Origin: Eubacteriales bacterium
Lineage (GTDB): Bacteria > Bacillota > Clostridia > Oscillospirales > CAG-272
Assembly: GCA_045128275.1 (NCBI GenBank)
Contig: JBGVRH010000102.1
Location: 360-64,359, forward strand
Length of the DNA stretch: 64,000 nt
Reading direction: 5' to 3'
In this document: positions 1-64,000 of the stretch, piece after piece
Numbering within the stretch: position 1 is the stretch's first letter
Layout of the letters: every line of letters starts with the position of its first letter
Translations under genes and position numbers: made by a program
Notes under the pieces: generated by a model
Seen by the model: only the letters and a program-made list of their open reading frames with translations
What the model was told of the DNA's origin: nothing
Database searches by the model: none

Positions 1-1
1 G

Positions 2-85
2 TTCTCCCGTTGCGCCAGATCCGCCGATATGATGCTGGCCATCCGCGCCAAGGTAGACGAGCTGATCGCCGAGGCGGTCAAGTAA
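2..85 (+). CDS. 3' end of an unidentified CDS entering from upstream of the window (...ADMMLAIRAKVDELIAEAVK*)
   Basis: Open frame from the window edge with the same GC3-rich codon usage as neighbours. TAA at 83-85, followed by a hairpin terminator. Confidence 0.35.
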   Translation, partial: FSRCARSADMMLAIRAKVDELIAEAVK

Positions 86-104
86 GTCCGCCCCCATATC
101 TCAC

Positions 105-152
105 AAAAAATACCGCATCTCATGGGTCCTTCCCACGGGATGCGGTATTTTC
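105..152. terminator. Bidirectional rho-independent terminator between convergent genes
   Basis: Stem ataccgcatc (110-119) / gatgcggtat (139-148), flanked by an A-run upstream and a T-run downstream. Confidence 0.6.
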
Positions 153-165
153 ATTCGTTTCTCGG

Positions 166-1335
166 TCAGATCTCGCTATACCCGCCCAAGAAAGCGAAGG
201 TCTCACAGCTCCGCTCCAGGTCCGAAAGGAGGTAGCGGATGCGCTCCTCGGCGGGGGAGGCCTCGAAATCGAAGTAGAAGCGCATATCGAAGTCCCGCCC
301 CTCCATGGGACGGCTCTCCAGCTTGGTGAGGTTGACCCCCTGGGCGGTGAATTTGGCCAGGGTGGCGTACAGGGAGCCGGGCTCATGGGGCAGGGTCAGC
401 ATGAGGCTGATCTTGGTGGCTCCGGGGTAGACCCGCAGATCCTTGGTGATGCAGATGAAGCGGGTATCGTTGCGCCCCGCGTTCATGATGGTGTTGCCAT
501 CGGCCAGCTGGGCGAGGCTGTAGAGGGAGGCACAGGACTCCGAGGCGATGGCGGCCACGTCGTCCCGATCCATAGCGGCCACGGTAGCGGCGGCCTCGGC
601 GGTATTGCGGCAGACGTGGGTCTTGATCTCGGGGTGAGCCTCTAAGAAGCGGCGGCACTGGCCCAGAGCCTGGCTGTGGGAGTAGACCTCCCGAATATCC
701 TCCATTTTGGCACCGTGCTTGCCCAGCAGACGGTGGTCGATGCGGAGCTTGATACTGCGGACGATGGAGAAATTGTACTTCTGCATGAGATCGTAGACCT
801 CGTTGACGGTGCCGTAGGTGCTGTTCTCGATGGGCAGGACACCGAACTCGCACTCCCCCCTCTCCACCGCCTCGAAGACGTCACCGAAGGTGCCGTAGTA
901 GCGAATGCGGGGGAGGCTGAAGAGACGGTCAGCGGCGATCTGACTATAAGCCCCCTCCACGCCCTGGCAGGCCACCAGGCCTCCGTCGGGGAAGACAGAG
1001 GGAGTCGCGTCCATGGCGCGCACAATGCGCTGGGACACGTCCTCGGAATGGTCGGCGGCGTGTGCGGCGGCCAGAAGGCTGGACTGACGGGCCTTGGAGA
1101 GATCCATCATGACCGTGAAGAAGGTCTTGGCGTAGTAGCGGTATTCGGGGCCGGCCAGATCCGCCATGTCGGCCAGGATCTCCCGCTCACGGGTACGGTC
1201 GTAGACGGGAAGACCATGCTCCCTCTTGTAGTCCGCCACGTCGGCGGAAACGTCCATGCGGCGGCAGAATTTCTCCACCAGCTCGCGGTTCAGCGCGTCG
1301 ATCTCGGCGCGGCTTTCTTTGATATCTCTTGCCAT
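166..1335 (-). CDS. pheA: Bifunctional chorismate mutase / prephenate dehydratase
   Basis: 389-aa ORF. N-terminal chorismate-mutase helices (RAEIDALNRELVEKFCRRM), a PDT domain (GVEGAYSQ...ENSTYGTV) and a C-terminal ACT domain (ESRP). RBS aaaaaggag upstream of the ATG. Confidence 0.9.
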   Translation of the reverse strand: MARDIKESRAEIDALNRELVEKFCRRMDVSADVADYKREHGLPVYDRTREREILADMADLAGPEYRYYAKTFFTVMMDLSKARQSSLLAAAHAADHSEDVSQRIVRAMDATPSVFPDGGLVACQGVEGAYSQIAADRLFSLPRIRYYGTFGDVFEAVERGECEFGVLPIENSTYGTVNEVYDLMQKYNFSIVRSIKLRIDHRLLGKHGAKMEDIREVYSHSQALGQCRRFLEAHPEIKTHVCRNTAEAAATVAAMDRDDVAAIASESCASLYSLAQLADGNTIMNAGRNDTRFICITKDLRVYPGATKISLMLTLPHEPGSLYATLAKFTAQGVNLTKLESRPMEGRDFDMRFYFDFEASPAEERIRYLLSDLERSCETFAFLGGYSEI

Positions 1336-1350
1336 AGTCGGCTCCTTTTT

Positions 1351-1425
1351 GGAGAAACGGCCTCCGGCGGCTTAAGGGGACTTTTTGGAAAAAGTCCCCT
1401 TAAGAATCCTTCCAAAACCTTCAAG
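1351..1425. repeat. Palindromic intergenic repeat, family 3, copy 1 (second copy at 37531-37600)
   Basis: Conserved flanks acggcctccggcggctta ... taagaa(t/c)(c/t)c..ccaaaaccttcaa. The flanks surround a perfect palindrome, cttaaggggacttttt-gg-aaaaagtccccttaag. Confidence 0.8.
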
Positions 1426-1508
1426 CAAGGAATTGTGACGGGGGAGGTCGGTTGGTTTGATGCGAAATCTATTTCGGGGGAGAACCGGTTTGGCTCTCCC
1501 CCAGAGGT

Positions 1509-3200
1509 TTATTCAACGGAAATGACGAAATCGTAGAGGGGCTGACCGCCGTAGAGCAGGCTGAACTCGGCGTCGGGCAGCTCGGCCTTCATCTTCTCGA
1601 AGATGATGTTGGCATTCTCCTCGGTGACCTCGTCGCCGTAGAGGACGGTCACGAAGGAGGCATCGGGGAAGTTGCGGAGCATCTCCAGGATGATGATCTC
1701 ATAGTCGGTGCCGGTGTAGCCGATCTTGCGGTCGCACAGGCCCATGTACTCGCCCGCCTTGATGGAGATGCCGTCGATGGCGGCGTCCTTCACGGCGCGG
1801 GTGACCGACAGGGTATGAACCGTACCGAAGGTCTCGGTCATGGCGGCGGCATTGTCGTCGGCGGCAGAGTCGGGATCGAAGGCCAGCATAGCCGACATGC
1901 CCTCGGGCACGCTGCGGGTCTCCAGCACGATGACGCGCTGCTGGGGGATCAGACCCTCGGCCACCTCGGCCTCAATGATGGCGGCGGCCTGGTTGGCCAC
2001 CATGATGATGTTCTTGTTGTTGGGCAGGACGAAGACCTCGCGGCCGCGGGTCTTGCGGATGGCGTCCAGCAGGTTATCGGTGGAGGGGTTCATGGTCTGA
2101 CCGCCCGTGACGATCTCATGGACACCCAGCTCGCGGAAGATGTTGGCAGTACCCTCACCCAGGCAGACGGCCACGAAGCCGAAGTCCTTGTCAGGGGTGT
2201 AGTCCACGGGAGGATCGATCTCGCCCTTATCGGCCTTTTCACCGGCAGAGGTGAGCGCGGAGTGCTGCTTCTTCATGTTCTCGATCTTGACCATCTCCAG
2301 TGCACCGTACTTGACGGCCTCGGACAGCACCATACCGGGATCGTTGGTGTGGATATGCACCTTGATGATCTCCTCGTCGTCCACGAAGACCATACTGTCG
2401 CCCAGAGGAGAGATGAACTCCTTGAAGGCCTCGGCGGTACCCTCGCCGCGGAAGGCATCGGACTTGCCCACGATGCACTCGGTGCAGTAGGCGAAGGTGA
2501 TGGAGTCGGTATCGAACTCACCGAAGTCGGCGCCCTCCTGGGTTTCGTCGTCGGAGCCCTCCACGGCGGCCACGTCGTTGCCCTTCAGGGAGGCCAACAT
2601 GCCCTTGAGCATGGTGACAAAGCCCTGTCCGCCGGCATCCACCACGTTGGCCTGCTTCAGGACGGGGAGCATCTCGGGAGTCTGCTCCAGAACCTCCTCG
2701 GCACCCTCCAGCAGGCGCTCAAAGAAGGCCTCGGGGTTGCCCTTGAACTGCTCGGACTCAGCCTCAGCGATCTCGGCGGTGCCGCGCATGACGGTCAGGA
2801 TGGTACCCTCGGCGGGCTTGCTGACGGCGCGGTAGGCCTCGTTGGTACCGCTGCGGATGGCCTTGGCGATATCCTCGGAATCGGCGGTCTCCAGGCCCTC
2901 GAAGGACTTGGACATACCGCGGAAGAACAGGGACAGGATCGCGCCCGAGTTACCGCGGGCGGCGCGGAGCAGACGGTTGGCCACGCGGGAGGCAGCCTCG
3001 GCCAGAGTGCCGGGCTCCACCTGGATCTCGCGGGCGGGCTTCATGGTCAGGGACATATTGATGCCCGTGTCGCCGTCGGGAACGGGGAATACGTTCAGGT
3101 TGTTGATCTCGGTCTTCTCGGTGTCCAGGGAATTCGCGGCGGAGGCCACCATTTTCTGGAACTGCTCGCCATCAATGACTTTCTTAGACATAATTTTCAA
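1509..3200 (-). CDS. yloV: DAK2 domain fusion protein YloV (DhaL-like N-terminus plus DegV-like C-terminus)
   Basis: 563-aa ORF with the motif LNVFPVPDGDTGINMSLTM typical of Dak2/DhaL-like domains. Start is uncertain: TTG at 3200 or ATG at 3191. Confidence 0.85.
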   Translation of the reverse strand: MKIMSKKVIDGEQFQKMVASAANSLDTEKTEINNLNVFPVPDGDTGINMSLTMKPAREIQVEPGTLAEAASRVANRLLRAARGNSGAILSLFFRGMSKSFEGLETADSEDIAKAIRSGTNEAYRAVSKPAEGTILTVMRGTAEIAEAESEQFKGNPEAFFERLLEGAEEVLEQTPEMLPVLKQANVVDAGGQGFVTMLKGMLASLKGNDVAAVEGSDDETQEGADFGEFDTDSITFAYCTECIVGKSDAFRGEGTAEAFKEFISPLGDSMVFVDDEEIIKVHIHTNDPGMVLSEAVKYGALEMVKIENMKKQHSALTSAGEKADKGEIDPPVDYTPDKDFGFVAVCLGEGTANIFRELGVHEIVTGGQTMNPSTDNLLDAIRKTRGREVFVLPNNKNIIMVANQAAAIIEAEVAEGLIPQQRVIVLETRSVPEGMSAMLAFDPDSAADDNAAAMTETFGTVHTLSVTRAVKDAAIDGISIKAGEYMGLCDRKIGYTGTDYEIIILEMLRNFPDASFVTVLYGDEVTEENANIIFEKMKAELPDAEFSLLYGGQPLYDFVISVE

Positions 3201-3275
3201 ACCAAGCCTTTCATCATCATTTTCGGTAATATTTCAGGTAATGCTTGACTGTTTTTGAGGGATCCCCCTTGAGGA

Positions 3276-4307
3276 TCAGAGCAGGTCGGCCACGTCCAGC
3301 ACCAGACGCTCGGTCTTCTCCCAGCCCAGGCAGGGGTCGGTGATGGATCTGCCGAAGCCCTCCTCGGTGACCTTGCGGGAGCCGTCCTCCAGGTAGCTCT
3401 CGATCATGAAGCCCTTGACCATGCGGCTGATGTCGCTGTTGTGACGGCAGGCGTGGAGAACCTCCTTGCAGATGCGGGGCTGCTCCAGGTACTTCTTGCC
3501 GGAGTTGGCGTGGTTGGTGTCCACCACCACGGCGGGGTTGACCAGCTTGGGGCTCTTTGCGTAAAGCTCAGCCAGGTGGGCCAGATCCTCGTAGTGATAG
3601 TTGGGCAGGCTGTGTCCCTGCTTGTTGACGTAGCCGCGGAGAATGGCGTGAGCCAGGGGGTTACCCGTGGTCTGCACCTGCCAGCCGCGGAAGATGAAGG
3701 AGTGAGACTGCTGAGCCGCGGTCAGGGCGTTCATCATGACCGACAGATCGCCTCCTGTGGGGTTCTTCATGCCTACGGGGCAGGACACGCCGCTGGATAC
3801 CAGGCGGTGCTCCTGGTTCTCCACCGAGCGGGCACCCACAGCCACGTAGGAAAGAAGATCGTCCAGGTAGCGGTAGTTGGCGGGGTAGAGCATCTCGTCG
3901 GCGGTGGGGAGACCGAACTCGGTCAGCACACGGGTGTGGAGCTCACGAATCGCCAGGATGCCCTTGTACATATCCGGCGCGTCGTTGGGGTCGGGCTGAT
4001 GGAGCATACCCTTGTAGCCCTCGCCGGTGGTGCGGGGCTTACCCGTGTAGATGCGGGGGATCAGGATCAGCTTATCGGCTACCTTGTCCTGCAAAATACG
4101 GAGACGGCGGACGTACTCGATCACAGGCTCCTCGCTGTCTGCCGAGCAGGGGCCGATGACCAGCACCTTCTTGTCGGACTCCCCCGTAAAGACCCGGGCG
4201 ATCTCTTCGTCGCGGGCGACCTTGAGGGAAGCGGCCGCGGCGGAAACGGGATAGCGTTCCTTGGTCTCTTGAGGGATGGGGAGCTTGTGGATAAAATTCA
4301 TAGACAT
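3276..4307 (-). CDS. aroF: 3-deoxy-7-phosphoheptulonate (DAHP) synthase, class I
   Basis: Motifs GPCS...GKPRTT, IGARSVENQEHR and VDTNHANS. Start set at MSMNFIHK (cat at 4305-4307). The longer track ORF to 4442 has no RBS support. Confidence 0.9.
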   Translation of the reverse strand: MSMNFIHKLPIPQETKERYPVSAAAASLKVARDEEIARVFTGESDKKVLVIGPCSADSEEPVIEYVRRLRILQDKVADKLILIPRIYTGKPRTTGEGYKGMLHQPDPNDAPDMYKGILAIRELHTRVLTEFGLPTADEMLYPANYRYLDDLLSYVAVGARSVENQEHRLVSSGVSCPVGMKNPTGGDLSVMMNALTAAQQSHSFIFRGWQVQTTGNPLAHAILRGYVNKQGHSLPNYHYEDLAHLAELYAKSPKLVNPAVVVDTNHANSGKKYLEQPRICKEVLHACRHNSDISRMVKGFMIESYLEDGSRKVTEEGFGRSITDPCLGWEKTERLVLDVADLL

Positions 4308-4478
4308 AGCGGTTGTTCTCCTGTTCTTCCCGTCGGAAGGCTGGGGCAGGGGCGCGCGGGCATGGGGCTCTGGGGAGCGGGATGGGGCGCTGTGTACCTC
4401 GGTCTTGCGGCGAATTGATTCGCTTGCTCTATCCAAACGCATGAAGCGCGGTACATACGGATACAGACATACATACTA

Positions 4479-4507
4479 ATTATACCGCAAAGCCCCTTAT
4501 TTGTCAA
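4479..4507 (-). promoter_or_regulatory. Sigma-A type promoter upstream of the DAHP synthase gene
   Basis: Minus strand reads TTGACA (4507-4502), a 17-nt spacer and TATAAT (4484-4479). Implies a leader of about 165 nt. Confidence 0.6.
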
Positions 4508-4651
4508 GAGTTTTCCCCGCGTTTTGGCGTTTCGTTCATAAAAACTGTGAGTTTGTACCGCTTTTCCCATCTCTCTTGGGGAGATTTGAGCAATTTGTTG
4601 TAAAAACAACAATCGCAAGCCTCCCGAGGCTTGACGGGGATCTCCTCAAAT

Positions 4652-4694
4652 GAAAAAATCCCCCGACACACCCAAATGCGCGTGTCGGGGGATG
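4652..4694 (-). terminator. Rho-independent terminator of the 4708-5754 gene
   Basis: Stem atcccccgacac / gtgtcgggggat, followed by a T-run on the minus strand. Confidence 0.7.
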
Positions 4695-4707
4695 AGCTTG
4701 TAAGGGA

Positions 4708-5754
4708 TCAGATGGTGACCTCGGCGTGGGCCTCGGCGCTGCGGTAGATGGCATCCAGCATCTTCTGGACGGTCAGCGCATCCTCCATGGGGGAGACGGG
4801 GGTCTTGCCCGTGTTCAGGCAATCCACGAAGTGGCGAAGCTCCTCCACGAACATATTGTTGGGAGTCACCTCGGGCTGAACGTCGGCCAGGTAGCCCTCC
4901 TCGTTCTCGCCGTAGACGGTGAGAGGCTCGAAGGAGCAGCCTGCCTTGCTGCCGAACAGGGTCACGTCGTTGGCTTCCTTACCGTTGATGGCCCAGGCGA
5001 TCTCGGCGGTCATGGTCTTGCCGCCCTCAAAGCGGAAGAACACCATAGCGGAGTCCTCGGTGTCGAACACGCCGAAGCCCTCGCCGAAGGGACGCCAGCG
5101 GTTGATGCCCTTGGTCTGGAAGTCACCGATGCGGTAGGAGGTCTCGGCGGAGCAGGTGATGGGGGTGGGTCTGCCCATGAGATACCAGGTACGGTCGATG
5201 GCGTGAACGCCGATATCCAGGACGGGGCCGCCGCCTGCCAGCTCCTTGTCGGTGAACCAGCCGCTGGGAGTACCTCTGCGGCGGACGTAGCGGCACTTGG
5301 CGGTGTAGATCTCACCGAACACGCCCTCCTCGTACAGCTCGCGGCACTTCATAGCCTCGGCCATATAGCGGGTCACCACGGCCAGCATGAACTGAACGCC
5401 TGCCTCGCGGACGGCCTTCTCCATCTCCAGACCCTGCTCGAGAGAGGCGGCCAGGGGCTTCTCGCAGAGGATGTGCTTCCCTGCCTTGGCGGCGGCGATG
5501 CACACGGGGGCATGGGCGGCGGTCCAGGTACAAATGTCGATGTAGTCCACGTCCACGTTGGCCAAAAGCTCCTCGACGGAGGCGAAGTAGTGGGGGATGC
5601 CGAACTTCTCGGCGGCAGCCTGTGCCCGCTCGGGGACGATGTCCGCGATGGCGACCACCTCAACGATGTCCGTGAGCTCCATGTAGGAGGGCAGATGGGC
5701 GGAGGTGGCGATGTTGCCCGCGCCGACGATACCGACTCTCAGTTTGTTTGCCAT
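4708..5754 (-). CDS. Gfo/Idh/MocA family NAD(P)-dependent oxidoreductase
   Basis: 348 aa. N-terminal Rossmann motif LRVGIVGAGNIA and an EKP motif (LCEKPLA). Confidence 0.9.
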   Translation of the reverse strand: MANKLRVGIVGAGNIATSAHLPSYMELTDIVEVVAIADIVPERAQAAAEKFGIPHYFASVEELLANVDVDYIDICTWTAAHAPVCIAAAKAGKHILCEKPLAASLEQGLEMEKAVREAGVQFMLAVVTRYMAEAMKCRELYEEGVFGEIYTAKCRYVRRRGTPSGWFTDKELAGGGPVLDIGVHAIDRTWYLMGRPTPITCSAETSYRIGDFQTKGINRWRPFGEGFGVFDTEDSAMVFFRFEGGKTMTAEIAWAINGKEANDVTLFGSKAGCSFEPLTVYGENEEGYLADVQPEVTPNNMFVEELRHFVDCLNTGKTPVSPMEDALTVQKMLDAIYRSAEAHAEVTI

Positions 5755-5858
5755 AGTGTTGTTCCCTTTCCCGAAGCATTCCTCGGGATTGTCCTTTCTC
5801 GGGCGTGTGGGGCCCGACTGTTTTCATCAGCCTCCGTCACGGGGGCTTGTTACCTGTC

Positions 5859-5887
5859 ATTATAGCACGATAGCCGTCCTCTGTCAA
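5859..5887 (-). promoter_or_regulatory. Sigma-A type promoter for the 4708-5754 gene
   Basis: Minus strand reads TTGACA, a 17-nt spacer and TATAAT, with TGC immediately upstream of the -10. Confidence 0.6.
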
Positions 5888-6005
5888 GAGGAAATTGGGA
5901 AAGTCGGGGTTTTCGGGAAATGAAATCCACGATCCTTCAAGGATACGCCGCCGCGCTTGGTATCGTAGAGCCCGAAATCCTCCGAAGACCTTCACGCCAA
6001 GGCAA

Positions 6006-6040
6006 CGCAAAAAGGGCACGCGGTCGGCATGCCCTTTGCG
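6006..6040 (-). terminator. Rho-independent terminator of the ClC gene
   Basis: Stem aaagggca / tgcccttt, followed by TTTTT on the minus strand. Confidence 0.65.
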
Positions 6041-6062
6041 TACGTTGTTTCTGACCCTACGG

Positions 6063-7694
6063 TCAATCCGAGGGAACGAGATGCTCGTTGCTTCCCTCCC
6101 GGGTGTGCGCCGGCGGATCCTCCGGCTGATCTCCCAGAATGGCGGAAAGGGCGCGCCCGGTCTCCTCGGGGGTGTAGGTCTGGTAGTGGAGGTGCAGAAC
6201 GTCCCCCTCGCAGACCTCCTGCCCGCCGTGATGGGTGGCGCGGGATTGCTTGCGGTCGATGGACAGCACGGTGCAGGTGGGCGGCCACAGGATCTCGCGG
6301 ATCTCCATGCCCTCCGCAAAGGAGTTCTTCTGTACCGTCATGTAGGCATCTACGATCATGGGCGTCCTGCCCTGCCGTACCTCCTGCGCCCGTCGCTCGA
6401 TGACCGTATCCGCAAAGGAGGTCTTGCCCGAGATCTCTACGATCAGATAGGCCACGACCACGCCGAATACCACCGGCATGATGTTGGCCGCCACGCAGAG
6501 TGCCTCCGCCGCGAACACGATGGCGGTAATGGGAGTGCGTGAGGATGCCGCCAGGAAGGAGGCCATACCCACGACGATGAGGATCGTGCCGTACCGTCCG
6601 TCGATCAGACCCAACGCGATCAAGCCCTCCGACACCAGCGATGCGATCATAGCGCCGAAGGTCAGAGTAGGGACGAAGATACCGCCGCTGACACCCTCGC
6701 AGTTGGAAAAGATCATCAAAAGCGCGCGGACAAAGAAGGCAAGGAGGATGGCGTACCAGACGGTCTTCCGATGCAGGATGGCCTCAATGAGGGAGTGTCC
6801 CGAACCTACGAAATGAGCCGACAGGAAGCCGAGAACAGCGGTGATGACGAAAATGAGTACGAAGCGCAGGATGAAGCCCCGCTTCCCGTCCGAGGCATCG
6901 GAGCCCTTCCGCGCGATCCGATACAGCCTCGTGAACAGCAGGGAGCAAACGCCGCACGCCCCGCCGACGAGGATAGCCGTCCACAGGTACCGCATGGGGA
7001 GGATCTGTGTGATCTCCAGATCGAAGAAGGTGGTATCCACCTTGAAAAAGAAGGAGAGATACCGATGGGTCACCGTACCCGCAAGAACCGAAATGGAGGC
7101 CACCGTAAAGAGGGTGGTGGAGAAGCGGCGATGGGCCTCCTCCAAGGCGAACAGGATACCCGACAGGGGCGCGCCCGTGGCAATGGCAAAGCCGGAGCAG
7201 GCTCCGCCCGTCATCAGATAGCGCTCCCACGCCTGTCTGTTCTTGCCCGTCAGATGGGAGCTTGCCTTACCGACGGCGGCACCCATCTGCACGCTGGGGC
7301 CCTCGTTGCCCAACGGCACACCCGCCAGATAGGTCAGCAGGGCAGAGCCGAACAGGACGGTAATGCCCTGCACCCACTTGAGGGGGATCAGCCCGCGAAT
7401 GGAAGCCACGGCGGTGGGAATGCCTCCCCCTCGGCACTCCTTGGCGTACTTCAGAATCAGAGCGGACACCGCGCCGATGGCGGCCGCCCCCGGGATCAGC
7501 AGGGGGACGTAGGCGGGGTTCTGCCGCACGAAGGCATAGATCTGCTCGGAGCGGCGCATGACGTCGGCGGAGGCGACCTTGAACAGGAAGATCAGAACTC
7601 CCGACAGGATCCCGACGACCATGGGGAACAGAATATACGGGATCAGCTTGGATCGTCTATCCCGGTTTTCATGAAGCTTTCTATGATTTTTCAT
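6063..7694 (-). CDS. ClC family voltage-gated chloride channel / H+-Cl- antiporter with a C-terminal TrkA-C (RCK_C) domain
   Basis: Multi-TM protein with GREGP-like (GNEGPSVQ) and GIFVPTL motifs. Start set at MKNHRKL (cat at 7692-7694). Confidence 0.85.
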   Translation of the reverse strand: MKNHRKLHENRDRRSKLIPYILFPMVVGILSGVLIFLFKVASADVMRRSEQIYAFVRQNPAYVPLLIPGAAAIGAVSALILKYAKECRGGGIPTAVASIRGLIPLKWVQGITVLFGSALLTYLAGVPLGNEGPSVQMGAAVGKASSHLTGKNRQAWERYLMTGGACSGFAIATGAPLSGILFALEEAHRRFSTTLFTVASISVLAGTVTHRYLSFFFKVDTTFFDLEITQILPMRYLWTAILVGGACGVCSLLFTRLYRIARKGSDASDGKRGFILRFVLIFVITAVLGFLSAHFVGSGHSLIEAILHRKTVWYAILLAFFVRALLMIFSNCEGVSGGIFVPTLTFGAMIASLVSEGLIALGLIDGRYGTILIVVGMASFLAASSRTPITAIVFAAEALCVAANIMPVVFGVVVAYLIVEISGKTSFADTVIERRAQEVRQGRTPMIVDAYMTVQKNSFAEGMEIREILWPPTCTVLSIDRKQSRATHHGGQEVCEGDVLHLHYQTYTPEETGRALSAILGDQPEDPPAHTREGSNEHLVPSD

Positions 7695-7770
7695 GGGTCT
7701 TCCTCTTGTCAGCCGATGAATAGGATTGCTTTTTACGACCCGCGCCCGATGCGGCGGATCTGCGGCACTC

Positions 7771-7799
7771 ATTGTAGCACAAAAACGCCGAATTGTAAA
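7771..7799 (-). promoter_or_regulatory. Candidate promoter of the ClC gene
   Basis: Minus strand reads TTTACA, a 17-nt spacer and TACAAT. Confidence 0.45.
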
Positions 7800-7926
7800 G
7801 ACGAAATTCAAAAAAAACGCAATTTTTTTGCCGCCTCGGAGCAGAATTGCAACGGAAAAAGCAAAGCCGAGCCACCGCCTGCAAACAGGGATGACTCGGC
7901 TCGGTTTTCAGGGCATTTCCGCAGGG

Positions 7927-8061
7927 TTACACGATCCCGCCCAGGTCGAACTCGGAGAGCCACTTGCTGGCCTCGGCGCAGACCGCCCGCAGGCAGGACT
8001 CGTCGAAGGGGGTGTCCAGACCCGCGTGCTTCAAGAGATCGGTGAAGGTCTTACTGCCGCC
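7927..8061 (-). pseudogene. Orphan duplicate of the last 44 codons plus stop of pepF
   Basis: 135 nt that align with 9223-9357 with about 10 mismatches by my count. It still reads GGSKTFTDLLKHAGLDTPFDESCLRAVCAEASKWLSEFDLGGIV* but has no upstream coding continuation. Confidence 0.85.
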
Positions 8062-8077
8062 TTTTTGGTGGCAAAAA

Positions 8078-8875
8078 TCAATTCTTCTGTAAAATATAAG
8101 CCTTGGAAATCACGCTGATCCCGATTCCCAACTGTTCGGCGGCTTCCCCCAGTTCGTTGTCATCAGCGGTCAGTGTCCGAGACTCGAACACGTCTTCGCT
8201 TACGATCTCAAAACCGACTTGCAGGAATCTTTCCCGCCACGTTGGAGTAGGATGATCTGATTCAAGCCCGCTCCACGGGGTCATTCCGGATTCACGGAAC
8301 ACGCGGAGCATAGCTTCGGTGTCCATCCATGTCTCTATGGTATAAAAGAAGCCGTTTTCCGTCAAGGTTCTGTAGATTTCACGCAGTGCCCGCTCATGTC
8401 CCTCCTCGCCGTTGCGGGTAGAGGACAACCCAATATAGCCGGAATAGGCAGGAACTGTGTTATCCCGAAACGGAATATCCATGAGAGAAAATTGGGCAAG
8501 ATCCAGATTCTTGATTGTCTCATTCCCGTCCAGATACCGTTTCCACTCCTCAATCACCAGCGAGTTTGCGTCTGTCGCCAGGCATACGTGATCCGGCGCC
8601 AGTTGCTTCACCGACGGCATGAGCCCCATACCGGGGCCGCAAGCAATTTCCACCACAGGATCGCCTTGAGCGATGATTGCATCCACAAGACGGCGAGACG
8701 CAGGATTGTTGAGAAAGAAATCGCTGTGGAAGTTACGCCTCATCCTTCCCGACCGCCAAATTGCAACATCGGATTCATCAAAACAGTCCGCGTCGCGGTC
8801 AGAATCATAATAGTAAATTCCGTCATAGCGGCGAACAGGCGGGCGCGAAAACCAATCGCAAAAGGGCTTTCTCAT
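8078..8875 (-). CDS. Class I SAM-dependent methyltransferase
   Basis: Motif I VVEIACGPGMG, followed by an acidic loop (ATDAN). Visibly more AT-rich than the flanking genes. Start set at MRKPF (cat at 8873-8875). Confidence 0.8.
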   Translation of the reverse strand: MRKPFCDWFSRPPVRRYDGIYYYDSDRDADCFDESDVAIWRSGRMRRNFHSDFFLNNPASRRLVDAIIAQGDPVVEIACGPGMGLMPSVKQLAPDHVCLATDANSLVIEEWKRYLDGNETIKNLDLAQFSLMDIPFRDNTVPAYSGYIGLSSTRNGEEGHERALREIYRTLTENGFFYTIETWMDTEAMLRVFRESGMTPWSGLESDHPTPTWRERFLQVGFEIVSEDVFESRTLTADDNELGEAAEQLGIGISVISKAYILQKN

Positions 8876-8968
8876 GGGAAACCTCCATAATGTAGACTCT
8901 GTTATAGGCGATTGAAAATGCTTCAAATTGGGGGTTATTGATCTGACAGAATAGATCGAAGTTGGGTA

Positions 8969-9175
8969 GGGTGACCCTCATCCGCCTCCCGCCGCAGGAG
9001 CTGGTCGGCACCTTCCCCCAAGGGAAGGCAAGAACGAGGTGTGTTTTTCGCTTCCTATACCCCCAAAATATACTGATACTAAAAAGTTTTTTAGTTGACG
9101 AGAAACACAAGCTCCTTGCCTTCCCCCGGGGGAAGGTGGCACCCGCCAAAGACGGGTGACGGATGAGGGTCACCC
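8969..9175. repeat. Large imperfect inverted repeat with GC-rich arms and an AT-rich centre (family 4)
   Basis: The left arm gggtgaccctcatccgcc...ccttcccccaagggaaggcaag is mirrored by cttgccttcccccgggggaagg...ggatgagggtcaccc. The centre is about 60 nt and AT-rich. Confidence 0.8.
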
Positions 9176-9222
9176 GTCTCGTTTTCGATCTGTTCTGTCA
9201 AACAGTTTGACAGACCCCTCTT

Positions 9223-10926
9223 TTACACGATCCCGCCCAGATCGAACTCGGAGAGCCACTTGTTGGCCTCCTCGCAGACCGCCCGCAGGCAGGCCTCGTC
9301 GAAGGGAGTGTCCAGACCCGCGTGCTTCAGAAGATCGGTAAAGGTCTTGCTGCCGCCCTCCTTGGTGTAAGCCATGTAGTGGGCCCACGCGTCGGAGAGA
9401 TCCTTCCGGATCATGGCCCAGAAGCGGAGAGCCACGGTCTGTGCCAGGCAGTAGTCGATGTAGTAGAAGGGGGAATTGTAGATGTGCTGCTGTCTCTGCC
9501 AGCCCTCGCCCTCGGCGTAGAAGGGGATCTCACCGTCCAGCTTGACCCAAGGCATGTAGATGCCCAGAAGCTCCTTCCACACGCCGTGACGCTCTGCGGG
9601 GGTCATGTCGGGCTTGGCGTAGACCTCATGCTGGAAGTGATCCACCATGGTGCCGTAGGGGATGAAGGTCAAAGCCCCTGCCAGGTGGCTGTTCAGGAAC
9701 TTCTTGGTGTCCTCCCCGAAGAAGCCCTCGGCCCAGGGCCAGGCGAAGAACTCCATGGACATGGAATGCACCTCGCAGGCCTCCATGGAGGGCCACATGT
9801 AGTCCATGGGGATGCGCTTGCGGTTCATCCAGCAGGCAAAGGCGTGGCCCGCCTCGTGAGTGACCACCTCCACGTCGCCCTGGGTGCCGTTGAAATTGGC
9901 GAAGATGAAGGGCACCTCGTAGTCGGGGATGCCGGTGCAGTAGCCGCCGCCCGCCTTGCCCTCGGTGGAGAGCACGTCCAGAAGCTCCTGCTCCCGCATG
10001 GTGCGGAAGAATTCCGAGGTCTCGGGGGACAGCTCATCGTAGAACTTGTCGCCCTGACGGAGAATATCCTCGGCGGAGCCTGCGGGGCGGGGATTGCCCG
10101 AGCGGAACATGAGGGCGTTATCGGCAAAGCTCATGGGGTAGGTCTTGCCCAACCGCTCGGCCTGTGCGCGGTAGATGGCATCCGCCACGGGGACGAGGTA
10201 CTTGACCACGGCGGCGCGGAACTTCTTCACGTCGGCCTCGGTGTAGCAGTTGCGTCCCATGCGGTAGTAGCCCAGGGTGGTGTAGCCCTCGTAGCCCAGC
10301 TTCTTGCCCATGGTGTCGCGGAGGTGGGTCAGCTCGTCGTAGATGCGATCCAGCTCGGCCTGGTTGTCCTTGTACCACTGACCCTCGGCCTTCCACGCGG
10401 CCAGACGGCGGGCATCGTCGGAGTCGGTCTTGAAGGGGGTGAGCTGGGAGAGGGTGTACACACCGCCCTCAAAGGGGATCTGGGCCGAGGCGATGAGCTT
10501 CTGGTAGGCCATGGTCAGATCTGCCTCCGCCTGCATCTCGGGGATGATCTCGGGGGAGAAGGACTTCAGAGCGATCTCGGCGTTGACGAACATCAGATCG
10601 CCGTACTCGGCCTCAAAATCGGCGCGGAAGGGGGAGGCCAGCAGGGCGGCGGTGAAGCCCTGGGCGTACTCCTGTACGGCGGGCATGGCGGAGTTGATGT
10701 ACTTGACCTCGGCATCGTAGAACTCGTCGCGGGTGTCGATGGACTGGCGGATCTCGGCCAAGGTGCAGTGGGTGAAGATATGCTTCTGCTCCTCCTGGTA
10801 CTCCAGGAAAACGGCCTTGGCGGCGGCGTAGTCGGAAGCCTCACGGAGGCGGGCGGTCAGCTCGGCGGTCAGGGTCTTGGCGGCCTCCATGTCGGGGCGG
10901 GCGTAGGGCATTTCATTGAATTTCAT
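9223..10926 (-). CDS. pepF: Oligoendopeptidase F, M3B family
   Basis: 567 aa with the HEAGHAF zinc motif and overall M3 layout. Start set at MKFNEMPYARPD (cat at 10924-10926). Confidence 0.9.
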   Translation of the reverse strand: MKFNEMPYARPDMEAAKTLTAELTARLREASDYAAAKAVFLEYQEEQKHIFTHCTLAEIRQSIDTRDEFYDAEVKYINSAMPAVQEYAQGFTAALLASPFRADFEAEYGDLMFVNAEIALKSFSPEIIPEMQAEADLTMAYQKLIASAQIPFEGGVYTLSQLTPFKTDSDDARRLAAWKAEGQWYKDNQAELDRIYDELTHLRDTMGKKLGYEGYTTLGYYRMGRNCYTEADVKKFRAAVVKYLVPVADAIYRAQAERLGKTYPMSFADNALMFRSGNPRPAGSAEDILRQGDKFYDELSPETSEFFRTMREQELLDVLSTEGKAGGGYCTGIPDYEVPFIFANFNGTQGDVEVVTHEAGHAFACWMNRKRIPMDYMWPSMEACEVHSMSMEFFAWPWAEGFFGEDTKKFLNSHLAGALTFIPYGTMVDHFQHEVYAKPDMTPAERHGVWKELLGIYMPWVKLDGEIPFYAEGEGWQRQQHIYNSPFYYIDYCLAQTVALRFWAMIRKDLSDAWAHYMAYTKEGGSKTFTDLLKHAGLDTPFDEACLRAVCEEANKWLSEFDLGGIV

Positions 10927-10952
10927 GGTGGGTTCCTTTCTATGTGGTGTTT

Positions 10953-11489
10953 TTATTTGCGTTTTTCGGGGGCGATACACTCGTAGGTGTTCCACGAGTA
11001 GACCTCAAATCTTCCTTCTTTTCCAAAGAGCCATGCGCCCTTGGCAGCCTTCTTGCGGAGGCGGGCGAGGACGTGGGCAAGCTCGGCGGATTCGTTCTCT
11101 CGGGCGGGATCGTCCGATACCTCATAAACGTTTTGAATGCCGGAGGGAACATACCGCACCCTGTCCCATGTGACGACATAGATCTCGTCGTGCAGAACCG
11201 CATCAATTTCTTGATCCACAGAGGGGCGGTAGTGGAACCATTCATAGTCGTAGCCTCCGAAGTACATATTCCAAAGGACAAGATCTCCCTTGGACTCATG
11301 AAAATCGAAGCACAAGTCCTTTCCGTGGAGGGGGTTCTTCACCCGCAGGACGACAATGGGGGTGTCTCCTTGCTTGCGGCCCGGTCTCGGCCAGCCTTGG
11401 ATAGCGTACCACTCTTTTGTGGTGTACTCCTCCCGCACAGCCGTCAACCCCCGCACGGCGAGGACGGTTTCCAGCTCAGCGATGATCAT
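10953..11489 (-). CDS. Hypothetical protein (178 aa), no family recognised
   Basis: Codon usage matches neighbours. The ATG follows the stop of the upstream small ORF, and the stop lies 26 nt before the pepF start. Confidence 0.65.
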   Translation of the reverse strand: MIIAELETVLAVRGLTAVREEYTTKEWYAIQGWPRPGRKQGDTPIVVLRVKNPLHGKDLCFDFHESKGDLVLWNMYFGGYDYEWFHYRPSVDQEIDAVLHDEIYVVTWDRVRYVPSGIQNVYEVSDDPARENESAELAHVLARLRKKAAKGAWLFGKEGRFEVYSWNTYECIAPEKRK

Positions 11490-11505
11490 GGCATCAATCC
11501 TCCAT

Positions 11506-11673
11506 CAGGGTGTAGGCGAACATCTCGTAGTGCAGCTTGTCCCCCACGTCTACCCCCGCGGGCAGGAGGGCTAAGGCGATAAAAATATCCTTGGCGGGAT
11601 CGGTCTCATTGATCTCGCGGAGGTAGGCGTACTCGCCTTCGATCTTGACGAGGGTGTAGTCCTTGGGTTCCAT
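11506..11673 (-). CDS. Small protein (55 aa), DUF3006-like
   Basis: MEPKDYTLVKIEGEYAYLREINETDPAKDIFIALALLPAGVDVGDKLHYEMSPTP. RBS aaaggagaaacccc before the ATG. Not in the ORF track because it is under 60 aa. The pattern (V.IEG.YA.L......LP.GV.VGD.L) resembles DUF3006. Confidence 0.5.
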
Positions 11674-11702
11674 GGGGTTTCTCCTTTGGGTGGTATGGCT
11701 TT

Positions 11703-11732
11703 ATTATACCATGGATAGGGGGGGATTGTCAA
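11703..11732 (-). promoter_or_regulatory. Sigma-A type promoter of the DUF3006-like/178-aa/pepF operon
   Basis: Minus strand reads TTGACA, an 18-nt spacer and TATAAT, with TGG before the -10. Confidence 0.55.
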
Positions 11733-11744
11733 GGGATGGGGTAT

Positions 11745-11772
11745 AGAAAAAGCCCCGCATGGCGGGGCTTTC
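11745..11772 (-). terminator. Rho-independent terminator after the LbH gene and repeat
   Basis: Stem agccccgc / gcggggct with TTTTT on the minus strand. Confidence 0.65.
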
Positions 11773-11775
11773 AAC

Positions 11776-11911
11776 AATGAAGAATGAATATTGAATAATG
11801 AATAATGGAGGATGGAAACCTTCGGTTTCCTGCGATTGGAATTATAATGAATCGGACAAATCCGAAGGATTTGCACCACAATTATTCATTCTTCATTCTT
11901 CATTCTTCATT
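11776..11911. repeat. Nested palindromic repeat, family 1, copy A
   Basis: Core ggaaaccttcggtttcc ... aaatccgaaggatttgcacc. It is flanked by heptad-periodic inverted arms (aatgaat... / ...cattctt). The right arm overlaps the last codons and stop of the 11893-12618 CDS. Confidence 0.85.
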
Positions 11912-12618
11912 TTCTTCACGATCTCGCTTCCCTTCCCGCTCTTAAAAATCGCATGGGCGGGAACAGCACCGCGCACCGAGGAAAGAGGATAGACATTCGT
12001 GTGCGCCCCGATCACCGTCCCGGGGTTCAGCACGCTGTTGCACCCGACCTCCACGAAGTCGCCCAGCATGGCACCAAACTTCTTTCTCCCCGTGGGGATG
12101 GGATCGAAGTCTCCCTCATAGCCCGCGGCGGGCTTGACGGTGACAGGGGACTTATCGCTCTTGACGTTGGAGGTGATGGCCCCCGCCCCCATATGGGACT
12201 TGTAGCCCAGGACGGAATCCCCCACGTAGTTGTAGTGAGGCACCTGCACCCCGTCGAAGAGGATGCAGTTTTTCAGCTCGGTGGAGTTGCCCACCACGCA
12301 ACCGTCCCCGATGAGGGCCGAGCCGCGGATGAAGGCGCAATGCCGTACCTCGGTGTTCTCCCCGATGATGGCAGGGGCACCGATATAGGCCGTAGGGGCT
12401 ACCGTGGCGGTCTTGGCGATCCAGATATCCTCGGCGGGGTGGTCATAGCGGGCGGGGTCAAGGGTCGCGCCGATCTCCCGGATGATCGCGGGGATATGGG
12501 AGAGGATCTCCCAGGGGTACTCGGTATGCTCCAGCCAGGGGCGGGCGAGGGTGTGGGTGAGGTCGAAGAGGGCTTGGGTACGGAGGGAGATATGGGATGG
12601 GGTGATTCGTTTTTCCAT
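11893..12618 (-). CDS. Left-handed beta-helix (hexapeptide repeat) protein resembling the GlmU C-terminal acetyltransferase domain
   Basis: Hexapeptide repeats (IGENTEVRHCAFIRGSALIGDGCVVGNSTELKNCILFDGVQV...). Lies immediately downstream of glmM. Start set at MEKRITP (12618). Confidence 0.7.
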   Translation of the reverse strand: MEKRITPSHISLRTQALFDLTHTLARPWLEHTEYPWEILSHIPAIIREIGATLDPARYDHPAEDIWIAKTATVAPTAYIGAPAIIGENTEVRHCAFIRGSALIGDGCVVGNSTELKNCILFDGVQVPHYNYVGDSVLGYKSHMGAGAITSNVKSDKSPVTVKPAAGYEGDFDPIPTGRKKFGAMLGDFVEVGCNSVLNPGTVIGAHTNVYPLSSVRGAVPAHAIFKSGKGSEIVKKMKNEE

Positions 12619-12619
12619 G

Positions 12620-14044
12620 TTACTTATCCTCACAGGTCAGCTTCTCGGCGCGGATGACCGCCACCATTTCGGCAATATACGCCTCACAAGTCCCCTCGTC
12701 GGCGGCCTCCACCATGACCCGCACCACGGGCTCGGTGCCGCTCTTGCGGAGAAGCATACGGCCGTCACTGCCCAATCGGGCGTTGCAGTCAGCCAGCTTT
12801 TCCTTCACGGCAGGGTGGTTCAGCACCGCGTCCTTGTCGGGCACACGGAGGTTTTGGGTGATCTGGGGGTACATGACCACCGCCTCGGCCAGCTTGGATA
12901 GGGGGAGCTTACTGTCCACGATCCGCTCCATGACCATGATGGCGGTGAGGATGCCGTCCCCCGTGGTGGCGTACTTTCGGAGGATGACGTGACCCGACTG
13001 CTCCCCGCCGATGACGTGGCCGTTGGCGGTCATGTTCTCGTAGATGAAGCGGTCGCCCACGGTGGTCTGCACGTAGTCGATGCCCGCACCCTCCAGGGCG
13101 CGGTAGAGACCCATGTTGGACATGACGGTGGTGACCACGGTGTTGTTCACCAGCGCTCCCTGCTCCTTCATGGCCTTGCCCAGGACGTACAGGATATGGT
13201 CGCCATTGATCTCATTTCCCTTCTCGTCCACCGCGATACAGCGGTCAGCGTCACCGTCGAAGGCAAAGCCCACGTCCAGCCCCTTCTCCACCACCAGCTT
13301 CTTGAGGCGGTCGATGTGAGTGGAGCCGCAGTCCACGTTGATGTTGAGGCCGTCGGGCTCGGCACCCGTGACGTAGGTTTTCGCGCCCAGGGCTTCAAAG
13401 ACCGCCCGCCCGATCATCCAGGCCGAGCCGTTGGCGCAGTCCAGACCCACGCGGAAATCCTTATAGGAATTGGCGGCCAGGGAGATGAGGTAGCCCACGT
13501 AGCGGTTGCGCCCTGCGGCGTAGTCGATGATGCGCCCCACGTCAGCCCCCGTGGCGGCGGGTAGGTCGTGATTCCACATTTCCTCCTCGGAAAGCCCCAG
13601 AGCGGCCGCTCCGCCGTCCAGGTAAGCCTCGATGACCGCGATGGTGTCGTCGTTGATCTTCTCGCCGCGACGGTTGACCAGCTTGATGCCGTTGTCGGTG
13701 TAGGGGTTGTGGGAGGCCGAGATCATGACCCCGCAGTCGAAGTCCTCCCGTTCGGTGACGAAGGAGACGCTGGGAGTGGTGGTGACGTGGAGCATATAGG
13801 GGTCAGCCCCCGAGGCGGTGAGTCCCGCCACGATGGCGTACTCGAACATATAGGAGGAGCGGCGGGTATCCTTGCCCACCACGATGCGGGGGCGGTGAGC
13901 CGCTACCCGCCCATCCGCGGGCAGGGAGAGGTCATGCTCCTTGCAGTACCAGCCGAGGAAACGGCCCAAGCGGAACGCGTGGTCGGCGGTGAGGGTGATA
14001 TTGGCTTCCCCGCGGAAGCCGTCGGTACCAAAGTATTTACCCAT
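12620..14044 (-). CDS. glmM: Phosphoglucosamine mutase
   Basis: N-terminus MGKYFGTDGFRG, active-site SASHNPYTDNGIK, and DGDADR and GEQSGH motifs. Confidence 0.95.
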   Translation of the reverse strand: MGKYFGTDGFRGEANITLTADHAFRLGRFLGWYCKEHDLSLPADGRVAAHRPRIVVGKDTRRSSYMFEYAIVAGLTASGADPYMLHVTTTPSVSFVTEREDFDCGVMISASHNPYTDNGIKLVNRRGEKINDDTIAVIEAYLDGGAAALGLSEEEMWNHDLPAATGADVGRIIDYAAGRNRYVGYLISLAANSYKDFRVGLDCANGSAWMIGRAVFEALGAKTYVTGAEPDGLNINVDCGSTHIDRLKKLVVEKGLDVGFAFDGDADRCIAVDEKGNEINGDHILYVLGKAMKEQGALVNNTVVTTVMSNMGLYRALEGAGIDYVQTTVGDRFIYENMTANGHVIGGEQSGHVILRKYATTGDGILTAIMVMERIVDSKLPLSKLAEAVVMYPQITQNLRVPDKDAVLNHPAVKEKLADCNARLGSDGRMLLRKSGTEPVVRVMVEAADEGTCEAYIAEMVAVIRAEKLTCEDK

Positions 14045-14236
14045 ATATGTGATCCCTTTCAGATAGATTCATCATACAGTATATCCATGTTTGTCAGGGG
14101 CGGATGCTTGTTGGGTGAAGATTTTCTGAAATTTTATTGGATGCCGCCAATCGGGTCTTACCGATCCCTTTCCGACTCCAAAAATGTCTTGCCACGGAGC
14201 GAAGGGAACCGACGAGCTCCTGTCGCCCTCCCAACA

Positions 14237-14272
14237 GAAAAAACCGCCGAGCCGAAGCTCAGCGGTTTTTCT
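14237..14272 (-). terminator. Rho-independent terminator after rplA
   Basis: Stem aaccgccgagc / gctcagcggtt with a T-run on the minus strand. Confidence 0.65.
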
Positions 14273-14303
14273 GTATCAAGTTACGATGGATTCCGATTCA
14301 AAA

Positions 14304-14999
14304 TCAGCTCAGCTTGGACTGGTTGATCTTGATGCCGGGGCCCATGGTGGATGCGATCACGCAGGACTTGATATACTGACCCTTGGCAGCAGCGGGCTTA
14401 GCCTTGATGACTGCGCCGACCAGGGTGTCGAAGTTAGCCTGAAGCTTCTCGGCACCGAAGGAAGCCTTACCGATGGGGCAGTGGATGATGTTGGTCTTAT
14501 CGAGACGGTACTCGATCTTACCGGCCTTAGCCTCGCGGACAGCGCGGGCAACGTCGGGGGTGACGGTGCCGGCCTTGGGAGAGGGCATCAGACCCTTAGG
14601 ACCCAGGATCTTACCCAGACGACCGATGGTACCCATCATGTCGGGGGAAGCGATGACGACGTCGAAGTCGAACCAGTTCTCCTTCTGGATCTTCTCAGCC
14701 AGCTCAACGCCGCCAACGTAGTCGGCACCGGCCTCCTGAGCCTTGGCGATGTTGTCGCCCTTAGCGAAGACCAGAACGCGAGCGGTCTTACCGGTACCGT
14801 TGGGGAGGACGACGGCACCGCGGACCTGCTGGTCAGCGTGACGGGAGTCAACACCCAGACGGATGTGAATCTCGATGGTCTCATCGAACTTTGCCTTGGA
14901 AGTCTGGCAAACCAGAGCCAGAGCCTCGGCGGGATCGTACATCTTGCTCTTATCGATCAGCTTAACGCTATCGGAATACTTCTTTCCAACTTTAGCCAT
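14304..14999 (-). CDS. rplA: 50S ribosomal protein L1
   Basis: 231 aa starting MAKVGKKY, with GTGK..RVLVFA and the full L1 pattern. Confidence 0.97.
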
Positions 15000-15018
15000 T
15001 TCCGTATACCTCCTTCAA

Positions 15019-15444
15019 TTAGTCCTCGACAGTGATACCCATGGAGCGGGCGGTACCTGCGATCATGCTCATGGCAGCCTCGAGGGAACCGGCGTTCAGG
15101 TCGGGCATCTTGGTCTCTGCGATCTTCTGAACCTGCTCCTTGGTGAGCTTAGCGACCTTGTCCTTGTTGGGCTTAGCGGAAGCGGTCTCGATGCCGGCAG
15201 CCTTCTTGATCAGGACGGGAGCGGGAGGAGTCTTGGTGATGAAGGTGAAGGAGCGGTCAGCGTAGACGGTGATGACAACGGGGATGATCAGACCGATGTC
15301 ATTCTTGGTGCGCTCGTTGAACTCCTTGGTGAACACGGGGATAGCCACACCGTACTGACCCAGAGCGGGACCAACGGGAGGCTGGGGGGTAGCCTTACCG
15401 GCGGGCAGCTGGAGCTTGATATAACCCATAATTTTCTTTGCCAT
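15019..15444 (-). CDS. rplK: 50S ribosomal protein L11
   Basis: [30 protein letters not shown]. Start cat at 15442-15444. The track ORF is extended upstream spuriously. Confidence 0.97.
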
Positions 15445-15645
15445 AATATTTGAACCTCCAAATGTGGTACTTGTACGGGAGAGTTGCCAGTGGCAGTATT
15501 TTCTCCCTCCCACGACGGACACGGCCGCGGCTAAGCACACCGTTTCCGCACCCCTTTCACGGGGATTTTGATGCAGACGGGACTCTCTGATTCAGGTAGA
15601 GTCCGGGGTTGGGCGATTCCGCCCGAAACGTGTAGATCGAAACGA

Positions 15646-16185
15646 TCAGTCGGCGGGCTTGATCATATTGATCTCAAGCTCGACGGGCATGTCGCGGCGG
15701 CCACGCTTGACCAGCACCGTGACGGTATGCAGATCGTCGGAGATCGACTGGACAACGCCGGTATAGCCCTCAAACAGGCCGGCAACGATCTGCACGTTGT
15801 CGCCCACGTTCACGGACAGGCGTACCTTGACCTCCTCAATGTTGAGAGCCTCGACCTCGGCATCGGACAGGGGGGTGGGACGGGACCCGGGACCCACGAA
15901 TCCGGTCACGCCCGTGATGTTACGGACGGCGTGCCAGCTCTCATCGGTCATAACCATCTTGATGTAGACGTAGCTGGGGAAGATCTTGACCTCCACCACC
16001 TTCTCGACGTCACCGTTCTTTTCAACGATGGTCTCAACGGGAATGCGGATATCGAAGATCTTGTCTCCGAGACCGCGGTTCTCTACGATCTTTTCAAGGT
16101 TTGCTTTGACCTTGCTTTCATAGCCCGAATAGGTGTGCGCCACATACCACCGCGGGCCTACGTTCATCTCATCGATATCACTCAT
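15646..16185 (-). CDS. nusG: Transcription termination/antitermination factor NusG
   Basis: WYVAHTYSGYE NGN domain and a C-terminal KOW domain (GDNVQIVAGLFEGYTGVV). Confidence 0.95.
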   Translation of the reverse strand: MSDIDEMNVGPRWYVAHTYSGYESKVKANLEKIVENRGLGDKIFDIRIPVETIVEKNGDVEKVVEVKIFPSYVYIKMVMTDESWHAVRNITGVTGFVGPGSRPTPLSDAEVEALNIEEVKVRLSVNVGDNVQIVAGLFEGYTGVVQSISDDLHTVTVLVKRGRRDMPVELEINMIKPAD

Positions 16186-16200
16186 GTCGAGCCACCTGTA

Positions 16201-16743
16201 TTAGTGGAACAGGTCTCCCAGAAGCATCATACCTCTGGAGAAGACAAAGTCCAGCACGCCGATGGCAACGGCGATGACGAGAATGATGATGACGACGACG
16301 AATACGTTCTTCTTCAGCTTGTCCTTGGGGCACCAAGTAATCTTGCCACACTCGGACTTCAGACCCTTCCACCATGCGGGAATCTTGGCACGGTAGATCA
16401 CGATCAGGACGATCAGGGCGACCAGAATGACCGCGCCAACCACCAGATTGATGATACCGCGGGTTCTCTGCTGCTTCTTCTCCTCGGCCTCGGCCTTGTT
16501 CTCGGTCGTGGTCTCTTCCTTGGTAGAAGCCTCAGTTCCCTTCTCGGTGGAGGACTCGGCACTCGTGCCTGCCTCGGTCGCGGCAGAGCTCTCAGGCTCG
16601 GTAGCCTCAACGGTCTCGGCGACGGTGGTCTCCTCAGCGGTGGTGGCGTCCTCAGCGAAAGCGGGGACGACAGCCAGCATGGACACCAGCATCAGGAGAG
16701 ACAGGAGAGCAGCCAGGATAGCCAGCTTGTTGCTCTTAAACAT
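16201..16743 (-). CDS. secE: Preprotein translocase subunit SecE with a roughly 120-aa N-terminal extension
   Basis: Sits in the rpmG-secE-nusG position. The C-terminal 60 aa (LKSECGKITWCPKDKLKKNVFVVVIIILVIAVAIGVLDFVF) match the SecE pattern. The N-terminus has a signal-like TM (..VVPAFA|ED), a T/E/A-rich acidic tract and a second TM. Start chosen at MFKSNK from GGAGG spacing. Confidence 0.8.
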   Translation of the reverse strand: MFKSNKLAILAALLSLLMLVSMLAVVPAFAEDATTAEETTVAETVEATEPESSAATEAGTSAESSTEKGTEASTKEETTTENKAEAEEKKQQRTRGIINLVVGAVILVALIVLIVIYRAKIPAWWKGLKSECGKITWCPKDKLKKNVFVVVIIILVIAVAIGVLDFVFSRGMMLLGDLFH

Positions 16744-16758
16744 GTTCATTCCTCCCAA

Positions 16759-16920
16759 TCACTTAGACTCTTTGTGAAGAGTGTGCTTGCGGCAGAATTT
16801 GCAGTGCTTCTTGAGCTCAAGTCTGTCAGGGTTGTTCTTCTTGTTCTTCATTGTGTCGTAGTTTCTCTGCTTGCACTCAGTGCAGACCAGAGTGACCTTG
16901 ACTCTTACTTCATTAGCCAT
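16759..16920 (-). CDS. rpmG: 50S ribosomal protein L33
   Basis: [53 protein letters not shown], carrying the CxxC...CxxC zinc ribbon. Confidence 0.95.
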
Positions 16921-17059
16921 GATATCGGCACCTCCCATAAAAATTATTTGCAGTCTCACGGAAGTAAGACTGCCGTGTACCTCCCTCTCCGAAAGCCCGT
17001 GTCCGTCTTGTGGCGCAAGTTTCGGGCACAACAAAAAAGCTCTTCGCAGAGGTGATGCC

Positions 17060-17088
17060 ATTATACCACAACTCTCTTTTGCTGTCAA
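17060..17088 (-). promoter_or_regulatory. Sigma-A type promoter of the rpmG-secE-nusG operon
   Basis: Minus strand reads TTGACA, a 17-nt spacer and TATAAT, with TGG before the -10. Implies a leader of about 130 nt. Confidence 0.6.
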
Positions 17089-17200
17089 GGGTTTTTCCGA
17101 CATTTTGTTATTTTTATACAATTTCACCCGACAGACCCCTCGCAGGGCGGAAGGTGTGGGCAGAATCACAAGAAAAAGAGGAGGTCAGCGACAAACTGCA

Positions 17201-17473
17201 AGTGAAGCGCTCCCGATGGTCGCATGAAGAGCGGCCGAGCCGCCTGAAGCGCTCCCGGTGGTCGCATGAAGTACGCCCTTCGGGCGCATTAAGGTGCAGA
17301 TCCTTCGGATCTGTCCATTTAAAATATAATTGAAACCCGAAGGGTTTCTTCCTTCACGCGGCAAAGCCGCGCTTCATTCACGCGTAGCGTGAGCTTCACG
17401 CTCGCTTGCGAGCACTTCATGCGGCTCTGCCGCGCTTCACTTGGGTTTATCGCAGAGCGATAAACCCAAATTT
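17201..17473. repeat. Nested palindromic repeat, family 1, copy B (core in reverse orientation), plus the terminal hairpin gggtttatcg..cgataaaccc
   Basis: Core ggtgcagatccttcggatctg...gaaacccgaagggtttc at 17292-17348. Long arms are built from units gtgaagcgc...gcatgaag, mirrored by cttcatgc...gcgcttcac. Confidence 0.8.
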
Positions 17474-17497
17474 AAAAAGGAGGCCTTCGCCTCCTTT
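17474..17497 (-). terminator. Rho-independent terminator after the SpoVM-like ORF
   Basis: Stem aggaggc-cttc-gcctcct, followed by TTTTT on the minus strand. Confidence 0.65.
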
Positions 17498-17504
17498 CGG
17501 GGTA

Positions 17505-17591
17505 TCAGCGTCTTTTCTCCTTCCGTATACCGAACATCCGCCGCAGAATGGGAGCAATGATGGCGGGGGAGCGCAGGACGACGATCTTCAT
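17505..17591 (-). CDS. spoVM: Stage V sporulation protein M-like peptide (28 aa)
   Basis: MKIVVLRSPAIIAPILRRMFGIRKEKRR aligns with B. subtilis SpoVM MKFYTIKLPKFLGGIVRAMLGSFRKD (shared MK....[KR].P.....I.R.M.G..RK). RBS ggaaggtg lies 5 nt before the ATG and a terminator follows. Confidence 0.55.
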   Translation of the reverse strand: MKIVVLRSPAIIAPILRRMFGIRKEKRR

Positions 17592-17769
17592 GGGGACACC
17601 TTCCTTTCTATATATGTAGGTCTGTTCAGGCGCGGGGGAGCGGGTACTGCCAGTATATGCCGATTCTCCCGAGCGGGAGAAAATATCCGCAAAATTTGCC
17701 GCGGACAATTGACACAAATCCCATTTTGTGGTATCCTATAATCAATCCTCTCCCGAAAGGAGCTTGACT

Positions 17770-18960
17770 ATGCAAATCACCAAAACCGACGCGGTCATTT
17801 CGTTGAATCTGACCGAATCCTTCAACCGCTACGTCCTGTCCTACACCGCCGACATCCCCCTGCGCTGTACCTTTACCTACGCCGAGCAAGGCGGACAGCG
17901 CACCGAGGAGTTCTTTCTGGAGGCAGGGGAGAACGTCACCTTCGCCTCCTACATGGACGGCTACCTCCGCCACATGACCGCCGAGGCCGCTCTGTCCATG
18001 ACCGTCCGCGCCATCACCCACGAGAGCGGCGAGTTTACCCTTCACGGCTTTGCGGTGGAGACCCATCCCGTGCTGGCCGAGAAGACCTTCTACTTTGAAA
18101 ACGACCGCTACAAGGTGGGCGTAGAGCTGTGCTGGGGCGGCGGACTGTCCTATTTGGAAGATAAAAAGTGCCCCGTGGAGGGCCTGGTCAATATTCTGAA
18201 CAACTTCGACACGGGCCGTCTGATCCAGCAGTCCTACTACGGCACGGGGGATCCGCCCTACGTCCGCGGCGAGTTCATGGGCAACAGCTGGTGCTACAAT
18301 CCCGTCCAGGGCGGCGACCGCGGCAACCACAAGTCCAAGCTGGTGGACGTCCGCATCACCGAGGGCGAGGTCTACGTCAAGTGCCGTCCCCGCGACTGGG
18401 GTCATGACGGCGGCACCACCTACTCCTACATGGAGAATTGGTACCGTCTGGACGGAGACTACCTTATCGTGGATAACCGCTTCGTGGATTTCTCGGGCTA
18501 CACCCACCCCATGGCCACCCAGGAGGTGCCCGCCTTCTATACAGTCAGCTACCTCAATAACTACTACTGGTACGACGGCGACAAGCCCTGGACGGACGAT
18601 GCCCTGTCGGTGAAGTCGGATCTGCCCTTCTGGCCCGACGACTGGCCCTACTGCACCTTCAAGCCCAAGGCGGGCAATACCGAGACCTGGAGCGCCTTCG
18701 TAGACGATGACGGCTACGGCCTGGGTCTGTACACCCCGAATATTACCCGCACCGTGGCGGGGCGGCATATGTACGACGGATCCAAGAATCCTCACGCTGC
18801 CTCCTGCAATTACATCGCTCCTCTGAAGGCCGTGAAGCTCCAATGCTTCAAGCCTGTGACCTACTCTTACCTCATTACGGCAGGTCAGCTCACCGAGATC
18901 CGCGCCCGCTTCAAGGCAAGGAAGGATGAGATCGCCAACACGGATTGGGACAATTACTGA
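17770..18960 (+). CDS. Hypothetical protein (396 aa), Trp/Tyr-rich; possibly carbohydrate-active
   Basis: RBS aaaggag lies 7 nt before the ATG at 17770, with a promoter-like TTGACA at 17709. Apparently co-transcribed with the downstream Gfo/Idh/MocA gene. No family recognised. Confidence 0.75.
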   Translation: MQITKTDAVISLNLTESFNRYVLSYTADIPLRCTFTYAEQGGQRTEEFFLEAGENVTFASYMDGYLRHMTAEAALSMTVRAITHESGEFTLHGFAVETHPVLAEKTFYFENDRYKVGVELCWGGGLSYLEDKKCPVEGLVNILNNFDTGRLIQQSYYGTGDPPYVRGEFMGNSWCYNPVQGGDRGNHKSKLVDVRITEGEVYVKCRPRDWGHDGGTTYSYMENWYRLDGDYLIVDNRFVDFSGYTHPMATQEVPAFYTVSYLNNYYWYDGDKPWTDDALSVKSDLPFWPDDWPYCTFKPKAGNTETWSAFVDDDGYGLGLYTPNITRTVAGRHMYDGSKNPHAASCNYIAPLKAVKLQCFKPVTYSYLITAGQLTEIRARFKARKDEIANTDWDNY

Positions 18961-18979
18961 TTACGGAAGGGAGAACATC

Positions 18980-20272
18980 ATGAAAAAAGTACGCATTGGA
19001 GTCCTGGGTGCCTACCGCGGCACCAGCATGATCAATTACTGCAAGCGAGCCGACCACGCCGAGGTGGTGGCCATCTGCGACAAGAGTCCCGAGGCTCTGG
19101 ATGCTCAGAGAGCCGACGCCGAGGGGCTGGATATTGCCTTCTACGAGAGGTTTGACGATTTCATCCAGCACGACATGGACGCGGTGGTGCTGGCCAACTA
19201 CGCCAACGAGCATGCCCCCTTCGCCATCCGCTGTCTCAAGAAGGGTCTCCACGTATTCTCCGAGGTGCTTCCCGTCCAGAACATGAAGGAGGCTGTGGAG
19301 CTGGTGGAGGCCGTGGAGGAGAGCGGTCTGGTCTATGCCTACGGCGAGAACTACTGCTACATGCCCGCCCCCTACGAGATGAAGAAGCTCTACCGACAGG
19401 GCGTGATCGGCGAGTTTGAGTACGGTGAGGGGGAGTACATCCACAACTGCGAGCCCATCTGGCACTCCATCACCTACGGCGAGGAGGATCACTGGCGCAA
19501 CAATATGTACGCCACCTTCTACTGCACCCACTCCCTGGGCCCCATCATCCACATGACGGGTCTTCGTCCCGTATCGGTGGTAGGCTTTGAGGGCACCAAG
19601 AATCAGCGCAATCTCCGCGTGGGCTCCAAGAGCGGCCAGTTCGGCATCGAGATGGTGACTTTGGAGAACGGCGGCATCGTCAAGTCCATCCACGGCGGTC
19701 TGTACAAGAACTCCATCTGGTATTCGGTGTACGGCTCCAAGGGGCGGCTGGAGTGCGGCCGCGAGGATGCCATGGACGGTCACATCGGCAAGCTCTACGT
19801 CAACAAGGACGAGTACGACGGCGGCTACGAGACGGGCTCTCTCAACGCCGTGTTCCCTCAGCACGCCCCCGAGGGAGAGGTGGAGGGCTTCGGCCACGGC
19901 GGCTCGGACTTCTTCTCCATGTACTACTTCATCAAAAAGATCCTGGGCGACGAGGATGCCGACACCATCGATGTCTACGAGGCTCTGGATATGTTCCTCC
20001 CCGGTCTCTTCGCCTACCGCTCGGTCATGGCGGGGGGCATCCCTCTGGAGCTGCCCAACCTCCGCGACAAGGCGGAGCGGGACAAGTGGAGACACGACAC
20101 CACCTGCACCGACCCCAAGGCGGCGGAGGATATGCTCCTGCCCACCTTCTCCAAAGGTACCCCCGAGATCCCCCAAGAGGTCTACGACCGCATGGCGAAG
20201 CTCTGGAACGAGGAGTGCGGCCAGACCGAGGGAACCTATCGGTCAGCGGCGCTGAGCCAGGGGAGCAAGTGA
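18980..20272 (+). CDS. Gfo/Idh/MocA family oxidoreductase (long form, 430 aa)
   Basis: MKKVRIGVLGAYRG Rossmann N-terminus and an EVLP motif. Start set at the ATG at 18980 after gggaga. Confidence 0.85.
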   Translation: MKKVRIGVLGAYRGTSMINYCKRADHAEVVAICDKSPEALDAQRADAEGLDIAFYERFDDFIQHDMDAVVLANYANEHAPFAIRCLKKGLHVFSEVLPVQNMKEAVELVEAVEESGLVYAYGENYCYMPAPYEMKKLYRQGVIGEFEYGEGEYIHNCEPIWHSITYGEEDHWRNNMYATFYCTHSLGPIIHMTGLRPVSVVGFEGTKNQRNLRVGSKSGQFGIEMVTLENGGIVKSIHGGLYKNSIWYSVYGSKGRLECGREDAMDGHIGKLYVNKDEYDGGYETGSLNAVFPQHAPEGEVEGFGHGGSDFFSMYYFIKKILGDEDADTIDVYEALDMFLPGLFAYRSVMAGGIPLELPNLRDKAERDKWRHDTTCTDPKAAEDMLLPTFSKGTPEIPQEVYDRMAKLWNEECGQTEGTYRSAALSQGSK

Positions 20273-20277
20273 TAAAC

Positions 20278-20441
20278 TGCGGTTTATCGGTCTGCGACCG
20301 AAAACCGCAATTAAAGTAATAAGTAATAGTGAATAGTGAAGAAGTGAGGAGGGAAACCTTCGGTTTCCTTCATTTCAATAAAAATGGACAGATCCGAAGG
20401 ATCTGCACCTCCACTCTTCACTTTTCACTCTTACCTCTAAC
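20278..20441. repeat. Nested palindromic repeat, family 1, copy C, with the leading hairpin tgcggtttatcgg..ccgaaaaccgca
   Basis: Core gggaaaccttcggtttcc...gacagatccgaaggatctgcacc. Arms are agtgaat/agtgaag heptads, mirrored by cttcact/tttcact. Confidence 0.85.
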
Positions 20442-20450
20442 CTAATACAG

Positions 20451-20487
20451 ATCCCGCCCGCCGATTTCTCGGCAGGCGGGATTTTCT
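20451..20487. terminator. Hairpin terminator between convergent genes
   Basis: Stem atcccgcccgcc / ggcaggcgggat, followed by tttct. Confidence 0.6.
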
Positions 20488-20511
20488 GTTCGATTCGGGA
20501 TAAATCGCGTG

Positions 20512-22167
20512 TTAGTCCTTCTTCTTCAGAGCCACAGCGGCGGCCATTGCGGAGAGAACCGCGGCCACGCCGAAGCTGATGGAAGCACCGCAGCCCTTCT
20601 TATCGACGAGAATGTCAACATCCGTTTCGGTGGCGGTGCCGTCGGGAGCCTGGGTGGCATCCTCGGGAGCGGTGGTCTCCTCGGCGGGGACGGTGGTCTC
20701 CTCCTCGGCGGCGGTGGTATCCTCGTCCTTGCCGGGCTTGCCGTCGGGATCGTACTCGCTCTCGAAGTAGAGATCGTAGGGATCCTCCTGGTAGAACTTG
20801 ATCCAGGCGATATCCATGGTCTCCTGGGCGGTGTCGTCGGCATAGTAGAAGGGGACCAGGCCCAGATTCAGGATGAAGTGGTTCCAGGAGGCCTCCTCGG
20901 TCATGTAGAAAATGACGGTGTGCCACTCGCCGTCGGTGCCGATCAGCTCGCTGTAGGCCATATCAAGGTTGTACTCGGGGTTATTGACGGTGCGGTAGAG
21001 GATACCCAGCTCGTCGCCGTCTGCAAAGGAGGTGCGGTACTTGACCACCACGTGGTCGCCCGAGCCGGCCAGGATCCTCTTGGGATACTTGTTGCTGAAG
21101 ACGTAGGGCACATTAGCGTCCACGGCGAAGGAGGTGATGCGCATGAAGGACTCCTCGCCCTCGGTCACGAAGTCCACACCGGCGTTCTCGGCCTCAAAGG
21201 TCTTCACCACAGCCTCGTCGGAAAGGTCGATGACCTCCATCAGGCCGAATTCCTTGTCCTCCTCGCTCATGCCGGGGATATCCTCGGGCTTGATCTCCAG
21301 GCCGTCGGGCTTACCCACGAAGGTGATGCGGGCGAAGTACTGGGGACACTTGCCCGAATACTGACCGCCGATACCGTGGGTGAAGGCCAGCTGCCAGGTC
21401 TCGTTGGTGTTCTGGGCCTGACCATTGACAGCCAGGATCCAGCCGTAGTTGACCTCATCGTTGTTCTCCACCAGACGCTCCAGACCCATGACGGACTGGA
21501 GGTGGACACGCATCTCATAGACCAGCACCTGGTTCTCGGCATCGTAGGAGCCCACGAAGTCGGTGCCTGCCTCGGGGCAGTACTGACCCGCCCAGTTGAA
21601 GGTGATCTGATCCCCGGTCACACTGTGGACACCGCAGCCCAGCTCCACGTAGGTGTCATCCTTACCGACACAACCCACGTCGGCAAAGCCTACCTGAAGG
21701 CAGTTGTAGGCGTAGAGCAGCACGTCCTGCTCGGGATCGCACTTGTAACCGTTGAGGCACTTGATCTCAAAGGCGATGTACATGTAGACACCGTCCCAGC
21801 CCCAGTAAGCGTCGAAGAAATCCTGCTGGGTGGAGTTGTAGAACTCGGTGAACTCCTCCTCGGTGGTACCACCCACGGCGGGGTTGGAATCGTCGCCGAT
21901 GGGAGCCATCCAGGACAGGTAGTCCTCGTACAGCTCGAAGGGCATATACTCGGTCTTGCCGATCTCACCGTCGATGGTGGGCTGAATGTGCAGGAAGGGG
22001 ACCTCCCAGCCTACCTGGCCCTCACCGGCCTCGCCGGCCAGGATCTCGTCGATGTTCTTGGCGTTCTCCACCCAGTAGCCCGACTCCTGGGTCGCGGCGG
22101 AGGCGCAGAGGATGCCTGCCGTCAGCAGGGCGGTGATACAAACGAGAATGGCGATATACTTTTTCAT
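20512..22167 (-). CDS. Secreted CBM9/DOMON-like protein with a T/E/A/P-rich linker and a C-terminal GCGA-TM-LKKKD sorting-type signal
   Basis: Signal peptide MKKYIAILVCITALLTAGILCASA, an IDGEIGKTEY motif, and the C-terminus KKGCGASISFGVAAVLSAMAAAVALKKKD. Start cat at 22165-22167 with RBS aggaga. Confidence 0.85.
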   Translation of the reverse strand: MKKYIAILVCITALLTAGILCASAATQESGYWVENAKNIDEILAGEAGEGQVGWEVPFLHIQPTIDGEIGKTEYMPFELYEDYLSWMAPIGDDSNPAVGGTTEEEFTEFYNSTQQDFFDAYWGWDGVYMYIAFEIKCLNGYKCDPEQDVLLYAYNCLQVGFADVGCVGKDDTYVELGCGVHSVTGDQITFNWAGQYCPEAGTDFVGSYDAENQVLVYEMRVHLQSVMGLERLVENNDEVNYGWILAVNGQAQNTNETWQLAFTHGIGGQYSGKCPQYFARITFVGKPDGLEIKPEDIPGMSEEDKEFGLMEVIDLSDEAVVKTFEAENAGVDFVTEGEESFMRITSFAVDANVPYVFSNKYPKRILAGSGDHVVVKYRTSFADGDELGILYRTVNNPEYNLDMAYSELIGTDGEWHTVIFYMTEEASWNHFILNLGLVPFYYADDTAQETMDIAWIKFYQEDPYDLYFESEYDPDGKPGKDEDTTAAEEETTVPAEETTAPEDATQAPDGTATETDVDILVDKKGCGASISFGVAAVLSAMAAAVALKKKD

Positions 22168-22216
22168 AACCGTTTCTCCTTTACAATAAGGTTGCGCACA
22201 ACCGTACACTACCCCT

Positions 22217-22245
22217 ATTATAGCAACCGCCGTCGGAATTGTCAA
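22217..22245 (-). promoter_or_regulatory. Sigma-A type promoter directly upstream of the secreted-protein gene
   Basis: Minus strand reads TTGACA, a 17-nt spacer and TATAAT. Confidence 0.55.
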
Positions 22246-22387
22246 CCGACCGCCTTCCTTTTTGTATATCTATACAAAAAGTTTGCCATTATATACAAAA
22301 AAGCGATCCCGCGCCGAGGCGCGGGGTAAGGGGGATAGGAGGAATACGGTCATGCTCCGAGCCTCGGCATCGGAGGGAGGAAAAGGA

Positions 22388-24043
22388 TCAAACAGTCATA
22401 CGGACGAATGCCCCCAGAGCGGGGTCGCCCGTGTCGGTGAGCCAGCCGTCGGAAAGGGCGCGGTGCAGGATCAGCTCCCGCTTGAAGCCCGTGCTCATGG
22501 AGACCAGCGCCAGGATATGCTCATCCTCCCGCAGGTGGGCGGGGAGGTCAGCGGTGAGGATGCCCTTCGCGTACTCGCTCAGACCCAGAATGATCTCCCG
22601 CACACGGACGACCAGGCTGTGAAGCTCCTCCCGCTCGGCGGGGGTAAAGGCGGCGGTGCGGTCGGCCATGTCGAAGTGGAGGACAGCGGACTTGTAGCCC
22701 TCCTCGGTGGAGCGGAGGTAGCCGATCTCGGCCAGCTGTTCCAGATAGGTAGGGTCTGCGGTACAGGGCGTACCCGTAGCCTCGGCGCGGACGACCTCAC
22801 CCAGGGCGTCGGCCGGCTTGCCGTCCAGATACTCGGGTGTACGATCCATGATATACTCGTAGTAGAATTTATACTGCTGGAAGCACACCTCGGTGTCGGA
22901 CGAGCCGTGGAGACCCACGAAATACTCGGGGATGTTGATGACGTTTTTGCCGTCGGAGGTCATAGCATTGGTTTTGCCCTGATAGCCGATGATGTCCCAC
23001 TGGCCGCCGTCGGGTCGCTTTGTCCACCAGCCGTGCAGGTTCACCTTGCCGAAGGCCTCATATTGGATGGTATCCAAGGCCTGCATGAGCAGCGTCCACT
23101 TGGCGGTCTCATAGTCCTGCCCGCCCCGATAAGGCTTGACTCCGTGGGCGTGACACAGAGCCACGTAGCGGTCAACCAGGGTCTCCAGAAGATCCGCCAT
23201 CTCGTCTTGCAGCTCGACCTGACGCTTGTTGCACGCCTGCCAGGCCTCACGGCTGATAATGGGGAAGGCGGTCTGATATTTGATCCCCGCCGCCGTCTCC
23301 ACGGTGGACAGGAAGGTCTCGCGGACCAGGAAATCCAGCTCGCTCTGCATATAGGGAAGGGCGACGCCCAGGGCGATGGCCAGCTCCTCGGCGGTCTCGG
23401 GGGTGTCGTAGACCTCCAGGAAAATATTCTGGTACAGGGGGTGGTTCAGAATGCGCCAGGGCTGACCGAAGGCACCAAAGGAGGAGCAATTGTTGACAAA
23501 CTCAATCTCCTCGGGCTTGTAGCTTCTGATTCCGAATTCTCTTGCCATATTCATTCCTTCTTTCATATGTTTTCGAGCGCGGTGAAGCCTCGCCAGCACC
23601 GTCCCGCGGGGGATGCCCAGCTCGTCGGCAATATCCTGCACCGAGCGATCCTCGATGTAGTGGGCCACCAGCACACGGCGGTAGTCCTCGCGGATGAAGG
23701 CCAGCTCCCGACGGAGGGTGTTCAGCCGCTCGGGGTCTGTGCCGTCGTCCTCGTCCATAATCCCCGGCTCAGTGGGCAGCTCATCTCCGGATATGAGCTG
23801 ACTGCGTTTGTTCTTGGCATCTGCCCAGCGGCTGTACCGATTGCGGGCGATGCGCCAGACCCAACCCGCAAAATTCGCGGGAACCGTCCCCTTTCGCAGG
23901 GCGGCCATGATCTCGCAGGTGATCTCGGAGGCCAGATCCTCGGCCTCGGTGGGATCGCCGCACTTGCGCAGGCAGAAGTAGAACACCTTCTCCATGTAGT
24001 CGGCGGCGTACTGCTCCATGAGGGCTTCGGGGGTGGGATTCAT
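22388..24043 (-). CDS. ECF-type sigma-70 family factor with a roughly 370-aa C-terminal extension
   Basis: The N-terminal 180 aa contain region 2 (AEDLASEI...WVWRIARNRYSRW) and a region 4 HTH (SVQDIADELGIPRGTVLARLHRARKHM). No TM segment is seen in the remainder. Confidence 0.85.
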   Translation of the reverse strand: MNPTPEALMEQYAADYMEKVFYFCLRKCGDPTEAEDLASEITCEIMAALRKGTVPANFAGWVWRIARNRYSRWADAKNKRSQLISGDELPTEPGIMDEDDGTDPERLNTLRRELAFIREDYRRVLVAHYIEDRSVQDIADELGIPRGTVLARLHRARKHMKEGMNMAREFGIRSYKPEEIEFVNNCSSFGAFGQPWRILNHPLYQNIFLEVYDTPETAEELAIALGVALPYMQSELDFLVRETFLSTVETAAGIKYQTAFPIISREAWQACNKRQVELQDEMADLLETLVDRYVALCHAHGVKPYRGGQDYETAKWTLLMQALDTIQYEAFGKVNLHGWWTKRPDGGQWDIIGYQGKTNAMTSDGKNVINIPEYFVGLHGSSDTEVCFQQYKFYYEYIMDRTPEYLDGKPADALGEVVRAEATGTPCTADPTYLEQLAEIGYLRSTEEGYKSAVLHFDMADRTAAFTPAEREELHSLVVRVREIILGLSEYAKGILTADLPAHLREDEHILALVSMSTGFKRELILHRALSDGWLTDTGDPALGAFVRMTV

Positions 24044-24141
24044 GACGGACTCCTTTCAAGAAACGGGTACTTGGGCGGCAGGGCTTTCGCGCTCCACTCA
24101 TATAGTGTCGGGAATGCGGATATGATTGCGGTCTCCGAAAA

Positions 24142-24174
24142 GAAAAATTTACCCCAACCGAAGGTCGGGGTAAA
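24142..24174 (-). terminator. Rho-independent terminator after the thiamine pyrophosphokinase gene
   Basis: Stem ttaccccaacc / ggtcggggtaa with TTTTT on the minus strand. Confidence 0.6.
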
Positions 24175-24214
24175 AGCAAACTGACGCCATAATTCCTGTG
24201 AGCGAGACGGAAGC

Positions 24215-24841
24215 TCACGCATCCCGCGACTCGATGATGAACACCCCGCCCTTTTTCACCGATATGAACGCCACGTTCCCCGTGATCTCGTTGGAGACGG
24301 CGAACTGGTGGGAGCGGCGGAGGGTAGCCTTCTTCAAGGGGTACTTACAGCCCTCGATATCCACCCCCTTGACCACCTCGTCGGCGGCGATGAGGGAGAG
24401 GTACTTGTAGGGACTGCGGGCGATGAGGGTGGAGGTAGACTTCATGTAGCGTGCGCGGTTCTGGCCGTCGGTGACGGTGCAGTAGACCCCGCGGGTGTTC
24501 AGATCCTCTAAGATGGCCAGGGTAGACAGGGTGTGATCCAGCCGCCCCGACAGGCCTCCGATGATGATGATCTCGTCAGCTCCCCGCTCCAGGGCGATCT
24601 CCACCGCCAGCTGGGTGTCGGTGTAGTCCTTCTCGGCGGGGACCCGTTGGATCTCCATCCCCTCGTCCCCGGGGACCGAGCCGATGGAGTCGAAGTCCCC
24701 CAAAAGGAGGTCGATGCGCTCCCCCAGAGCCTTGGCGGTATGGTAGCCCTGATCGGCGGCGATACAGAGATCGTCGGCCTTGGGGTGCTCGGTGATGGAT
24801 TCGGTGCGGACGGTGCCGCCTGTGTAGATGAATGCGCGCAT
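24215..24841 (-). CDS. thiN: Thiamine pyrophosphokinase
   Basis: GDFDS motif, EKDYTD, GGLSGRLDH and a C-terminal thiamine-binding beta domain. Start set at MRAFIYTGG (cat at 24839-24841). Confidence 0.9.
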   Translation of the reverse strand: MRAFIYTGGTVRTESITEHPKADDLCIAADQGYHTAKALGERIDLLLGDFDSIGSVPGDEGMEIQRVPAEKDYTDTQLAVEIALERGADEIIIIGGLSGRLDHTLSTLAILEDLNTRGVYCTVTDGQNRARYMKSTSTLIARSPYKYLSLIAADEVVKGVDIEGCKYPLKKATLRRSHQFAVSNEITGNVAFISVKKGGVFIIESRDA

Positions 24842-24922
24842 GGGGGCCTCCTTCGGTACAGGATCACGCAAAAAAAGGCGTATAAAAAGCAAAATCCCCA
24901 AGGCTTTCGCCTTGGGGGTATT

Positions 24923-25014
24923 TGGCGGAGAGGGAGGGATTCGAACCCTCGTTGGGGTATTAGCCCAAACACGATTTCCAGTCGTGCGCCTTAGACCAGC
25001 TCAGCCACCTCTCC
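24923..25014 (-). tRNA. tRNA-Ser (anticodon GGA)
   Basis: Folds by hand into a cloverleaf: acceptor GGAGAGG/CCTCTCC, anticodon stem CACGA/TCGTG with loop CTGGAAA, a long variable arm, T-arm GAGGG-TTCGAAT-CCCTC and an encoded CCA. Confidence 0.93.
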
Positions 25015-25040
25015 ATGGGTGTCGTTCTGGCGACTGGACT

Positions 25041-25069
25041 ATGATACCACAAAAAAAGGAATTTGTCAA
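25041..25069 (-). promoter_or_regulatory. Sigma-A type promoter of tRNA-Ser
   Basis: Minus strand reads TTGACA, a 17-nt spacer and TATCAT. It lies about 25 nt upstream of the mature tRNA 5' end. Confidence 0.6.
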
Positions 25070-25125
25070 GAGGTTTTTGAAATTTTTTTTGATTTTTCGC
25101 AAAAATCTTTTGGTGAGGTCAATTT

Positions 25126-25662
25126 TCACCCCACAGCCCGCCTCGCGGCCTCTGATACAGGGACAGGATCCTCACACAAAACAAGAAGCACCCAGTTCCC
25201 CTCCACCGCCACCCGACCGCCCTCGGCCGCCTCCCTCCACTTGCTTTCCGCAAATCCCCGCGCCAGGGTGTCCAGCCGTCCGCGGCAGAGAGCCGCTACC
25301 TCTCCGGCGGTGTCTCCGTCGGCACAGCGGAAGACCCCCAGCTCAAAGGGGTAGGGGGACACCGAGAGGTAGAGGGCTGCATCCTGCACGGGACGGCTGT
25401 GGGCGGAGTCCTCACCCAGAAGCCCCCGCGCGGCCTCGCCGTACAGGGCGGAGAGGAAGGTCTCGGTCAGGTAGTCGGGGGAATCGACAGGGGCAGAGGA
25501 GAGGCGGATCACACCGTCGGGGAGAGGCTGGGCGGTGTCGGTCACGGCGGTCAGCATAGCGGTCAGCACCTCCGAGGCGGCGTGGGGAGGGTCGCTTGTT
25601 CCGCAGGCGGAGAGCAACAGAGCGGCGGACAGGAGCAGGGTAAGCAGGTAACGCGGGCGCAT
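25126..25662 (-). CDS. Lipoprotein (DUF4358-like)
   Basis: Signal peptide with lipobox LLSAC (MRPRYLLTLLLSAALLLSACG). Start cat at 25660-25662. Confidence 0.75.
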   Translation of the reverse strand: MRPRYLLTLLLSAALLLSACGTSDPPHAASEVLTAMLTAVTDTAQPLPDGVIRLSSAPVDSPDYLTETFLSALYGEAARGLLGEDSAHSRPVQDAALYLSVSPYPFELGVFRCADGDTAGEVAALCRGRLDTLARGFAESKWREAAEGGRVAVEGNWVLLVLCEDPVPVSEAARRAVG

Positions 25663-25833
25663 GGGGACTCCTTTCGGGAAATGCAAAATCTCCGAGCAAG
25701 CTCGGCGGAACGGAAAACCGACTCCGATACCGCATTTTATGCGCCGGGGGAGGAAATTATCGCAAAAGCTCTTGCGGAAATCCCGCCGATATGGTACAAT
25801 AAGGGTAACAGATCCCCCAAAAAGGAGAACGAG

Positions 25834-26343
25834 ATGAGAAATCCCATGATGCCCGACTATATGTTCCGCGCCTTCGACGAGATCACCCCCGCGTTCCTTG
25901 CGTCTCTGGGGGTCAAGGCCATCCTCGCGGACATTGATAATACCTTAGCCCCCTACGAGCAGCCCGAGCCCGATGAGCGCATCAAGGGCTGGATCGCTTC
26001 CCTCGCCGAGGCGGGCATCGGCATCGCCTTCGTGTCCAACAACGATTGGGAGCGGGTGGAGCTGTTCAACCGCACCTTGGGTATCCCCGCCTACGCCAAG
26101 AGCGGCAAGCCCTTCAAGAAGAACCTCGTCAAGGCCATGAACGACCTGGGCGGGACTCTGAATACCACCGTCATGCTGGGGGATCAGCTCCTCACCGACG
26201 CCCTGGCGGGGCATAACCTGGGGGTCAAGTGCCTCATCGTGCCCCCCATTCGGGACAAGAAGAACGCGTTCTTCCGATTCAAGCGGTGGCTGGAGAAGCC
26301 TGTTGTTAAGAAGTTCAAGAGGAGGAACGGGATCGAGTGGTGA
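25834..26343 (+). CDS. yqeG: YqeG family HAD-IIIA phosphatase
   Basis: DIDNTL catalytic motif, VSNN and GDQLLTD. RBS aaaaggaga before the ATG at 25834. Confidence 0.88.
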   Translation: MRNPMMPDYMFRAFDEITPAFLASLGVKAILADIDNTLAPYEQPEPDERIKGWIASLAEAGIGIAFVSNNDWERVELFNRTLGIPAYAKSGKPFKKNLVKAMNDLGGTLNTTVMLGDQLLTDALAGHNLGVKCLIVPPIRDKKNAFFRFKRWLEKPVVKKFKRRNGIEW

Positions 26344-26457
26344 GCCCTCCCGGTTCGGTTGAGGCCACCTATCAAAATGGTTGATTGACTTTTCCACGCG
26401 GTCGGTATATGATATAGATGCAAGCTATATGCCCCAAAAGCAAGAAAGGAGACCACC

Positions 26458-26736
26458 ATGGGTACTGCCGTCATTTGCCTCGCAATTCTCATCCCCTCCC
26501 TTGTGATCGTGTTTCTCGTCAATATCCCCCGCATAGAACGGATCCGGGAGCTGGCCTCCCACCGCTATATCTGCCCCTCCTGCGGCAGTCGGTTCCGCCC
26601 GAAAGGGTCCCGTTTGTTTTTCGTGCGGTGGCAGGTAGAAACCACCGACAAAGCCACCCTGCCCTGTCCCGTATGCAAGACCCGCGACGTTTGTCGGCGG
26701 GAGAATTCTGTTTACAAGGAGGGGGAGCGGGTATGA
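26458..26736 (+). CDS. Small membrane-anchored zinc-ribbon protein (92 aa)
   Basis: N-terminal TM followed by CPSCG...CPVC. RBS aaaggaga before the ATG. Confidence 0.65.
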   Translation: MGTAVICLAILIPSLVIVFLVNIPRIERIRELASHRYICPSCGSRFRPKGSRLFFVRWQVETTDKATLPCPVCKTRDVCRRENSVYKEGERV

Positions 26737-27110
26737 AACAGTCAACCGCCGTTTCGGTCATCAAGATCAGCAGTATCGTAAGCATCGCCGCCGTGGCCAT
26801 CACAGTTCTTGCCGCCATACTCGGCAAGAACGTGACGTGGTGGATCACCGTCACCCCGCCCCTGTACCAAGTCGCCCTGCTGATCGCCGCCTTCTGGGGG
26901 TGGTCCCCCGAGGACCGCGACCGCCTCGCCCTTTTGATCGTGGGGATCATCCGTCTCGTGGCAACGGCGGGCATGGGCTTCTCCGCCCTGCTGGCCATGT
27001 TCCGTGAGGCGTCCCTGATCCAGGTCGGGTCCCTCTTGCAGCCGGCCGCCGCCGCGCTGTTCGTGGTCGGGGTCATCCTGTATGGGAAGGAAAAGCGGGA
27101 GAGAGAGTAG
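26733..27110 (+). CDS. Hypothetical integral membrane protein (125 aa)
   Basis: Four predicted hydrophobic helices. Its ATGA overlaps the upstream stop, which suggests translational coupling. Confidence 0.65.
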   Translation: MKQSTAVSVIKISSIVSIAAVAITVLAAILGKNVTWWITVTPPLYQVALLIAAFWGWSPEDRDRLALLIVGIIRLVATAGMGFSALLAMFREASLIQVGSLLQPAAAALFVVGVILYGKEKRERE

Positions 27111-27120
27111 ACCGATACCG

Positions 27121-27158
27121 AAAAAAACAGGTGTTTCCCTGACGGAAGCACCTGTTTT
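27121..27158. terminator. Bidirectional terminator
   Basis: A-run, stem acaggtg / cacctgt, then a T-run. A near-identical copy lies at 28920-28957. Confidence 0.7.
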
Positions 27159-27172
27159 CGTATGTATGGGGG

Positions 27173-28810
27173 TCACAGTACCTTTTGCATGATGAAATAC
27201 CGCCCGTCCTGCTCACTGGACAGGTCGCGGATCACGGTAAATCCCGCCTTCTCGTAGAGGGACAGGAGGGAGTTGAACCGTTCCTTGTCCAGCTCCATCC
27301 GCTCCAAGGGGTAGACCTCGGCGTGGGTGAAGCCCTGCTTTTTGGCGAATGCCAGCGCATAATCCAACAGCATCTCCTCGATCCCGCAGTTTTGGAAGAA
27401 GCGGGAGACCAGAATTTCCACGATGGCAAGGATCTTTGCGCCCTCGGGGGCGGTGGGGATGGCGCGTTCCTCCTCGGGAAGGGGGAGAACCTTGTACTTT
27501 TCCTTGACCCCGCAGTTGCAGTAGGCCAAAATGTCATTTCCGACATAAGCGGCGTAGCCCCTCATGACACCGCTGCCCACCAGCTCCTCCACCGCGGCCT
27601 TGTAGAAGCCCAGCATGGCTTCTCCGGCATAGCCGGGATAGCGTTTCATCCATTCCATGAGGTCTTTCTCATGGTAGGGCAGATCAAAAGCGATACTGAA
27701 ATTGTAATAGTTCGATTCGCATATATGCCGCTGACAGAAATGAAAGTAGGCGATCCACTCGTGCCGAAACAGGCGATGGCAGTTGACCTGCTCACTTACA
27801 ATGCGCCGCCGCAAGCCCTCGGCCGCAGGATCGGCCAGCAAGGGTGCCCTGGTATCGTCCAGCAGGGTATCCATCAAACCGTAAAGGGCTCCGTGGGCAT
27901 TCACTTCGTAAGACAGAAGATCAAACAGGGGCGCGCGGGAGGGATAGGTGCCGAAGGGGATCTTGTCATACGTTTTGGCTACCTCGTAGGCTTGGGTCAA
28001 GGCGGCGACGAAGCCCTCCGTGTCCCCCTCCTCGCGGCACAGCTCGGCTTCCCGGGTATACAGGCTCCAACGGGTGTTGCCCCAATAGACGATATCCTCT
28101 CCCAGGATGGTGTCCAGAATGGTGTGAGCCGCCGTCAAGGCTTCACGGCTACGGTCGGCCATCAGCCTGTCGCAGAAGGACATCATGTCCTGACGGAGTT
28201 TCTCCTGTTGGTAGCGGCGTTTTTCATCCCCTTCCAAAAGCATGGCCAGCTCCTTTTGAGGATCCTTACAGGTAGCCGCCAGCTTCATGGCCTCCTCGCG
28301 GTTCCCCAGAGCAAAGAGGGTCTCCGCCAGCATGGAGGCGTAGATCTCATCTTCGGGGTGTTCGTTGTGTAGCTCGCCAAACCGAATGGCGGCGCGGTTG
28401 AGATAGCGATCTCGGTCTATCTTAGATGTGGAACGCTCGCCGAGGATCTTCTCATCACAGGCGAGACGGTAACGGAAGGTCTCGTCGTCAGGGAACTCCT
28501 TCAGGGCATCCAAGGAGACCAGCAAGGTAAGCTCCTCGCCAAACGGGATCGCCTTTTGAAATCTTTCCTCCAGCTCTTTGCGGCGGTCGCCCCCCAACAG
28601 CTCGTTGACCCCTATCCCCAGCACCTTGGAAATGGGCAACAGCAGGGTAATATCCGGCATGGTCTGCCCCGTCTCCCACTTGGAGATGGCTTGGGGAGAC
28701 ACGCCGACGGCTTGGGCCAGAGCCTCCTGGGTCAGTCCCCGTTCACGGCGGAGGCGGCGGATGGTAGCGGAGACGGCGGCGGGATTGGTCGCGGGGGTGG
28801 GGGTTGGCAT
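27173..28810 (-). CDS. HTH(XRE) - helical/TPR-like - GNAT acetyltransferase fusion protein, paralog 1
   Basis: N-terminal HTH_3 (LTQEALAQAVGVSPQAISKWETGQTMP), about 300 aa of helical repeats, and a C-terminal GNAT fold (...FFQNCGIEEMLLDYALAFAKKQGFTHAEVYP...YEKAGF). Confidence 0.85.
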   Translation of the reverse strand: MPTPTPATNPAAVSATIRRLRRERGLTQEALAQAVGVSPQAISKWETGQTMPDITLLLPISKVLGIGVNELLGGDRRKELEERFQKAIPFGEELTLLVSLDALKEFPDDETFRYRLACDEKILGERSTSKIDRDRYLNRAAIRFGELHNEHPEDEIYASMLAETLFALGNREEAMKLAATCKDPQKELAMLLEGDEKRRYQQEKLRQDMMSFCDRLMADRSREALTAAHTILDTILGEDIVYWGNTRWSLYTREAELCREEGDTEGFVAALTQAYEVAKTYDKIPFGTYPSRAPLFDLLSYEVNAHGALYGLMDTLLDDTRAPLLADPAAEGLRRRIVSEQVNCHRLFRHEWIAYFHFCQRHICESNYYNFSIAFDLPYHEKDLMEWMKRYPGYAGEAMLGFYKAAVEELVGSGVMRGYAAYVGNDILAYCNCGVKEKYKVLPLPEEERAIPTAPEGAKILAIVEILVSRFFQNCGIEEMLLDYALAFAKKQGFTHAEVYPLERMELDKERFNSLLSLYEKAGFTVIRDLSSEQDGRYFIMQKVL

Positions 28811-28845
28811 GGCGGCTCCTCCTTCGATGGTGTGGGGTTGGGTCT

Positions 28846-28874
28846 ATTATAGCACAGAACGAGGGAAATGGCAA
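28846..28874 (-). promoter_or_regulatory. Promoter of paralog 1
   Basis: Minus strand reads TTGCCA, a 17-nt spacer and TATAAT. Confidence 0.5.
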
Positions 28875-28919
28875 GTGAGAAAATAGATATGGGAGGACAA
28901 CCGGTGGTTGAAACCGATG

Positions 28920-28957
28920 AAAAAAACAGGTGATTCCGTAAGGAGAACACCTGTTTT
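28920..28957. terminator. Bidirectional terminator after paralog 2 (duplicate of 27121-27158)
   Basis: A-run, stem acaggtg / cacctgt, then a T-run. Confidence 0.7.
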
Positions 28958-28968
28958 CATATGCAGAT

Positions 28969-30642
28969 TTACAATTCCTTTTGCAAAATATGAAGCCGCC
29001 GATAGGGCTTCTCACCGTCTCTATCCCACTCATTGTGGAGAAAATGACCGCCCGACAGGTCACGGATGACCCGAAAGCCCATCTTCTCGTAGATAGCCAG
29101 GCGTGCGTCGTACATTTCGGGCAAGCAATCCTCTATGGGATAAGCCTCTACGTGGGTGTAGCCCTGTTTTTTGGCACCGGTCAGCACAAAATCCAAAAGC
29201 TTTTCCTCCAGCCCGCAATTCCGGAAATTATGGGAGACCAGCAGCTCGGCGATGGCAAGGATCTTTGCGCCCTCGGGGGCGGTGGGAATGGCGCGTTCCT
29301 CCTCGGGGATGGGGAGACGCTTGTACGCGCTCTTCTCTTTGCAGTTGCAGAAGGCCAGTATGATGTCGCCGTAGCCAGCAAAGACGCCCGTCAGAGTCCC
29401 CTCATTCACCAGCCGCTCGGCCAATTCACCGTTGCGTACCCGCCACTCAATGGATCTGTACAGGGAGGCGTGGGTGTAACGCAGAGAGGCCTCCATGGCG
29501 GCGGTCTCCTCCCGCGTCGTGTCCCACGCGGTACTGAAATTGAAATGGTAGGGGCTGCCTATCTGTGTCTCACAGAATTTCAAATAGCTTCGGGCGTCGT
29601 AATGCAGGGCGCGGCAACGGATCAGCTCACCCACCATACGCCGCTTCAGCCCCTCGGCGGCGGGGTGGGCAAGCAAGCTGTCGTGAAACATCAGAAATTG
29701 ATAGGTTTCATTCCAACCTCCCGGCTTCAGAATATGATCGTATTGCAGACGGTCAAAGAGTGGGTTCCGGTAAGGAATTCGCTCATGGGGCAAAGTGTCT
29801 ACGGCGCGCGCCTCCTCGTAGGCTTTGGTGAGGTAGCGGGCATACCCCTCGTCGTCCCTCGCGTCGCGGCACAGGAGGGCTTCTTTGACCGACAGCTCAC
29901 GCAACCCGAGATCGTGAAGGTTCTGTTCGTCTCCCAAGAGGGAATCCAGCATGGTATGAGCCGCCTTGATGGCTTCGGGGGTACCGTAGGAAAACAGCGC
30001 GTTATACAAAATGCAAACGGCATCCTTGACAGCTTGCTGCTTTTGGGCGATTTGGGTCTCCTCGTCCAGAAAGCGTCTCATTACCCTCTCCTTCTCGGGA
30101 CCATTGTAGGCCAGTGCCTCGGTGTAGGCCTGATCCCTGTTCCCTTGGGCAAGATAGGCCTCCGCCAGCACGGAGCGGTAGGTGGCCCAGTCGGGATCCT
30201 TACGACACAGGAAGTGAAGTCCCAGAATCGCCCGTTCAATGAAACGTTCTGCCCCGATGGGCTTGGTCTTGCCGATGGACAGCTCGTCGCAGGCGCGGCG
30301 GTACAGAAAGTCCTCGTCGTCGGGGAACTCCTCCAGAGCCTCCAACGTGACCATCAGGGAGTATTCGGGGCCAATGGCGCAAGCCTTTTGAAACCGGTTC
30401 TCCAGCTCCTGCCGTCTGTTGCCCCCCAACAGCTCATTGACCCCGATTCCCAGCTCCTTGGAAAGCGGCAACAGCAGGGTAATATCCGGCATGGTCTGCC
30501 CCGTCTCCCACTTGGAGATGGCTTGGGGGGACACGCCCACGGCTTGGGCAAGTGCCTCCTGTGTCAACCCCTTCTCGCGGCGGAGGCGGCGGATGGTGGC
30601 GGAGACGGCGGCGGGATTAGTCGCGGGGGTGGGGGTTGGCAT
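28969..30642 (-). CDS. HTH(XRE) - helical/TPR-like - GNAT acetyltransferase fusion protein, paralog 2
   Basis: Same architecture as paralog 1. The first ~100 aa are nearly identical to paralog 1. Start set at MPTPTPATNP (cat at 30640-30642) with RBS gaaggagg. Confidence 0.85.
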   Translation of the reverse strand: MPTPTPATNPAAVSATIRRLRREKGLTQEALAQAVGVSPQAISKWETGQTMPDITLLLPLSKELGIGVNELLGGNRRQELENRFQKACAIGPEYSLMVTLEALEEFPDDEDFLYRRACDELSIGKTKPIGAERFIERAILGLHFLCRKDPDWATYRSVLAEAYLAQGNRDQAYTEALAYNGPEKERVMRRFLDEETQIAQKQQAVKDAVCILYNALFSYGTPEAIKAAHTMLDSLLGDEQNLHDLGLRELSVKEALLCRDARDDEGYARYLTKAYEEARAVDTLPHERIPYRNPLFDRLQYDHILKPGGWNETYQFLMFHDSLLAHPAAEGLKRRMVGELIRCRALHYDARSYLKFCETQIGSPYHFNFSTAWDTTREETAAMEASLRYTHASLYRSIEWRVRNGELAERLVNEGTLTGVFAGYGDIILAFCNCKEKSAYKRLPIPEEERAIPTAPEGAKILAIAELLVSHNFRNCGLEEKLLDFVLTGAKKQGYTHVEAYPIEDCLPEMYDARLAIYEKMGFRVIRDLSGGHFLHNEWDRDGEKPYRRLHILQKEL

Positions 30643-30678
30643 GGCGGCTCCTCCTTCGGGTGGTGTCATTCTTGTCTC

Positions 30679-30707
30679 ATTATACCACAAGGCGGAGGAT
30701 TTTGCAA
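30679..30707 (-). promoter_or_regulatory. Promoter of paralog 2
   Basis: Minus strand reads TTGCAA, a 17-nt spacer and TATAAT. Confidence 0.5.
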
Positions 30708-30755
30708 GTGAGGAAACAGGGAGGAGGGGACAACCGGTGGTTGAGGCGTTTAAAT

Positions 30756-30980
30756 TGCGGTTTATCGGTCTGTGCCCGATAAACCGCTAATGAATAATGA
30801 AGTCGCCGCAAGCGGCTGATGAATAATGAATAATGAATAATTGTGGATGGAAACCTTCGGTTTCCCGCATTTTTTCAAATAATGGAGAAATCCGAAGGAT
30901 TTCAACCAAAATTATTCATTATTCATTATTCATTATTCATCATTCATTATTGGGTTTATCGGAACGATAAACCCAAATTT
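30756..30980. repeat. Nested palindromic repeat, family 1, copy D (largest AT-rich heptad arms)
   Basis: Order of parts: hairpin tgcggtttatcgg..ccgataaaccgc; arms (aatgaat)n; core ggaaaccttcggtttcc...aaatccgaaggatttcaacc; arms (attcatt)n; hairpin gggtttatcgg..cgataaaccc-aaattt. Confidence 0.9.
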
Positions 30981-31000
30981 GAAAATCTTCTCCCACCCCC

Positions 31001-31029
31001 TTGCAAAATCTCCCCGAATCTGCTACAAT
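31001..31029 (+). promoter_or_regulatory. Promoter of the endonuclease IV-like gene
   Basis: TTGCAA, a 17-nt spacer and TACAAT. Confidence 0.5.
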
Positions 31030-31098
31030 AATAGATGAAACCAAACCAACGCTATGCCGTTTGACGGGTGCAGCTTACCCCGTCAGAAAGGAACACAT

Positions 31099-31971
31099 AT
31101 GATCGACTTCAAGACCGTCACCACCCCCACCTTCGGCCCCGGCGGCAACGGGGAGTGGTTCAAAAACGAGGGCGGTAAGGCCACCGTCCAAGCCCCCGGC
31201 TGGCTGAAAAGTAAAGGCCTCGATGCCTACGAGTACGAGGCGGGCAAGGGCATCATGGCCGGTGAGGGCGCGCTCCTCGCCATCGGGCAGAAGGCCCTGG
31301 AGCACGGCATCCTCATGTCCCTCCATGCCCCCTACTTCATCTCCCTGTCCTCGGTGGAGGAGGAGAAGCGTAACAACAGCATCGGCTACATCCAGAAGTC
31401 CCTCTGGGCCGCCGAGCTGCTGGGAGCGGATACCATCGTCATCCACAGCGGCAGTGCGGGCAAGATCTCCCGTGAGGAGGCCATGCGGCTGTCCTGCGAT
31501 ACCCTTTCCCGTCTCATGGAGACGGTCGGAGATACCCACATCCGCTTGGGCATCGAGACTATGGGCAAGCGCAACCAGCTGGGCACCCTGGATGAGGTCA
31601 TCGAGCAGTGCATGGTGGATCCCCACTTCTATCCCGTGGTGGATTTCGGCCACCTCAACGCAAGAGGTGTGGGCGGTCAGTTCCCCGACCGCGACAGCTA
31701 CCGTCGGGTCTTCCACACCATCGCGGACAAGCTGGGCGCAGAGTACGCCACTCATCTCCACTGCCACTTCTCCAAGATCGAGTTCACCGACGCGGGAGAG
31801 AAGCGGCACGTCACCTTCGAGGACACCGTCTACGGCCCCGCATTCGAGCCCCTCATGGAGGCCATCATCGTAGACAACCTCTGCCCCCGCATCATCTGCG
31901 AGTCGGACGGCACCATGGCGGAGGACGCGCTGGCCATGAAGCAGTATTGGCTGGAGCGCAGGGGCGAGTAA
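31099..31971 (+). CDS. Endonuclease IV (AP endonuclease family 2)-like TIM-barrel protein
   Basis: Motifs HAPYFISL, IHSG, GIETMGK, DFGH and HCHFS...GEKRH sit at the positions of the Nfo metal ligands. Start set at the ATG at 31099. Confidence 0.75.
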   Translation: MIDFKTVTTPTFGPGGNGEWFKNEGGKATVQAPGWLKSKGLDAYEYEAGKGIMAGEGALLAIGQKALEHGILMSLHAPYFISLSSVEEEKRNNSIGYIQKSLWAAELLGADTIVIHSGSAGKISREEAMRLSCDTLSRLMETVGDTHIRLGIETMGKRNQLGTLDEVIEQCMVDPHFYPVVDFGHLNARGVGGQFPDRDSYRRVFHTIADKLGAEYATHLHCHFSKIEFTDAGEKRHVTFEDTVYGPAFEPLMEAIIVDNLCPRIICESDGTMAEDALAMKQYWLERRGE

Positions 31972-32022
31972 GCCAAACAAAAAAGCGGCCTTCCCGCCGC
32001 TGTGAAAAATTCCGAAAAAGTA

Positions 32023-32051
32023 TTGACAAACCAAGCAAAGTGTGGTATCAT
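32023..32051 (+). promoter_or_regulatory. Strong promoter driving a non-coding transcript (candidate antitoxin sRNA)
   Basis: TTGACA (32023-32028), a 17-nt spacer and TATCAT (32046-32051), with TGG just upstream of the -10. No RBS or ORF follows. Confidence 0.6.
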
Positions 32052-32057
32052 AGAAGC

Positions 32058-32142
32058 GTAGGAGCTACCGGCAACGGTCACTTCCTCGTGTAAGTTAAAA
32101 AGATAACCGCACTTGTGGAAGAGGGGCGGTTATCTTTTTTTA
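32058..32142 (+). ncRNA. Candidate ~85-nt small RNA, 3'-overlapping the toxin mRNA (type I antitoxin-like)
   Basis: Bounded by the promoter above and by hairpin agataaccgc/gcggttatct plus a T-run at 32101-32141. No start codon with an SD. The 5' end is estimated only. Confidence 0.4.
32096..32142. terminator. Bidirectional rho-independent terminator shared by the convergent sRNA and toxin transcripts
   Basis: 10-bp stem 32101-32110 / 32127-32136, flanked by AAAAA (32096-32100) and TTTTTT (32136-32141). Confidence 0.7.
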
Positions 32143-32228
32143 CTGTTTAAGTAAGACAGAATAACAAATGCTAACGTTACGAGTTCGATCAAAAGATAGA
32201 TGAGCTCGCTCCATGTAACAAAGTCCAT
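32130..32228 (-). CDS. 32-aa hydrophobic peptide, type I toxin-like (holin-like toxin pattern)
   Basis: MDFVTWSELIYLLIELVTLAFVILSYLNSKKR. SD GGAGGGAGGTG lies 5-6 nt before the ATG (cat at 32226-32228). The stop is embedded in the terminator stem. The peptide has a single TM helix and a basic C-terminus. Absent from the ORF track because it is under 60 aa. Confidence 0.55.
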   Translation of the reverse strand: MDFVTWSELIYLLIELVTLAFVILSYLNSKKR

Positions 32229-32350
32229 TCGATCACCTCCCTCCATGCAAGCATTGAGGAAGGAAAAAGATTTCGACTTCCTCTGAAGGGAGGAAGCGAC
32301 CGCCGCCGTTCAGGCAACTCCTACGGGAAGCCTTTCGGTTTCCAACTCAT

Positions 32351-32379
32351 ATTATAGCACAAGATCTCACTATTGTCAA
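32351..32379 (-). promoter_or_regulatory. Consensus sigma-A promoter of the toxin-like peptide gene
   Basis: Minus strand reads TTGACA (32379-32374), a 17-nt spacer and TATAAT (32356-32351). Implies a 5' leader of about 115 nt. Confidence 0.65.
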
Positions 32380-32412
32380 CGGCTATCGCCGCAGTACACC
32401 CTTAAAAAAGCT

Positions 32413-33324
32413 ATGAATATCACCGACTTCCAATCCCTCACCCCCATCGATTACGGTTGGTCTGGGGACAAGAAATACTATGCCGTCACCCCCGACGGCA
32501 TCCCCTACTTCCTCCGCGTCACCTCCCGCCAGCGGGGCGATCGCTTCGCAAAGCTCTTTGACCTGCAAAAGGCCGTAGCCGCCACGGGGATCCCCATGTG
32601 CCTGCCCGTGGCCATCGGAGAGTGCGAGGAAGGGGTCTACGCCATCCATTCCTGGATCGACGGGGTGGATGCCGAGGCCGCCGTCCCCATCCTCCCCGCC
32701 GAGGTGCAGTACAAATTGGGCCGCGACGCAGGACAGTACCTCACCCGCATCCATTCCATCCCCGCCCCCGAGGATCAGCCCGATTGGGAGGCGCGGTTCA
32801 ACGCCAAGATCGACCGCAAGATCCAAATGTACGCCGATTGCCCCATCCATTTTGACGGGGATCACCACCTCCTCCGCTTCATTGAGGAGAACCGCCATCT
32901 GCTCAAAAACCGTCCCCAGACCTTCCAGCACGGGGACTACCACATCGGCAACATGATGCTCACCGATGCCGAGACCGATCCCAAGATCGTCATCATCGAC
33001 TTCGACCGCTACGACTTCGGAGACCCCTGGGAGGAGTTCAACCGCATCGTGTGGTGCGCGGGAGTCTCGCCCGTATTCGCTACGGGATTGGTGGACGGCT
33101 ACTTCGGCGTGGATGCCAACACCGCCGTTCCCATGGAATTCTGGCGGCTTCTGGCGCTCTACATCAGCAGTAATATGCTCTCCTCCATCCCCTGGGCGAT
33201 CCCCTTCGGGGAGGGCGAGATCCAAACCATGCTGAGGCAGGCAAGCGATGTCCTGTCCTGGTACGATAACATGAAAAACCCCGTACCCACGTGGTACGAT
33301 GCCGCTCTATCCCACAAAAAATGA
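32413..33324 (+). CDS. Aminoglycoside phosphotransferase (APH) / choline-kinase-fold family protein
   Basis: Catalytic loop HGDYHIGNMM and the metal-binding IIDFD motif. 303 aa. Confidence 0.85.
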   Translation: MNITDFQSLTPIDYGWSGDKKYYAVTPDGIPYFLRVTSRQRGDRFAKLFDLQKAVAATGIPMCLPVAIGECEEGVYAIHSWIDGVDAEAAVPILPAEVQYKLGRDAGQYLTRIHSIPAPEDQPDWEARFNAKIDRKIQMYADCPIHFDGDHHLLRFIEENRHLLKNRPQTFQHGDYHIGNMMLTDAETDPKIVIIDFDRYDFGDPWEEFNRIVWCAGVSPVFATGLVDGYFGVDANTAVPMEFWRLLALYISSNMLSSIPWAIPFGEGEIQTMLRQASDVLSWYDNMKNPVPTWYDAALSHKK

Positions 33325-33342
33325 TGTAAAGGAGATACGATC

Positions 33343-35334
33343 ATGTCCCTTCCCTACCGTCAGATCCACCTCGATTTCCACACCTCCGAGTGCATCGAGG
33401 GCATCGGCTCCCGCTTCTCCCGCGAAAACTTCAAAGCGGCCCTGCAGGCGGGTCATGTGAATTCCATCACCCTGTTCTCCAAGTGCCACCACGGCTGGTC
33501 CTACCATCCCACAAAGGTGAATCTCCCCCATCCCCACCTGTGCTGTGACCTCTTGGACGAGCAGCTTTCCGTCTGCGAGGAGCTGGGGGTGCGCACCGAG
33601 ATCTACATCTCGGCAGGACTTTCCGAGCAGTACGCCGTCCGCCATCCCGAGCATCTGCGCCGAGACAAGAGCGGCTACGGCGGCAACTTCGACACCGAGG
33701 CGGGCTATCACCGTCTCTGCTTCGGCACGGCCTACCTGGATCAGCTCGCCGCCGAGATCGAGGAGATGCTGACCCGCTACAAGGGCCGCTTTGACGGTCT
33801 GTTTTTGGATATCATCGGCATGGTCCCCTGCTGGTGCCCCGACTGTGTCAAGGGCATGAAGGAGCGGGGACTTGACCCCGAGAGCGATGCCGACGCGTGG
33901 AAGTACGCCCGCGTGATCTACGACCGCTACACCGACCGCGTGGCCGAGGTGGTGGAGCGCATCATCCCCGGGCTTCCTATCATCCACAACGACGGCGGTG
34001 CCATCTTCCAGGGCCGTGACATTGCCTTTTGCAATCAGGGGCACTTCGAGCTGGAGTCCCTCCCCACGGGCGGTTGGGGCTACGATCACTTCCCCCGCGC
34101 CGCCGCCTACGCCCGCACCCTTGGTCGGGATTTCCTGGGCATGACGGGCAAGTTCCACACCACCTGGGGTGAGTTCGGCGGCTTCAAGCACCCGAATGCC
34201 CTGCGCTACGAGGCGGCTCTGGCCAACGCTTGCGGCGCGCGGTGCTCGGTGGGCGATCAGCTCCACCCCGACGGTGAGTTTGACCTTGCCACCTACAACC
34301 TCATCGGCGCGGCCTATGCCGAGGTGGAGGCCCGCGAGCCTTGGCTGATGGGCTCTCACCTCACCGCCGATATCGGTCTGCTCTCCGCCGAGAACTTCCG
34401 TACTATTTGTCCCAATGCCCTCCCCGAGGGCATCAAGCAGGATCTGGGTGCCAACCGCATCATGCTGGAGGGGCATTACCTCTACGATATCCTCGACCCC
34501 GAGGCTGATTTCGGGAAGTACCGCCTCCTCATTCTCCCCGACACCATGGAGATCCCCGAGGGGGCTCTCCGCGACAAGCTGAACGCCTATCTGGCAAAGG
34601 GCGGTAAACTTCTGCTGACAGGCAAGTCGGGCACCTATGAGGGTAAGTTCGTCTTCGACTTTGGCGTAGACTTTGGCGGAGAGGGCCAGTCCCGCCCCGC
34701 TTACCTGCGCCCCTGCTTTGACCTGCAGCCCAACGGCCAGACCAGCTACGTCACCTACAGCCGTAACTACGATATCGCCCTCCGGGAGGGCTTTGACGGG
34801 GAGGTGCGCGACCTCAAGGTAGAGTCCTACTTCAACCGCGCCCCCCGCCGCTTCTGCTCCCACCAGCACACCCCCTACGATCGTGACAAAACCTCTCCCG
34901 CCGCCGTTGTGACTACCCAGATCGGGTATATCGGCTGGGATATCTTCACAGAGTATGCAGACAAGGGCTCGGTATACGTCAAGTATGCCGTGCTGGATAT
35001 CATCGACCGCCTGCTGGGAGACGGCAAGACTCTCGTGACCGACCTGCCCTCCTGCGGCATCACCTCGGTGGCGGTGAAGGCGACCGAAAACGGCACTCAG
35101 CTCATCCACCAGCTGGTCTACGCCATCCCCAAGGTGAGGGGCAACGGTATTGAGATCATCGAGGATCTGCCCTTTACCCCCGACGTGACCTGCTCGCTGG
35201 CCGTGCCCGCCGCTCCCAAGCGGGTGTATCTGGCCCCCGACATGACCGATCTGTCCTTCGCCTACGAGGACGGCCGCGTGACCTACACCGTACCGGGATT
35301 CTCTTGCTCGGCCATGGTGGTTGTGGAAATGTAA
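33343..35334 (+). CDS. Putative glycoside hydrolase (GHL6-like TIM barrel with a beta-galactosidase-trimerisation-like domain)
   Basis: 663 aa. N-terminal QIHLDFHTS motif and Cys cluster CWCPDC. RBS aaaggaga. The function call is tentative. Confidence 0.75.
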   Translation: MSLPYRQIHLDFHTSECIEGIGSRFSRENFKAALQAGHVNSITLFSKCHHGWSYHPTKVNLPHPHLCCDLLDEQLSVCEELGVRTEIYISAGLSEQYAVRHPEHLRRDKSGYGGNFDTEAGYHRLCFGTAYLDQLAAEIEEMLTRYKGRFDGLFLDIIGMVPCWCPDCVKGMKERGLDPESDADAWKYARVIYDRYTDRVAEVVERIIPGLPIIHNDGGAIFQGRDIAFCNQGHFELESLPTGGWGYDHFPRAAAYARTLGRDFLGMTGKFHTTWGEFGGFKHPNALRYEAALANACGARCSVGDQLHPDGEFDLATYNLIGAAYAEVEAREPWLMGSHLTADIGLLSAENFRTICPNALPEGIKQDLGANRIMLEGHYLYDILDPEADFGKYRLLILPDTMEIPEGALRDKLNAYLAKGGKLLLTGKSGTYEGKFVFDFGVDFGGEGQSRPAYLRPCFDLQPNGQTSYVTYSRNYDIALREGFDGEVRDLKVESYFNRAPRRFCSHQHTPYDRDKTSPAAVVTTQIGYIGWDIFTEYADKGSVYVKYAVLDIIDRLLGDGKTLVTDLPSCGITSVAVKATENGTQLIHQLVYAIPKVRGNGIEIIEDLPFTPDVTCSLAVPAAPKRVYLAPDMTDLSFAYEDGRVTYTVPGFSCSAMVVVEM

Positions 35335-35364
35335 ATGGGGTTTAACGATAGCGCATATTTTGCC

Positions 35365-35455
35365 GTAGGGGCGGGGCTTGGGCCTCCCGCTACATAAAAA
35401 ACTTTTGCTATTTCTAATTTTTACAGATTTCGGGAGGAGCAAGCCCCTCCCCTAC
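35365..35455. repeat. Inverted repeat with GC-rich arms and an AT-rich centre (family 4-like)
   Basis: gtaggggcggggcttgggcctcccg (35365-35389) is mirrored by cgggaggagcaagcccctcccctac (35431-35455). The AT-rich centre contains aaaaaactttt, as in the reverse complement of the 8969-9175 element. Confidence 0.75.
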
Positions 35456-35480
35456 CGAGTAAAGTGATCGCACCGCTAAA

Positions 35481-35547
35481 CCCAAATTTGAAACAAAAAC
35501 CGAATCAAAAAATATCATGTCCCCTCATATCAAACTCCAAATCACAG
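35481..35547 (+). repeat. Degenerate duplicate of the pepP 5' UTR and first ~10 codons (compare 36391-36460)
   Basis: cccaaatttgaaacaaaaacc(g/a)aatcaa...catgtccc.tc.t..caa.ctccaat is shared. The SD (ggag) is lost in this copy. Confidence 0.7.
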
Positions 35548-35571
35548 GGTCATTGCGAAAGGAGGGACACC

Positions 35572-36375
35572 ATGTTCGAAAAGCTCACCGAGATAAATGA
35601 GAAAAGAAAGCTCGCTAAGTTTTCAACAAGTTTTTCCGATCATCCCGCACTGAAACCCATCAAAGCTTTTGTCATCGGTGAAATGGACATCGCGGAATTT
35701 ATGAGCCTCTTTACAGAGACGAATGAGATCGCCGATTATCTGGATTCCATCGTGGACTACATGGAAAAGTATGACGTTCCCATCCAACGCCGCACCATTC
35801 TGATGAAAAACGTGAATCAGAACAAGCCCTTCGCCGCCCGTTCCTACGTGGAGCGGTATATCAAGCTCCACGCACAATCATTCCGTGATCTTTCAAACGA
35901 GTGGAAAGTAAATCCGCCCAAGGTCAGCGCACACCTAAAAAAGCTGTCGCCCCATACAGCATACGGTGCTTACGAGATACACGGCATCCTTGCGGATTTT
36001 TACTATCAATTCGATCAGACCTCGGAAAGAACCGAGAAGTACCATAATGAATTCGAATTCATCTTGGACACGCTCCCGGGGTATCTGGCGGGTGGAATTT
36101 CCGCGGAGAATTATGTAAGCCAATTCATTTTACCCAACTATCCGGCCACCATGAAAAAAGGGGAACGAAAGCGGATGGTAAAAGAAGAGATCAAAATAGC
36201 CTTCCCCAGAGATGGCAAGGGGTACCCCCGTTGGCTCCAAAGTCCCGAATGGCCTATGGGCTCTGACGGAAAGCCCGCGGCATACGTTGGGCAAAAAGCC
36301 TTTGCCGAGTATACCGAATACTACTTCAGAGACACCGCGACAAATGCCGGATTGACGGTAACGCAGTGGTGGTAG
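35572..36375 (+). CDS. Hypothetical protein (267 aa) in an AT-richer cassette; the C-terminal motif resembles YwqG/DUF1963-type proteins
   Basis: RBS aaaggaggg before the ATG at 35572. C-terminal motif GYPRWLQSPEWPMGSDGKP. Composition is visibly more AT-rich than the flanks. Confidence 0.7.
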   Translation: MFEKLTEINEKRKLAKFSTSFSDHPALKPIKAFVIGEMDIAEFMSLFTETNEIADYLDSIVDYMEKYDVPIQRRTILMKNVNQNKPFAARSYVERYIKLHAQSFRDLSNEWKVNPPKVSAHLKKLSPHTAYGAYEIHGILADFYYQFDQTSERTEKYHNEFEFILDTLPGYLAGGISAENYVSQFILPNYPATMKKGERKRMVKEEIKIAFPRDGKGYPRWLQSPEWPMGSDGKPAAYVGQKAFAEYTEYYFRDTATNAGLTVTQWW

Positions 36376-36431
36376 ATCCCACGCCCCGATCCCAAATTTG
36401 AAACAAAAACCAAATCAAGGAGATAAATACC

Positions 36432-37511
36432 ATGTCCCATCTTTCCAAGCTCCAATCCGCCATGAAGGCGGCTCACACCGAGGCCATTGTGGTCTCCTCC
36501 GAGATCAACCAAAGATACCTGTCGGGGCTGAACTACACCGACGGCTTCGTGGTGGTGCTCCCCGAGAAGGCCTTCCTGCTGGCCGACTTCCGCTACATCG
36601 AGGATGCCCGCACCCAGGTGGACGCTTCCGAGTTCGAGATCGTCATGCCCGACCGCTCCATGCTTTCCTACGTGGCCGCCATCCTGAAGGACTACGGCGT
36701 GAAGGTCGCCCTCTTTGAGGAGGCTACCTTGTCCTACTCCCTCCTGGAGCGTTTCAAGAAGACCTTCGAGGGCGTGGAGATGCAGAGCGGCGCGTCGGCC
36801 ATGATCGACGGTCTGCGCCTGTACAAGGACGCCGCCGAGATCGAGAAGATGGCCCGTGCCCAGAAGCTGACCGACGACGCCTTCGCTCACATCCTGAATT
36901 TCATCAACCCCGACCGCACCGAGGTGGAGGTGGCTCTGGAGCTGGAGTTCTTCATGCGGGCTCACGGCTCGGAGGGGACTGCCTTTGACACCATCGCGGT
37001 GTCGGGCACCCAGTCCTCCCGCCCCCACGGCGTGCCCCGTCCCGTGAAGCTGGAGCGTGGCTTCTTCACCATGGACTTCGGCGCAAGAGTGGACGGCTAC
37101 TGCGCCGACATGACCCGTACCGTGGTCATCGGCAAGGCCGACGAGGAGATCAAGAAGGTCTACAACACCGTCCTCCGCGCCCAGACCACCGCCATCGAGT
37201 CCCTCCGCGTGGGGCTTCCCTGCGCCGAGGCCGACAAGATCGCCCGCGATATCATTGATGGCGCCGGCTACAAGGGTCTCTTTGGCCACAGCCTGGGCCA
37301 CGGCGTGGGTCTCTACATCCACGAGGCTCCCCGCTTCGCCTCCTCTGTTCCCGCCGACGTCCTCCTCGCCCCCGGTCACGTGGTCACGGTGGAGCCCGGT
37401 ATCTACATCGAGGGCAAGTACGGCTGCCGCATCGAGGATATGATCGCGGTGCTGGAGGATGGCACCATCCACGACTTCACCAAGAGCCCGAAGGAGCTTA
37501 TTGAGCTGTAA
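36432..37511 (+). CDS. pepP: Xaa-Pro aminopeptidase (M24B family)
   Basis: Creatinase-like N-domain plus the pita-bread fold, with ligand motifs DFGARVDGYCADMTRT, HSLGHGVG and VEPGIY..RIED. Confidence 0.9.
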   Translation: MSHLSKLQSAMKAAHTEAIVVSSEINQRYLSGLNYTDGFVVVLPEKAFLLADFRYIEDARTQVDASEFEIVMPDRSMLSYVAAILKDYGVKVALFEEATLSYSLLERFKKTFEGVEMQSGASAMIDGLRLYKDAAEIEKMARAQKLTDDAFAHILNFINPDRTEVEVALELEFFMRAHGSEGTAFDTIAVSGTQSSRPHGVPRPVKLERGFFTMDFGARVDGYCADMTRTVVIGKADEEIKKVYNTVLRAQTTAIESLRVGLPCAEADKIARDIIDGAGYKGLFGHSLGHGVGLYIHEAPRFASSVPADVLLAPGHVVTVEPGIYIEGKYGCRIEDMIAVLEDGTIHDFTKSPKELIEL

Positions 37512-37530
37512 ATTGCAGTTTGTAGGGGAA

Positions 37531-37600
37531 CGGGGGAACGGCCTCCGGCGGCTTAGAACCTTTTTGCAAAAAGGTTCTAAGAACTCCAAAAACCTTCAAA
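37531..37600. repeat. Palindromic intergenic repeat, family 3, copy 2
   Basis: Same flanks as 1351-1425. The central palindrome is changed to cttagaaccttttt-gc-aaaaaggttctaag, with both halves changed together. Confidence 0.8.
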
Positions 37601-37748
37601 AAACATAAATATACCAAGCGATTTGATAGTGGGTAGCATAGAGGAGACCCCCATGGGGCCCCTTCCCCATTGGTATATTTGATTCGTGAAAGGGATATGC
37701 ATCCCACCGATAAACCCAAATTTGACCCCCCCCCGAAAGGAGCCCGCC

Positions 37749-38525
37749 ATGAAGATCACCTTTCTCGGCACCAGCCACGGCATCACCGAAAAGAACCAAT
37801 TCTGCTCCTCTGCCCTCGTAAGCACCGGCGGCAAGCACTACCTTGTGGACGCGGGCGCGCCCGTCCTGACTCTGCTGAAGAACCACGATATTCCCCTCAC
37901 GGATGTGGCGGGGGTGTTCATTACCCATTCCCATCATGACCATTTCATGGGGCTGGCGGTGCTGACCCAGCAGGTCAACGAGTTCCACCAGTTCAAGGAC
38001 GTATCCTTCCCCGTCTTTGTCCCCGACGAGGAGGACTACCACCGTATGTTCGCCTTCCTTTTCGGTGACCCCGCCTTCCACGGACGGCTGGCCTACACGA
38101 TCTACGGAGGCCTCACCGACCCCTACGGCGACCGCGCCCGCCGCGTCTCCGCCGTGATCTTTGACGACGGCAACCTGAAGGTCACCGCCATCCCCGTGGA
38201 TCACTATCAGAACGCCCACGCCTTCCTTCTGGAGGCCGAGGGTAAGCGGGTGGTCTTTACGGGAGATCTGATGGCCGATATGCCCGATTACCCCAAGGTC
38301 ATCACCGAGAGCGATGTGGATCTGGTGGTCACCGAGGGCGCCCACACCAGGCTCAACAAGCCCGAGGTCATGGCGCTTCTGAAGTCCAGCCGCACGAAGA
38401 CCTTGGTGATCACCCACCGTTACGATCAGGTCAACCCCGACGGGGCGGTGGCCGAGCTGGCGGAGTATACCAAGGATAGGTTTGAGACGGTACTGGCGCA
38501 CGACAACATGATTTGGGAGCTGTGA
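37749..38525 (+). CDS. MBL-fold metallo-hydrolase
   Basis: HSHHDH motif (FITHSHHDHFMG) and a later H/D ligand pattern. RBS gaaaggag before the ATG at 37749. Confidence 0.85.
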   Translation: MKITFLGTSHGITEKNQFCSSALVSTGGKHYLVDAGAPVLTLLKNHDIPLTDVAGVFITHSHHDHFMGLAVLTQQVNEFHQFKDVSFPVFVPDEEDYHRMFAFLFGDPAFHGRLAYTIYGGLTDPYGDRARRVSAVIFDDGNLKVTAIPVDHYQNAHAFLLEAEGKRVVFTGDLMADMPDYPKVITESDVDLVVTEGAHTRLNKPEVMALLKSSRTKTLVITHRYDQVNPDGAVAELAEYTKDRFETVLAHDNMIWEL

Positions 38526-38627
38526 TGGATCTCCCTCTTGCTTTTGTTGAGAAATCCTCTCAAAACGGTTGATTGACTTGCCGCAGTGGGGTATGATATA
38601 ATGAAAAAAACCTTGAAAGTGACGAAT

Positions 38628-39116
38628 ATGAAGCGGCTCATAGGGCAGATCATCCTGTTTGTTTTGTCGATTACCTTTTTCTCCTGCATTTACATCGGCG
38701 TTTTCAAAATGTCTGTCGCCGCCTTCTGCATACTGCTGGCGATACTGGCTTTGTACGCTGTGTGTATGGGGATTGGCGAAAAGGGTATGCGGGAGCTGCA
38801 CAAATACGAACAAAAGCTCATTCATTTCGGGCTGGATGAAAAGGATGACCGTAGAATCCTGCTGTTTTCCCTGCTGACCCTGTTCCCCGCCTACTTCTGT
38901 ATGATCCTCGTGTCCGCCGTCCCTTTGTACTCCTACACGGTCTGGCTGATCACGGTCTTTCCCTGTATTCTGCTGAACTGCCTGCCCATGAGCAGCGTGT
39001 TGGAGGAGTATCATGGACTCACCCGAAAAAAAGCACCGTTTTTGGTGTGTTGTGTTCTGATCACGGCGGTGCTTTGTCTTGTAGGTGTCTTGGGGTCTCG
39101 GTTGCTTTTGGCATGA
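38628..39116 (+). CDS. Hypothetical integral membrane protein
   Basis: Four or five hydrophobic helices. Start is uncertain: the track ORF begins at 38586, but the -10 box TATAAT at 38597-38602 overlaps the earlier ATGs, so the ATG at 38628 was chosen. Confidence 0.55.
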   Translation: MKRLIGQIILFVLSITFFSCIYIGVFKMSVAAFCILLAILALYAVCMGIGEKGMRELHKYEQKLIHFGLDEKDDRRILLFSLLTLFPAYFCMILVSAVPLYSYTVWLITVFPCILLNCLPMSSVLEEYHGLTRKKAPFLVCCVLITAVLCLVGVLGSRLLLA

Positions 39117-39170
39117 ACGTCACGATCCGCCATGCGACCCGCTTGTAACCGACCGCTATCTTTCATAACA

Positions 39171-39212
39171 AAATACCGCGCAAACGGAGAGCCCCCGTCT
39201 GCGCGGTATTCT
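39171..39212. terminator. Bidirectional terminator between convergent genes
   Basis: Stem ataccgcgca / tgcgcggtat with flanking A- and T-runs. Confidence 0.65.
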
Positions 39213-39218
39213 TTTCTG

Positions 39219-40043
39219 TTACGGCATATAGGGACTGCCGTTGTAGGTGTAGTCCTCGGGCATGATGAGGGGGGTGATGAACTTGATGGTATACTCCACA
39301 CCCCACTGGCCGCGGGTGCCCATCCAATGGTTGGAATGAGGCTCGATGGACAGCATACCGTTGTAGTGGCTGTTGTAGAGGACCGTCATGACCGCGCCCC
39401 AGTTGATCTGATCCAGCCCTGCGGGGGGATCGTCGTAGTGTCGGCCGTCCACGTACAGAGAGCCCTTGATGTGGAAGTGGTTGATGCGGCTGCCCCACGC
39501 CACCATCTCGTGGAGGTAATCCCCCCCGCGGCCGAGGCAATGGGAGGTATCGTACTTCAGACCCAACTCGGGCAGTGCGCCGAGGATGGGCTCCCATTCC
39601 TTTTCGGTCACGACGAAATTCTCCCAGGAGCAGTTGTACACCGAGATCTTGACGTTTTTGCCCTTGGCGTAGTCGATCAGCGTACCGAAATAGCGGATGG
39701 CGATCTCGCAGTTTTCCTCGAAGGTCTTGCCCTCGGTCCAGTTGCAGCCCACGTTGAACACAGGGCAGCCCAGGGCGGATGCGGCATCGATCAGGTTCTT
39801 GTCATGCTGCAGAGCCGAGGGAATGATCTCGCCTCCCTCGTCGATGCGCCTCTGTCCCCAGCGGCCGATGGAGCCCACGGCTACGTCATACCGCTCGCTG
39901 AGGGCCTTGATCTCCTCGGTGTGTCCCGCTACCTCCATGCTGTCGTAATTGTGGTTGCAGCAGAACTCCACCGCGTGCAGGCCAAGCTCCGCCACGTATC
40001 GGAAGGAAGCCTCGTCCCAACCGTTGATGATACCAAGCTTCAT
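39219..40043 (-). CDS. Sugar phosphate isomerase/epimerase (xylose isomerase-like TIM barrel)
   Basis: 274 aa with the conserved E/D/H/E metal pattern (..FNVGCNW.., ..HFHIKG.., ..SIEPH..). RBS aaaaaggaga. Confidence 0.8.
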   Translation of the reverse strand: MKLGIINGWDEASFRYVAELGLHAVEFCCNHNYDSMEVAGHTEEIKALSERYDVAVGSIGRWGQRRIDEGGEIIPSALQHDKNLIDAASALGCPVFNVGCNWTEGKTFEENCEIAIRYFGTLIDYAKGKNVKISVYNCSWENFVVTEKEWEPILGALPELGLKYDTSHCLGRGGDYLHEMVAWGSRINHFHIKGSLYVDGRHYDDPPAGLDQINWGAVMTVLYNSHYNGMLSIEPHSNHWMGTRGQWGVEYTIKFITPLIMPEDYTYNGSPYMP

Positions 40044-40088
40044 ATTTGTCTCCTTTTTGTTTTTTCAGGTATTCGATGGTGAAATATT

Positions 40089-40270
40089 CAAATTTGGATT
40101 CGTCGGCGCGTTTTTTGAGCGGTCATCCTGAGCGGAGCCGCAACGCGGCGGAATCGAAGGATCTCATAACGTATTTGTCGCGTTGACAAAATGGGTAGGA
40201 GATCCTTCGACTCCGCTTCGCTCCGCTCAGGATGACTGTTCTATAGCAACCCGCTAAACTGCAATTCAAA
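40089..40270. repeat. MITE-like palindromic element, family 2, copy 1
   Basis: agcggtcatcctgagcggagccgcaacgcggcggaatcgaaggatc ... gatccttcgactccgcttcgctccgctcaggatgac, bounded by caaatttgg... and ...ccgctaaactgcaatt termini. Confidence 0.85.
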
Positions 40271-40316
40271 GCATATCCCGCACGTCAAATATTTTTCAGA
40301 GGATAACACATCCCCA

Positions 40317-41147
40317 TCATTTCTTGAACCGTCTCCCCGTCTCCTCCAGGTACAGCCGTAGCATGAGCGGCCAGTCGGTCTGGATGAGATCGTAGCCCCG
40401 ATCCGCCAGCCAGCCCCAGCCGCCCTCGGGGTCGCCTGCGGCGGAGATGTCGTCGCTATGGCCTGCGGAAAGCTGGGTCTTGTAGTTGTAGATAATGGCG
40501 TTGGCCCAGACCAGGCGGCCGTCGCGGTGGAGCTTATTTATGTAGGCCTCGCATCCCACCTCGGTGTCCTCGCGGTCAAAGAGCACCTCCGCGCCCACGT
40601 AGTTGATGTTCCGCTTCATGAGGGCATCGTGGAGTCCCTCGTCCTTGCGGATGATAGGAAGATAGGCGATCTCGGGGAACACCTCCTCCATGAGGTCGAA
40701 CATCTGCTCGGATGGGGAGGTCTTGACCACGATCTGATCCTCCATGCCGAAGCGGCGGATCAGACCGCACAGCTCGCGGGGGTAGAGCCAGAATTTGTCG
40801 ATGTTGATGTAGCATTTACCCTTGCACAGCTCGAAGATCTCCTCCAGGGTGGGGATGCCGAACTGGGTGGGGACGCGGTCGGTGTTGAGGTAGCGGAGAG
40901 CCTGCACCTCGGTGTCGCGGAGGTCGGGAATGGACAGGTCAACGCCCAGATGGCGGGACTCCATCTTGGGGTGGAAGCTGTACAGGGTGCCATCGGCAGA
41001 CATATTGGCGTCCACCTCGATCATGTCGGCCCCTTGGGCGAGAGCGGCCTTGTAGGCGGCCATGGTGTTGCAGGGGATGTTGCCCGCGGAGGATCCGCGG
41101 TGGGCGACGATGAGGAGGCGGTCACGGGCGGAATCGAAGATGTTCAT
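40317..41147 (-). CDS. Glycerophosphodiester phosphodiesterase family protein
   Basis: N-terminal VAHRG...N, E.D (MIEVD) and later H/E motifs of the GDPD fold. Confidence 0.85.
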   Translation of the reverse strand: MNIFDSARDRLLIVAHRGSSAGNIPCNTMAAYKAALAQGADMIEVDANMSADGTLYSFHPKMESRHLGVDLSIPDLRDTEVQALRYLNTDRVPTQFGIPTLEEIFELCKGKCYINIDKFWLYPRELCGLIRRFGMEDQIVVKTSPSEQMFDLMEEVFPEIAYLPIIRKDEGLHDALMKRNINYVGAEVLFDREDTEVGCEAYINKLHRDGRLVWANAIIYNYKTQLSAGHSDDISAAGDPEGGWGWLADRGYDLIQTDWPLMLRLYLEETGRRFKK

Positions 41148-41202
41148 GGGAAGCTCCTTTCGGAAAGATGCAAGATACGAGATACAAGATATGGATCATT
41201 TC

Positions 41203-41982
41203 TTACGGGCGCAAGGATCCCTTTTTCCAACAATGCCTTGCAATATTGGCCCATTTTTCCGAGGCGTGGGCGCGATTGGCGGACCGGACGGCCAAAATAA
41301 TGTACACCGTCCAGATCGCCATCAATACGACAACGATCAAGGTCATCACCCATGACCGACCCACGATGCCCATTATGAGGAAGGGGAACGTCAGTAGGTA
41401 AAAGGCCGTCCAAAGCGCATAGTACCCGCCGGCACCGCCACACACAGCATTCGCAAAGAGACGGACAGGCGGCTCGGGCAGGTCGGGGTCAAGCTGTCCC
41501 TGGGGGATCTTTTCCAGAATAGCCTCCAACATGGGATCATCCGCCTTGGGGTCTCTGGCATAGATCAGCCATTTTGGGGTATTGCGGAACCAAAAGATCA
41601 CCTCATGGCCCTGCTCGACGATCTTAACAATGTCACGGTAGCGCCATTCCTTTTTGCGGCCCCAAAAGTCCTGTTGGATCAGGCAGGTGTCCGCCACCCA
41701 CAGACGGCAGTTGTAATAGGAAACGATGAGGCTGACGCCAAGCAGATTGAAGGCCACAATGAACAGGGCCGACCACCACGGCGCGCGATCCTTGATGGCC
41801 AGGGGGATGAATATGCCTGTGATGATCGCCATGCAGACGATCCCGAGGATCATGTTTCCCGCCCAGGGCTTGGCCATATGCTCCGCCTTGTGGGCGTGGC
41901 GGGCCAGGATGACCGTCAGGACAGCTACGGTGAAATAGAACAGGCCGATGATCCCAAGGGCTATGATGGTGTCCGGTGTCAT
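41203..41982 (-). CDS. Hypothetical integral membrane protein (259 aa)
   Basis: Three N-terminal and three C-terminal TM helices flank a soluble middle domain. RBS aaaaaggagg. Confidence 0.7.
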   Translation of the reverse strand: MTPDTIIALGIIGLFYFTVAVLTVILARHAHKAEHMAKPWAGNMILGIVCMAIITGIFIPLAIKDRAPWWSALFIVAFNLLGVSLIVSYYNCRLWVADTCLIQQDFWGRKKEWRYRDIVKIVEQGHEVIFWFRNTPKWLIYARDPKADDPMLEAILEKIPQGQLDPDLPEPPVRLFANAVCGGAGGYYALWTAFYLLTFPFLIMGIVGRSWVMTLIVVVLMAIWTVYIILAVRSANRAHASEKWANIARHCWKKGSLRP

Positions 41983-42013
41983 GTCTCGACCTCCTTTTTT
42001 CGGGTTTCTACGT

Positions 42014-42907
42014 TCAATCCCTCTCCGTCGCCGCGAAGATCTCGTCCCTCACCCACTTTTGGAGCGCGGCCACCACCTCGGGTGCCTGTCTGCCCACGGG
42101 CTTGCCGTCGATCTCCACGCAGCGAAGCCCCGGTGCGGAGGAGGAAGAGATCAAGACTTCCTTGGCTCCCAGCAGCTCATCCACCGTAAAGGGGGTCTCG
42201 TTTACGGGGATCCCCAGGGCGTGGCAGGCGGTGATGAGGTGGGCGCGGGCGATGCCGGGGAGGATGAGGTTATCCAGCGGGGCGGTCTGGAACTCGCCCT
42301 TTTCATTGATGATGTGGACGTTGGAGTGGGCGCATTCGGTGACCCGCGTGGCCATACCGCCGCAGAAATTGCCTCCACAGCCGCTCTGACCGGGGGTGCG
42401 GTACAGGATAGCCTCATAGACCCCTGCGCGGGCGGCCTCCTGGCTGTACATCACGGCGGGGAGGAGGTTGAGGGTCTTGATGTGGCACTGGTGAAAGCGG
42501 ATATCCTCGCGGAGGATGGCCTTGACCTCCATGCCGATGTTCTTGATGGCCATGGGCTTCAGCACCACCCAGAATTTGCCCACCATATCCTCGGGGTAGG
42601 TGTGGTTGCGGGGCTGGGTGCCTCTGGTGATCTGGAAGTAGACCTGCTGCTCGGGGTCGTCCACGCGGCTCACGAGATCGCGGATCAGAGCCGCCATCTC
42701 CGCCTTTTCCATGGGGATCTTGATATCCACCATAGAAGCACTGCGGTAGAAGCGGTCGATGTGCTCCTCCAGGGCGAAGACCTTGTGGTTTCTCGTGAAG
42801 GTAGCCTCGTACACGCCGTCGCCGAAGTAATTGACTCGGTCGTTAAAGGGGACGGTCAGCTCGTCAAGGGGTGCGATTTTTCCGTTATAGTAGCCCAGAT
42901 TCTGCAT
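42014..42907 (-). CDS. Class IV (D-amino-acid / branched-chain) aminotransferase
   Basis: Motifs FGDGVYE and a catalytic-Lys region (CHIKTLNLLP), then ...TECAHSNV, ILPGI(A)R. Start set at MQNLGYYNG (cat at 42905-42907). Contains a Cys-rich insertion. Confidence 0.85.
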   Translation of the reverse strand: MQNLGYYNGKIAPLDELTVPFNDRVNYFGDGVYEATFTRNHKVFALEEHIDRFYRSASMVDIKIPMEKAEMAALIRDLVSRVDDPEQQVYFQITRGTQPRNHTYPEDMVGKFWVVLKPMAIKNIGMEVKAILREDIRFHQCHIKTLNLLPAVMYSQEAARAGVYEAILYRTPGQSGCGGNFCGGMATRVTECAHSNVHIINEKGEFQTAPLDNLILPGIARAHLITACHALGIPVNETPFTVDELLGAKEVLISSSSAPGLRCVEIDGKPVGRQAPEVVAALQKWVRDEIFAATERD

Positions 42908-43014
42908 GGTACAATGCCTTTCTCGGGGGTCTGCCCCGTGTGAAAATGTCAGGAGATGGAAACGGGGCATACCGTACGCGACCGGAGTACGGCTCACGGG
43001 TATGCCCCTGTGGG

Positions 43015-43521
43015 TCATGTTCTTTTCTTTTTGAAGACCAAAAGCTTGCTCAAATAGTAATTCGTTGCGATCACCACAGCCGACACGATCACCTTCGCCC
43101 ACAGCTCGGCATCCAGCTTGACTCCCAGCAAAGCGGGGGCGCTGTCGGGTGTCAGCCACAGGGCAAGCAGATGGATGAGACCGTAGGTGGCGGCCAGATC
43201 CAGAAGGAAGGTGAAAACGCGAGAGCCCGCGAAGAGCCACAGCTGATGCCACAGAGTGCCTTTGCCGTGATCAGCCTCGGTAAAGACCCATTTGCGGTTG
43301 GTGTAGAAGCAGGTGAGCAGGGCCACCAGCCATTGGAGGGCCTGGGCGGTGATGTAGGTCACCGTGTAGGCAAGAGTGGTCTTATCCTCCATGGAAATGT
43401 GAAGCCAGTGCTCGGCGATCCCAAAGACCGCCAGGTAGGTCAGGAAGGCCAGCACCGTCGTCCCGATGCCGAAGGCGAAGTACAGGATTACCTCGCGGCG
43501 GCGGCTGTGAGCGGGCTTCAT
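43015..43521 (-). CDS. GtrA family membrane protein
   Basis: Four TM helices and the motif NRKWVF. Confidence 0.8.
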   Translation of the reverse strand: MKPAHSRRREVILYFAFGIGTTVLAFLTYLAVFGIAEHWLHISMEDKTTLAYTVTYITAQALQWLVALLTCFYTNRKWVFTEADHGKGTLWHQLWLFAGSRVFTFLLDLAATYGLIHLLALWLTPDSAPALLGVKLDAELWAKVIVSAVVIATNYYLSKLLVFKKKRT

Positions 43522-43523
43522 GA

Positions 43524-43994
43524 TCAGCTGTCGGCCCGGGAAGCCTCAGCCTCGGCCGCGGCCTCACGGCGGGTCTTGCGGAAGACCAGGAGCTTACTGA
43601 TGAAGTAGTTGAGGATGATGACCAGCACGGCGGCAATGACCTTGAAGAGGTACTCGTTGAGTCCCAGCCAGGTGCAGAATACACCCATGATGGCCTCCTG
43701 CAACAGGAGGGTCAGCACGCGCCCGCCCGCGAAGGCGGCGATCTCACAGACAACGGGGAAGAATCCCTTGCGCTTGCTCTCAAAGACCCAGATGCGGTTG
43801 GTCACGTAGGCGAAGGTCACGGCGGCGACCCAGGCGATGACGTTGGCTCCGTGAAGGAGGATGGGGGTGGCATCGATGGCATCCCCCCAGAAGTAGTAGA
43901 GCAGGAAGGACACGCTCCAATCGATCACGGTGGTCATACCGCCGAAGATGATGTAGAGAATGACGCTCTTGTGCTTTTTCAGAAATTCCAGCAT
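43524..43994 (-). CDS. GtrA family membrane protein
   Basis: Four TM helices and the motif NRIWVFES. Tandem paralog of the previous gene. Confidence 0.8.
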   Translation of the reverse strand: MLEFLKKHKSVILYIIFGGMTTVIDWSVSFLLYYFWGDAIDATPILLHGANVIAWVAAVTFAYVTNRIWVFESKRKGFFPVVCEIAAFAGGRVLTLLLQEAIMGVFCTWLGLNEYLFKVIAAVLVIILNYFISKLLVFRKTRREAAAEAEASRADS

Positions 43995-44018
43995 ATTGAG
44001 ATTCCTTTAACTGACGGA

Positions 44019-45494
44019 TCAGTTGATCTTGTAGGTAGTGCCCTGGGGGGTATCGATCAGGGTAACGCCCTTAGCGGCCAGCTCGTCGCGGATGCGGTCG
44101 GCCTCGGCGAAGTTCTTCTCCTTCTTGGCGGCCTTGCGGGCGTCGATGGCGGCCAGGATCTCGGCCACAAAGGGATCAGCGGCGGCGGCGGCGCGCTCGG
44201 CCTCGGCGGCGGCCTGCTTGGCGGCATCATGAGCGGCCTTTTCGGCGGCCAGCTTGTCGCGCAGAGTAGCGGCGCGATCCAGAAGCCCCACGGAGAGGAC
44301 GGTATCGAAGTCAGCCAGTACAGCCAGCTTGGTGGCATCGCTGACCTTGGCCTTCAGCACATCATAGATGGCGGTGACGGCCAGGGAGGTGTTCAGATCG
44401 TTGTCCAGAGCCTTGACGAAGCCCTCCTTGAGGGTGGCGGCGGCGGTCTCGTCCACCTCGCCCTTGGCGGGATCCAGAGCGGCGATGCGGGCGATCAGCT
44501 TATTGTATGCCACGGCGGCGTTGTCCATGTTCTCCCAGGAGAATACCAGGGACTTGCGGTAGTGGGACTGGAGGCAGAAGAAGCGGTAGACCATGGGATC
44601 GTAGCCCTTCTCCTCCAAGAGGGAGACGGTGAGGAACTCGCCCTTGGACTTGGACATCTTGCCCCCCGTGGTGTTCAGGTGCAGGACGTGTACCCAGTAT
44701 TTGCACCAGGGATGGCCGATATAGGCCTCGGACTGGGCGATCTCGTTGGTGTGGTGGGGGAATGCGTTGTCGATACCGCCGCAGTGGATATCCAGATGCT
44801 CACCCAGATACTTCATGGAGATACCCGAGCACTCGATGTGCCAGCCGGGGTAGCCCACGCCCCAGGGGGAGGGCCACTTCAGCTCCTGGTCGTCGAACTT
44901 GGACTTGGTGAACCACAGCACGAAGTCGGCCTTGTTGCGCTTATTGCCGTCGGCCTCCACGCCCTCGCGGACACCCACGTCCAGATCCTCCTCCTTGAAA
45001 TCGTTGAAGATGTAGTACTTCTCCAGCTTGGAGGTGTCGAAGTAGATGTTGCCGCCCGCCTCGTAGGCGTAGCCCTTCTCCATGAGGGTATCGATGAGGT
45101 GGATGTACTCGTCAATGCAACCCGTGGCGGGCTGGACGATATCGGGGGTCTTGATGTTGAGCTTCTCGCAGTCGGCAAAGAAGGCATCGGTGTAGAACTT
45201 GGCGATCTCCATGACCGTCTTCTTCTCGCGGCGGGCACCCTTGAGCATCTTGTCCTCGCCCTCGTCGGCGTCCGAGGACAGGTGTCCCACGTCGGTGATG
45301 TTCATGACACGGGTCACGTCGTAGCCGGCGTAGCGGAGGTACTTCTCCAGCACGTCCTCCATCATGTAGGTGCGGAGGTTGCCGATGTGGGCGAAGTGGT
45401 AGACCGTGGGGCCGCAGGTGTACATGCTGACCTTGCCGGGAGTATGGGGGATGAATTCTTCCTTCTGGTGAGTTGCGGAATTGTAGAGTTGCAT
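44019..45494 (-). CDS. cysS: Cysteine--tRNA ligase
   Basis: HIGN (HIGH-type) motif, KMSKS, and zinc ligands CGPTVY...C...H..E. Confidence 0.95.
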   Translation of the reverse strand: MQLYNSATHQKEEFIPHTPGKVSMYTCGPTVYHFAHIGNLRTYMMEDVLEKYLRYAGYDVTRVMNITDVGHLSSDADEGEDKMLKGARREKKTVMEIAKFYTDAFFADCEKLNIKTPDIVQPATGCIDEYIHLIDTLMEKGYAYEAGGNIYFDTSKLEKYYIFNDFKEEDLDVGVREGVEADGNKRNKADFVLWFTKSKFDDQELKWPSPWGVGYPGWHIECSGISMKYLGEHLDIHCGGIDNAFPHHTNEIAQSEAYIGHPWCKYWVHVLHLNTTGGKMSKSKGEFLTVSLLEEKGYDPMVYRFFCLQSHYRKSLVFSWENMDNAAVAYNKLIARIAALDPAKGEVDETAAATLKEGFVKALDNDLNTSLAVTAIYDVLKAKVSDATKLAVLADFDTVLSVGLLDRAATLRDKLAAEKAAHDAAKQAAAEAERAAAAADPFVAEILAAIDARKAAKKEKNFAEADRIRDELAAKGVTLIDTPQGTTYKIN

Positions 45495-45523
45495 AGTCTT
45501 GCCTTTCTATGTTCAGAGGTAAT

Positions 45524-46453
45524 TTACATAAGGGTTGCCAATCTCTTGGCGGCGTATACGGCGCGGGCCGCGTGGGAGAGCCTCACCGAGCGATCGGCGG
45601 GGAGGTCGGAGGTCTTCAGCTCCAGGTTGATACATCGGTTGGAGGTGGTCAGGAAGTCGCTCAGGCGCAGTCCCTCGGCGGCATCCTCCCAGTCCACGCA
45701 CCCGCCCAGGGGGGTGGCTTCGGGACACTCGAAGGGAATGCGGTGGGAGTCATTGACTCCGTCGTTATCGTGGATGTGCAGACATCGCACCTTCCCGCGG
45801 AGCTTTTCCAGCTCGACGGACTGGCAGAGTCCCGTGATGTTGGCGTGACCGAAGTCCCAGCACACCATGGTATCCAACCTCTCGGCCAGATCCAATATAT
45901 CGGCGGCGGTACTGCCAAAGACGGCTTCGGAGGGGTGAGTGGCATAGGGCTTGCCCGTCATGTTCTCGATGCACAGGGTGATCCCCAGCTTGCCCGCCAG
46001 CTCCCGCAGGGGGGTGAGGAAGCGGATATTTTCATCCAGCCATACGTCCCTGCATCGTTTGCTTTCGTGCCGCACGATGGGGTGGATCACCGCGTCGGGG
46101 ATCTTCAGCATGGCCGCCATGCGGATACCACAGGCGATCTCCCGGGAGAACCGAGCCATCGCCGCCATATCGTCGGGGTTCGGCATGAAGTAGGGCAGGT
46201 GACACATGGGGATGGTCAGCCCTCTTGCCGCGGCGCGGTTGCCGAAGCTGTACAGCACGGATCGGAGGATATCGTCGCCGTCGGGCTCCAGCTGATCCAA
46301 AGACAGATCCACGCCGTCAAAGCCCGCGTCCGCGAGAAAATCCGCGGCGGCGGTCAGGGAGTATTTGCTCCCGTTTGAAGCGTAGGCATGGTAGCGGGTG
46401 GGCACCGTCACGAAGACGCGCTCGCCGCTTGCCGTTATGATTCCGTTGGCCAT
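45524..46453 (-). CDS. Sugar phosphate isomerase/epimerase (xylose isomerase-like TIM barrel)
   Basis: 309 aa with ..CIENM.., ..WDFGHAN.., ..HIHDNDG..D.H. RBS gaaaggagg. Confidence 0.8.
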   Translation of the reverse strand: MANGIITASGERVFVTVPTRYHAYASNGSKYSLTAAADFLADAGFDGVDLSLDQLEPDGDDILRSVLYSFGNRAAARGLTIPMCHLPYFMPNPDDMAAMARFSREIACGIRMAAMLKIPDAVIHPIVRHESKRCRDVWLDENIRFLTPLRELAGKLGITLCIENMTGKPYATHPSEAVFGSTAADILDLAERLDTMVCWDFGHANITGLCQSVELEKLRGKVRCLHIHDNDGVNDSHRIPFECPEATPLGGCVDWEDAAEGLRLSDFLTTSNRCINLELKTSDLPADRSVRLSHAARAVYAAKRLATLM

Positions 46454-46491
46454 AGGTCATCCTCCTTTCGGCAGAAATTATAATCCATATT

Positions 46492-46520
46492 ATTATAGCA
46501 CGAAATGAAGGATTTGTCAA
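46492..46520 (-). promoter_or_regulatory. Sigma-A promoter of the TIM-barrel/cysS/GtrA operon
   Basis: Minus strand reads TTGACA, a 17-nt spacer and TATAAT. Confidence 0.55.
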
Positions 46521-46640
46521 ATGGTTTTGGGGAACAGACGGTATTTTTCCAAAAAAATTCATGGCATTGGGGGAGAATTCCGTGACACACTATGGATAGG
46601 AGTGATCTCCACTCCAAAAACCGAAAGGAATATTCCAACC

Positions 46641-47180
46641 ATGTCCGATACCAACCACACCGCTACCCCCGTAGAAACCGCCAACGAGGTGGTCACTGCC
46701 GAGGTCAAGGTCGCCCAGAACAGCCACGATCATGAAAACAAGCTCTCACCCGCCGCCGAAAAGCTGGCCGAGGAGCTGTACAAGAACATGTCCATGGGCT
46801 GTGACGCCTACCTGGATATGCTCCCCCGGGTGGAGGATAACCGCCTCAAAACCGACATCACCGCCGCCATGTGCTACTATGAGAAGACCATCGGCAAGGT
46901 CAAGCAGTACCTCCTCGACCACGGCGCCGAGCCCGCCGAGCGGGGCATGATGGCCAAGATGGCCACCAAGGCGGGGATCGCCATGAACACCGCCATGGAT
47001 AACAGTAACAGCCACATCACCGAGATGCTCATCGAGGGAGCCACCATGTCGGTCACCACCGCCGAGAAGCTGGCCAACCATGCGGAGGGAAAACCCGACT
47101 GCCGCGAGCTGGTGGAGATCTGCCGCGACTGGGCGAAGTTCGAGCAGAATCATATTGATGCGCTGAAGAAGTATCTGTAA
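46641..47180 (+). CDS. Hypothetical protein (179 aa), predicted helical bundle
   Basis: RBS gaaagga upstream of the ATG at 46641. Codon usage is typical for the window. No family recognised. Confidence 0.65.
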   Translation: MSDTNHTATPVETANEVVTAEVKVAQNSHDHENKLSPAAEKLAEELYKNMSMGCDAYLDMLPRVEDNRLKTDITAAMCYYEKTIGKVKQYLLDHGAEPAERGMMAKMATKAGIAMNTAMDNSNSHITEMLIEGATMSVTTAEKLANHAEGKPDCRELVEICRDWAKFEQNHIDALKKYL

Positions 47181-47216
47181 AGAAAAGAAGGGCTACTCCT
47201 TGGGGGGTAGTCCTTC

Positions 47217-47401
47217 AAATTTGGGTTTGGCGGTGGGTTCTTTTAGCGGTCATCCTGAGCGGAGCCGCAACGCGGCGGAGTCGAAGGATCTCAAAAACTC
47301 CCTGACAGATTTGGCAAAACGGGGCAAGGGATCCTTCGACTCCGCTTCGCTCCGCTCAGGATGACAAATCAATGAAAGACCGCTAAACCCCAATTTACAA
47401 T
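47217..47401. repeat. MITE-like palindromic element, family 2, copy 2
   Basis: Same core as 40089-40270, with termini caaatttgggtttggcgg and ccgctaaaccccaatttaca. The right terminus overlaps the lipase stop codon. Confidence 0.85.
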
Positions 47402-48828
47402 CCCCTCTCCTTCAACTCCTCCACCAGCCCCACATAAAACTCCCGCACGTCGAACTCCTCGATATTCTCGCGGTTGAGATCGATCATATCCCCGTGGGAG
47501 ATGCCTCGATCCCCCTTGGGGGTCAGAAGGGTGTACTTCTCCCCGAAGGCAAAGGAGGTCTCGGAGACAAGGCCGTCGTTGGGGCCGTCAAAGAAGCGGA
47601 CGATGGGGTAGGCTACGTTCATGGGAAAGCGGCCGCCCCTGGCGCGGGGCATGAGTGAGCCCACGCTCTGGCAGTAGATATCCATCAGCGGCGCGGGGTT
47701 GTACTCTCCCGCCAGGTGGGGTGCCAGAGCGGCGCAGCCCGTGGCGGTGAGATCGCGGATGGCAGCCATGAAGTCGGGATCGGGATCCCCCAGCTTCTTC
47801 GCGGCCTTGTTGTAGGTGTCCGCGATCTTATCCTTGATGGGATCCGAGAAGGTCTTCAGCATGAAATCCACGAAAATACAACCCTTGTGGGGGGTGTTGA
47901 CCGTGGTCAGGGAGGCGACTAAGGGGGCAATGCCGTGATTTTGCAGGGCGTAGCGCATATCCAGACCGCCCTTGGAGTGGGCGATGACATTGACCTTCTC
48001 ACAGCCCGTCTCGGCCACGATGTCACGGATGCGCTGTGCCAGCTCCTCGGCGCAATCGGCCACGGAGGCGGCGGAGTGCTGGTGACCGTAGAAGACGGTC
48101 GCGCCGTTGACGGTCAGATCGTCGGGGATGCGCCCCCAGTAGTTCAGGGTCTTGGAGTCGCGGAAGAAGACACCGTGCACCAGCAGAATGGGGTACTTGG
48201 TAGCGCAGACCCGCTCCTCGCGGCGGGCGTTGTTGCGGAGGATACGGGCGCACTCCACCTCCACCTCGACCTCCACCACCCGCATGATGCGGCGCAGGAC
48301 AATGAGCTGGGCAATGGGGATCAGACCGCACAGGGCGCCGATGACCCGCCAACGGATGCCCAGCTGCACCGAGAATACGTACAGGCAGGTCATGCCGTTC
48401 CAGAACGCCACCGACAAAACTCCCACGGCGATGGCCGCCGAGATGAGCCAGTCGGCCCACCGTCCCGTCCAAAGCAGGGGCAGACGGATGAGGTGGTAGA
48501 CCACCGAAATGCCCGTGGCGAGCAGGAAGATATGGAGCATCTCCACTCCATGGGCGCAGGAGCGGAGGGTGTAGCGGGAGTGGCTGGGAGAGAAGAAGCT
48601 CCGCTTGCCGTCCAGGGGCTTGGGGATCGTGCGGTATAGAATAAAGGGCAGGGCGTTGCAGAGCAGGAACAACGGAACGAGGGCGCAAAGAAGCTCTACG
48701 GGAAGAATACCGTCCCTCATGGGCACAAAGCAGACCGCCCCCAAAGCAATGACCGCTGCCGACAGGATACGGGCGGCGTAGAGCAGGACGTGGGACGGTT
48801 CGTATGTAGGGTTGCATTTCAAAGACAT
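47395..48828 (-). CDS. Membrane-anchored alpha/beta-hydrolase (triacylglycerol lipase-like)
   Basis: The N-terminal ~200 aa carry multiple TM helices. The C-terminal domain has the nucleophile elbow AHSKGG. Start set at MSLKCNP (cat at 48826-48828). Confidence 0.8.
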   Translation of the reverse strand: MSLKCNPTYEPSHVLLYAARILSAAVIALGAVCFVPMRDGILPVELLCALVPLFLLCNALPFILYRTIPKPLDGKRSFFSPSHSRYTLRSCAHGVEMLHIFLLATGISVVYHLIRLPLLWTGRWADWLISAAIAVGVLSVAFWNGMTCLYVFSVQLGIRWRVIGALCGLIPIAQLIVLRRIMRVVEVEVEVECARILRNNARREERVCATKYPILLVHGVFFRDSKTLNYWGRIPDDLTVNGATVFYGHQHSAASVADCAEELAQRIRDIVAETGCEKVNVIAHSKGGLDMRYALQNHGIAPLVASLTTVNTPHKGCIFVDFMLKTFSDPIKDKIADTYNKAAKKLGDPDPDFMAAIRDLTATGCAALAPHLAGEYNPAPLMDIYCQSVGSLMPRARGGRFPMNVAYPIVRFFDGPNDGLVSETSFAFGEKYTLLTPKGDRGISHGDMIDLNRENIEEFDVREFYVGLVEELKERGL

Positions 48829-48957
48829 GGAAAACGCCTCCTTTTGGCGGGTTTCGGGGGTGTTACATGGGTGTAACCCCCGCAGAAAAGCGCAAAACGG
48901 CACACCGCTTCCCTTCCCGCTTCGGGGGGATCGCGGCATACCGTTTTGATGTGGGTA

Positions 48958-49386
48958 TCAGATCATGGTCTCCCGCAGGGCCTTCATGGCGGCACGCAGG
49001 ACGATCTTATCATTCTCGTGGGTCAGGGAACGCTCGGCGTTATCCAGGGGAACCCACTCTACGTCGGCGATCTCGCCGTCGTGGGGATGGGTGGCCTTCT
49101 GGTCGGTCATGGCCATGAAGTAGACCACTTCCTTCTGAACGCCGGGCATGGGGCTGTAGTGTACCTTCTCGCAGAAGTCGGAGGTGATGCGGATCTTCAC
49201 CGCGGTCTCCTCCTCCACCTCGCGGATGGCGGTCTGATGCTCAGTCTCCCCCGCCTCCACGTGTCCCTTGGGGAAGGAACGGTGTCCGCCGTGCTTGTGG
49301 CGGATCATGAGGATGTACATTCTTCCCGTCTTGGGATCCTGACGGAACACCAACGCTCCGCAGGACTTTTCATATTTCAATGCCAT
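48958..49386 (-). CDS. NUDIX hydrolase
   Basis: Nudix box GHVEAGETEHQTAIREVEEETAV. Confidence 0.9.
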   Translation of the reverse strand: MALKYEKSCGALVFRQDPKTGRMYILMIRHKHGGHRSFPKGHVEAGETEHQTAIREVEEETAVKIRITSDFCEKVHYSPMPGVQKEVVYFMAMTDQKATHPHDGEIADVEWVPLDNAERSLTHENDKIVLRAAMKALRETMI

Positions 49387-49431
49387 GCTTGCTCCTCCTT
49401 TCGGGATGCATTTTTGAGGATTCCCCCGGCT

Positions 49432-52400
49432 TTACTGGGGGATCTCCTCCATGACGAAGGCCTCGAGGACATCGCCGACCTTGATGTCGTTGAAGCGATC
49501 CAGTCCGACACCGCACTCGTAGCCGTCAGCGACCTCCTTCACGTCGTCCTTGAAGCGGCGCAGAGAGGAGATCTTGTCCTCGAAGATCACGATACCGTCG
49601 CGGACGATACGAATCTGGGCGGAACGGACGATCTTACCGTCGGTGATGTAGGAACCGGCGATGGTACCCACGTTGGGCACGTGGATGGTCTGGCGAACCT
49701 CGGCGTGGCCCAGGATGCTCTCACGGAACTTGGGTGCCAGCATACCCTTCATAGCGGCCTCGATCTCCTCGATGCACTCGTAGATGACGCGGTAGGTACG
49801 GATCTCTACGTTCTGACGGTCGGCGGAGTCCATGGCCTGCTGATCGGGACGGACGTTGAAGCCAACGATGATGGCGTTGGAGGCGGCGGCGAAGGTGACG
49901 TCGCCCTCGGTGATACCGCCGCAGGCGGCATGGATGACGCGGACGCGAACCTCCTCGTTGGACAGCTTCTGGAGGGATGCCTTCACGGCCTCCACGGTAC
50001 CGTCCACGTCGGCCTTGACGATGATGTTCAGATCCTTCATACCGGAGGCCATCTGGCTGAACAGGTCATTGAGGTTGGCTCTTGCGTTGGCCTTGAAGAT
50101 CTCCTCCTTAGCCTCGGCGCGGCGCTTCTCGGCCAGCTCGCGGGCCATGCGCTCGTCGATAACGGCCTCGAACTCATCACCTGCATCCGGCACGTCGGCA
50201 AGACCGGTGATCTCAACGGGAACGGAGGGGCCTGCTATCTTGACGGAGCGGCCGGTGTGGTCGGTCATGACACGGACACGACCCACAGAGGTGCCGGCGA
50301 TGACGATATCGCCGTTATGCAGAGTACCGTTCTGCACCAGGACGGTGGCCACGGGGCCGCGACCCTTGTCCAGCTTGGCCTCGATGACGATACCCTTGGC
50401 GCGGCGGTCGGGGTTGGCCTTCAGCTCCTTGACCTCAGCCACCAGCAGGACGTTCTCCAGCAGATCGTCGATACCCATACCGGTCAGCGCGGACACGGGG
50501 ACGCAGATGACGTCGCCGCCCCACTCCTCGGGCACCAGATCGTACTTGGTCAGCTCCTGCTTGACGTTCTCAGGGTCAGCGGCGGGCTTATCCATCTTGT
50601 TGATGGCCACGATGATATCAATACCCGCGGCCTTGGCGTGGTTGATGGCTTCCACGGTCTGGGGCATGATGCCGTCGTCAGCGGCGACCACCAGAATGGC
50701 AATATCGGTTGCCTGGGCACCGCGGGCACGCATGGCGGTGAAGGCCTCGTGACCGGGGGTATCCAGGAAAGTGATGTCCTGACCGTTGATCTCAACGCGG
50801 TACGCACCGATGTGCTGGGTAATACCGCCTGCCTCGCCTGCGGTGACGCGGGTGTGGCGGATGGCATCCAGAAGGGAGGTCTTACCGTGGTCAACGTGAC
50901 CCATAACGCACACGACGGGGGCGCGGGGCTTGAGCTGATCGGCGGTATCCTCGGTGGTATCGAAGAGCTTCTCCTCGATGGTAACGACCACTTCCTTCTC
51001 CACCTCAGCTCCCAGCTCCTCGGCCACGAGAGCGGCGGTGTCAAAGTCCACGGTCTGGTTGACGGTGACCATCATGCCCATGAGCATGAGGCGCTTGACC
51101 ACCTCACCGACGGTGACCTTCAGACGGGAGGCCAGATCACTGACCACGATCTCGTCGGGGATCTCCACCTTGAGGGGCTGCTTCTTCACGGGAGCCTGCT
51201 TCTTGCCGGGCACGGGCTTGCCGCCCTTCATCATGGGCTTCTGGCCGGGCTTGGTTCCCTGCTGCTGGGTATTCTTCTTGGTGAGCTTCTGGTTACCGTG
51301 GGACTCCTGCACGCGCTCGGAGACGAAGGTATCCAGCTTCTCATCGTACTTGGACAGATCCACGGAATCGCCTACGCGGGTATCCACCACACGGGTCGCG
51401 CCGCGGGGCTTGGACTGCTCCACGCCGCCCTTGGGGGTCTGGCCGCGGACGATGGCCTGTACCTGGAAATGCTCCTTGGGAGCGGACTGGACGAAATCGC
51501 CCTTATCACGGTCACCGCCCATGCCGCCGCGCTCGTTACGGCCGCCCTGGGGACGGTTGCCTGCGCGGTCTCCGCGGTCTCCGCGGTTGTCGGGTCTCTG
51601 CTGACCGCCGAAGGGAGCGCGATCCTGACTGAAGCGGTCGCTCTGGGCGGGACGGGTCTCGGGTCTCTGGCCCATAGCGGGACGGTCACCCTGAGGACGG
51701 TCGCCCTGGGGACGGTCACCCTGAGGACGCTCGGGGCGCTGGCCCTGGGGAGCCTGGGCGGGACGCTGACCCTCGGTACGCTGAGGAGCGGGACGCTCAC
51801 CCTGGGGACGCTCGGGACGGGTCTCGGGGCGCTGACCCTGAGCCGCGGGCTTCTGAGCCTGCTGTGCGGGCTGTGCGGGCTTGGCGTCCTTGGTATCCTT
51901 GGCGGGAGTATTCTCCTTCTTCTGGGGCTTGGCAGGCTGAACACCCTTGATGGCGTTCTCCTTGGCGGCGGCCTCAGCGGCACGGCGTGCCTCTGCCTTT
52001 GCCTTTGCCTCAGCGGCAGCCTTCTCCAGGGCGGCGCGCTCGAATGCCTTGCGGTCAGCCTCCTTGCGGGAAGCGGCCTCAGCGGCCAGACGCTCTGCCT
52101 CGGCGGCGGCGCGCTCGGCGGCCTCCTTGGCGGCCTTAGCCTCGGCGGCGGCCTTTTCGGCAGCCTCGTGGGCAGCCTTCTCTCTGGCCTCGCGCTCTGC
52201 GGCCTCACGGGCGGCCTTCTCGGCGGCAGCCTTCTCGGCGGCTACGCGGGCGGCCTCACGCTCGGCAGCCTCACGGGCCTCCCTCTCCGCCTTCTCGCGG
52301 GCAGCCTTCTCGGCAGCCTTGGCAGCGGCGATCTTGGAGGGAATACAGGTCTTGCCGTCCATGTAATCATAAATGTTGTCAACCTGATTCGCCTCGGTCA

Positions 52401-52557
52401 GGGCTTGGAACAGTACGTTGAATTCCTGCTCGGTCAGGGTCTTCTGGCTCTTGACCTCGCCAACGCCCTTTTCTGCCAGCAGGTCGGTCAGCTCCTTGCT
52501 CTTCAGACCCATGTCCTTTGCCATCTGGTTAATTTTAAATTGGGGATTGAATGCCAT
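49432..52557 (-). CDS. infB: Translation initiation factor IF-2 (1041 aa, expanded low-complexity N-terminus)
   Basis: G-domain [20 protein letters not shown] and NKMD, with conserved C-terminal domains. The N-terminus is rich in A/E/K/R and contains QGDRP repeats. Confidence 0.97.
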
Positions 52558-52639
52558 ATTTCCTCCTAATGCTCTTCCCTGCCCCCTTGGTGGAGGGTCA
52601 GGTTGATGCCCTGTCGGGCTATGAGAATGGGGTCACTTG

Positions 52640-52996
52640 TCAGGTATTGGCAGGCTCGCTCCCGTCTCCCTGGGGCAGATGGGGGATCAGAGCCTTGCAC
52701 AGATTTTCGTCGGTCACGCCGACGGCGGCGACGGCTCCCGTCTTTCCGACGGCCTTGCCCAGTCGCGCGGTATCCGCCGAGAGGCGGTAGAGAGGCACTT
52801 GGTAGTAAGCGCACTTATCGGACAGCTTTTTATGGGTGTTCTCGGAGGTATCCGATGCCTCCAGCACCATAAGGATGGGGGGCTTGCCGCTTCGCAGGGT
52901 CTCGCAGACCATGGGGGTTCCCATGACCAGCTTGCGGGCGCGGGCGCAGAGCCCAACGGTGGAGAGGAGCTTATCCTCGGGGGTGAGGGTACTCAT
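52640..52996 (-). CDS. ylxQ: L7Ae/YlxQ family RNA-binding protein
   Basis: Sits between ylxR and infB. Pattern GLCARARKLVMG...ASD.S.NT.KK. Confidence 0.8.
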   Translation of the reverse strand: MSTLTPEDKLLSTVGLCARARKLVMGTPMVCETLRSGKPPILMVLEASDTSENTHKKLSDKCAYYQVPLYRLSADTARLGKAVGKTGAVAAVGVTDENLCKALIPHLPQGDGSEPANT

Positions 52997-53271
52997 GCCT
53001 CGTCGCCTCCGCATGCCAGCTCGGCCTCCATCTTATCGTAAACCTCGGGGCTGATCTCGCACTCCAGGTTGTGGGCCACACGGCCGCTCTTGCGTACCTT
53101 CTTGAGGCACTTGAGATCGCGGCAGATGTAGGCCCCTCGTCCCGACTTCTTGCCGGTGAGATCCAGGCTGATCTCCCCCTCGGGACTGCGGACGATGCGG
53201 ATGAGCTCGGCCTTGGGCTTATGCTCGTTACAGCCGAGGCACTGCCGCATGGGGATCTTACGGGGCTTCAT
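52993..53271 (-). CDS. ylxR: YlxR/RnpM family (DUF448) RNA-binding protein
   Basis: RQCLGCNEHKPKAELIRIV...GRGAYIC motif. Lies downstream of nusA. Confidence 0.88.
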   Translation of the reverse strand: MKPRKIPMRQCLGCNEHKPKAELIRIVRSPEGEISLDLTGKKSGRGAYICRDLKCLKKVRKSGRVAHNLECEISPEVYDKMEAELACGGDEA

Positions 53272-53326
53272 GCCCTTTTGTACGGTTCCGCTCACAACGG
53301 CTCACCTCGTTTCTTTGGTAGTGGGA

Positions 53327-54349
53327 TTACTCGGCCTTGATGTCGATCTTGTAGCCGGTCAGGCGGGCGGCCAGACGGACGTTCTGACCCTCACGGCCGA
53401 TGGCCAGGGACAGCTGATCGGGATCCACAGTGACGCGGCAGGCGCGCTCGGCCACCATGGTCACGGAATTGACGGTAGCGGGAGCCAGGGCGGCGGCGAT
53501 GTACTCCTCGGGGGTCTCGCTGTACTTGACGATATCGATCTTCTCGCCGTTCAGCTCGGAAATGATGGAATCGATACGCATATTGCGGTTACCGATGCAG
53601 GCGCCCACGGCATCCACGTCGGGATCGCGGGAGTAGACGGCGATCTTGGAGCGGGAGCCTGCCTCACGGGAGACACCGCGGATGATGACGATACCGTCCT
53701 GGATCTCGGGAACCTCCAGCTCAAAGAGTCTCCACACCAGCTTGGGATGGACGCGGGAGAGGGAGATGACGGGGCCCTTGGCCTCGTGGTTGATCTCGGT
53801 GAGGAAGACCTTGATCTTCTGGCCGACGGTCAGATGCTCGCCGGGAATCTGCTCGGCGTAGGGCAGCCAGTTGGTACCCTGATCCAGCTCCAGCATGACG
53901 TCGCCGTTCTCGCGGTCGATCTTGCCCACGGTGACGGTGATGATCTCTTCCTTCTTGTTCTCGTAAGCCTCCTGCATTGCCTGGCGCTTACCCTCGCGGA
54001 TGCCCTGAATGATCACCGACTTGGCGGCGGCGGCAGAGGTACGGCGGAAGGCGTCGGTCTTGACTTCCTTCTCCACCATCATGCCCAGCTTATACTTCTT
54101 GCTGATGGTTTTGGCCTCCTCCAGGGAGATCTGGCAGACGGGATCCTCCACCACCTCAACGACCTCCTTTTGCAGGTAGGCCTTGATCTTCTTCTTGGTC
54201 GTGTCCATGTCCACGCGCATGAGGGCGGTGGGGCCGTACTCCTTCTTGAAGGCGGAGGTGAGAGCCTGCTCGATCTTCTCGATCATGTAGGACTGGGGAA
54301 TACCCTCTTTTTCCAGCAGCTCCAGAGCGTTAAAGATATCGGCGTTCAT
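53327..54349 (-). CDS. nusA: Transcription termination/antitermination factor NusA
   Basis: N-terminal domain, S1 domain and two KH domains (GACIGNRNMRI, AIGREGQNVRLA). Confidence 0.96.
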   Translation of the reverse strand: MNADIFNALELLEKEGIPQSYMIEKIEQALTSAFKKEYGPTALMRVDMDTTKKKIKAYLQKEVVEVVEDPVCQISLEEAKTISKKYKLGMMVEKEVKTDAFRRTSAAAAKSVIIQGIREGKRQAMQEAYENKKEEIITVTVGKIDRENGDVMLELDQGTNWLPYAEQIPGEHLTVGQKIKVFLTEINHEAKGPVISLSRVHPKLVWRLFELEVPEIQDGIVIIRGVSREAGSRSKIAVYSRDPDVDAVGACIGNRNMRIDSIISELNGEKIDIVKYSETPEEYIAAALAPATVNSVTMVAERACRVTVDPDQLSLAIGREGQNVRLAARLTGYKIDIKAE

Positions 54350-54384
54350 TTCATTTCATCCTTTCGGGTGTTAATCAGATTTTA

Positions 54385-54921
54385 TCAGAAATCGAATACG
54401 GTGCGAACCTTGGATACGGTCGCTTTGGGGAACAGGCGGGTGACTCCGGCGGTCTCCACGGGGATAGCGCCCTCGGCGTCGCGCTCGCCCAGGATGCCCA
54501 CCCAGACGCGGCTTCCGTCCACGGGGGCAAAAAGACGAACCTCTACCTTCTCGCCCACGCAGAGCTCGAAGTGGTCGTCGCGGGTCAGCTCCCGCTCGAT
54601 GCCGGGGGAGGAGACCTCCAGGAGGTACTGATCGGGGATGGGATCGTGCTCATCCAGAACGGGGTCGATGGCGCGGCTCATGGTCTCGCAGTCATCAATG
54701 GTGATACCCTCGCCGGTTTCATCGAAGCGGTCGATGGTGACACGGAGGATAAAATCAGCGCCCTCCTTGACGTATTCCACGTCCCAGAGGTAGTAGCCCA
54801 GCTCGTCGGCGGTGGGCTGAATGATCTCACGGACACGGTCAGCGATGCCCCGTCCCGCGGTGCGGGTACGGACGGCGCGGTAGGGCTTCTTTTCGGTGGG
54901 GTTCTTGATCTCGTCCGACAT
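54385..54921 (-). CDS. rimP: Ribosome maturation factor RimP
   Basis: LEVSSPGIEREL motif. Lies upstream of nusA. Confidence 0.92.
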   Translation of the reverse strand: MSDEIKNPTEKKPYRAVRTRTAGRGIADRVREIIQPTADELGYYLWDVEYVKEGADFILRVTIDRFDETGEGITIDDCETMSRAIDPVLDEHDPIPDQYLLEVSSPGIERELTRDDHFELCVGEKVEVRLFAPVDGSRVWVGILGERDAEGAIPVETAGVTRLFPKATVSKVRTVFDF

Positions 54922-55030
54922 GGTATCTCCCTTCTGCGGCGGGGGACTGACTCAAAAAGTCCCCAAGCAAAATTTAAGAGTGGCTTTCCGTTGGAACCCA
55001 CTCTCATCGTCTCTATTCTTGTACGATAAT

Positions 55031-55059
55031 AGTATAACACACTTTTCCTTGAATTGCAA
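55031..55059 (-). promoter_or_regulatory. Promoter of the rimP-nusA-infB operon
   Basis: Minus strand reads TTGCAA, a 17-nt spacer and TATACT. Confidence 0.5.
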
Positions 55060-55144
55060 GAGTTTTTTCACAATAAATTGGGGAATTTTTCTCATTTTGC
55101 CGTCCTTTTTTTGTTCATCCCGACAAATAGAGTCAAAAAATCCG

Positions 55145-55178
55145 CCCCGCGACAGTGCGCAGGGCGGAAATTTCCTTG
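55145..55178 (-). terminator. Rho-independent terminator of the 55183-56337 gene
   Basis: Stem tccgcccc..ggggcgga with TTTTTT on the minus strand. Confidence 0.65.
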
Positions 55179-55182
55179 GATA

Positions 55183-56337
55183 TCAGTCCTTTTTCTTCAG
55201 GACGACAGCGGCCGCGGCGGCAAAGGCCATAACGGCGGCAGTCATACCCAGAGCGGAGCCGCAGCCCGACTTGGGTGCCTCGGCGGGAGCCTCGGTAGCA
55301 GGGGCGTCGGTGGGAGCCTCAGTAGGAGCCTCTGTGGCGGGAGCATCGGTAAGAGCCTCGGTGATCTCCTCGGTAGGAGCCTCGGTCACCTCGTCGGTGG
55401 GGGCCTCGGTCACCTCGTCGGTAGGAGCCTCGGTCACCTCATCGGTGGAATCCTCGGATGCACCCAGGTTGAAGATGTGGAGAGCCATACCGTTGTTGGT
55501 GCCCAGCTCAGCCTTCTCGGCGTCGGAGAGACGGCAAGCGTAGCGCAGACCGCCCAGGCAAGCGATGTAGCCGTCGGCCACGTAATCCAGGTAGCGGCCA
55601 TCGCCCAGGTGGAGCTGGAAGTTCATGAAGACCTTCTGGGGAATGTTCTCCTCCATGTAGAGATCCTCCCAGCCGAAGAACATCTCATAGGTGGTGAGCT
55701 GCTTTTCCTCGTCGCGGGTGACCATGTAGCTGCCCTCGGGCATATCCTCGTTGACCCTGTACAGGCCGTAGGAGGAGGCGGTGTAGCAGATACCGACGGG
55801 AGTCAGCGCGCCGCTGCCGTCATCCCACAGAGCGTAGGTAGCGCGGACACGGTCCAGCATGAAGGCCTGGGTAAAGGTGCCGTCGAGAATATCGCCGTAA
55901 GCGTCCACGGAAACGTCCACCTCCAGGGAGTCCAGACCCCAGATGTCGATCTTATTGTCGGCACGGGTGTAGAGGGAGGCCTCCACGATCTCGGCGGCCA
56001 CGTACAGGCCGTTCTCGTCGTAGGTCACGTAGTACTTGATGCTGTAGGGCAGGATCTCGGGGATCTCCTCCTCGGGGAAGCCCTCCTTGGTCCAGTCCAT
56101 CCAGTTCATACCCTCGGAGTCCTTGTTGACCTCAATGGGGGCGCAGGCGTACTCGCCCTCGGAGACCACACCGTCGATCTTAATGCCCTGGGAGGGGGGA
56201 ACGTTGTAGGTCTGCTGACCGTAGTCAGCAAAGGCGTCGTAGGGGGTGTCATCCGAAGCGGATACGGTGACAGACAGAGCCGACATGAGCATGACGGCGG
56301 CTACCAGCACCGAAAGGATACGAAGAGTGTTCTTCAT
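55183..56337 (-). CDS. Secreted CBM9/DOMON-like protein with a repeat linker and a C-terminal GCGS-TM-LKKKD sorting-type signal
   Basis: Signal peptide MKNTLRILSVLVAAVMLMSALSVTVSA, a DGVVSEGEY motif, and the C-terminus KSGCGSALGMTAAVMAFAAAAAVVLKKKD. Confidence 0.85.
   Translation of the reverse strand: MKNTLRILSVLVAAVMLMSALSVTVSASDDTPYDAFADYGQQTYNVPPSQGIKIDGVVSEGEYACAPIEVNKDSEGMNWMDWTKEGFPEEEIPEILPYSIKYYVTYDENGLYVAAEIVEASLYTRADNKIDIWGLDSLEVDVSVDAYGDILDGTFTQAFMLDRVRATYALWDDGSGALTPVGICYTASSYGLYRVNEDMPEGSYMVTRDEEKQLTTYEMFFGWEDLYMEENIPQKVFMNFQLHLGDGRYLDYVADGYIACLGGLRYACRLSDAEKAELGTNNGMALHIFNLGASEDSTDEVTEAPTDEVTEAPTDEVTEAPTEEITEALTDAPATEAPTEAPTDAPATEAPAEAPKSGCGSALGMTAAVMAFAAAAAVVLKKKD
55352..55447. 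repeat. Four tandem 24-bp repeats encoding (T)DEVTEAP units in the linker of the secreted protein
   Basis: Units at 55352-75, 55376-99, 55400-23 and 55424-47, consensus ggagcctcggtcacctcgtcggtr. The first unit is degenerate. Confidence 0.85.
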
Positions 56338-56394
56338 AATATTTCTCCTTATACTGTAGTTACGGCGGCCCCATAAAGAGGCCAACCAAATCGT

Positions 56395-56423
56395 ATTATA
56401 GCAAACATTCAGGGGTTTGTCAA
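56395..56423 (-). promoter_or_regulatory. Sigma-A promoter of the 55183-56337 gene
   Basis: Minus strand reads TTGACA, a 17-nt spacer and TATAAT. Confidence 0.55.
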
Positions 56424-56472
56424 GTGCTTTTTCGACATTCCCCCCATGTCGGTTTTGTTGCTCGGCCGTGAT

Positions 56473-56703
56473 TTACGCCCGCTCGCGGGTGTCACTCAGC
56501 CCCACCATGTAGTCCAGGCTGACCTTGTAATGCTGTGCCAGCACCACGAACTGGTGCATGGGCAGCTCACGCTCGCCGCGCTCGTAGCGGCTGTACTGGT
56601 TCTGCTGCATGCCCAGAATATCGGCGATCTCTGTCTGGTTCAGTCCCGCGCCGACACGCAGCTCACGGAGGCGGGGGTAGTGCTTTCTGTTGTTGCTTTC
56701 CAT
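56473..56703 (-). CDS. XRE family HTH transcriptional regulator (76 aa)
   Basis: LNQTEIADILGMQQNQYSRYERGERELP HTH_3 pattern. Confidence 0.88.
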   Translation of the reverse strand: MESNNRKHYPRLRELRVGAGLNQTEIADILGMQQNQYSRYERGERELPMHQFVVLAQHYKVSLDYMVGLSDTRERA

Positions 56704-56757
56704 ACGTTTTTCTTCCTATTTTTTAAATTTTTGTTTTTGGAAAGAGATCACACAAAG

Positions 56758-58701
56758 TCAGTCAAGCTCTTTTTTGCCTGTGTAGAGCTCGTAGTAACGA
56801 CCCTTCAGGGCAAGGAGCTGGTCGTGGTTGCCTCGCTCAATGATCTCGCCCTTCTCCAGGACCATGATGGCGTTGGAGTTGCGGACGGTGGAGAGGCGGT
56901 GGGCGATGACGAAGGTGGTGCGGTTCTTCATGAGCCGATCCATGCCCCGCTCAATGTGCCGCTCGGTACGGGTGTCCACCGAGGAGGTGGCCTCGTCCAG
57001 CACTAGAATGGGGGCCTTGGAGATGGCGGCGCGGGCAATGTTCAGAAGCTGACGCTGGCCCTGGGAGAGGTTGGCTCCGTCACCCTCCAGCTTGGTCTGG
57101 TAGCCGTGCTCCAGGCGCATGATGAAGGAGTGAGCCGAGGCGGTCTTGGCGGCCTCGATAACCTCCTCGTCGGTGGCATCGGGACGGCCGTAGCGGATGT
57201 TCTCCATGATAGTGCCCGTGAAGAGGTGGGTATCCTGGAGCACCATGGCGATGTTGGATCGCAGCTCATCCCGCTTGTAGGCGCGGATGTCGATGCCGTC
57301 GATGGTGATGGTGCCCTCGTCAATGTCGTAGAAGCGGTTGAGGAGGTTGGTGACGGTGGTCTTGCCCGCGCCCGTGGAGCCGACGAAGGCGATCTTCTGT
57401 CCCGCGTGGGCGTAGAGGCTCACGTGCTTCAGTACCGTCTGCCCGGGGATATAGCCGAAGGAAACGTCGTCTAGGATCACCTCGCCCTTGACGTCGGTCA
57501 TGGGAACGGCATCCTCGCGGTCGGGGGTCTCGGGCTCCTCGTCCATGACGGCGAAGACTCGCTCCGCGCCGGCCAGAGCCGAGAAGACGGTGGACATCTG
57601 CATGGACAGGTTGTTGATGGGGAAGGAGAACTGACGGGCATAGGTGCAGAAGATGGTCAGACCGCCCACGTCAAAGCCCGCGAAGATGCAGAGAAGTCCG
57701 CCCACGCCTGCCGTGATGGCGAAGGAGAGGTTGGAGAGGTTATGCATGATGGGGCCCATGACACCGCCGTAGAAGTGGGCCTTGAACTGCTTGTCGCGCA
57801 TATCGTCGTTCAGAGCCTCGAACTCGGCTACGCAGTCGGCCTCGTGGTTGAAGACCTTGACCACCTTGGAGCCTGTGACGGTCTCCTCGATGTAGCCGTT
57901 GACCGCGCCCAGGGCGGTCTGCTGAGCCACGTGGTACTTGGCGGATTTCTTACCGATCAGTCCGCCGCCGAAGAGGTAGAGAGGCACGAACAGCAGGGTG
58001 ATGAGCGCCAAGAACCAGCTGGTGTAGAACATCATGAACACCGTACCCACCAGGGAAATGGTGCCCGAGATGAGGCTGGTGACGGTGGAGTTGATCATCA
58101 TGTCGATGGCGTCCACGTCGTTGGTGAAGCGGGACATGAGCTCGCCCGTGGGATGGGAATCGAAGTAGCGGACGGGGAGCCGCTGGAGCTTCTTGAAGAG
58201 GTCGTTGCGGATCTTCTCCACGGCATTCTGGGAGACCGCGATCATGAGGCGGCCCTGGAGGTAGGTGGAGACGATACCCGTGAGGTAGATGGCGGCCAGC
58301 ACCATGAGGATAATGCCCAGACAGCCCAGTCTCTGCTCCACCGTGGGGGTGGCGTTGGCCACCAGATCGGGCATAAAGATCCGCAGGAGGATGCTCTTGG
58401 TGTGAGCCGAGACCTCGCCGTCGGCGGGGAGGGTCAGCACGTTGTAGACGTCGCGGAGGAGGTAAGTGCCGATCATGGAGGTCAGGGTACTCCAGATCAT
58501 GCAGAGGAATACGAAAATGAGACGGAACCAGTGGGCTCCGATGTAACCCAGGAGACGGCGCACGGTGGCGCGGCTGTTCTTGGGCTTGCCCTTGGGACGG
58601 GGGCCGCCGCGGCCGCGAGGACCGCCGCCGGGGCCTCCCTTGGGAAGCTTACCCAGGGACGCGTAACGCTTTTGCAGCTCTTCAATGCTTCTTGCGGCCA
58701 T
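56758..58701 (-). CDS. ABC transporter ATP-binding/permease protein (exporter half-transporter)
   Basis: Six TM helices plus an NBD with Walker A GSTGAGKT, signature LSQGQRQ and Walker B ILVLDEATS. Confidence 0.93.
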   Translation of the reverse strand: MAARSIEELQKRYASLGKLPKGGPGGGPRGRGGPRPKGKPKNSRATVRRLLGYIGAHWFRLIFVFLCMIWSTLTSMIGTYLLRDVYNVLTLPADGEVSAHTKSILLRIFMPDLVANATPTVEQRLGCLGIILMVLAAIYLTGIVSTYLQGRLMIAVSQNAVEKIRNDLFKKLQRLPVRYFDSHPTGELMSRFTNDVDAIDMMINSTVTSLISGTISLVGTVFMMFYTSWFLALITLLFVPLYLFGGGLIGKKSAKYHVAQQTALGAVNGYIEETVTGSKVVKVFNHEADCVAEFEALNDDMRDKQFKAHFYGGVMGPIMHNLSNLSFAITAGVGGLLCIFAGFDVGGLTIFCTYARQFSFPINNLSMQMSTVFSALAGAERVFAVMDEEPETPDREDAVPMTDVKGEVILDDVSFGYIPGQTVLKHVSLYAHAGQKIAFVGSTGAGKTTVTNLLNRFYDIDEGTITIDGIDIRAYKRDELRSNIAMVLQDTHLFTGTIMENIRYGRPDATDEEVIEAAKTASAHSFIMRLEHGYQTKLEGDGANLSQGQRQLLNIARAAISKAPILVLDEATSSVDTRTERHIERGMDRLMKNRTTFVIAHRLSTVRNSNAIMVLEKGEIIERGNHDQLLALKGRYYELYTGKKELD

Positions 58702-60605
58702 TATGCGTTCACCTCCCCGTTATGGTTGAGTTCCTTTTCCAGCTCGGCCTTTTGCTTAGCGGCCTCCATCTGGGAATCGTAGATTTCCTTGTACTCCACG
58801 TTGGAGCGAAGCAGGGTATCGTGAGTACCCACACCCGTGATACGACCTTCGTTGACCACCACGATCTGATCCGCCTCCATCACGGATGTGATGCGCTGGG
58901 CGATGATGATCTTGGTGGTATCCTTCAGCGCGCCTCGGAAGGTCTCCCGGATGCGAGCCTCGGTGGCGGTGTCCACGGCGGAGGTGGAGTCGTCCAGGAT
59001 GAGGATCTTGGGCTTCTTCAGGAGGGCGCGGGCAATGCAGAGTCGCTGCTTCTGACCGCCCGAGACGTTGGTACCGCCCTGGCCCAGATCCGACTCGTAG
59101 CCCTTGGCAAAGCCCGTGACGAAGCCGTCAGCCTGGGCGGAATCGGCGGCGGCGCGGATGGTGTCCATGTCGGCATTCCCGTCGCCCCAGCGGAGGTTGT
59201 CTTCAATGGTGCCCGAGAACAAAACGTTCTTCTGGAGCACCATACCCACTCCCTCGCGGAGGTTGTAGAGGCTGTAATCCTTGACGTTCACGCCGTCCAC
59301 TAAGATCTCGCCCTCGTCGGCATCGTACAGGCGGGGGATCATGGAGACCAGGGTGGTCTTGCCCGAGCCCGTGGAGCCGATGATGCCCACGGTGGAGCCT
59401 GCCTCGATCTTGAGGCTGACGTCATCCAGCACCTTGCCCTCGCTGCCCTTGTAGTAGCGGAAGGTGACGTTTTTGAACTCGATCTCGCCCCGCTCCACCT
59501 GCTTGTCGGGGCAGGCGGCGTTCAGGTCGGAGATGTCGATCTCCTCGTTCATGACCGCCTTGATGCGCTTGCCCGAGGCCATGGCGCGGGAGGCCTGCAT
59601 GAAGAGCATGGTCACCATCATGAGGGAGGACAAAATCTGGGTGATGTAGGTCACGAAGGCGGTGAGGTCGCCCACCAGCATACCGCTGTCAGGGGACAGC
59701 ACCATGTTACCGCCGAACCACAGCACGGCCAGCACCGCGCCGTTCATGAACAGGGTCATGAGGGGGGACATCCAGATCATGACCATCATGGCGCGGCGGC
59801 CCGCCCGCTTGAGATCGGCGTTGGTGCCGGCGAAGCGCTGACTTTCATACTCCTCGCGGACGAAGGACTTGACCACGCGGGCATTGGTCATGTTCTCCTG
59901 GACGTTGGCGTTCAGACCGTCCACCTTCTCCTGCATGGCGTTGAAGCGGGGGAAGGCCACCCGGAGGAACAGCAGAATGACCAGGATGATGGCGGGCACC
60001 GCCACGGCCAGCACCAGGGCCAGCTGACGGTTGAGGGCGATGGCCATAATCAGCGCGCCGATGAGCATACCGGGGGAGCGGAGAGCCATGCGCAACAGGG
60101 TGTTGACGAAATTCTGGAGCTGGGTCACGTCGTTGGTGAGACGGGTCACCAGCGAGCCCGTATTGAACTTGTCGATGTTGGCGAAGGAGAACTGCTGTAC
60201 CTTGCGGTAGATGTCGGCGCGGAGGTCGGCGGCGAAGTTCACGGATGCCTTGGCACCGAAGTAGGCACCGCCCACACCGCCGATCATCATGAGCACCGAG
60301 GTGAGGAGCATACCCACCGTCAGCGCGACGATGAGGGGGGCGTCGGGATTGTCAAAGCTCTGTCCCAGGGCATTGTACATCCAGGTGAGCCAGGCGGGGG
60401 CGTCCTCCATCTTGTGGTTGACACCGAAGTCGATGATGTAGGCCAGGAGCTTGGGGAGCACCACCTCACCGATAACCTCCACGATCATGCAGAGGGGGCC
60501 GATGATGAACCAGGGCAGGTAGGGCTTTACGTACTTGAACCACCTGAGGCGATGGGTCTGGGTGGCATTTGCTTGGGGCTTGGTATTTGAAGCGGTCAAG
60601 ATCAC
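58701..60605 (-). CDS. ABC transporter ATP-binding/permease protein (exporter half-transporter, heterodimer partner)
   Basis: Walker A GSTGSGKT, signature VSGGQKQR and Walker B ILILDDSTS. The GTG start overlaps the marR stop (GTGA). Confidence 0.9.
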   Translation of the reverse strand: MILTASNTKPQANATQTHRLRWFKYVKPYLPWFIIGPLCMIVEVIGEVVLPKLLAYIIDFGVNHKMEDAPAWLTWMYNALGQSFDNPDAPLIVALTVGMLLTSVLMMIGGVGGAYFGAKASVNFAADLRADIYRKVQQFSFANIDKFNTGSLVTRLTNDVTQLQNFVNTLLRMALRSPGMLIGALIMAIALNRQLALVLAVAVPAIILVILLFLRVAFPRFNAMQEKVDGLNANVQENMTNARVVKSFVREEYESQRFAGTNADLKRAGRRAMMVMIWMSPLMTLFMNGAVLAVLWFGGNMVLSPDSGMLVGDLTAFVTYITQILSSLMMVTMLFMQASRAMASGKRIKAVMNEEIDISDLNAACPDKQVERGEIEFKNVTFRYYKGSEGKVLDDVSLKIEAGSTVGIIGSTGSGKTTLVSMIPRLYDADEGEILVDGVNVKDYSLYNLREGVGMVLQKNVLFSGTIEDNLRWGDGNADMDTIRAAADSAQADGFVTGFAKGYESDLGQGGTNVSGGQKQRLCIARALLKKPKILILDDSTSAVDTATEARIRETFRGALKDTTKIIIAQRITSVMEADQIVVVNEGRITGVGTHDTLLRSNVEYKEIYDSQMEAAKQKAELEKELNHNGEVNA

Positions 60606-61144
60606 ACTTCCTTTCTTTCGCGGGTGGAATGGGGGGGCTTGTGGCTATGCTCGGGGGGCGGGGGATCCGTGGGCACGCCCGCGTCGTCCAGATTGTGGCC
60701 GATGCGCTCCATGAAGGAGATCAGCGTGGCCATTTCCTCGGGGGAGAACCCCTCGAACATGGTGCGGTCGGAGGACTCGAAGATAGCGCGGCCCTCCATG
60801 AGCTTGGATATGCCCATATCGGTGATGCGGATCTCGTTTTTGCGGTTGTCCTCATCCGTCATGGAGCGGGTGATGTAGCCTTCCTTCTCCAGCTTCTTGA
60901 GGGTAGCGGTGACGGCGGCAGCGCTGATGCCCAGGATCTCCGCCAACTCCTTCTGGGAGGGGACGTTATCCTGCCGCTTGGCCAGGGCGATGAGCATACG
61001 GTGCTGGCTGTGGTGGATGCCCAGATCGCAGGTTCTTCTCTCTACCAAAGCGTGGTGGCGGCGCATATTGCGGATGAGCAGACCCACGGCCCTCATGTGA
61101 GGGGAATCGGGGATGCGGCATTCGCAGGTCTTCTTTTCTTGCAC
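60602..61144 (-). CDS. MarR family transcriptional regulator
   Basis: Winged HTH (SQKELAEILGISAAAVTATLKKLEKEGYITR). GTG start 6 nt after AAAGGAG. Pro/His-rich C-terminal tail. Confidence 0.85.
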   Translation of the reverse strand: MQEKKTCECRIPDSPHMRAVGLLIRNMRRHHALVERRTCDLGIHHSQHRMLIALAKRQDNVPSQKELAEILGISAAAVTATLKKLEKEGYITRSMTDEDNRKNEIRITDMGISKLMEGRAIFESSDRTMFEGFSPEEMATLISFMERIGHNLDDAGVPTDPPPPEHSHKPPHSTRERKEV

Positions 61145-61200
61145 TACGGTCTCCTTTCTGTTCAGATTGAACTGAAACTGTTAAACGGTAACTGTCAAGA

Positions 61201-61251
61201 GGTTAATGATTAACACGTTAACTATTATAGCACGATTCTTTGATTTGTCAA
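61201..61251 (-). promoter_or_regulatory. marR-ABC operon promoter with overlapping palindromic operator candidates
   Basis: Minus strand reads TTGACA (61251-61246), a 16-nt spacer and TATAAT (61229-61224). Immediately downstream are the palindromes ttaac-ac-gttaa and gttaat-g-attaac (61201-61222). Confidence 0.6.
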
Positions 61252-61301
61252 GGGGGAAACGCAAGAAATTTTCATGAACTCCAAGGGGACGGCGGCGAAC
61301 C

Positions 61302-61330
61302 TTGACAAACGAGGGGTGCCGTGATATAAT
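61302..61330 (+). promoter_or_regulatory. Divergent sigma-A promoter for the 61431-63739 gene set
   Basis: TTGACA, a 17-nt spacer and TATAAT. Confidence 0.55.
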
Positions 61331-61430
61331 GAAGAAAATTTCGGTTTTTTTTGAAAGATTTCACCAGAAATTTTCGTCATATAGAGTAGAGGTGCTTAAG
61401 AGAGTACCACCACCGAAAGGAGGCTTTTCC

Positions 61431-62348
61431 ATGCCCCATACGAATCCCGCGTTTTTCAACGATCCCTTCTCCGCCCCGCCTGCGGATACCCCCGACTACA
61501 CCCCCCTGATCCGCCGTATCAAGCGACGGAGGGGACTTGTCACCGCCTATCTGATCCTCGTCACCCTGCTCCCGCTCTTGTTCATCGGCCCCATACAGAT
61601 CGCCATTTTTGACCGAGTGCTGACTGCCCGCGGGCTTTCCGTGGGCGGGGCGATCGCCATCATCGCGGCTGGCTGGCTTTTGGGTCTGATCCTGAGCGTG
61701 GCTGTACTGCTCCCCGTGGGGAATGCCCTTGTCCGTGACGGCGATCCCGCCAAGTATCTGGCCTTGCAGGAGGGGCTGTACATGTTCACCACCACCGAGA
61801 CCCAAAAGGCATCGGTGCGGTCCGTCTCCTACCTGCTCATGGGGAACTACCCCGAGGCCATCCGCAACGCCGATCTTCTGACCCATACCCAAAAGCCCGC
61901 CCCCTCGGCGGCGGGTCTGTTCTGCAAGGGGCGCGCCGCCTTCTTCACGGGGGAGGCCGAAACCCTCTCGACGGTGACGGTAGCCTTCGGAAAGATCACG
62001 GCGGGCATGAAGGGCGCAAGCTACCCCAAGCAAAGAGCCATGCTGGAGCTGATGGATGCCGTCACCCGCAAGGATTTTGAGGCCGCCGCCCGTCTGACCC
62101 CGTTAGTCACGGCCTGGGAGATGTCCCCCCTCGTGGAGGCCCAGGTGGATCTCTGCCGCGCCCGCGCCGCCCTTCTGCTCATGGAGAACAGCGAGGGGGA
62201 GGCGCGCAAGACCCACCGCCATGAGGCCATCCACCGTCTCCTGTCCTGCAAGGAAAAGGGAGGAAAGTCGGTGCTGGTACTCTTAGCCGAGGAAACGCTG
62301 GCGGCTCTCCCCGCCGAGGCGGAGGAACAGGAGGTTACCGGATCATGA
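61431..62348 (+). CDS. Hypothetical membrane protein (305 aa; two TM helices plus a helical C-terminal domain)
   Basis: RBS gaaaggagg before the ATG at 61431. No family recognised. Confidence 0.7.
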   Translation: MPHTNPAFFNDPFSAPPADTPDYTPLIRRIKRRRGLVTAYLILVTLLPLLFIGPIQIAIFDRVLTARGLSVGGAIAIIAAGWLLGLILSVAVLLPVGNALVRDGDPAKYLALQEGLYMFTTTETQKASVRSVSYLLMGNYPEAIRNADLLTHTQKPAPSAAGLFCKGRAAFFTGEAETLSTVTVAFGKITAGMKGASYPKQRAMLELMDAVTRKDFEAAARLTPLVTAWEMSPLVEAQVDLCRARAALLLMENSEGEARKTHRHEAIHRLLSCKEKGGKSVLVLLAEETLAALPAEAEEQEVTGS

Positions 62349-63082
62349 AGCTCACCTTTCATCTTGATGCCACCTTCTTCGACTGTATCCTCCGCATCCG
62401 CTGTGAGAACGGCTTCAACGTAGCCTACCGCATGACCGCCACCGCCCCTCTGGGCAGTAACCTCATCGACACCGTCACGGTGGAGGTCCCCGCCCCCGCC
62501 TGCGAGGTCATCGTCTACCCCCAATTCTGCGAGCGGCTGAAGGAGGAGGTCAAGTCCTTCAGCGGGGACGGCTTCTGGGACACCCTGGCGGTCAAAGCCT
62601 TGGGAAAGGCCGCCGATTCCGCTCTCCGCAACGGCACCCTGCATACCTCCCTGACCTACAGGCTCGACCTGCGGGAGCGGCTGGGCAATGATCTCATGGG
62701 TGACGGCACCCTCCACTTGACCCTGACTGAGCGCAACTTCGCCATCACCTCCGAGTGGGTCATGGAGCTCTTGGATCTTTACCCCGTCTGCTACACCTTC
62801 TTCGAGCTGTCCGAGGGGGAGAACGCCGTGACCCCCGCCCACGCCCTGGGGGTCAACCGCAAGGATTTTTTGCGCTTCACCCGCAAGTTCACCCTGCTCC
62901 AATGCGCGGGCTGGGGGATGCTCCTCTACCCCATCCCCATGCTCCGCCTCCGCCATCTCATCCGCCCCCGCTATATCCTGCGCCGTCTGAAAAAGCTCTA
63001 CCGCCTGTCCCCCGAAAAGCGGGCGGAGAAGCTGACCGAACTGTCGGAGGTGAGCGGGGAGGACGTGTACGGAGCGTTGTGA
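62345..63082 (+). CDS. Hypothetical protein (245 aa)
   Basis: ATGA overlap with the upstream stop. Codon usage is typical. No family recognised. Confidence 0.7.
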   Translation: MKLTFHLDATFFDCILRIRCENGFNVAYRMTATAPLGSNLIDTVTVEVPAPACEVIVYPQFCERLKEEVKSFSGDGFWDTLAVKALGKAADSALRNGTLHTSLTYRLDLRERLGNDLMGDGTLHLTLTERNFAITSEWVMELLDLYPVCYTFFELSEGENAVTPAHALGVNRKDFLRFTRKFTLLQCAGWGMLLYPIPMLRLRHLIRPRYILRRLKKLYRLSPEKRAEKLTELSEVSGEDVYGAL

Positions 63083-63148
63083 ATCAGAGAACTTCTTCGG
63101 CGTGAAAACCCCGACAACCCCAAAATTAACCTCTCGAAAGGAGGCCCC

Positions 63149-63739
63149 ATGCTCATCAAATACCACCTCTTCCTCGACCGCCGCCAGCTCATAAGCCTCT
63201 TTTTCGCCGTCTTTTCGGGCTGGATGACCGCCGAGCTGATCCGCGACGATGGCAACGCCTGGTGGGTCTTCTGGGGCATCATCACCCTGTTCATGGTCGC
63301 CATGGCGCTTGCCCTCCCCTGTCTCTACCTCATGACCCCCAAGGGGCTTCACATCATCCATACCTTCGGCCTCCTCCGTCGCTTCATCCCCTGGGACAGC
63401 GTGGTGGGCTTGCAGGTCAATTACGACGACGCGGGATACAAGAAGCTCCCCTACCTGTTCGATACCTTCATCATCTACGGCGACGTCTACGGCCCCACCT
63501 TCTTCTTCACCGAGGACGAAATGGTGCGCACCCTCCGCGCCCGCCTTCTGCTGGAGAAGTACACGGGACTGAAGGTGGAGGGCTTCCTCTGGCAGGATAT
63601 CCGCGACGCCCGCAAGGATCGCAAGGAGAAAAAGGAGCGGGATCGCCGCAGACGTCAGCGGCAGGAGCGGGTGGATCGCAACCGCAAGGCCCGCGAGGCC
63701 GAAAAGCAGTCCCGAAAGGCAAAAAACCGAAAGAAATAA
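63149..63739 (+). CDS. Hypothetical membrane protein (196 aa) with a strongly basic K/R/E-rich C-terminal tail
   Basis: RBS gaaaggagg. Two N-terminal TM helices. Tail RKDRKEKKERDRRRRQRQERVDRNRKAREAEKQSRKAKNRKK. Confidence 0.7.
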   Translation: MLIKYHLFLDRRQLISLFFAVFSGWMTAELIRDDGNAWWVFWGIITLFMVAMALALPCLYLMTPKGLHIIHTFGLLRRFIPWDSVVGLQVNYDDAGYKKLPYLFDTFIIYGDVYGPTFFFTEDEMVRTLRARLLLEKYTGLKVEGFLWQDIRDARKDRKEKKERDRRRRQRQERVDRNRKAREAEKQSRKAKNRKK

Positions 63740-63801
63740 CCGTCTTGTCACTCCGGTTGTCCGTGCAAAACTCCCAAATTGTGAATTTTTCGGTTCCCCT
63801 C

Positions 63802-63830
63802 TTGCCAAATCCTCCTTTTTGTGCTATAAT
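63802..63830 (+). promoter_or_regulatory. Promoter of the last (partial) gene
   Basis: TTGCCA, a 17-nt spacer and TATAAT. Confidence 0.5.
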
Positions 63831-63876
63831 GAGCGGTGGAAATGTAAACTCAAAATAAACAAAAGGAGGAAAGGAC

Positions 63877-64000
63877 ATGACTGACACCGCTCTCATCCCC
63901 GCCGTAAAAGCTCCCGAGGAGCAGACCCGCAAGGTCTACATCGTACTGAGCCAGACGGGCACCGTCCTGTCCCGCATCCTCAAGCTCTATACCCGCGCTC
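63877..64000 (+). CDS. 5' end of a CDS continuing beyond the window (MTDTALIPAVKAPEEQTRKVYIVLSQTGTVLSRILKLYTRA...)
   Basis: RBS aaaaggagga lies 7 nt before the ATG at 63877. The frame is open to the window end. Confidence 0.6.
   Translation, partial: MTDTALIPAVKAPEEQTRKVYIVLSQTGTVLSRILKLYTRA

Follow-up and report, generated by a model that had tools for sequence, protein, structure and literature searches.

A putative chromosomal type I toxin-antitoxin module with a shared bidirectional terminator in gut Clostridia

We suggest that a compact convergent locus in the genome of an Eubacteriales bacterium constitutes a type I toxin-antitoxin module on the chromosome, of the same kind as TxpA/SprG/BsrG ('Hol_Tox'), a reading to which we assign a probability of roughly 0.7 on the basis of comparative sequence analysis. 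The locus lies in a 64,000-nucleotide stretch of contig JBGVRH010000102.1, which as a whole is referred to here as the window. A preliminary description of this DNA had proposed a type I module in which a small RNA converges on a peptide gene and overlaps the 3' end of its mRNA; this proposal is supported by a low dN/dS in the peptide gene, by the conservation of both promoters, the sRNA and the terminator stem, by the recurrence of the arrangement on at least 119 contig stretches, and by links to Hol_Tox, PepG1 and the structure 7NS1. In keeping with the favoured reading, the two predicted transcripts are called the toxin mRNA and the sRNA below.

Results

Architecture of the locus

The features of the locus are collected in Table 1. 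The preliminary description had claimed a minus-strand TTGACA-17-TATAAT promoter and a plus-strand TTGACA-17-TATCAT promoter with an extended TG; both are present, and the minus-strand promoter carries an extended TG as well. Four promoter-like sites were observed in 2.5 kb where 0.9 were expected, and sites with at least 11 of 12 matches number 15 in the window on both strands, so that such sites are not rare in this genome. The promoter pair by itself is only mildly improbable; we consider it to be non-random because it is conserved in relatives. There, the hexamers of the toxin promoter are retained while its spacer and start-site region vary, and the sRNA promoter is kept, including in locus L003 where its spacer has diverged. 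Among 67 family modules, the toxin promoter has at least 10 of 12 matches in about 50, and the sRNA promoter has 11-12 of 12 in nearly all.

The leader was found at close to the ~115 nt first given for it, the strong SD and the 32-codon ORF are where they had been placed, and the leader sequence CUUCCUCCC is complementary to the SD as claimed (inverted repeat I6: 10 nt, 90%). The leader folds at -88 kcal/mol (z = -5.05) with the SD base-paired to it, and its blocks are conserved across toxin classes. The module as a whole forms an imperfect inverted repeat around a palindromic centre, and its G+C content is below that of its surroundings. The genes on either side share the strand of the sRNA, the downstream one being APH-like (32413-33324, plus strand). 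Between the sRNA promoter and the stop codon of the AP_endonuc_2 gene lies a second terminator, conserved in relatives, which would catch toxin read-through before it entered the AP_endonuc_2 gene in antisense.

Table 1. Features of the putative toxin-antitoxin module, in positions of the window
Feature	Position	Strand	Details
Toxin promoter	32351..32379	-	TTGACA (32379-32374), 17-nt spacer, TG-extended -10 TATAAT (32356-32351); 12/12 matches
Toxin mRNA leader	32229..32344	-	~116 nt
Leader 5' GNRA-type hairpin	32343-32326	-	compensatory changes among relatives
Leader segment with anti-SD copy 1	32325-32288	-	CGUAGGAG...GCUUCCUCCC
Leader GAGGAAG	32283-32277	-	
Leader anti-SD copy 2	32263-32256	-	CCUUCCUC
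Toxin SD	32244-32234	-	GGAGGGAGGTG (leader listing: GGAGGGAGGUG)
Predicted second sRNA target on toxin mRNA	32229..32253	-	upstream of SD to just before AUG
Putative toxin ORF	32130..32228	-	MDFVTWSELIYLLIELVTLAFVILSYLNSKKR; 32 codons + stop
Bidirectional terminator	32097..32139	both	perfect 14-bp stem 32097-32110 / 32126-32139; 15-nt loop 32111-32125
sRNA promoter	32023..32051	+	TTGACA (32023-32028), 17-nt spacer, TG-extended TATCAT (32046-32051); 11/12 matches
Putative antitoxin sRNA	32057..32143	+	~86 nt
sRNA 5' hairpin	32061-32085	+	GGAGCU-ACCG-GCAA-CGGU-CACUUCC
sRNA anti-SD	32079-32087	+	CACUUCCUC, in 3' arm of 5' hairpin
sRNA linker	32088-32096	+	
sRNA terminator hairpin and U-run	32097-32141	+	
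Second terminator	31978..32001	-	AGCGGCGGGAAGGCCGCU then UUUUUUG; flagged on minus strand only

A terminator shared by both RNAs

The toxin stop codon (32132-32130), together with the last ~3 codons, lies inside the terminator stem that the toxin mRNA shares with the sRNA. A hairpin enclosing the stop codon had been reported at 32101-32136, and the perfect 14-bp stem proved slightly longer than that; the U-runs reported after the stem on both strands correspond to seven T on the plus strand and five T on the minus strand. From this geometry the two RNAs are predicted to overlap at their 3' ends by ~47-50 nt, close to the ~45 nt first estimated, with perfect complementarity. Our terminator scan skipped the shared hairpin only because its loop exceeds 8 nt. 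The nucleotide sequence of the stem is invariant in all 18 loci that were found through the peptide, while the loop is variable; it should be noted that the stem also served as the search key for the superfamily, so that its invariance there is partly built in, and it is among the peptide-ascertained loci that the observation is independent. On the sRNA strand, 70% of the loops carry the motif (U/G)UGG, as against 0% on the other strand.

A small membrane peptide under purifying selection

For the encoded peptide, which is acidic at its N-terminus and basic at its C-terminus, a single transmembrane helix is predicted (L9-L27), its 19-residue core having a hydropathy of 2.39. In the first 20 core codons dN/dS is ~0.14, indicating purifying selection, and the variable columns of the ORF are distributed 12/4/19 over the three codon positions. 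Over the last nine codons, where the ORF meets the terminator, dS drops from 1.18 to 0.13. An ATG further upstream (32246, giving a 38-aa form) was rejected as the start, as its position falls within the SD and relatives do not conserve it.

At least 24 public contigs encode the identical peptide, and it has been called there as a 32-aa gene, so the expectation that gene callers would miss the ORF does not hold uniformly; the sole name given to the peptide in any source is 'hypothetical protein'. Its class amounts to ~20 representative clusters among 1.84 billion proteins. The searches for homologues and related loci used a 40-codon in-frame extension of the short ORF, and no second copy of either the peptide or the sRNA was found within the window.

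Relation to known toxin families

When searched directly, the window peptide gave no match to Pfam Hol_Tox (PF16935; gathering score 23.3 bits) at E up to 10. The only Pfam match was DUF7535 (E = 0.065), obtained with the 38-aa form, and in NCBIfam there was no match to PepG1 (NF041589) and only one to a RiPP model (E = 0.1). A reading of the ORF as a RiPP or bacteriocin precursor was also considered and rejected, since there was no significant match and no maturation genes lie nearby.

Among 42 superfamily peptides, 14 match Hol_Tox at E up to 1 and six match PepG1 (best E = 4.4e-7), and three peptides of classes other than that of the window score above the Hol_Tox gathering score (24.0-26.2 bits). 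An hhalign comparison of the window class (A1) with the Hol_Tox-matching classes (A7) gave 96.5% over the full length (E = 8.5e-10), a value to be read in light of the fact that both sets consist of short hydrophobic peptides sharing a C-terminal KKR, partly through the way in which the set was ascertained. The superfamily profile also matches the structure of the SprG1(31) toxin, 7NS1 (E = 7.9e-4). The resemblance to Hol_Tox suggested by the preliminary description was thus not borne out by direct search of the single peptide, but the class to which the peptide belongs is linked to this family by profile comparison. By these links, the window peptide is a predicted divergent member of the TxpA/SprG/Hol_Tox kind.

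It is conceivable that the peptide is instead a conserved small membrane protein without toxicity, such as a modulator of a membrane complex, which is under ordinary antisense control and forms no toxin-antitoxin pair. Selection on the coding sequence, a conserved sRNA and a sequestered SD are equally compatible with tight control of such a protein, and a stable site beside the AP_endonuc_2 gene and the near absence of the module from phage and plasmid collections (see below) also speak for this reading. We nevertheless regard this as rather unlikely, given that family members are recognised by models (PepG1/SprG1 and Hol_Tox) derived from peptides of experimentally shown toxicity, that the presence of paralogues within a genome and the replacement of one class by another at a single site fit interchangeable toxins better, and that type I toxins are typically marked by a doubly sequestered SD combined with a strong promoter of constitutive appearance (PMC8594479).

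A conserved convergent sRNA

The candidate sRNA has a fold z of -4.4. A covariance model built from relatives has only one strong match in the window, exactly at the predicted sRNA position (80.7 bits, E ~1e-16), and 107 matches in the family. Covariation was seen in eight of the nine pairs of the 5' hairpin, with a score of 0.120 compared with 0.098 for shuffled alignments (none of 500 reached 0.120) and at most 0.081 for slid registers; the outer stem required realignment with the covariance model, which leans towards the structure of that model, and RNAalifold on an alignment made from sequence recovered nothing beyond the inner stem and the terminator. When the 5' domain was used to seed a metagenome scan, 21 matches were obtained, approximately the chance expectation, and only two of these are real modules.

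In Rfam, the window region gave nothing near gathering scores at E up to 10, the best matches being Thr_leader and OrzO-P, which match the terminator only, and there was no sRNA match in 20 other loci or across the whole window. Any antitoxin family in Rfam is therefore ruled out. The earlier statement that neither an SD nor an ORF precedes the hairpin on the plus strand was right as to the ORF, but an SD-like AGGAG is present at the 5' end of the sRNA (32060-32064), with no start codon after it. The 5' hairpin of the sRNA and the anti-SD that it contains were absent from the preliminary description.

Sequestration of the SD and predicted RNA-RNA contacts

Across the family, the SD is paired within its leader, with a probability of being unpaired of 0.065 as compared with 0.234 in shuffled leaders (p = 2e-13), while for the window copy alone the degree of sequestration is equalled by 27% of shuffled leaders. 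The proposed sequestration of the ribosome-binding site by the leader is therefore significant family-wide but falls short of significance when this copy is taken singly.

The sRNA 5' hairpin is a copy of the anti-SD segment of the toxin leader, and the similarity of the sRNA 5' domain to the leader of its own module exceeds z = 3 in 41 of 48 modules. In the window, RNAduplex pairs nucleotides 17-39 of the sRNA with the SD/AUG region over 9 + 12 bp at -30 kcal/mol, with z = -3.3 and none of 100 shuffles as good. Across the family, extended pairing of the 5' domain with the SD/AUG region was not supported, the median z being -0.4, and in only 19 of 48 modules did the best site overlap the SD. 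The anti-SD core tracks the SD class: it pairs with cognate targets at -14.9 kcal/mol versus -13.4 kcal/mol for non-cognate ones (permutation p ~1e-4, uncorrected for relatedness), with weak cognate specificity (median rank 23 of 65) and modest class-level covariation. Four further cognate contacts were considered and rejected as unsupported: three made by the terminator loop, namely to the sRNA 5' domain (p = 0.22), to the leader in trans (p = 0.20) and to its own leader in cis (p = 0.02, uncorrected), and one between the sRNA 5' domain and the leader (p = 0.13).

The antisense overlap does not include the conserved 5' hairpin, whose pairing to the toxin mRNA is not robust family-wide, and the flanking genes are on the sRNA strand. 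These points could suggest that the plus-strand RNA is not aimed at the peptide mRNA at all but acts in trans as an independent sRNA, or else serves as a leader that is controlled by its terminator and feeds the APH-like gene by read-through. However, over ~100 loci the constant partner of this RNA is the peptide ORF with the shared terminator, and no downstream gene. As for a leader function, L003 lacks the APH gene, a sigma-factor gene takes its place in L011-L013, the 270 nt separating the terminator from the APH start consist of the toxin gene in antisense, and no Rfam riboswitch or leader family matches. We consider an RNA of this sort very improbable and retain the reading of the plus-strand RNA as the putative antitoxin of the peptide.

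Distribution and evolution of the module

A terminator with the same stem, enclosing the stop codon, recurs on at least 119 contig stretches in a public species-level genome collection. The carriers are mostly metagenome-assembled genomes of Clostridia (Oscillospiraceae, Ruminococcus and similar), and many of them have more than one copy. The scaffold terminator ends many different short hydrophobic peptides of the form ...KKR, and all peptide classes on the scaffold have near-consensus convergent promoters. The preliminary description had called for a check of conservation in related genomes: the ORF, both promoters, the hairpin, the leader and the sRNA body are kept, while the neighbouring sequence, spacers, start sites and terminator loop diverge. 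In diverged relatives the module adjoins the same AP_endonuc_2 gene, and at an orthologous chromosomal site (L126) the scaffold is kept with a different toxin cassette, of class B, whose sRNA has an unchanged 5' domain but another loop. No DNA match was obtained in phage and plasmid collections, from which the module is essentially absent.

The occurrence of multiple copies per genome and the exchange of cassettes, along with the quasi-palindromic layout and low G+C content noted above, would also be expected of a small mobile or recombining repeat whose ends have functions at the DNA level and in which the ORF and the 'sRNA' are incidental. We give this hardly any weight, as the bias across codon positions and the dN/dS of 0.14 reflect selection on a protein, while promoter hexamers, SD, anti-SD and hairpin covariation are features of RNA or of expression. 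The orthologous position is, moreover, stable in related genomes, and neither target-site duplications nor transposase genes were seen on non-systematic inspection.

Discussion

Based on our findings, and on the mechanisms of bsrG/SR4, sprG1/SprF1, Fst/RNAII and SprA1/SprA1as as described in PMC8309996 and PMC8594479, we propose the following mode of action for the type I module. The minus-strand promoter would yield an mRNA of ~250 nt whose structured leader pairs with the SD through one of its two anti-SD copies, and the convergent plus-strand promoter would yield the ~86-nt sRNA, with both RNAs ending at the one bidirectional terminator. First contact may be made between the two terminator loops, which are exact complements, the sRNA loop presenting the conserved YUNR-like (U/G)UGG. 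The duplex formed by the 3' overlap would then target the toxin mRNA to cleavage by a double-strand-specific nuclease, the part that RNase III plays in bsrG/SR4. In the window copy, the sRNA 5' hairpin is predicted to pair in addition with ~21 nt from the SD up to the AUG, blocking translation. Upon loss of the sRNA, the peptide would be translated and insert into the membrane, so that growth would be arrested or the cell killed.

More tentatively, and as something possible rather than probable, we propose that these loci represent a distinct design that is widespread in gut Clostridia, in which a conserved, recombining RNA scaffold carries swapped toxin cassettes that look unrelated. The 5' hairpin of the antitoxin would be a trans-acting copy of the leader anti-SD, and a generic SD block shared between paralogues would act alongside a contact that the terminator loop and the overlap make specific to the cassette. 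Such a design would be a hybrid of the par/Fst layout with toxins of the TxpA/SprG type, and its RNAs, numbering more than 100, would form a new family.

Predicted modules of this kind are thus marked by a single RNA scaffold on at least 119 contig stretches, mostly of uncultured gut Clostridia; the peptides carry no better name than 'hypothetical protein', and the sRNA family is new to Rfam. Should the function be borne out, the covariance model would make it possible to annotate toxins and sRNAs systematically in gut metagenomes, and the family would be a well-populated one in which to follow type I diversification, the swapping of cassettes on a fixed scaffold, and generic versus specific RNA contacts. 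It would also offer compact RNA-controlled kill switches or regulators for commensals that are poorly accessible genetically.

TxpA/RatA and BsrG/SR4 had been put forward as relatives of the locus, and they proved good leads, the layout being that which T1TAdb lists for these families. Like the window locus, TxpA/RatA, SprG/SprF and BsrG/SR4 have a short toxin that consists of a single helix between a polar or acidic N-terminal part and a basic C-terminal one. They also have a convergent antitoxin that covers the toxin mRNA at its 3' end, the last part of the ORF included (PMC8594479). In these systems too, the SD is sequestered in the toxin mRNA. The 3' overlaps of the TxpA/RatA type are longer than that of the window locus, which comprises the shared terminator only (~50 nt) and whose sRNA is without an Rfam family. 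In addition, the hosts of the module described here are uncultured gut Clostridia, and the copies are chromosomal and not prophage-borne.

In par, the second contact stems from direct DNA repeats that make both RNAs complementary, whereas the repeat in the window is inverted, so that the sRNA resembles the leader and both are complementary to the SD. YUNR-like motifs are known from the loops of antisense RNAs, which is the basis for the role suggested here for the terminator-loop motif. Fst/RNAII of par (E. faecalis pAD1) shares with the window locus the convergent RNAs and the single bidirectional terminator with complementary loops that can make first contact. In Fst/RNAII a second contact lies near the ribosome-binding site, outside the overlap (PMC8594479), and complementarity to this site is predicted for the window copy. 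In contrast to Fst, the window peptide has no APxxxG motif, and its stop codon lies inside the terminator stem, while T1TAdb lists Fst/RNAII as not overlapping the ORF (PMC8594479).

The window peptide is unrelated to PepA1, the peptide of SprA1. SprA1as acts through a non-overlapping 5' domain that pairs with the ribosome-binding site and start codon. Pairing of this type is predicted for the window copy but is not robust family-wide. The antisense RNA overlaps the 3' end in SprA1/SprA1as of S. aureus as it does in the present locus, and the interaction in SprA1/SprA1as takes place outside the overlap (PMC8594479).

T1TAdb lists 24 type I families (PMC8594479), and a review reports that homology searches with type I toxins already known came up almost empty for most Clostridia other than C. 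difficile (PMC6563280). The literature consulted describes no type I toxins from the Clostridia considered here. The type I systems of C. difficile, such as CD2517.1/RCd8 and the prophage-borne CD0977.1/RCd11, are likewise from Clostridia and resemble the window locus, as judged from their descriptions, in having hydrophobic toxins with lysine-rich C-termini (PMC6563280, PMC7699646). The C. difficile systems adjoin CRISPR arrays or reside in prophages and plasmids (PMC5961336, PMC6563280, PMC7699646), whereas the module described here occupies a chromosomal site beside the AP_endonuc_2 gene.

Locus organization

Reviews have reported that toxin-antitoxin systems of type I were not found in gut Clostridia (PMC6563280). 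The locus analysed here exposes a large gut-Clostridia family that is missing from Rfam and from the literature examined. It consists of a putative toxin gene and a convergent putative antitoxin sRNA on the opposite strand, which end in a common terminator. Every element listed in the preliminary description of this module (both promoters, the leader, the Shine-Dalgarno sequence (SD), the ORF, the stop-bearing hairpin and the T-runs) was found in the sequence. The encoded peptide has an acidic N-terminus, a 19-residue hydrophobic core and a basic C-terminus. A 38-aa form starting at an upstream ATG was rejected, since this ATG sits within the SD and is unconserved in relatives, and the 32-codon ORF was therefore taken as the gene. 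Promoter sites with at least 11 of 12 matches are fairly common in this DNA (15 in the window, 10 of them perfect consensus), so the convergent pair alone is not decisive. Elsewhere in the window, two perfect promoters stand back to back, and a low-G+C intergenic region carries a nested palindrome made of AATAATG heptamer repeats, for which no Rfam family was matched.

Features of the module and further observations in the window
Feature	Position	Strand	Details
TIM-barrel AP_endonuc_2/nfo-like flanking gene	31054-31971	+	
Intergenic region	31972-32412		441 nt; 40-50% G+C vs window mean 59%
sRNA promoter	32023-32051	+	TTGACA-17-TATCAT, TG; 11/12 matches
sRNA covariance model match	32057-32146		80.7 bits
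Perfect 14-bp inverted repeat between promoters	32097-32110 / 32126-32139		contains stop codon; T-runs both sides
Toxin ORF	32228-32130	-	MDFVTWSELIYLLIELVTLAFVILSYLNSKKR
A7 run	32133-32141		AGT AAA AAA AGA TAA
S-Y-L-N-S codons	32156-32142	-	15 nt
SD	32244-32234	-	GGAGGGAGGTG
Toxin leader		-	~116 nt
Toxin promoter	32379-32351	-	TTGACA-17-TATAAT, extended TG; 12/12 matches
APH/kinase-like flanking gene	32413-33324	+	
Nested palindrome	30750-30985		25-nt perfect inverted repeat 76 nt apart; 57-nt arm pair 84%; small hairpins flanking
Divergent promoter pair	61251 / 61302	- / +	12/12 each; ~50 nt apart

Conservation and coding selection

The identical peptide occurs on at least 24 public contigs, where the AP_endonuc_2 gene adjoins it every time and the other neighbours differ. 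When same-peptide and more diverged loci are aligned, the hexamers of both promoters are kept, and the spacers and start-site regions have diverged. The aligned relatives conserve the leader, ORF, sRNA body and terminator stem, with compensatory changes in the leader 5' hairpin and a variable terminator loop. At the level of sequence comparison, this conservation shows that the parts of the locus are functional.

For the window's peptide class, 15 different coding sequences were compared. Their variable columns within the first 20 core codons are distributed 12/4/19 over codon positions 1/2/3, with a dN/dS of 0.14 and a dS of 1.18. In the last nine codons of these 15 sequences dS is down to 0.13. 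Here the five codons S-Y-L-N-S, which lie directly upstream of the terminator stem, outside it, and were not set by any search pattern, show hardly any synonymous change, with 2 substitutions in the 15 distinct sequences as against an upstream dS of ~1.2. The low dS, including that of these five pattern-free codons, points to RNA-level constraint over the ORF end; a pairing partner of the S-Y-L-N-S stretch was sought and none was found. At the adjoining A7 run, database peptides P0022, P0027, P0029, P0031 and P0032 and fetched loci L049 and L072 read ...KKDNR..., as their homopolymer is one A shorter and the resulting frameshift extends the peptide through the terminator, which could be either sequencing error or real run-length variation. 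Two further loci (L004, L114) carry a ~70-nt palindromic insertion in the leader at the equivalent of ~32302, in modules that are otherwise near-identical with the ORF intact.

The orthologous site in L126, a locus from another genome (JAFULU010000238.1; aligned to window 32262-32095), retains the flanking genes, both promoters, the 5' half of the leader and the 5' domain of the sRNA at 88-100% identity to the window, and a class B toxin cassette of ~40% identity stands in place of the SD-proximal leader, ORF, loop and linker. A disrupted or absent ORF between conserved flanks, which the preliminary description had named as speaking against a module, is not seen; L126 instead has another intact toxin, which argues that some toxin is maintained at this site. 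It further suggests that the toxin brings its loop and overlap with it, and that the 5' hairpin is generic.

Family size and distribution

The window's peptide class comprises only ~20 representative clusters in an exhaustive profile search. The terminator stem was found in at least 119 stretches of a species-level genome collection; nearly all of the matches listed are from Clostridia, Eubacteriales, Oscillospiraceae or Ruminococcus MAGs, with several genomes supplying two or three contigs each. ORFs terminating within or just ahead of the stem encode short hydrophobic peptides of many classes, most with a ...KKR end, which public sources name 'hypothetical protein' at best. Their opposite-strand partner is constant in every class, with a near-consensus promoter, a hairpin domain (GGAGC-ACCG-loop-ACGGU-GCUUCC), a variable linker and the common terminator, and conserved blocks of the toxin leaders are also common to the family.

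Several loci (L094, L092, L077, L071, L090 and L133, the last at 2894-2980 and 3475-3564) hold two modules or sRNA copies 300-600 nt apart, and in L022 two lie ~4.8 kb apart. Some paired modules differ in toxin class, as in L133 (MYITWEALF... and MGEYITWDDLIK...). Phage and plasmid collections gave no module match, and IMG/VR holds a copy on only one contig, where the module is complete (L159, IMGVR_UViG_3300029906_000187, 2749-2920; sRNA 64.4 bits, peptide MAYVTWNDLLQVVTLAFVILSCYINSKKR). In one MAG, a Gut-1 RNA (RF01706, 62 bits; L110 2096-2177, minus strand) lies a few hundred nt from a module, which is probably coincidental.

The sRNA and its predicted action

The sRNA covariance model has a single strong match in the window and 107 confident matches in the fetched loci. 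In the alignment fitted to this model, 8 of the 9 pairs of the 5' hairpin have compensatory changes, and the covariation score of the hairpin exceeds all 500 shuffles and all slid registers. No Rfam family matched the sRNA of the window or of 20 other loci. In 41/48 modules (z > 3), the sRNA 5' domain repeats, in the same sense, part of the toxin leader of its own module, and the repeated part includes the anti-SD, which is complementary to the SD. A terminator-loop motif, UUGG(A/U)(A/C)G, occurs in 60-70% of sRNA-strand loops and is absent from toxin-strand loops; the window's loop is GUGGAAG.

The two predicted RNAs are exact complements over ~47-50 nt, which comprise the terminator hairpin and its flanks. 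Loop-loop contact comes first in the par system, and with this precedent we infer that the two RNAs would make loop-loop contact, then form a duplex and then be cleaved. The same order is modelled on bsrG/SR4 (PMC8309996). Tests for cognate pairing of the terminator loop with other elements were negative.

The sRNA anti-SD may additionally block translation. Its contact on the window's toxin mRNA is predicted to span 21 bp (-30 kcal/mol, z = -3.3), but such an extended contact is not family-wide (median z = -0.4). A short anti-SD core follows the SD class (GGGGGC with GCCCUC, GGAGGUGA with UCACCUCC and GGAGGGAGG with CUUCCUC), at a modest specificity (p ~1e-4 with kinship ignored; median cognate rank 23/65). 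Across the family, predicted leader structures keep the SD base-paired (P(unpaired) 0.065 vs 0.234 in shuffled leaders, p = 2e-13); the pairing in the window copy alone is equalled by 27% of shuffles. In L023, L032 and L061, the stop of a tiny out-of-frame upstream ORF (AUG-UUC-UGA), not present in the window copy, overlaps the toxin start (UGAUG), suggesting that translation is coupled or occluded in some of the relatives.

Relation to known toxins

No Pfam or NCBIfam model matched the window's peptide. Within its superfamily, defined by the common terminator and sRNA scaffold, Pfam Hol_Tox matches 14 of 42 peptides, NCBIfam PepG1 (a type I toxin) 6 and ComI 4; three of ten peptides scanned individually are above the Hol_Tox gathering score (24.0-26.2 vs 23.3 bits). 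In a full-length profile alignment, the window's class and the Hol_Tox-like classes are linked with a probability of 96.5%; the link is less secure than this figure implies, as these are short hydrophobic peptides with a common basic tail. A further match of this superfamily's profile is PDB 7NS1, the S. aureus toxin SprG1(31), which was itself found via homology to TxpA (PMC8309996). Based on the Hol_Tox, PepG1 and 7NS1 matches and the class alignment, we treat the locus as a putative divergent member of the TxpA/SprG/BsrG kind. The earlier type I interpretation, and with it a predicted toxin-antitoxin function, is supported by homology and architecture. TxpA/RatA, SprG/SprF and BsrG/SR4 are the closest systems for the toxin and 3' antisense layout, Fst/RNAII for the common bidirectional terminator, and SprA1/SprA1as for the predicted RBS block from outside the overlap (PMC8594479).
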